Virus record (IMG/VR): IMGVR_UViG_2585427739_000008
Coordinates: 1-9,432 of that record
Source of the DNA: a virus
Lineage: Duplodnaviria > Heunggongvirae > Uroviricota > Caudoviricetes
Length of the DNA stretch: 9,432 nucleotides
Direction: 5' to 3' (one strand)
Part shown: piece after piece, positions 1 to 9,432 of the stretch
How positions within the stretch are numbered: position 1 is the stretch's first letter
How the letters are laid out: the number at the start of each line of letters is the position of its first letter
Made by a program: the position numbers and the translations under genes
The notes under the pieces: model-generated
The model's input: the letters and a program-made list of their open reading frames with translations, nothing else
Databases searched by the model: none
Told to the model about the DNA's origin: nothing

Positions 1-285
1 GTATTCGGTGAACGCACTATGGCGACGCTGGGGCGTCTTATGAGCCTGCTGTCACCCTTTGACGTGGTGATATGGATGACGGATGGCTGGCCGCTGTATG
101 AATCCCGCCTGAAGGGAAAGCTGCACGTAATCAGCAAGCGATATACGCAGCGAATTGAGCGGCATAACCTGAATCTGAGGCAGCACCTGGCACGGCTGGG
201 ACGGAAGTCGCTGTCGTTTTCAAAATCGGTGGAGCTGCATGACAAAGTCATCGGGCATTATCTGAACATAAAACACTATCAATAA
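1..285 (+). CDS. insB: IS1 transposase InsB, C-terminal part (5' end lies outside the window)
   Basis: The frame is open from base 1 ([94 protein letters not shown]), which is the known InsB C-terminus. Stop codon at 283-285. Confidence 0.85.
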
Positions 286-300
286 GTTGGAGTCATTACC
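1..300 (+). mobile_element. IS1 insertion sequence, right-hand ~300 bp including the terminal inverted repeat (window starts inside the element)
   Basis: Bases 1-300 match the 3' third of IS1 as I recall it, ending in the characteristic terminus ...cactatcaataagttggagtcattacc at 274-300. Unrelated flanking sequence begins at 301. Confidence 0.9.
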
Positions 301-371
301 CTCTTTCATGCTGAGTGATTTGACGTTATATTTTTAGCCGTAAGTGAAGAGCAAACGCATGGAGCGACAAA

Positions 372-578
372 ATGCATAAAGATCAATACACTGATGCCCC
401 CTCCCAGGAGCAGGTTCGTGTAAAAACTATGCTTAATAGCACCATTTCGATGGGTTACCCGGATGTTGTAATTGCATGTATAGAACATCAAGTGTCTCTG
501 GAAGCATTCAGGGCAATTGAGGCCGCGTTAGTAAAGCACGATAAGAATACGAAGGATTATTCCCTAGTGGTTGACTGA
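372..578 (+). CDS. hypothetical small protein (68 aa), function unknown
   Basis: ORF with a GGAG Shine-Dalgarno 8 nt upstream of the ATG at 372. Lies between the IS1 end and the cos region. I do not recognise a family. Confidence 0.4.
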
Positions 579-941
579 TCACCATAACTGCTAACCATTC
601 TGACCATTTCACAAGTGACAGAGTCAATATCGTATTCTGTCACTGTCAGGCTAATACAGCAATGCAATTCAACTACAGCAATGCCTCGTATTTAGGTGAA
701 TTTACAATATCGTCCAGTTCGGATGCCGGCTGCATTTCTGAAGATAAGGCATTTCGGTTCTCGTATTTTCCCCTCATGCTCGTCAGTCCTGCGCGTAGTA
801 AGAAACAGGACACTCACACTAATTTGTGTGGGCATGCTGTGATGTCCTTCTGAATTATCCCCATGCCATTATGTAAAGCTCTGTTTCAGATGCTCGTCAC
901 GGTTGTCAGGCTGTCGGGTCCTCCCAGTGGGGGTCCCTGCC

Positions 942-961
942 ACGGGGCGGGAGCGTCGCGG
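942..961 (+). promoter_or_regulatory. cosN-like cohesive-end site of a lambdoid phage (core 12-mer about 945-956), with AT-rich cosB-like spacer 962-1140
   Basis: acggggcgggagcgtcgcgg resembles the lambda cos junction ACGGGGCGGCGACCTCGCGG (flanks identical, centre diverged). It sits about 185 bp upstream of the Nu1-like ATG at 1141, the same spacing as lambda cosN to Nu1. The intervening DNA is AT-rich with A/T tracts, as expected for IHF/terminase binding. Confidence 0.45.
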
Positions 962-1140
962 AAAAAGGCTAGTTTTTGCATTTCCATGGCGGCGGCAGCA
1001 TGTTTGGTAATTTATTGATAATTAAAAGTTATTTCTCTTTTCAGCTGTACAATATTTTTTTCTCCCTGTCATTAGACTAGTTTGCAATTAATTGAAATAT
1101 ATAAATAAACCTGATTTTCACCTGCCAGATGGAGTTGCTT

Positions 1141-1305
1141 ATGTCAAATGTGAGCGGGATCGGTGATGCTTATTACTGGAGTGTTTTTAAAATCGCCGAG
1201 GCCTTTGGGCTTCACCGGGACACAGTAAAAAAACGGCTCCTCGCGGCCAACACTCCTGTGGCTGCGACTGTCAGGGGGAACCCCGTTACCGGTTTGTCGC
1301 CTTAA
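1141..1305 (+). pseudogene. terminase small subunit (Nu1-like) N-terminal fragment
   Basis: A 54-codon ORF, MSNVSGIGDAYYWSVFKIAEAFGLHRDTVKKRLLAANTPV..., with a helix-turn-helix-like segment (IAEAFGLHRDTVKK) comparable to the lambda Nu1 N-terminus (LADIFGASIRTIQN). It stops prematurely at 1303-1305 and sits directly downstream of the cos-like site. Confidence 0.5.
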
Positions 1306-1600
1306 CCGATTACGACCGTTTTCCGGAGAATATCGACAGCGAGGGTGATGGTTTCTCCCAGGCCTCAAAACGTACCACCACATTTATGTCCGCCGGGATG
1401 ACTCTGGTGGAGAGCTCGCCGGGACGTGACATCTGCGACAGCAAATGGCGACGTAAGTCGCCTCATGAAGCGCCACCGACGACTGGTATTCTTTCCCTTT
1501 ACAATCGTGGTGACCGCCGCCGCTGGTACTGGCCATGTCCGCACTGCGGTGAATATTTTCAGCCAGCCATGGATGCCATGACCGGCTACCGTAATGAACC
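1290..1600 (+). pseudogene. terminase large subunit (lambda gpA family) internal fragment
   Basis: The frame starting at 1191 is open to 1685 and encodes ...VALTDYDRFPENIDSEGDGF...SPHE...WYWPCPHCGEYF, which aligns with lambda gpA residues around YDELAAFDDDIEQEGS...SPHFMRFHVACPHCGEEQ. There is no N-terminal ~200 codons and no C-terminal half, and the reading frame differs from both neighbours. Confidence 0.6.
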
Positions 1601-4065
1601 GGATCCCTTTAAAGCCAGTGATGCGCTGTATGCCGGTATGGAACGGGCAGACGCTGACGTTCGTGCAGGACCGACCATCAGATAAGGTGTGGACCTATAA
1701 CCGCAGTAATGTGGTGATGCCGGATGATGGCGCGCCGTTCCGCTACAGCTTCAGCGCCCTGAAGGACCGCCATAATGCCGTTGAGGTGAACTGGATTGAC
1801 CCGAACAACGGCTGGGAGACGGCGACAGAGCTTGTTGAAGATACGCAGGCCATTGCCCGTTACGGTCGTAATGTCACGAAGATGGATGCCTTTGGCTGTA
1901 CCAGCCGGGGGCAGGCACACCGCGCCGGGCTGTGGCTGATTAAAACGGAACTGCTGGAGACGCAGACCGTGGATTTCAGCGTGGGTGCTGAAGGGCTTCG
2001 CCATGTACCGGGCGATGTCATTGAAATCTGCGATGATGACTATGCCGGTATCAGCACCGGCGGGCGCGTGCTGGCGGTAAACAGCCAGACCCGGACGCTG
2101 ACGCTCGACCGTGAAATCACGCTGCCATCTTCCGGCACCACGCTGATAAGCCTGGTTGACGGGCAGGGGAGTCCGGTCAGCGTGGAGGTTCAGTCCGTCA
2201 CCGACGGCGTGAAGGTAAAAGTGAGCCGTGTTCCTGACGGTGTTGCTGAATACAGCGTATGGGGGCTGAAGCTGCCGACGCTGCGCCAGCGACTGTTCCG
2301 CTGCGTGAGTATCCGTGAGAACGACGACGGCACGTATGCCATCACCGCCGTGCAGCATGTGCCGGAAAAAGAGGCCATCGTGGATAACGGGGCGCACTTT
2401 GACGGCGACCAGAGCGGCACGGTGAATGGTGTCACGCCGCCAGCGGTGCAGCACCTGACTGCCGAAGTCACCGCAGACAGCGGGGAGTATCAGGTACTGG
2501 CCCGCTGGGACACGCCGAAGGTGGTGAAGGGGGTGAGCTTTATGCTTCGCCTGACCGTGGCAGCGGACGACGGCAGTGAGCGGCTGGTCAGCACGGCCCG
2601 GACGACAGAAACCACATACCGCTTCACGCAACTGGCGCTGGGACGGTACACGCTGACAGTCCGGGCGGTAAATGCGTGGGGACAGCAGGGCGATCCGGCG
2701 TCGGTATCGTTCCGGATTGCCGCACCGGTAGCACCGTCGCGGATTGAGCTGACGCCGGGCTATTTTCAGATAACTGCCACGCCGCATCTTGCGGTTTATG
2801 ATCCGACGGTACAGTTTGAGTTCTGGTTCTCGGAAACGCGGATTACCGATATCAGGCAGGTTGAAACCACAGCCCGCTACCTTAGTGCGGGGCTGTACTG
2901 GATAGCCGCCAGTATCAATATCAAACCGGGCCATGATTATTACTTTTATATCCGCAGTGTGAACACCGTTGGCAAATCGGCATTCGTGGAGGCTGTTGGT
3001 CAGCCGAGTGATGACGCATCCGGTTATCTGGATTTTTTCAAAGGCGAGATAGGGAAAACCCATCTGGCTCAGGAGCTGTGGACGCAGATTGATAACGGTC
3101 AGCTTGCGCCTGACCTGGCTGAAATCAGGACATCCATTACGGATGTCAGCAATGAAATCACACAGACCGTCAATAAGAAACTGGAAGACCAGAGTGCAGC
3201 GATCCAGCAGATACAGAAGGTTCAGGTTGATACAAATAATAACCTGAACAGCATGTGGGCCGTGAAACTGCAGCAGATGCAGGACGGACGCCTTTATATT
3301 GCGGGTATCGGTGCCGGTATTGAGAATACGCCAGCAGGAATGCAGAGTCAGGTGCTGCTGGCGGCAGACAGGATTGCGATGATTAATCCTGCGAATGGCA
3401 ACACAAAGCCGATGTTTGTTGGTCAGGGTGATCAGATATTCATGAACGACGTGTTCCTGAAACGCCTGACGGCTCCCACCATTACCAGCGGCGGTAATCC
3501 TCCGGTATTTTCCCTGACACCGGACGGGCGGCTGACGGCGAAAAATGCGGATATCAGTGGCAGTGTGAATGCGAACGCCGGGACGCTCAACAATGTCACG
3601 ATAAATGAAAACTGTCGGGTTCTGGGAAAACTGTCTGCGAACCAGATTGAAGGCGATCTCGTTAAAACAGTGGGCAAAGCTTTCCCCCGGGACTCCCGTG
3701 CACCGGAGCGGTGGCCATCAGGGACCATTACCGTCAGGGTTTATGACGATCAGCCGTTTGACCGGCAGATTGTTATTCCCGCGGTGGCGTTTCGTGGCGC
3801 TAAACATGAGCGGGAGAATAACGATATTTATTCGTCATGCCGCCTGATAGTGAAGAAAAACGGTGCTGAAATTTATAACCGTACCGCGCTGGATAATACG
3901 CTGGTTTATACAGGTGTTATTGATATGCCTGCTGGTCGCGGTCACATGACGCTGGAGTTTTCGGTATCAGCGTGGCTGGTAAATGACTGGTATCCCACAG
4001 CCAGTATCAGTGATTTGCTGGTTGTGGTGATGAAGAAAGCCACTGCAGGCATCACGATTAGCTGA
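1594..4065 (+). CDS. J: tail tip / host specificity protein J, C-terminal ~820 aa (N-terminally truncated, probably a non-expressed remnant)
   Basis: The translation closely matches lambda gpJ from about ...[35 protein letters not shown]... to the end, with FN3-like segments and a diverged C-terminal receptor-binding end. The frame is open from 1582. The first ATG (1594) has no Shine-Dalgarno, and about 300 N-terminal codons of a full J are absent. Confidence 0.85.
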
Positions 4066-4084
4066 ATTTTATAACCCATATGCG

Positions 4085-4111
4085 GGCGCCATTTCTGGCG
4101 CCTTTTTTATT
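4085..4111 (+). terminator. rho-independent terminator downstream of J
   Basis: Perfect 7-bp stem ggcgcca / tggcgcc with loop tttc, followed by ttttttatt. Confidence 0.6.
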
Positions 4112-4132
4112 GCAGAAAAGCGAGAGGTAATT

Positions 4133-4732
4133 ATGCGTAAAGTTTGTGCAGCCATTTTGTCCGCAGCCATCTGTCTGGCCGTATCCGGTGCGCCTGCATG
4201 GGCGTCTGAGCAGCAGGCCACACTGAGCGCAGGGTATCTTCATGCCCGTACGAACGCTCCCGGCAGCGATAATCTGAACGGGATTAACGTGAAATACCGT
4301 TATGAGTTTACGGACACGCTGGGGCTGATTACGTCATTCAGTTATGCCAACGCTGAAGATGAGCAAAAAACGCATTACAGCGATACCCGCTGGCATGAGG
4401 ATTCCGTGCGTAACCGCTGGTTCAGCGTGATGGTGGGGCCGTCTGTGCGCGTGAATGAATGGTTCAGCGCGTATGCGATGGCGGGTGTGGCTTACAGCCG
4501 TGTGTCGACTTTCTCCGGGGATTATCTCCGCGTAACTGACAACAAGGGGAAAACGCACGATGTGCTGACCGGAAGTGATGACGGTCGCCACAGCAACATG
4601 TCTCTGGCGTGGGGGGCTGGCGTGCAGTTTAACCCGACCGAATCCGTGGCCATTGATGTCGCTTATGAAGGCTCCGGCAGTGGCGACTGGCGCACTGACG
4701 GTTTCATCGTGGGTGTCGGTTATAAGTTCTGA
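4133..4732 (+). CDS. lom: Lom outer membrane protein (Ail/Lom/OmpX beta-barrel family)
   Basis: 199 aa with a signal peptide (MRKVCAAILSAAICLAVSGAPAWA) and a C-terminus ...VAYEGSGSGDWRTDGFIVGVGYKF identical in pattern to lambda Lom. GAGG Shine-Dalgarno 7 nt upstream. Position between J and stf as in lambda. Confidence 0.9.
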   Translation: MRKVCAAILSAAICLAVSGAPAWASEQQATLSAGYLHARTNAPGSDNLNGINVKYRYEFTDTLGLITSFSYANAEDEQKTHYSDTRWHEDSVRNRWFSVMVGPSVRVNEWFSAYAMAGVAYSRVSTFSGDYLRVTDNKGKTHDVLTGSDDGRHSNMSLAWGAGVQFNPTESVAIDVAYEGSGSGDWRTDGFIVGVGYKF

Positions 4733-4758
4733 TTAGCCAGGTAACACAGTGTTATGAC

Positions 4759-4786
4759 AGCCCGCCGGTTCTGGCGGGCTTTTTTG
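4759..4786 (+). terminator. rho-independent terminator downstream of lom
   Basis: 8-bp stem agcccgcc / ggcgggct with loop ggttct, followed by tttttt. Confidence 0.6.
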
Positions 4787-4796
4787 TGGGGTGAAT

Positions 4797-7700
4797 ATGG
4801 CAGTAAAGATTTCAGGTGTACTGAAAGACGGTGCAGGTAAACCGGTACAGAACTGTACAATCCAGCTGAAAGCAAAACGTAACAGCACCACGGTGGTGGC
4901 GAACACGGTGGCCTCAGAAAATCCGGATGAAGCCGGGCGTTACAGCATGGACGTTGAGTACGGTCAGTACAGCGTTATTCTGTTGGTGGAAGGCTTCCCG
5001 CCATCGCATGCCGGGACCATCACCGTGTATGAAGACTCACAACCGGGTACGCTGAATGATTTTCTCGGTGCCATGACGGAGGATGATGTCCGTCCGGAGG
5101 CACTGCGCCGCTTTGAACTGATGGTGGAAGAGGTGGCGCGTAACGCGTCCGCAGTGGCACAGAACACGGCAGCCGCGAAGAAGTCAGCCAGCGATGCCCG
5201 CACATCAGCCCGTGAGGCGGCAACCCATGCGACTGATGCTGCGGACTCCGCACGCGCAGCCAGCACGTCAGCCGGACAGGCCGCGTCGTCGGCTCAGTCA
5301 GCGTCTTCCAGCGCAGGAACGGCATCAACAAAGGCTACTGAAGCATCAAAAAGTGCTGACGCTGCAGAGTCTTCAAAAAGCGCGGCAGCCACCAGTGCCG
5401 GTGCAGCGAAAACGTCAGAAACGAATGCCGCAGCATCACAAAAATCTGCGGCCACTTCTGCATCCACCGCGACCACGAAAGCGTCAGAAGCTGCCACCTC
5501 AGCCCGGGATGCGTCGGCTTCAAAAGTGGCGGCAAAATCATCAGAAACGAGCGCAGCCTCGAGCGCCGGCAGTGCAGCTTCCTCGGCAACGGCGGCAGGA
5601 AATTCCGCGAAGGCCGCAAAAACGTCTGAGACGAATGCGGATAACAGCGCACAGGCGGCAGCAGACTCACAAACTGCATCGGCAAATTCCGCGACAGCAG
5701 CCAAAAAATCAGAAACCAACGCGAAAAATAGTGAGTCAGCAGCAAAGGTCAGCGAAACCAACGCTAAAGCGTCAGAGAACAAGGCGAAAGAATATCTCGA
5801 CAAGGTCGGGGGACTCGTCAGCCCGATGACGCAATACGATTGGCCCGTTGTTACTGGTAATGAGTCTTTTTACATAAAGATCGCGAAACTTTCCGATCCC
5901 GGAAGCAACAATTGCCATGTAACGCTAATGGTTACTAACGGCGGTGACTACGGTTCCCCTTACGGAAACATTGACTTTATCGAGATCTCGGCGCGCGGTC
6001 TGCCTTCTTCGCTTACTGCTGATAATGTATCTCGTTACCTGAGTATACGCCGTTTAGGGCCAACCGGGCTAATCAATAGCATGCAAATGCGTTACGGCCT
6101 GGTTAAAGATGATGGCTTTATTGAGGTTTGGGCCTTCCAGCGTGCATTTATCAACGGCGCAAAGGTTGCGGTACTGGCGCAGACGGCACGCACGGAATTA
6201 TACATTCCAGACGGATTTGTTAAGCAAACCGCCGCGCCTTCTGGATATGTTGAAAGCCCCGTTGTAAGGATTTACGACCAGTTAAACAAGCCGACTAAAG
6301 CAGATTTGGGTCTTTCTAATGCTATGCTTACAGGCGCTTTCGGTCTTGGCGGTAGCGGGATATCAACAAACGGCAAGATGAGCGATGTAGAGATCTTAAA
6401 AGCTCTGCGTGACAAAGGTGGTCATTTCTGGCGCGGTGATAAGCCGACCGGAAGCACGGCGACCATTTATAGCCACGGTTCTGGTATATTCTCGCGGTGC
6501 GGCGATACGTGGTCAGCGATCAATATCGACTACTCAACCGCGAAGATTAAGATCTATGCCGGCAACGATGCCCGGCTTAACAACGGGACTTTTAGCATCA
6601 ATGAGCTATACGGCTCGGCAAACAAGCCGTCGAAATCGGATGTTGGACTTGGCAACGTAACGAACGATGCGCAGGTAAAAAAAACCGGCGATACAATGAC
6701 CTGTGACTTGACAATCAAAAAAGGTACACCGTCAGCCTTCCTGCGGGCAGACAGTGGAGTCACCGCTTTGCGGTTTTATACTGGCGATAACACAGAGCGC
6801 GGCATAATCTATGCTGGTCCTAACACTGATTCGCTTGGCGAAGTTCGCATCAGGGCAAAGACAGCAGGGGGGACATCAGGAGGGGATCTTGTTGTTCGTC
6901 ACGACGGGAGGGTTGAAGTCCGTGATCTCACAGTAGCGTATAAAATTAAAAGCAGAACGATTGAGATTGCAAATACCGACACTGACTCATCGGCAACTAC
7001 GCTAAGCATCTATGGAGTACAGCACACGCCGTTGGTTTTAACGCGTTCTGGTTCTTCTGAAAATGTGTCCATTGGGTTTAAGTTAGACAACGTGAACCCA
7101 AAGTATCTTGGAATTGATACTAATGGGGATCTGGCTTTTGGTGAGAGTCCTGATCAGAAACAAAACAGCAAATTGATCACGCAAGCGAAACTCGACAAGG
7201 GATTAACGATTGGTGGTCAACTGGCTTTCAAAGGTACGACAGCGTTTTCAGCCGCTGCTACGTTCAGTGCCGGGATAGCAGGAGCCATCGAGCCTGAAAA
7301 CATTGGCGGCCAGAAGGTTGATCTTAACAACCTGACCATCAGGTCAGATGCCGGGGCGGTTAAATACTATAGTTGTCCATCCTCTGGAGGTGGTGCAAAT
7401 ATCACCAACAAGCCTGACGGTGTAACCGGTAACTTTTTGCTCCGTGTAGAGTCGACTCGCAAAGTTTCTGCTTCGGATTATGCGAACATGCAAACGCTGA
7501 TCAGCAACGACACAAAACGTATATACGTTCGCTTTGTTGTTAATGGAAACTGGACAGCGTGGAGTCAGGTTGTTGTTTCCGGATGGAATCAGGATATAAC
7601 TGTCAGGTCGTTAACCACATCTAGTCCGGTAAAATCTGGCGGAGGGCGAATTGATGTCCTTGGAAGCACGTCAGACTATAGCAAAATGGATTGCTTTGTA

Positions 7701-8570
7701 CGTGGGTTTGATAGCACCGGTAATTCTCTCGCGTGGGCGTTGGGTTCATCAGTCGGCGTAAGTAAGATGCTGTCGCTAAAAAATTTCTTTAGCGGAGCTG
7801 AGATACTGTTAAATGGTAATGACGGCGCGGTTCAACTCAAAACAGGTGCTGTTAACGGGGCTACAGCGCAGGCGCTAACCATCAACAAAGATGAGGTTAA
7901 CTCAACTGCCGATTTAGTAATTAGAAAACAAACAGGGACTGGCAATCGTTTTGCTTTACTTAATTCAGGTAATTCAGAACTACCAGTTGGTATCAGGGTG
8001 TGGGGTTCCAGTACTCGACAAAACGTTTTTGAGGTTGGCACGTCTGCTGCGTATCTGTTTTATGCGCAAAAAACGTCAGCAGGCCAGTTGTTTGATGTAA
8101 ATGGCGCTATTAATTGCACAACGCTGAATCAGTCATCAGACCGCGACCTTAAAGACGATATTCTCGTTATCAGCGACGCGACGAAAGCAATCCGTAAAAT
8201 GAACGGATACACCTACACGCTCAGGGAAAACGGGATGCCTTATGCTGGCGTTATTGCACAGGAAGTAATGGAGGCGATACCAGAAGCTGTGGGATCGTTT
8301 ACTCATTATGGTGAAGAGTTGCAAGGTCCGACCATTGACGGCAACGAGCTACGCGAAGAAACGCGCTATCTTAATGTTGACTACGCCGCCGTGACGGGCT
8401 TACTTGTTCAGTTCGCCCGTGAAACAGATGATCGCGTTACCGCGCTGGAAGAGGAAAACACAACGCTACGTCAAAATCTGGCAACAGCAGACACCCGGAT
8501 CAGCACTCTGGAAAATCAGGTAAGCGAACTGGTTGCACTTGTCCGGCAGTTAACAGGAAGCGAACATTGA
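4797..8570 (+). CDS. stf: side tail fiber protein, mosaic: lambda Stf-like N-terminus, Ala/Ser-rich shaft, unrelated distal module, C-terminal intramolecular chaperone domain
   Basis: From the ATG at 4797 the protein begins MAVKISGVLKDGAGKPVQNCTIQLKAKRNSTTV..., near-identical to the lambda Stf N-terminus. The ORF track starts at an in-frame GTG at 4791. The gene is 1257 codons from the ATG, with a GGGGTGA Shine-Dalgarno just upstream and a stop at 8568-8570. Confidence 0.85.
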   Translation: MAVKISGVLKDGAGKPVQNCTIQLKAKRNSTTVVANTVASENPDEAGRYSMDVEYGQYSVILLVEGFPPSHAGTITVYEDSQPGTLNDFLGAMTEDDVRPEALRRFELMVEEVARNASAVAQNTAAAKKSASDARTSAREAATHATDAADSARAASTSAGQAASSAQSASSSAGTASTKATEASKSADAAESSKSAAATSAGAAKTSETNAAASQKSAATSASTATTKASEAATSARDASASKVAAKSSETSAASSAGSAASSATAAGNSAKAAKTSETNADNSAQAAADSQTASANSATAAKKSETNAKNSESAAKVSETNAKASENKAKEYLDKVGGLVSPMTQYDWPVVTGNESFYIKIAKLSDPGSNNCHVTLMVTNGGDYGSPYGNIDFIEISARGLPSSLTADNVSRYLSIRRLGPTGLINSMQMRYGLVKDDGFIEVWAFQRAFINGAKVAVLAQTARTELYIPDGFVKQTAAPSGYVESPVVRIYDQLNKPTKADLGLSNAMLTGAFGLGGSGISTNGKMSDVEILKALRDKGGHFWRGDKPTGSTATIYSHGSGIFSRCGDTWSAINIDYSTAKIKIYAGNDARLNNGTFSINELYGSANKPSKSDVGLGNVTNDAQVKKTGDTMTCDLTIKKGTPSAFLRADSGVTALRFYTGDNTERGIIYAGPNTDSLGEVRIRAKTAGGTSGGDLVVRHDGRVEVRDLTVAYKIKSRTIEIANTDTDSSATTLSIYGVQHTPLVLTRSGSSENVSIGFKLDNVNPKYLGIDTNGDLAFGESPDQKQNSKLITQAKLDKGLTIGGQLAFKGTTAFSAAATFSAGIAGAIEPENIGGQKVDLNNLTIRSDAGAVKYYSCPSSGGGANITNKPDGVTGNFLLRVESTRKVSASDYANMQTLISNDTKRIYVRFVVNGNWTAWSQVVVSGWNQDITVRSLTTSSPVKSGGGRIDVLGSTSDYSKMDCFVRGFDSTGNSLAWALGSSVGVSKMLSLKNFFSGAEILLNGNDGAVQLKTGAVNGATAQALTINKDEVNSTADLVIRKQTGTGNRFALLNSGNSELPVGIRVWGSSTRQNVFEVGTSAAYLFYAQKTSAGQLFDVNGAINCTTLNQSSDRDLKDDILVISDATKAIRKMNGYTYTLRENGMPYAGVIAQEVMEAIPEAVGSFTHYGEELQGPTIDGNELREETRYLNVDYAAVTGLLVQFARETDDRVTALEEENTTLRQNLATADTRISTLENQVSELVALVRQLTGSEH
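5110..5790 (+). repeat. degenerate Ala/Ser/Thr-rich coding repeats within stf (recurring AAKTSETNA-like units)
   Basis: GC-rich low-complexity stretch. The motif gcnaaaacgtc(a/t)ga(a/g)acgaatgc recurs at about 5404, 5614, 5700 and 5750. It corresponds to the Ala-rich shaft region of lambda Stf. Confidence 0.6.
8136..8567 (+). other. C-terminal intramolecular chaperone domain (peptidase S74-like, self-cleaving) of the tail fiber
   Basis: The last ~144 codons begin with S-D-R-D-L-K (Ser codon 8136-8138, Lys codon 8151-8153), matching the Ser...Lys dyad spacing (SDRxLK) of autoproteolytic chaperone domains in phage endosialidases, T5 L-shaped fibers and MYRF. This is followed by ...KMNGYTYTL... 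and a coiled-coil-like tail. Confidence 0.6.
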
Positions 8571-8745
8571 TATCCTTCAAGCTCTGAAGGAGGCTGTTCC
8601 CGGTACGTTCAGACTGTTGTTGAGCTGGAAATCGCAACGGAGGAAGAAACCTTGTTGCTGGAAGCCTGGAAAAAGTATCGGGTGTTGCTGAACCGTGTTG
8701 ATACGTCAACTGCACAGGATATTGAATGGCCAGCACTGCCGTAGG
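8571..8745 (+). pseudogene. tfa: tail fiber assembly protein (Tfa) C-terminal remnant, no start codon
   Basis: Immediately after the stf stop, in the same frame, the sequence translates as ...[42 protein letters not shown]. This matches the conserved C-terminus of Tfa/U-type chaperones. There is no in-frame start, so only about 58 codons remain. Confidence 0.55.
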
Positions 8746-8841
8746 GTAAAACATATAAATTCTATAATTAGATGTATCTTTCCATTTACGGCAAGGAAGG
8801 GGGCTTGGAAGACGTAAAGCATCTCACACCGAGATTATTTT

Positions 8842-9432
8842 TTATATGTCAGGTGTCTGAAGTTTTGCTTTGGCTCTTAAAATGGTTTGCCGCGAGGTTT
8901 TGAATTCCCGGGCAATGGCACTTATACTTACACCTGACTTAATTCGTTCGAATACCACCTGTTTCTGTTCTTCATTTAACACAGGTGGTCGACCAAAACG
9001 TTTCCCTGCGCCGCGGGCTCTTACTATCCCGGAATGAGTGCGTTCAAGTAAAAGGTCTCGTTCAAATTCAGCGACTGCTGAAATTACGTGCATCATCATT
9101 TTTCCTGTTGGACTGGTCAGGTCAATGCCCCCCAATGCTAAGCAATGCACTCTGATACCTGTTTCGGTCAGTTGTTCCACTGTTTTCCTGATATCCATTG
9201 CATTACAACCAAGGCGATCCAGTTTTGTCACAATCAATTGATCACCACATTTCAGGCGAGCAAGCAACCGGTTAAAACCAGGACGCTCACTGGTTGCTGC
9301 TGAGCCGCTAATGTGTTCTTCGATTATTTGCTGAGGTTTGATTTTAAAACCTGCACTTTCGATTTCCCGGCGTTGATTTTCGGTGGTCTGATCCAGCGTT
9401 GATATCCGACAGTAAGCAAAAATTCGAGACAT
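8842..9432 (-). CDS. pin: serine recombinase, Pin/Gin/Hin-family DNA invertase (196 aa; resembles PinR/PinQ of E. coli cryptic prophages)
   Basis: The minus-strand ORF begins [20 protein letters not shown]... (catalytic Ser in the YxRxST motif) and has a C-terminal helix-turn-helix ([18 protein letters not shown]). Its start codon is the last three bases of the window. It is convergent with stf/tfa, as in Rac-type prophages. Confidence 0.9.

Follow-up and report, generated by a model that had tools for sequence, protein, structure and literature searches.

The 9,432-nt stretch of DNA analyzed in this study (the window) was placed at the ydfJ locus of E. coli and corresponded to a decayed lambdoid prophage of the Qin/Tritos type. 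The segment is very probably the packaging-to-tail part of this ydfJ-integrated prophage, inactivated by illegitimate-recombination deletions; the region represents the ordinary decay of a prophage, a known kind. The window was 99.9-100% identical to the matching chromosomes, in which PGAP called the same three pseudogenes between gnsB/IS1 and lom-stf-pinQ-ydfK-ydfJ'. The context of the locus was read from the annotation of a 100%-identical strain, NT1F25, and compared with MG1655: integration in ydfJ and two flanking gene sets (cspI-ynfQ-ynfN-gnsB and pinQ-ydfK-ynfT) identified the Qin locus. A search of the whole window against Rfam gave zero matches to structured RNAs, and no promoters or terminators above chance were detected between positions 300 and 1800. 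The features of the packaging and tail region are listed in Table 1.

Table 1. Coordinates of packaging-site elements, gene remnants, and deletion junctions in the window.
Feature	Position	Strand	Description
cosQ-like heptamer GGGTCCT	916..922	+	22 nt upstream of predicted top-strand nick; same as lambda cosQ
cosN	942..961	+	predicted 12-nt cohesive end 945-956 GGGCGGGAGCGT
cosB-like region	957..1140	+	24-30% GC from about 1000; placed by position
IHF consensus TATCAATAAATTA (WATCAANNNNTTR)	1008..1020	-	consensus match
Small-terminase (TerS) pseudogene	1141..1305	+	49 native codons (1141-1287), 5 out-of-frame codons, stop 1303-1305; frame 1
Junction 1	1286..1287	.	882-bp deletion: TerS codons 50-175 and TerL codons 1-164; TT microhomology
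Large-terminase (TerL) fragment	1287..1621	+	codons 165-275 of 699, frame 0, part of gpA ATPase domain
Junction 2	1620..1621	.	14,630-bp deletion: TerL codons 276-699, 15 whole head/tail genes, J codons 1-345
J (tail tip/host specificity) pseudogene	1621..4065	+	C-terminal 814 codons (~70%), frame 1, no internal stops

Deletion endpoints and the remaining gene fragments

NZ_AP027865 has an intact prophage at this locus, with TerS, TerL, portal, protease/capsid fusion, and tail genes together with full-length J. The deletions were measured by collinear blocks and three-way junction alignment with this prophage and Tritos (E. coli LF82 prophage 3); the genes lost in the 14,630-bp interval were read from the intact-prophage annotation. 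The window lineage has lost intact-prophage coordinates 1358-2239 and 2574-17203: 882 + 14,630 = 15,512 bp in total, in agreement with the absence of about 15 kb of head and tail genes proposed in the first-pass annotation. The endpoints expected near 1280-1300 and 1560-1660 were also located within these ranges (Table 1). The deletions were not nested, as had been proposed, but adjacent, with a 334-bp TerL island between them. At junction 1, position 343 of Tritos was joined to 1224; at junction 2, the GA microhomology was inside a patch with 7 of 9 bases matching. Because just 2 bp of strict microhomology was found per junction, the events appeared to be independent of homologous recombination, and may have occurred through slippage, end-joining, or one complex template-switch event. 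The smaller deletion joined a DUF1441 small terminase, at codon 49, to a gpA-type large terminase, at codon 165; the larger one joined codon 275/276 of the latter to codon 346 of J.

The TerS fragment, a pseudogene according to PGAP, showed 99% DNA identity to TerS of Tritos. It matched positions 3-36 of the Pfam DUF1441 profile (PF07278) with an E value of 9.5e-4, under the gathering score because of its truncation, and the full-length parent matched with an E value of 1.6e-44. This profile match, together with the location of the gene between cos and a gpA-type large terminase (synteny), assigned it to the DUF1441 small terminases. The ATG at 1141 was 196 nt from the left cohesive end (190 nt between the Nu1 start and the end in lambda). 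The earlier description of a Nu1-like start at a lambda-like distance was, therefore, correct with respect to position and role, but not family: Pfam returned DUF1441 only (and not Phage_Nu1) for both the fragment and parent, and BLASTP against lambda Nu1 gave an E value of 4.6. The TerL fragment matched positions 129-212 of the GpA_ATPase profile (E=4.3e-27), and its identities to the intact prophage and Tritos were 99.4 and 98.8%, respectively. The large terminase is a homologue of lambda gpA (E=7e-22); the nuclease domain (GpA_nuclease) was missing from the window, and the remnant is a fragment of a gpA family member, not a full-length, functional one. Its reading continues out of frame into J DNA up to a stop at 1683-1685. 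The possibility of an intact unrelated protein over 1141-1685 was rejected by the use of three frames, the stops at 1303-1305 and 1683-1685, and 99% DNA identity to terminase genes.

The J remnant lacked the N-terminal 345 codons of the intact prophage gene and was not full-length (PGAP also reported a missing N-terminus), while all of the C-terminal domains were present; Pfam matches were Phage-tail_3 (partial), Ig_J, Ig_J_second, Phage_Tail_Tip, and Ig_GpJ_C. Positions 1620-2000 were 98-100% identical to J of lambdoid phages, including 2B8, PhiR26_1, and 434. The 814-codon frame may still be open because the fragment is young, because incoming phages have recombined with it, or because of selection. 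The sizes and frames previously estimated for the three remnants (about 45 small-terminase codons in frame 1, about 100 codons from the middle of a gpA-type gene in frame 0, and the C-terminal two-thirds of J in frame 1) were close to those in Table 1. On the other hand, since the frames are 1, 0, and 1, there is no translational fusion, and the fragments described as fused are juxtaposed in three differing frames. The sole exception is a mechanical ORF of 823 codons (1594-4065), which begins in DNA derived from TerL, outside the TerL frame, and enters the native J frame. The three pseudogene fragments (frames 1/0/1) are incapable of making terminase, heads, or tails, and the element itself is inert.

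The two scars co-occurred in 14 of the 5,426 complete E. coli genomes, with the fragments annotated as pseudogenes by PGAP, and no genome among the 5,426 carried a single junction (an intermediate allele). The presence of both junctions in 14 independent complete assemblies excluded an assembly artefact. These genomes came from pigs, dogs, humans, river water, and salad, and have since acquired differing IS insertions and tail-fibre mosaics. The scars are older than the diversification of the strains, and the proposal of relatively recent deletions needs to be qualified accordingly.

The cos site and its possible use in trans

The cosN-like sequence suspected at 942-961 was verified by alignment: ACGGGGCGGGAGCGTCGCGG and lambda cosN (ACGGGGCGGCGACCTCGCGG) were equal at 16 of 20 bases, with 8 of 12 in the predicted overhang and identical flanks (ACG and CGCGG). 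A lambda-type cosN was defined as a GC-rich nicking site with 12-nt 5' cohesive ends, homologous to GGGCGGCGACCT of lambda, with the flanks ACG/CGCGG; the window site agreed with this definition in sequence and flanks, with a predicted 12-nt end, and was accompanied by a lambda-type cosQ. The latter heptamer, located at lambda 48473-48479 and so labelled in Fig. S8 of PMC2669165, was also kept in Tritos, PhiR40_1, mEp460, HS, and K-12 Qin, and its spacing to the nick was 22 nt in the window versus 23 in lambda. A strict search for lambda cosN (three or fewer mismatches), run both alone and combined with cosQ at the lambda distance, returned nothing in the window because the site has four mismatches and a spacer shorter by 1 nt. 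The degenerate pattern ACGGGGCGGNNNCNTCGCGG had a single occurrence in the window and none in 200 shuffled sequences. The genome records of Tritos (OV696610) and cdtI (AB285204) both begin at window base 945, starts that may have been set by analogy with lambda. Three differences separated window positions 945-1287 from bases 1-343 of the viable phage Tritos (99.1% identity).

The cosB-like region (957-1140) is presumed, from its position, to be the binding region of the DUF1441 small terminase; a search for repeated small-terminase binding sites in it found weak two-copy repeats only, none convincing. The IHF consensus gave two matches in the window versus 0.34 expected, which is weak when taken alone, and the TTATTGAT core was kept in PhiR40_1, an O157 prophage, and mEp460, whose cos regions are divergent. 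Judging from these sequence comparisons, the cis-acting packaging site (cosQ, cosN, and the cosB-like region) is untouched and essentially identical to those of viable phages. It is plausible that a co-infecting phage of the Tritos or cdtI type could still recognise this site in trans and nick it. Lambda packaging proceeds from cosN toward the terminase genes. The same direction in the window would run into J', lom, stf, and pinQ, and then into the adjacent chromosome.

This arrangement raises the question of whether the remnant has been kept by selection, either as a helper-mobilisable cos with a J'-lom-stf-pinQ cassette or as a decoy titrating or misdirecting a Tritos-type terminase; we consider this to be very unlikely. 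Although three independent collapses at the ydfJ locus all retained cos and distal tail/fibre genes, and the cos region has 99% identity with its counterpart in a viable phage, a non-coding site of 200 bp left next to a deletion is the expected outcome of neutral decay. The J' frame is open over 814 codons, whereas IS1, IS2, and IS3 insertions are accumulating in and around the remnant, and no promoter-like site was present in 300-1800. In the case of Sp4/Sp14, a prophage with a defective terminase has been inferred to be packaged by a second one whose cos is identical (PMC2669165), and matching helpers should be common, since the window-type cos was present in 880 of the 5,426 genomes; however, a second Tritos-type terminase was found in none of the 14 scar-bearing genomes (one place per record), and a downstream second cos to end lambda-type packaging was absent. 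Furthermore, the window allele was limited to 14 of the 5,426 genomes, and the HS allele to strain HS. The three independent losses of the morphogenesis block with cos kept (the window lineage, HS, and K-12) could reflect selection for "cos plus host-range cassette", a prospect to which we attach very little weight. If true, a superinfecting Tritos-type phage would cut the cassette in trans, leading to one-ended packaging/transduction of J'-lom-stf-pinQ and the adjacent chromosome, or the site would be a terminase decoy lowering the phage yield.

It is extremely improbable that the cos-like sequence is non-functional or a chance resemblance and that the terminase of this phage group cuts elsewhere: in spite of an overhang differing from lambda at 4 of 12 positions, a small terminase outside the Nu1 family, and no experimental determination of the ends found in the literature (none reported for Tritos in PMC9928086 and none found for cdtI), the order cosQ-spacer-cosN was shared in both sequence and location by lambda, K-12 Qin, Tritos, PhiR40_1, an O157 prophage, and mEp460 with diverging flanks, two independent phage records begin at 945, the large terminase is homologous to gpA, and shuffled sequences never contained the degenerate pattern.

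The value of the preferred reading, namely, inactivation of a Qin/Tritos-type prophage by illegitimate-recombination deletions, is mostly limited to annotation. Base-exact deletion endpoints and the parent structure are now given for one Qin-type cryptic prophage allele, which is another case of cryptic-prophage decay via short-microhomology deletions sparing cos and distal tail-fibre genes. Distal tail-fibre genes of cryptic prophages recombine with infecting lambdoid phages (PMC3945230).

Comparison with known prophages and phages

Among the relatives compared, Tritos and cdtI showed 98.8-99.1 and 97.4-98.7% DNA identities, respectively, over cos, the TerS start, and the TerL fragment, and Tritos also carried the Qin-type accessory genes gnsB, cspI, ynfN, and hokD. 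Tritos is complete and makes virions and plaques (PMC9928086), whereas 15.5 kb of the Tritos morphogenesis genes is missing from the window. Lambda cos was similar in the identical cosQ, cosN (16/20), TerS spacing (196 vs 190 nt), downstream IHF consensus, and gpA-family TerL, and differed in the overhang (4/12), an unrelated cosB sequence, and the small subunit (DUF1441 in the window, not Nu1). Prophages Sp4/Sp14 of O157 Sakai provided a parallel in which a terminase-defective prophage keeps cos: Sp4 DNA undergoes packaging, for which the terminase of Sp14, a prophage with the identical cos, is apparently responsible (PMC2669165). However, Sp4 still excises, is amplified, and has a resident partner, while the 14 scar genomes have no second such terminase.

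K-12 Qin occupies the same integration site, with cspI, ynfQ, ynfN, and gnsB upstream and pinQ, ydfK, ynfT, and ydfJ' downstream, and has similarly lost the head-tail block with cosQ-cosN kept, followed by a small-terminase gene abutting tail/fibre genes. However, it has a lambda-identical cos and Nu1-type nohA joined to stfQ, whereas the window has a Tritos-type cos, DUF1441 TerS, and an extra TerL island, with J', lom, and full-length stf kept. Positions 8622-9432 alone aligned with the K-12 Qin segment (NC_000913.3 1630000-1645000), and the two sets of deletions are independent. The allele of E. coli HS, at the same locus, has a cos 100% identical over 880-1140 and a large TerL-to-J deletion with a 2-nt overlap at the junction. 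It differs in that only one deletion, of 14,876 bp, is present (2125-17000 of the intact prophage), with the small terminase intact and large-terminase codons 1-126 retained, and neither the HS nor the window allele is derivable from the other. K-12 Qin and strain HS are independent equivalents of the collapse in the window.

Deletion scars between the terminase genes and J

Thirteen complete E. coli chromosomes matched positions 600-2000 at 99.9-100% identity, and a fourteenth genome did so at 99.1% across 93% of this range. In NT1F25, the best-matching strain, the corresponding region sits inside a prophage whose gene set and integration site, when annotations were compared, were those of the K-12 cryptic prophage Qin: essQ, rrrQ, rzpQ, cspI, ynfQ, ynfN, gnsB, and an IS1 upstream, and lom, the side tail fibre gene (stf), a tfa fragment, pinQ, ydfK, ynfT, and truncated ydfJ downstream. 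Three consecutive pseudogenes were annotated there by PGAP, and the remnants are already carried as such in RefSeq.

Strain 2017.20.01CC (NZ_AP027865) has an intact prophage at the same locus, in the order gnsB, ybcW-like gene, cos, small (TerS) and large (TerL) terminase genes, adaptor, portal, protease/capsid fusion, head-tail and tail genes, full-length tail tip gene J (1132 codons), lom, stf, tfa', pinQ, ydfK, and ydfJ'. Three-way alignment placed junction 1 at a TT common to both parents, and junction 2 at a common GA within a 9-base stretch that matches at 7 positions; microhomology of only 2 bp points to illegitimate recombination as the probable origin of the deletions. The first (882 bp) removed TerS codons 50-175 and TerL codons 1-164, and the second (14,630 bp) TerL codons 276-699, 15 complete genes (annotated as head-tail adaptor through tail assembly protein I), and J codons 1-345; 15,512 bp are missing in total. 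The deletions, described as nested in the first-pass annotation, are adjacent, with a 334-bp island of TerL sequence between them.

Features of the window and matching segments of the intact prophage (reverse complement of locus L005, NZ_AP027865)
Feature	Window	Intact prophage	Remarks
IS1 right end	1-300		insB 3' end and terminal inverted repeat; between gnsB and ybcW-like ORF
Left segment	301-1287	371-1357	99.6% identity
68-codon ORF	372-578		'YbcW' in Tritos annotation, 'hypothetical' in RefSeq
Repeat unit 5' of cosQ	897-915
cosQ heptamer	916-922		GGGTCCT, as in lambda
cosN	942-961
Direct repeat AGRCTAGTTT	966-975, 1074-1083		weak; within putative cosB
IHF consensus	1008-1020 (minus)		perfect
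TerS'	1141-1296		PGAP: 'terminase, missing C-terminus'
TerL segment	1286-1625	2238-2577	99.4% identity
Junction 1	1286/1287
TerL'	1287-1625		PGAP: 'phage terminase large subunit, missing N- and C-terminus'
J segment	1620-3051	17202-18633	95.2% identity
Junction 2	1620/1621
J'	1621-4065		PGAP: 'phage tail tip protein, missing N-terminus'
Ail/Lom gene	4133-4732		199 codons, intact
stf ORF	4791-8570		1259 codons, apparently intact
tfa fragment	8619-8744		adjoins pinQ
pinQ	8842-9432 (minus)		cut by window end

TerS' (MSNVSG...RGNPV) retains 49 native residues followed by TGLSP and a stop at 1303-1305. TerL' has no stop between 1287 (Y165) and 1621; it then enters J DNA out of frame, where 21 codons precede the stop at 1683-1685. 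Of the GpA_ATPase profile it covers only positions 129-212. J' has 814 open codons with all C-terminal J domains; since J in the window is 81 nt longer than the intact reference, within the C-terminal mosaic part, its retained share is about 70%. The terminase fragments had been read as fused to J; however, the three remnants lie in frames 1, 0, and 1, and no fusion protein is therefore encoded. The first nine codons of a mechanical ORF (1594-4065) are TerL-derived and out of frame. No promoter-like sites were found in 300-1800, and an Rfam scan of the whole window gave no match.

The full-length parent TerS (175 aa) matched Pfam DUF1441 (E=1.6e-44), while similarity to lambda Nu1 was not significant (E=4.6); its membership of the Nu1 family was rejected, and the earlier label 'Nu1-like' fits its position and role only. 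The large subunit, judged by its sequence, is truly homologous to gpA (E=7e-22 with the lambda protein; GpA_ATPase and GpA_nuclease domains in the parent).

The retained cos region

The nicking site, cosN (ACGGGGCGGGAGCGTCGCGG), matched that of lambda (ACGGGGCGGCGACCTCGCGG) at 16 of 20 bases: the flanks were identical, and all four differences fell within the 12-nt overhang. A degenerate cosN pattern had a single match in the window, and none in any of 200 shuffles. Stricter lambda-cos patterns found no match in the window, solely because of the four mismatches and a cosQ spacer one base shorter; the predicted nick lies 22 nt beyond the heptamer, versus 23 in lambda (labels from Fig. S8, PMC2669165). 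Base 945 is the first base of two phage genome records, Tritos (OV696610) and cdtI (AB285204), and the first 343 bp of Tritos were 99.1% identical to the window. Tritos, prophage 3 of E. coli LF82, forms siphovirus particles and plaques on K-12 (PMC9928086). Experimental end determination for this cos type was not found in the literature, and the cut position thus rests on homology and the deposited starts of these records. The TerS ATG follows the cohesive end at 196 nt (190 nt for lambda Nu1), and GC drops from 66% to 24-30% 3' of cosN. The IHF consensus is weak alone (2 matches in the window versus 0.34 expected); cos regions that have diverged (PhiR40_1, mEp460, and an O157 prophage) still share its TTATTGAT core, but not the sequence around it. 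Alignment to Tritos and the intact prophage thus confirmed the earlier observation of a retained cos site and a terminase/J collapse, and supported its interpretation with minor corrections.

Within the putative TerS-binding stretch (cosB), copy 1 of the direct repeat was kept in all cos regions compared, and copy 2, 108 bp away, was not kept in PhiR40_1; the two copies may be contacts of the small terminase or may match by chance. Just 5' of cosQ, the window reads GGTTGTCA GGCTGTC and the Tritos right end (L006) GGCTGTCA GGCTGTCA GGCTGTC, the extra 8-bp unit being a small tandem copy-number difference.

Distribution of the scars and the distal genes

The cos region (at least 80% of 880-1140) occurred in 880 of 5,426 genomes. 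Probes of 120 bp centred on each junction, with a full match required, both matched the same 14 of these genomes; none carried one junction without the other, and the deletions may represent two events, in either order, or one complex event. A TerS/TerL probe had a single matching place in each of the 14, which therefore lack a second terminase of that type. These genomes, from pig, dog, human, river water, and salad, vary in IS1, IS2, and IS3 insertions and in their stf mosaics (whole-window identity 97.9-98.8%), and the scars that they share are thus older than their diversification. The deletions had been called recent, which fits the 99.4-99.6% identity of the fragments to the intact copy, but not the age of the scars relative to this diversification.

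The IS1 insertion point was common only to NT1F25 among complete E. coli genomes; alignments of the remaining scar-bearing genomes begin at 301, and the insertion is therefore younger than the deletions. The 68-codon ORF had no match in a Pfam search, and is kept 5' of cos in the intact prophage, E. coli HS, and Tritos. Directly 3' of truncated J lies the outer-membrane protein gene (Pfam Ail_Lom, E=5e-125). Domains recognised in the stf product are phage_tail_N and, C-terminally, the intramolecular chaperone Peptidase_S74; identity in this region falls to about 98% among scar-bearing genomes, suggesting mosaic exchange. For K-12 Qin, a recent paper reports that PinQ blocks phage T2 via inversion of a prophage e14 segment (PMC12529663).

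Packaging potential and comparable alleles

The element is unable to package itself. A viable phage has a matching cos region, so that terminase supplied in trans by a phage of the Tritos or cdtI type could plausibly cut the predicted site (945-956); packaging would then run rightwards, by analogy with lambda. In O157 Sakai, the terminase-defective prophage Sp4 apparently relies for packaging on the terminase of Sp14, a prophage with an identical cos (PMC2669165). Breaks at the DLP12 cos site are a proposed stimulus of recombination with lambda, with which Qin and Rac fibre genes recombine (PMC3945230). That selection for a role has kept the remnant is nevertheless very improbable: the window allele is rare, IS elements are building up in and around the remnant, the scar-bearing genomes have no resident helper, and no second cos was seen downstream. 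The remnant is a product of ordinary prophage decay.

The head-tail block has collapsed independently in two more alleles at the ydfJ locus. In E. coli HS, TerS is intact and TerL codons 1-126 are joined to a J fragment (L003 7078-10100), with intact-prophage coordinates 2125-17000 lost and a 2-nt overlap at the junction; each of the HS and window alleles keeps sequence absent from the other, and neither is therefore derivable from the other. In K-12 Qin, a lambda-identical cosQ-cosN (NC_000913.3 1636540-1636559) lies 5' of nohA, which adjoins stfQ (L013 5799-6560). In all three alleles, cos and distal tail or fibre genes survive, and loss of the morphogenesis block with this pattern of survival is thus a recurring, already familiar outcome of cryptic-prophage decay.

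Follow-up and report, generated by a model that had tools for sequence, protein, structure and literature searches.

In the Stf/Tfa system of phage lambda (Ur-lambda), the side tail fiber gene stf follows J and lom, and its product combines an N-terminal PF08400 domain with a shaft rich in Ala and Ser. The long lateral fiber pb1 of the siphovirus T5, an L-shaped tail fiber (PDB entries 4UW7/4UW8), ends in a self-cleaving chaperone of 133 aa and has no separate assembly protein. Its Ser1264/Lys1269 pair, the way in which it works and the consequence of mutating S1264A have been described (PMC4690869). The K1F endosialidase (endoNF, 3GW6) and the GA-1 neck appendage chaperone (3GUD) belong to the MEROPS/Pfam family S74 and share an S-D-x-x-x-K motif. 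Chimeras of lambda with K1F and K5 have been made in the laboratory by fusion at Stf residue 528, and the grafted K1F and K5 ends carry their own S74 chaperone. Lambda particles bearing these engineered STF chimeras deliver DNA efficiently (PMC11338833). In addition, lambda is known to recombine with the stf/tfa region of Qin (PMC3945230). It is established that fibers are mosaic and that defective prophages act as donors, the domain family is known as well, and the locus described here opens no new question.

A mosaic side tail fiber gene

The window that we analysed (the whole stretch of DNA, 9432 nt) contains an uninterrupted open reading frame of 1257 codons at 4797–8570, starting at ATG 4797 as proposed in the first-pass annotation (an automatic listing places the start of this frame upstream, at GTG 4791). 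It is a side tail fiber gene, stf, of mosaic structure, and very probably combines a lambda-type attachment end with a borrowed distal module that carries an S74 chaperone, all within a defective Qin-type prophage. The features of the gene and of its 3' flank are the following:

4797–5198, plus strand: Stf N-terminal attachment domain, lambda-type, residues 1–134 (Pfam PF08400 phage_tail_N, E 1.1e-71)
5199–5801, plus strand: repetitive shaft rich in Ala, Ser and Thr, residues ~135–335 (72–75% Ala+Ser+Thr; GC2 0.75–0.80)
5802–7568, plus strand: distal shaft and globular region, residues ~336–924 (unrelated to lambda Stf; fiber homologues)
7569–8135, plus strand: distal tip, residues ~925–1113, presumed receptor-binding end (most variable part among homologues)
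8136–8570, plus strand: intramolecular chaperone Peptidase_S74, residues 1114–1257, and stop codon (Pfam PF13884)
8607–8747, plus strand: tfa remnant, the last 45 codons (8607–8741) and stop, no start codon (tblastn, blastn, PGAP)
8685–8704, no strand: interval of a homologous crossover within what is left of tfa (DNA of the cassette lineage on its left side, that of the resident Qin on its right)
8842–9432, minus strand: pinQ, a resolvase/invertase family gene directly 3' of the fiber region

The gene resembles its lambda counterpart in position (J, lom, stf), in the PF08400 domain, in the kind of Ala/Ser shaft and in its sequence, with 85% identity between lambda Stf (orf-401) and residues 1–284. 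It differs in that the distal two thirds of the protein are unrelated to orf-314 and in that no more than the last 45 codons of tfa are left, a C-terminal S74 chaperone being found instead. With T5 pb1 it shares the long siphovirus lateral fiber, the C-terminal chaperone of the self-cleaving type (144 aa here), the lack of a separate assembly protein and the i,i+5 geometry of the Ser/Lys pair (Ser1114/Lys1119). However, its N-terminus attaches to a lambda-type tail. In pb1, upstream 'sensor' residues (Arg1250, Asp1239) take part, and a bullet-shaped receptor-binding tip directly precedes the chaperone. The likeness to the K1F endosialidase and the GA-1 chaperone lies in the family, the motif and the predicted fold, although the cargo here is a long fiber and not a tailspike enzyme as in endoNF. 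Finally, the combination of a lambda Stf N-terminus with a foreign receptor-binding end recalls the lambda-K1F and lambda-K5 chimeras, but the present chimera is natural and its joint lies at residues ~281–284. Natural joints in the shaft, such as residues ~281–335, indicate where lambda Stf tolerates grafting, which is useful for engineered delivery particles.

The joint lies within the shaft

Homology with lambda DNA (blastn) spans positions 4605–5638 and then reappears only at 8608–8734, corresponding to the 3' end of tfa. The first ~330 codons had been considered lambda Stf-like, with a boundary at 5790–5800. The likeness holds for residues 1–284, but the boundary does not: the joint is at ~5638–5650, inside the Ala/Ser shaft, and DNA homology ends ~150 nt before the position first proposed. 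Computation thus shows that the lambda-type N-terminal domain and the proximal Ala/Ser shaft have been joined to a distal fiber module within the shaft. The distal protein is, as suspected, unrelated to lambda Stf, since lambda similarity stops in the shaft and lambda orf-314 gave no alignment with it better than E 5 (BLASTP), the lambda-type distal domain being absent.

A sharp decrease in GC content had been noted near position 5800, where the foreign module was placed. The decrease exists (0.56–0.63 in 4951–5850, then 0.44–0.52, in 300-nt windows), but it occurs mostly at second codon positions, with GC2 falling from the values of the Ala/Ser/Thr-rich shaft to 0.42–0.47 beyond it, and therefore reflects amino-acid composition and marks the end of the low-complexity shaft, without being a compositional sign of foreign DNA. 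GC3 amounts to 0.478 for the shaft against 0.468 for the distal part; the Stf N-terminal domain, at 0.60, resembles J (0.64) and lom (0.625). A 29-nt unit occurs six times in the shaft, at intervals that are multiples of 21 nt and in most cases 84 nt.

A distal module shared with Klebsiella phages

The distal module matched 525 phage records, mostly of Klebsiella phages, including virulent T1-like, T5-like and T4-like ones. The fiber of the Klebsiella siphophage K50 is 52% identical over residues ~158–948, an alignment that takes in the 'SENKAKEY' motif as well as the last repeats of the shaft. In T5-like and T4-like phages of Klebsiella, the fibers show 38–54% identity to the distal region (for the T5-like phage GZ8, 53% over residues ~340–938). 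For T5-like phages of E. coli and Salmonella, the similarity is confined to residues ~510–611, with about 40% identity. Both the K50 and GZ8 fibers have S74 at their C-terminus, with no tfa annotated directly downstream. The distal region matches two tail fiber families of PHROG, 24369 and 10316, and contains two NKP(T/S)K(A/S)D(L/V)GL motifs 112 aa apart; a PDB sequence search with residues 814–948 gave no match.

Among homologues, the tip is the most variable part of the protein, and the chaperone domain that follows it is nearly invariant; residues 841–1113 had a dN/dS of 0.28 in the comparison with Ayreon. Homologues appear at NCBI under the name 'pyocin knob domain-containing S74 family peptidase', where the knob fold is an annotation label. 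A monomer model of residues 925–1257, which covers the tip, was poor (pLDDT 56) and was kept out of the fold search. We infer, in line with the change of specificity first suggested, that the receptor differs from the OmpC-type target of lambda; by analogy, though speculatively, it is probably a surface glycan.

Several relatives have the same architecture followed by the tfa remnant. They show allelic differences in the middle and tip segments. The Ayreon fiber is 86% identical in DNA over its full length, with residues 521–1080 only 50–85% identical. The mEp460 fiber shares residues 1–325 and 940–1257, but its residues 326–930 have been replaced with unrelated sequence. The E. coli proteins annotated in RefSeq under the NCBI name given above also belong here. 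We found no experimental characterisation of the mEp460, Ayreon or RefSeq S74 fiber proteins in the literature.

An intact fiber gene in a defective prophage

The window belongs to an E. coli prophage of the Qin type that is defective. It is 99.9% identical to the Qin region of strain NT1F25, and the locus is flanked by cspI/gnsB on one side and pinQ/ydfK/ydfJ on the other. Within a lambdoid late operon, the gene is preceded by J and lom, in the order of the lambda Stf system. However, head genes and most tail genes are absent from this prophage and, therefore, stf cannot arm a virion of its own element.

Under these circumstances, the gene might be a functionless relic, intact only through recent acquisition and with features of historical interest alone. 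Terminase fragments are indeed fused to J at codon ~345, with an IS1 end close by, so that no tail can be built; IS1 or IS2 interrupts close relatives of stf in several genomes, and Qin of K-12 retains nothing more of stf than a truncated stfQ. We nevertheless consider this unlikely. The 1257 codons contain no stop, and all segments of the gene have a dN/dS well under 1 (0.07–0.38), although these low values reflect its history in phages and not in the present host. A prophage whose J is intact (L007) carries the same gene, as do phages whose genomes were deposited as complete, and lambda is documented to receive stf/tfa DNA from defective prophages (PMC3945230). Moreover, the possibility of a relic concerns the present use of the gene and not the product that it encodes, such that it overlaps with the mosaic self-chaperoned fiber that we favour. 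Judging from its surroundings, stf is most likely maintained as a reservoir with which incoming lambdoid phages can recombine; alternatively, in its present host it may just be in decay.

A C-terminal S74 chaperone domain

The first-pass annotation had recognised a C-terminal domain initiated by SDRDLK and typical of intramolecular chaperones. The motif starts at 8136–8138 (TCA, Ser1114), and the tail from this residue has 144 aa and a calculated mass of 16.0 kDa. Pfam confirmed Peptidase_S74 at residues 1114–1165 (E 9.1e-12, 45.5 bits, for a gathering cut-off of 22 bits). A profile built from 30 diverse homologues matched S16 gp37 (4e-21), the MyRF ICA (4e-14) and the GA-1 CIMCD (9e-3) in the PDB (entries 6F45, 7DC3, 8JOV and 3GUD), and S1114-D-R-D-L-K1119 aligned with the SDERHK that opens the released chaperone of GA-1 (3GUD, from residue 1). 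An AlphaFold model of residues 1087–1257 (pLDDT 90.7, pTM 0.74; a monomer, hence without trimer contacts) matched chaperone domains alone (MyRF ICA, 3GW6, 3GUD). The ten best Foldseek matches in the PDB were all 7DC3, 3GW6 or 3GUD (probability 1.00, TM-scores 0.29–0.56), and the next one had E>0.5. The fold of these solved domains comprises an alpha/beta part, a long hairpin and a C-terminal coiled-coil helix; sequence identity to them is only 13–24%. We retrieved 2763 representatives at E<=1e-3; as in Stf, the domain is the extreme C-terminus in nearly all of the best 150 of them.

From these similarities, the predicted scissile bond is Ser1113|Ser1114, with Ser1114/Lys1119 as putative dyad, and we infer self-cleavage of the Stf C-terminus. 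The biochemistry of T5 pb1 and endosialidases suggests how this might proceed. The C-terminal domain would bring three chains into register; once the upstream beta-structure had folded, Ser1114 activated by Lys1119 would cut between Ser1113 and Ser1114, and the 16-kDa chaperone trimer would depart, exposing the receptor-binding tip of a mature chain of 115.6 kDa. Fiber assembly might in this way take place without need for Tfa.

Alternatively, the domain could be a degenerate S74 relative devoid of cleavage activity, in which case the fiber would need Tfa supplied in trans by another prophage. Several tfa genes are usual in E. coli genomes, and the tfa 3' end was matched in 4640 of 5426 of them. 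Yet, across the 30 diverse homologues Asp1115 and Lys1119 never vary and Ser1114 hardly does, no part of the gene is under stronger constraint than this domain (dN/dS 0.07–0.15), its predicted fold matches that of active chaperone domains, and mEp460 encodes no Tfa. In addition, lambda-type Tfa works with the lambda-type distal domain, which is absent here. A degenerate domain thus appears very improbable compared with an active chaperone. Lambda PaPa is viable without side fibers and, therefore, the viability of mEp460 and Ayreon is no proof that their side fibers assemble.

A tfa remnant and a crossover point

We found no intact tfa directly 3' of stf in the window. When lambda Tfa and TfaQ of K-12 were compared with it (tblastn), only their residues 147–191 aligned, and the 3' end of lambda tfa showed 88% identity over 8608–8734 (blastn). 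PGAP annotates this remnant as an incomplete tail fiber assembly protein. It is also present 3' of stf in Ayreon, mEp460 and L007. At the Ayreon locus only Tfa residues 147–191 are encoded, and the same holds for the whole mEp460 genome, where no other Tfa homologue was found. The 45-codon remnant and the mEp460 genome thus support the initial idea of a swap from a trans-acting Tfa to a cis-acting domain. Our computations show that the arrival of the module removed the lambda-type distal part of Stf together with the first three quarters of tfa, and the remnant is the scar of this replacement.

Mismatches change abruptly within the remnant. Compared with K-12 Qin, there are 11 in 8608–8684 and 3 in 8685–9432; compared with L007 and Ayreon, there are 0–3 in 8560–8684 and 16 in 8705–8747. 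These counts place at 8685–8704 the homologous crossover that joined the cassette, in this strain, to the resident tfaQ/pinQ DNA of Qin. A swap by Pin-type site-specific inversion or recombination, without homologous or illegitimate recombination, might be imagined from pinQ directly downstream and from published mention (PMC3945230) of fiber ends being exchanged by invertases, but it is extremely improbable: a AAACCNNGGTTT-type crossover core is absent from the window, also when one mismatch is tolerated, no inverted repeat surrounds the distal module, the right-hand exchange point falls within 20 nt of perfect tfa homology, and the same cassette occurs in Ayreon and mEp460 without a pin gene annotated nearby. 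The absence of a crossover-core match and of suitable inverted repeats likewise speaks against an invertible fiber cassette of the Pin/Gin/Cin type.

The remnant and the mapped crossover trace the replacement of a Tfa-dependent by a self-chaperoned fiber and, subsequently, the movement of the cassette between elements. The locus is a clean natural example of a familiar principle, that of exchangeable fiber modules, in which the module brings its own folding helper. It is conceivable, although we propose it only tentatively, that the ~140-nt tfa remnant acts as the right homology arm, and the conserved stf 5' end as the left one, for the exchange of whole distal fiber cassettes. With such paired arms, lambdoid phages and prophages could switch in both directions between Tfa-dependent and self-chaperoned fibers by homologous recombination, and the window would be one captured exchange of this kind, with its crossover at 8685–8704. 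If so, the retention of the remnant in every chaperone-type locus examined would reflect its use as an arm.

The arrangement had initially seemed unusual, but it is spread widely and annotations of it exist. Its old and common junction of chaperone and tfa remnant is shared by 803 of the 5426 complete genomes of E. coli (~15%), as well as by phages mEp460 and Ayreon. The arrangement is already catalogued, and this gene itself is uncharacterised; in full, it is found in 301 genomes.

Genomic context of the fiber gene

The chromosome of E. coli NT1F25 matches the 9432 bases of the window at 99.9% identity. There, cspI, ynfQ, ynfN and gnsB lie at one end and pinQ, ydfK, ynfT and ydfJ at the other. 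Compared with K-12, these flanking genes identify the element as the cryptic lambdoid prophage Qin. The window contains, in order:

1-330: IS1 end bordering the prophage remnant, with the C-terminal 88 aa of InsB at 19-285
1141-1625 and 1594-4065: terminase large-subunit fragments fused straight to J near codon 345
4133-4732: lom
4797-8570: stf, the long side tail fiber ORF, intact (1257 codons)
Between stf and pinQ: short tfa remnant
8842-9432, minus strand: pinQ, an intact Pin-family serine invertase gene

The head genes and most tail genes, including those upstream of J, are absent, so the prophage is defective and cannot itself use its stf gene. Relatives of this gene are sometimes interrupted by IS elements. 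At most, the gene now acts as a donor in this host. Inversion mediated by Pin was rejected as crossover sites were not found: the window holds neither a crossover-core sequence nor an invertible segment, and pinQ therefore resembles an orphan.

The C-terminal receptor-binding part of J (3687-4026), where Pfam recognises Ig_GpJ_C, has no DNA match in lambda or in phages Ayreon and mEp460; the central fiber therefore also has a different receptor-binding allele. Strong terminator-like hairpins (4084-4103 and 4759-4780) flank lom, and terminators are annotated at the corresponding positions in Ayreon and mEp460. An Rfam scan of the whole window gave zero matches.

A lambda-type fiber start joined to an unrelated distal part

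The first-pass annotation had described stf as a chimera in which a lambda-like start gives way, at about 5790-5800, to a foreign distal module. The lambda-like start is well supported, with Pfam phage_tail_N at residues 1-134 (E 1.1e-71) and 85% identity between residues 1-284 and lambda Stf (orf-401). Lambda orf-314 does not align with stf at all, in agreement with the proposed lack of relationship. The joint, however, has to be moved. Lambda DNA homology ends at 5638, and from about residue 158 on the protein shares 52% identity with the tail fiber of the Klebsiella siphophage vB_Kpl_K50_evo17, in an alignment that takes in the 'SENKAKEY' motif as well as the final 'SETNAK' repeats of the shaft. 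These limits place the joint inside the repetitive shaft at about 5638-5650, whereas position 5800 is only the end of the shaft.

The GC break near 5800 (from 0.56-0.63 to 0.44-0.52) is real but does not testify to a foreign origin. GC at second codon positions falls from 0.75-0.80 in the shaft, where Ala, Ser and Thr make up 72-75% of the residues, to 0.42-0.47 beyond it, while GC at third positions is equal on either side (0.478 in the shaft, 0.468 in the distal part). The break therefore reflects amino acid composition, and this codon-position split ruled out the GC drop as evidence of foreign DNA. Third-position GC in the N-terminal domain (0.60) is similar to that of J (0.64) and lom (0.625), and lower in the distal part.

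Several long ORFs in other frames or on the opposite strand overlap the Ala/Ser shaft (4964-5829), among them 5294-5803 (minus strand) and 5194-5829 (plus strand); like the annotated orf206b of lambda, they arise as by-products from repetitive GC-rich coding sequence. Databases also hold many 'complete' proteins of this family of 914-917 aa that lack the N-terminal domain. We rejected a natural stand-alone distal protein because the full-length frame (5960-9751) is intact in prophage L007 (E. coli GCA_035011265.1), so that these entries come from gene calling at internal starts, for which the low-complexity shaft is the probable cause. Farther along, the motif Y-x-x-x-N-K-P-(T/S)-K-(A/S)-D-(L/V)-G-L is encoded twice, 112 codons apart (6273-6314 and 6609-6650), with a Gly-rich part of the distal shaft between the two copies; both Klebsiella phage fibers and long tail fiber proteins of the T4 type conserve the copy at 6609-6650.

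A C-terminal intramolecular chaperone

The fiber had been described as ending in a domain that starts at SDRDLK and is typical of intramolecular chaperones, and this description was correct: the codon of Ser1114 occupies 8136-8138 and the tail from this residue measures 144 aa and 16.0 kDa. Several lines of sequence and model evidence support the domain assignment. Pfam Peptidase_S74 matches residues 1114-1165 (E 9.1e-12, 45.5 bits, cut-off 22). A search of cluster representatives retrieved S74-type domains in 2763 clusters at E<=1e-3, with the domain at the extreme C-terminus in nearly all of the best 150 of these matches. Across 30 diverse members, once aligned, the Ser is near-invariant, and neither the Asp next to it nor the Lys five positions after it varies. 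Compared with the PDB, the profile of these members hit S16 gp37 (6F45, 4e-21) and the ICA domain of MyRF (7DC3, 4e-14) and, more weakly, a tail fiber (8JOV, 1e-3) and the GA-1 neck-appendage chaperone (3GUD, 9e-3). The released 3GUD chain, as crystallised, starts with SDERHK, which aligns to SDRDLK of stf. Single-sequence PDB searches yielded S16 gp37 (6F45) and coiled-coil noise only, and endosialidase-family structures surfaced solely by profile or fold.

A usable AlphaFold model likewise needed the diverse alignment built from the representatives search. On the 30-member alignment, residues 1087-1257 gave a confident model (pLDDT 90.7, pTM 0.74), for which the best 10 Foldseek matches in the PDB were only 7DC3, 3GW6 (endosialidase chaperone) and 3GUD, all with probability 1.00, the first match after them having E>0.5. 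A monomer of residues 925-1257 on a shallow alignment reached pLDDT 56, with the S74 core <50, and was not used for fold searches.

In phage T5 pb1, Ser1264, activated by Lys1269, cuts the Thr1263-Ser1264 bond; the S1264A mutation blocks cleavage, and release of the chaperone unmasks the receptor site (PMC4690869). We infer that the Qin fiber also cleaves itself; by homology, the cut should fall between Ser1113 and Ser1114 and the mature chain would be 115.6 kDa. As a guess from T5 pb1 and the Klebsiella phage relatives, its receptor might be a surface glycan. Relatives carry the database names 'pyocin knob domain-containing S74 family peptidase' and 'chaperone of endosialidase'. We treat 'pyocin knob' as a database name, not a result, because NCBIfam on the full protein gave nothing meaningful for it and a PDB sequence search with residues 814-948 gave antibody noise only.

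Replacement of Tfa and the crossover in its remnant

The proposal that a built-in chaperone took the place of Tfa, the separate fiber chaperone of lambda, is supported by a scar 3' of stf. After the stf stop come 37 unique bases and then, from 8608, a stretch homologous to the 3' ends of tfa in lambda and tfaQ in K-12; in tblastn, Tfa residues 147-191 alone align, and PGAP annotates the remnant as incomplete. Ayreon, mEp460 and L007 also have this remnant after stf, and no further Tfa homologue is encoded in the complete genome of mEp460. The Klebsiella phage fibers sharing the distal module have S74, and tfa is not annotated directly downstream of them. The common remnant, the lack of any other Tfa homologue in mEp460 and the S74-bearing Klebsiella phage fibers together point to one old event, in which a module bearing its chaperone in cis took the place of three quarters of tfa and of the distal Stf of lambda type.

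A later exchange took place inside the remnant. Mismatches between the window and K-12 Qin number 11 in 8608-8684, zero in 8685-8956 and 3 in 8685-9432 (99.6% identity over these 748 nt to the right of the breakpoint). From the chaperone-type loci of L007 and Ayreon, the window differs at 0-3 positions in 8560-8684 and at 16 in 8705-8747. This switch between lineages places within the 20 identical bases 8685-8704 a homologous exchange that joined an incoming cassette (left) to resident Qin DNA (right), in agreement with experiments in which lambda recombined with the stf/tfa region of Qin (PMC3945230). Such a crossover suggests that the remnant may plausibly act as a homology arm.

The remnant lies in the same frame as the stf stop (TGA, 8568-8570), the next stop coming only at 8745-8747, and readthrough would extend the fiber by 58 residues, the last of them being the conserved C-terminus of Tfa. 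Ayreon, mEp460 and L007 show identical spacing; the in-frame arrangement is probably a coincidence. In L007 the 3' end of tfa is present once more at 10844-10960, ~900 nt downstream from the first remnant, with 86% identity to window 8615-8731.

Mosaicism, selection and distribution

Ayreon is ~92-100% identical to stf per 40-residue window over residues 1-520, 50-85% over 521-1080 and 95-100% over 1081-1257. The mEp460 fiber is ~95% identical over residues 1-325, unrelated over 326-930 and 65-100% identical over 940-1257. By these segmental identities, at least three segments are exchanged independently. Among close homologues the tip is variable and the chaperone nearly invariant. dN/dS is low throughout (0.07-0.38), with its minimum in the chaperone (0.07-0.15), consistent with a functional fiber in the phage population.

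Related phages that differ solely in having a built-in chaperone or a separate Tfa are known (PMC11990801), lambda particles with engineered lambda-K1F and lambda-K5 STF chimeras have enabled delivery (PMC11338833) and a screen has covered 126 lambda Stf chimeras (bioRxiv 2025.02.28.640725). Our literature search found no account of S74 domains in natural lambdoid Stf proteins. The Qin stf, itself uncharacterised, belongs to a well-known kind, the S74-chaperone tail fiber in a mosaic lambdoid stf locus. Of 5426 complete E. coli genomes, 301 carry the full gene and 803 the chaperone/tfa-remnant junction.

What the first reader, a model, noticed from the sequence alone, without database searches (positions are those of the whole stretch)
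8568..8745. Recombination scar: a tfa C-terminus lies in frame immediately after the stf stop codon
The TGA ending stf (8568-8570) is followed, with no gap and in the same reading frame, by about 58 codons of a conserved Tfa C-terminus with no start codon. This is what a module exchange would leave if the incoming fiber-plus-chaperone cassette recombined within the conserved 3' end of tfa, deleting the old fiber tip and most of tfa. It marks a candidate breakpoint for tail-fiber shuffling.
Basis: partly seen in the sequence, partly recalled or inferred. Interest (0 to 1): 0.6.

Follow-up and report, generated by a model that had tools for sequence, protein, structure and literature searches.

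The report
Leftover chaperone-gene stub behind self-folding tail fibre
It is a dead 3' stub of the phage tail-fibre chaperone gene tfa, left when the outer part of a lambda-type side fibre was replaced by a T5-like fibre that carries its own built-in chaperone; it is common in E. coli, already annotated as a pseudogene, and most likely matters only as a stretch of homology where fibre cassettes recombine.

Summary
The same frame stays open for 57 codons to TAG 8742-8744. Codons 13-57 match the C-terminal end of the Tfa family (Pfam Caudo_TAP positions 86-130 of 131, E=3.7e-19). The first 12 codons (8571-8606) show no Tfa similarity, so "no gap" is slightly overstated.

The scar reading is right in kind but wrong in detail.
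- The incoming DNA was not a fibre-plus-chaperone cassette. It was a T5 L-shaped-fibre-like distal part ending in a Peptidase_S74 intramolecular chaperone domain. That domain probably makes Tfa unnecessary.
- The left crossover is at about 5638, in an Ala/Ser repeat shared by lambda stf and T5 ltf, not at about 5790.
- The stop-to-stub junction is old and of single origin. It is identical in 43 viral contigs and in phages mEp460 and Ayreon, and it is present in at least 802 of 5426 complete E. coli genomes.
- The stub's 3' half occurs in at least 10 versions that vary with the downstream neighbourhood. This indicates repeated homologous crossovers inside the conserved tfa block.

RefSeq already marks the stub as a tfa pseudogene. 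No invertase crossover site, terminator or credible RNA was found. Verdict: an ordinary, well-explained recombination relic of low to moderate interest.

The parts
4791..5638 (+). stf, proximal part of lambda/Rac type (aa 1-283; phage_tail_N domain aa 3-136 plus Ala/Ser-rich repeats)
   Evidence: 85% amino-acid identity to lambda orf-401 over aa 3-286. All classical lambdoid phages match stf nt 1-848 and stop there. PF08400 E=1e-71.
5529..5638 (+). Left crossover zone: stretch of the AAKTSETNA repeat shared by lambda-type stf and T5 ltf
   Evidence: Both the lambda-type match (stf nt 1-848) and the T5-type match (stf nt 739-2395) cover this interval. In alignment A3 the window switches from lambda/Rac-like to T5-like at 5638, where it shares T5's 21-nt gap. 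Repeat family D1 has 84-nt spacing.
5639..8135 (+). stf, distal shaft and tip of T5 L-shaped-fibre (pb1) type
   Evidence: 55% identity and 71% positives to T5 pb1 aa 36-806. 72% nucleotide identity to T5 ltf over stf nt 739-2395. The tip region resembles other T5-like and lambdoid fibres (FritzHoffmann, slur09).
8136..8570 (+). stf, C-terminal intramolecular chaperone domain (Peptidase_S74) with putative cleavage Ser1116 and Lys1121, C-terminal coiled-coil helix and its native stop codon
   Evidence: PF13884 E=9e-12, 45.5 bits against a cut-off of 22. The SSDRDLK motif aligns with T5 pb1 TSDARLK and phage S16 gp37 SSDRRIK. 69-77% amino-acid identity to the fibre ends of slur09 and mEp044. The last 30 nt are 21/30 identical to the mEp044 fibre end, with the stop codon at the same position.
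8571..8606 (+). 36-nt spacer of unresolved origin between the stf stop and the first Tfa-like codon
   Evidence: No Pfam match in the stf frame or in the +1 frame. No intact Tfa containing it was found among 5.8 billion proteins. It is not similar to the sequence downstream of the mEp044 or slur09 fibres. It is always linked to the S74 fibre end.
8607..8744 (+). tfa 3' remnant (pseudogene): conserved C-terminal helical domain of Tfa, codons 13-57, plus the native tfa stop
   Evidence: PF02413 positions 86-130 of 131, E=3.7e-19. Near-identity to K-12 tfaQ from about 8624. PGAP pseudogene in E. coli HS. The 5' part (to about 8629) travels with the fibre, and the 3' part (about 8630-8741) varies with the downstream context.
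8842..9432 (-). pinQ serine invertase gene, convergent with stf/tfa; resident Qin sequence, not part of the imported fibre module
   Evidence: Resolvase and HTH_7 domains. Annotated pinQ in E. coli HS and K-12. Present downstream of the stub in only 13 of 45 loci that carry the same junction.

Best explanation
The segment 8571-8744 is a non-coding relic of tfa, the tail-fibre assembly chaperone gene.

Origin. An ancestral lambdoid phage had the usual stf-tfa pair. Its fibre was rebuilt by recombination with a T5-like L-shaped-fibre gene. The left crossover was homologous and lay in an Ala/Ser repeat that both fibre genes share (window about 5529-5638). The right join was probably illegitimate. 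It put the native stop codon of the incoming gene next to about codon 135 of tfa. This deleted the old fibre tip and the N-terminal, fibre-binding two thirds of tfa.

Why tfa could be lost. The incoming fibre ends in a Peptidase_S74 intramolecular chaperone domain. That domain folds the trimer and is then cut off, so a separate Tfa is no longer needed. The stub therefore has no start codon, no fibre-binding domain and no role in assembly.

What it does now. The stub is the most conserved DNA of every tfa gene. It has since served as the right-hand homology arm through which this self-chaperoning fibre module moved among many lambdoid phages and prophages. One such move put it into the defective Qin prophage of this window, next to pinQ.

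Shown: the domain content, both boundaries, the single-origin junction, and the mosaic 3' half.
Inferred: dispensability of Tfa, the non-homologous nature of the right join, and the direction of transfer.
For: Domain content:
- The stub matches only the Tfa C-terminus.
- There is no in-frame ATG or GTG.
- Stf carries Peptidase_S74 with the Ser/Lys motif and a native C-terminus and stop.
- The T5 pb1-like shaft and the lambda-type N-terminus switch at 5638 within shared homology.

Single-origin junction:
- A 23-mer specific to the stub's 5' part (8607-8629) was found in 43 viral contigs and in mEp460, Ayreon, HS and other loci. In every case TGA lies exactly 39 nt upstream. The preceding 300 nt are at least 90% identical to the window's stf end wherever a full fibre is present.
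- At least 802 of 5426 complete E. coli genomes carry the stf end plus junction.

Recombination inside the stub:
- The stub's 3' end occurs in at least 10 versions (ALP, AVPVME, TNPVRE, LEEPNTM, EEPDTV and others). These group with at least 10 different downstream sequences. pin follows in only 13 of 45 loci.
- Nucleotide diversity is 0.02 across 8418-8629, 0.11 at 8630-8669 and 0.23 at 8700-8738.
- Within the window, 8571 to about 8684 matches mEp460/Ayreon alleles, and about 8705 onward is identical to K-12 Qin.

From the literature:
- Lambda recombines with Rac and Qin in stf/tfa homology, with one third of right-hand crossovers in tfa (PMC3945230).
- Tfa proteins have a variable N-terminal fibre-binding domain and a conserved C-terminal helical trimerisation domain. 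Intramolecular S74-type chaperones have a similar overall architecture (PMC9608196).
Against: - Neither parent of the right-hand join was found, so the exact breakpoint (somewhere in 8571-8606) and its mechanism are not shown.
- Dispensability of Tfa for this fibre is inferred from the domain, not tested.
- 44 of 45 sampled stubs keep an open frame to the native tfa stop. This could hint at selection. It is equally expected if the 3' half is continually replaced from intact tfa genes.
- The three variable sites in 8571-8606 are all third-codon positions and synonymous in the +1 frame. This is unexplained.
- The viral-contig sample was chosen by an exact 23-mer. This lowers apparent diversity at 8607-8629 and cannot detect diverged versions of the junction.
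Confidence: 0.85

Rival explanations
1. The stub is expressed, either by read-through of the stf TGA (adding a Tfa helical domain to the chaperone domain) or from the in-frame TTG at 8652/8655 behind GGAGG, and the peptide has a function.
For: The stub is in frame with stf. It is open to the native tfa stop in 44 of 45 sampled copies. GGAGG lies at 8639-8643, 8-11 nt before the in-frame TTG codons.
Against: - The frame relation comes from one ancestral event, so it is not independent evidence.
- In the stf frame the only changes in the stub-specific 5' codons are non-synonymous (S>P, G>S, R>W).
- The first TTG is TCG in 32 of 45 copies.
- The GGAGG is simply the T-E-E codons found in all tfa genes.
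- One copy is frameshifted (L022).
- Any read-through extension would sit on a domain that is cleaved off.
- The fibre-binding N-terminal domain of Tfa is absent (PMC9608196).
Confidence: 0.04
2. The junction was made by the neighbouring Pin invertase through site-specific recombination, and the region is, or was, part of an invertible fibre segment like Mu G, P1 C or e14 P.
For: pinQ lies 97 nt downstream. Older literature attributes fibre-gene exchange to fibre-associated invertases (Sandmeier 1994, as cited in PMC3945230).
Against: - No match to the Hin/Gin/Cin/Pin crossover-site consensus anywhere in the window, allowing up to 3 mismatches.
- No inverted duplicate of stf or tfa, and no meaningful inverted repeat.
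- pin is convergent with tfa, so its 3' end faces the stub.
- 32 of 45 loci with the identical junction have no pin downstream, including mEp460 and Ayreon.
Confidence: 0.03
3. The segment encodes the small RNA IS009 (Rfam RF02111).
For: cmscan aligns 8510-8710 (+) to the full-length model, 92.7 bits, E about 1e-21.
Against: - The score is below the family's gathering score (117).
- The model consensus is ordinary tfa coding sequence. Good alignment is limited to the part that is the tfa stub, and the 5' half aligns poorly.
- In EHEC the family's hits were excluded as lying inside genes on the same strand (PMC5331693).
- No promoter or terminator was found at 8300-8800.
- The local fold is no better than shuffled sequence (z=0.15).
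Confidence: 0.03
4. The stub is kept by selection as a recombination handle. Fibre modules that carry it spread more, so it is maintained for evolvability rather than being a neutral relic.
For: The stub accompanies the S74 fibre end in essentially all E. coli copies (802 of 814 genomes with a match). It shows many independent crossovers in its 3' half. An unrelated fibre cassette in Tritos, HannyBb and PhiR63_1 also ends in an unannotated tfa 3' stub.
Against: Hitch-hiking explains the same pattern without selection on the stub. Related S74 fibres without any stub exist and function (mEp044, slur09). Second-order selection cannot be told apart from neutrality with these data.
Confidence: 0.3

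Closest known systems
Truncated tfa pseudogenes of E. coli cryptic prophages (e.g. K-12 DLP12 tfaX; the PGAP 'tail fiber assembly protein, incomplete' features)
   Same: A start-less or re-started 3' fragment of tfa containing the LEIATEEE...[16 protein letters not shown] block, sitting at a module boundary in a lambdoid prophage. A search of 5.8 billion proteins returned mostly 45-108-aa 'partial' Tfa entries with many different fusion points.
   Different: This stub has one fixed 5' junction, directly behind an S74-type fibre stop codon, shared by hundreds of genomes. It has a stub-specific 5' sequence ([11 protein letters not shown]) not seen in any intact Tfa.
Phage T5 L-shaped tail fibre pb1 (ltf) with C-terminal intramolecular chaperone (PDB 4UW7/4UW8; Garcia-Doval et al. 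2015, as cited in PMC9608196)
   Same: Shaft 55% identical over about 770 aa. C-terminal Peptidase_S74 domain with the SDxxxK motif and a terminal helix. No separate chaperone gene downstream in T5-like phages.
   Different: The N-terminal 283 aa are lambda Stf (attachment to a lambdoid tail). The tip between aa 945 and about 1095 is not T5's. The gene is followed by a tfa stub.
Lambda stf-tfa and K-12 Rac/Qin stfR-tfaR-pinR and stfQ-tfaQ-pinQ units
   Same: Same position after J and lom, same Stf N-terminus, same tfa 3' end and pin gene.
   Different: Those units keep an intact 190-aa Tfa and a fibre tip that depends on it. Here the tip and two thirds of tfa are replaced.
Horizontal exchange of tail-fibre genes among unrelated phages (Haggard-Ljungquist et al. 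1992; Sandmeier et al. 1992; Sandmeier 1994; De Paepe et al. 2014, PMC3945230)
   Same: Mosaic fibre genes joined at short conserved stretches. There is experimental crossover in tfa between infecting lambda and Rac/Qin.
   Different: This is a temperate/virulent (lambda/T5) mosaic in which the chaperone strategy itself changed from a trans-acting Tfa to a built-in domain. This leaves the old chaperone gene's conserved end as the exchange point.

Membership tests
Tfa / Caudo_TAP (PF02413) tail-fibre assembly protein | Profile match above the curated cut-off | tested here: met
   69.6 bits against 22.1, E=3.7e-19, but only profile positions 86-130 of 131.
Tfa / Caudo_TAP (PF02413) tail-fibre assembly protein | Complete protein of about 190 aa with the variable N-terminal fibre-binding domain | tested here: not met
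   Only 45 C-terminal codons are Tfa-like. The upstream sequence is the stf chaperone domain. Domain roles are from PMC9608196.
Tfa / Caudo_TAP (PF02413) tail-fibre assembly protein | Own start codon and ribosome-binding site | tested here: not met
   No ORF is called here. There is no in-frame ATG or GTG, only internal TTG codons. PGAP marks it as a pseudogene missing the N-terminus.
Peptidase_S74 intramolecular chaperone (endosialidase / T5 pb1 type) | Profile match at the C-terminus of a fibre or spike protein | tested here: met
   PF13884, 45.5 bits against 22, aa 1116-1167 of 1259.
Peptidase_S74 intramolecular chaperone (endosialidase / T5 pb1 type) | Ser...Lys (S-D-x-x-x-K) autoproteolysis motif | tested here: met
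   SSDRDLK at aa 1115-1121 aligns with T5 pb1 TSDARLK and S16 gp37 SSDRRIK. That this is the catalytic dyad rests on published work recalled from memory.
Peptidase_S74 intramolecular chaperone (endosialidase / T5 pb1 type) | Self-cleavage and chaperone-independent trimer folding | not testable with these tools
   Needs expression of Stf with and without S1116A/K1121A mutations.
Din-family invertible fibre segment (Mu G/Gin, P1 C/Cin, e14 P/Pin) | Serine invertase gene adjacent to the fibre genes | tested here: met
   pinQ, with Resolvase and HTH_7 domains.
Din-family invertible fibre segment (Mu G/Gin, P1 C/Cin, e14 P/Pin) | Two inverted 26-bp crossover sites flanking alternative fibre-tip and tfa copies | tested here: not met
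   0 matches to TTNTCNNAAACCNNGGTTTNNGANAA with up to 3 mismatches. No inverted second stf/tfa copy. The consensus was written from memory. The region upstream of pin lies outside the window.
Rfam IS009 (RF02111) | Score at or above the gathering threshold | tested here: not met
   92.7 bits against 117. The match is explained by tfa coding homology.
Lambda-type side tail fibre Stf | phage_tail_N N-terminal domain, position after J and lom | tested here: met
   PF08400 E=1e-71. 85% identity to lambda Stf aa 1-284. J' and lom lie upstream.

The most novel reading that the evidence does not exclude
The tfa stub is not just debris. It may be a maintained portable homology arm that lets a chaperone-independent, T5-derived fibre cassette insert into any lambdoid genome that has a tfa gene. 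Fibre modules carrying the stub would then out-spread those without it. Alternatively, the 36-nt spacer plus stub, whose three polymorphisms are all synonymous in the +1 frame, could be the trace of an undiscovered tfa lineage or a still-translated element.
Probability: 0.15. Interest if true: 0.5.

Novelty: already known. Interest (0 to 1): 0.3.

Why it matters
It is a clean natural example of how phage host-range modules move. A fibre that brings its own folding domain frees itself from its partner gene. The conserved tail of the abandoned partner then becomes the landing strip for further exchanges, including exchange between a virulent-phage (T5) lineage and temperate lambdoid lineages.

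For people engineering lambda-type particles with new fibres, it points to natural, proven fusion points. These are stf aa 283 in the AAKTSETNA repeat on the left and the tfa 3' block on the right. It also shows that S74-type tips need no added chaperone gene.

For annotation it adds little. The stub is already flagged as a pseudogene. The Rfam IS009 hit over it should be read as tfa coding sequence, not as an RNA gene.

Tried and rejected
1. Extending the tfa homology leftward by assuming a 2-nt frameshift ('repaired' peptide [17 protein letters not shown]+VQTVV...). The Pfam score rose only from 70.0 to 71.3 bits. The 27-aa +1-frame peptide alone gave nothing. No protein among 5.8 billion contains it. 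The stf 3' end including its stop is native to the S74 lineage. The idea is therefore unproven and not used.

2. Looking for the donor's downstream sequence. The sequence after the mEp044 and slur09 fibre stops consists of terminator hairpins unrelated to 8571-8606.

3. Invertase crossover sites, terminators, promoters and repeats linking the two breakpoints. None were found.

4. RNA structure and RNA family. The fold is not better than shuffles. The IS009 hit is sub-threshold and is explained by tfa coding sequence.

5. mEp460_ev081 as a direct example of exchange through the stub. That evolved phage replaced everything from stf nt 848 through recE with Rac DNA, so its right crossover is not in the stub.

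6. NCBIfam gave no useful family for Stf or the stub.

7. Literature searches found no paper describing this junction.
Full report
What the window is.
The window matches the right arm of the defective Qin prophage as found in E. coli HS (99.9% identity). Its contents in order are:
- a terminase fragment fused to the C-terminal 823 codons of J (1594-4065);
- lom (4133-4732);
- a 1259-codon stf (4791-8570);
- the segment in question (8571-8744);
- the convergent invertase gene pinQ (8842-9432, minus strand).
In K-12 the same site carries stfQ'-tfaQ-pinQ with an intact 191-aa TfaQ.

Checking the observation.
- TGA sits at 8568-8570. The same frame runs open for 57 codons to TAG at 8742-8744.
- Pfam Caudo_TAP matches codons 13-57 to profile positions 86-130 of 131 (E=3.7e-19).
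- From about 8624 the DNA is nearly identical to the 3' end of K-12 tfaQ, and this identity continues through the intergenic region into pinQ.
- There is no in-frame ATG or GTG.
- The first 12 codons (8571-8606) have no Tfa similarity, so the Tfa-like part is 45 codons, not 58.
- RefSeq already annotates the stub in HS as 'tail fiber assembly protein; incomplete; missing N-terminus'.

What replaced the old fibre.
The stf is a three-part mosaic.
- Nucleotides 1-848 (to window 5638, aa 283) are lambda/Rac type: 85% amino-acid identity to lambda Stf. Every classical lambdoid phage in the database matches exactly this interval and no further.
- From stf nt 739 onward the gene matches the T5 L-shaped fibre gene ltf (72% nucleotide identity over 1.6 kb; 55% amino-acid identity over aa 178-944).
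- The two matches overlap in about 100 nt of an Ala/Ser-rich 'AAKTSETNA' repeat that lambda stf and T5 ltf share. In the four-way alignment the window switches partner at 5638. The left join therefore looks like a homologous crossover.
- The C-terminus is a Peptidase_S74 intramolecular chaperone domain (aa 1116-1167, 45.5 bits against a cut-off of 22). It has the SSDRDLK motif aligned to T5 pb1 and S16 gp37 and a terminal coiled-coil helix.
- Its end is native. It is 69-77% identical in protein to the fibre ends of slur09 and mEp044. The last 30 nt are 21/30 identical to mEp044, with the stop codon at the same place.
- T5-like and mEp044-type fibres are followed by a terminator, not by a chaperone gene.

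The incoming module therefore carried its chaperone inside the fibre gene. This probably explains why most of tfa could be lost. According to PMC9608196, Tfa proteins have a variable N-terminal domain that binds the fibre and a conserved C-terminal helical domain that trimerises. Only the latter is left here.

How old and how common the junction is.
- The stf end plus the first 70 nt of the stub occurs in 814 of 5426 complete E. coli genomes. 802 of them cover at least 80% of the query, at identities down to 89%. The listed examples are annotated as a fibre protein followed by a tfa pseudogene.
- Plaque-forming phages mEp460, Ayreon and PhiR70_1 carry it too, without pin.
- I then searched IMG/VR for a 23-mer specific to the stub's 5' part (8607-8629) and obtained 43 contigs. 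In all of them, and in the other loci held, TGA lies exactly 39 nt upstream. The preceding 300 nt are at least 90% identical to the window's stf end wherever a whole fibre is present.
- This stub variant ([11 protein letters not shown]) was not seen in any intact Tfa.
The junction is therefore a single old event. The in-frame relation to stf is one inherited coincidence.

Where recombination actually happens.
- The 3' half of the stub is highly mosaic. At least ten different C-terminal endings occur (…WPALP, …WPAVPVME, …WPTNPVRE, …WLEEPNTM, …WPEEPDTV, …WPVAPIG, …DWPAAPKCNSLELITCE and others).
- These endings sort with at least ten unrelated downstream sequences. pin follows in only 13 of 45 loci.
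- Nucleotide diversity is 0.02 from 8418 to 8629, 0.11 at 8630-8669, 0.025 in the invariant [10 protein letters not shown] block and 0.23 at 8700-8738. The 23-mer used to pick the sample forces zero diversity at 8607-8629.
- In the window itself the discriminating sites match mEp460/Ayreon up to about 8684 and match K-12 Qin from about 8705 on.
- This is the pattern expected if the S74 fibre module has repeatedly entered resident genomes by homologous crossover within the conserved tfa block.
- De Paepe et al. showed this kind of crossover experimentally between lambda and Rac/Qin. One third of the right-hand junctions were in tfa (PMC3945230).
- A different fibre cassette in Tritos, HannyBb and PhiR63_1 also ends in an unannotated tfa 3' stub next to pin.
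- One prophage, and K-12 DLP12, have two tfa fragments flanking a methyltransferase gene. The tfa 3' end is therefore a general module boundary.

What could not be resolved.
- The 36 nt at 8571-8606 match neither Tfa profiles nor the sequence downstream of related fibres.
- A frameshift 'repair' adds only 1.3 bits to the Pfam score.
- No protein in the large database contains the +1-frame peptide.
- The three variable sites in this stretch (8583, 8592, 8601) are all third positions and synonymous in the +1 frame, and non-synonymous in the stf frame. By phase alone this has a chance of about 0.04. I have no explanation for it.

Rivals.
- Expression by read-through or from an internal TTG is unlikely, for four reasons. 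The changes in the stub-specific codons are non-synonymous. The first TTG is usually TCG. The GGAGG is just the T-E-E codons. The fibre-binding domain is missing.
- An invertase-made junction or an invertible segment is not supported. There is no crossover-site match, no inverted second copy, pin is convergent, and most copies of the junction lack pin.
- The Rfam IS009 hit (92.7 bits, below the gathering score of 117) is tfa coding sequence seen through an RNA model. No promoter, terminator or unusual fold is present.

Verdict.
The 'recombination scar' reading is right in kind.
The feature is an already annotated pseudogene of a well-known kind.
The added value is threefold:
- the recognition that a T5-type, self-chaperoning fibre displaced tfa;
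- the finding that the junction has a single origin;
- the finding that the stub's conserved half serves as a reusable right-hand homology arm.
Interest is low to moderate.

Noticed in passing
window 8510-8710 (+): Rfam family IS009 (RF02111) aligns here full-length at 92.7 bits, below its gathering score of 117. The model consensus reads as ordinary tfa coding sequence. Hits of this family probably mark tfa genes and fragments rather than an RNA gene.
   Followed up: partly
window 8583, 8592, 8601: Among 45 copies of the junction, the only variable sites in the 36-nt spacer are all third-codon positions and synonymous in the +1 frame (…[12 protein letters not shown]…). They are non-synonymous in the stf frame. 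The chance by phase alone is about 0.04. Unexplained.
   Followed up: partly
window about 1040-4065: By the E. coli HS annotation, a terminase large-subunit N-terminal fragment is fused directly to the C-terminal part of J. All head genes and most tail genes are deleted, so this prophage cannot build the virion its fibre would attach to.
   Followed up: no
L009 4510-5690 (E. coli Z0117EC0117); L056 5535-7061 (K-12 DLP12): Two tfa fragments in direct orientation flank a SAM-methyltransferase gene (ybcY type). In L009 the left one is the same S74-linked stub. This suggests the methyltransferase was inserted, or is exchanged, through tfa 3' homology.
   Followed up: no
L005 5200-5430 (phage Tritos; also HannyBb, PhiR63_1): A different fibre cassette (stf homologue, small ORF, second fibre protein, small ORF) also ends in an unannotated tfa 3' stub next to pinR. 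Homology starts at nearly the same tfa position (…GCAACGGAGGAAGAA).
   Followed up: partly
window 8268-8417 versus 8418-8629: Among copies of the junction, diversity is 0.10 in the body of the S74 domain but only 0.02 across its last 150 nt and the junction. The chaperone helix plus junction may be a shared unit attached to several different tips.
   Followed up: no
proteins P0006, P0016, P0096, P0012: Public E. coli annotations contain many short chimeric ORFs in which fragments of other phage proteins (tail-collar domain, Lom, tail protein I) run into the Tfa C-terminus at different points. This shows that deletions ending in tfa are frequent.
   Followed up: no
window 4791-4799: The longest stf ORF starts at GTG 4791, but homology to lambda Stf (MAVKISGV…) begins at the ATG at 4797. 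RefSeq coordinates for HS imply a start at 4794.
   Followed up: no
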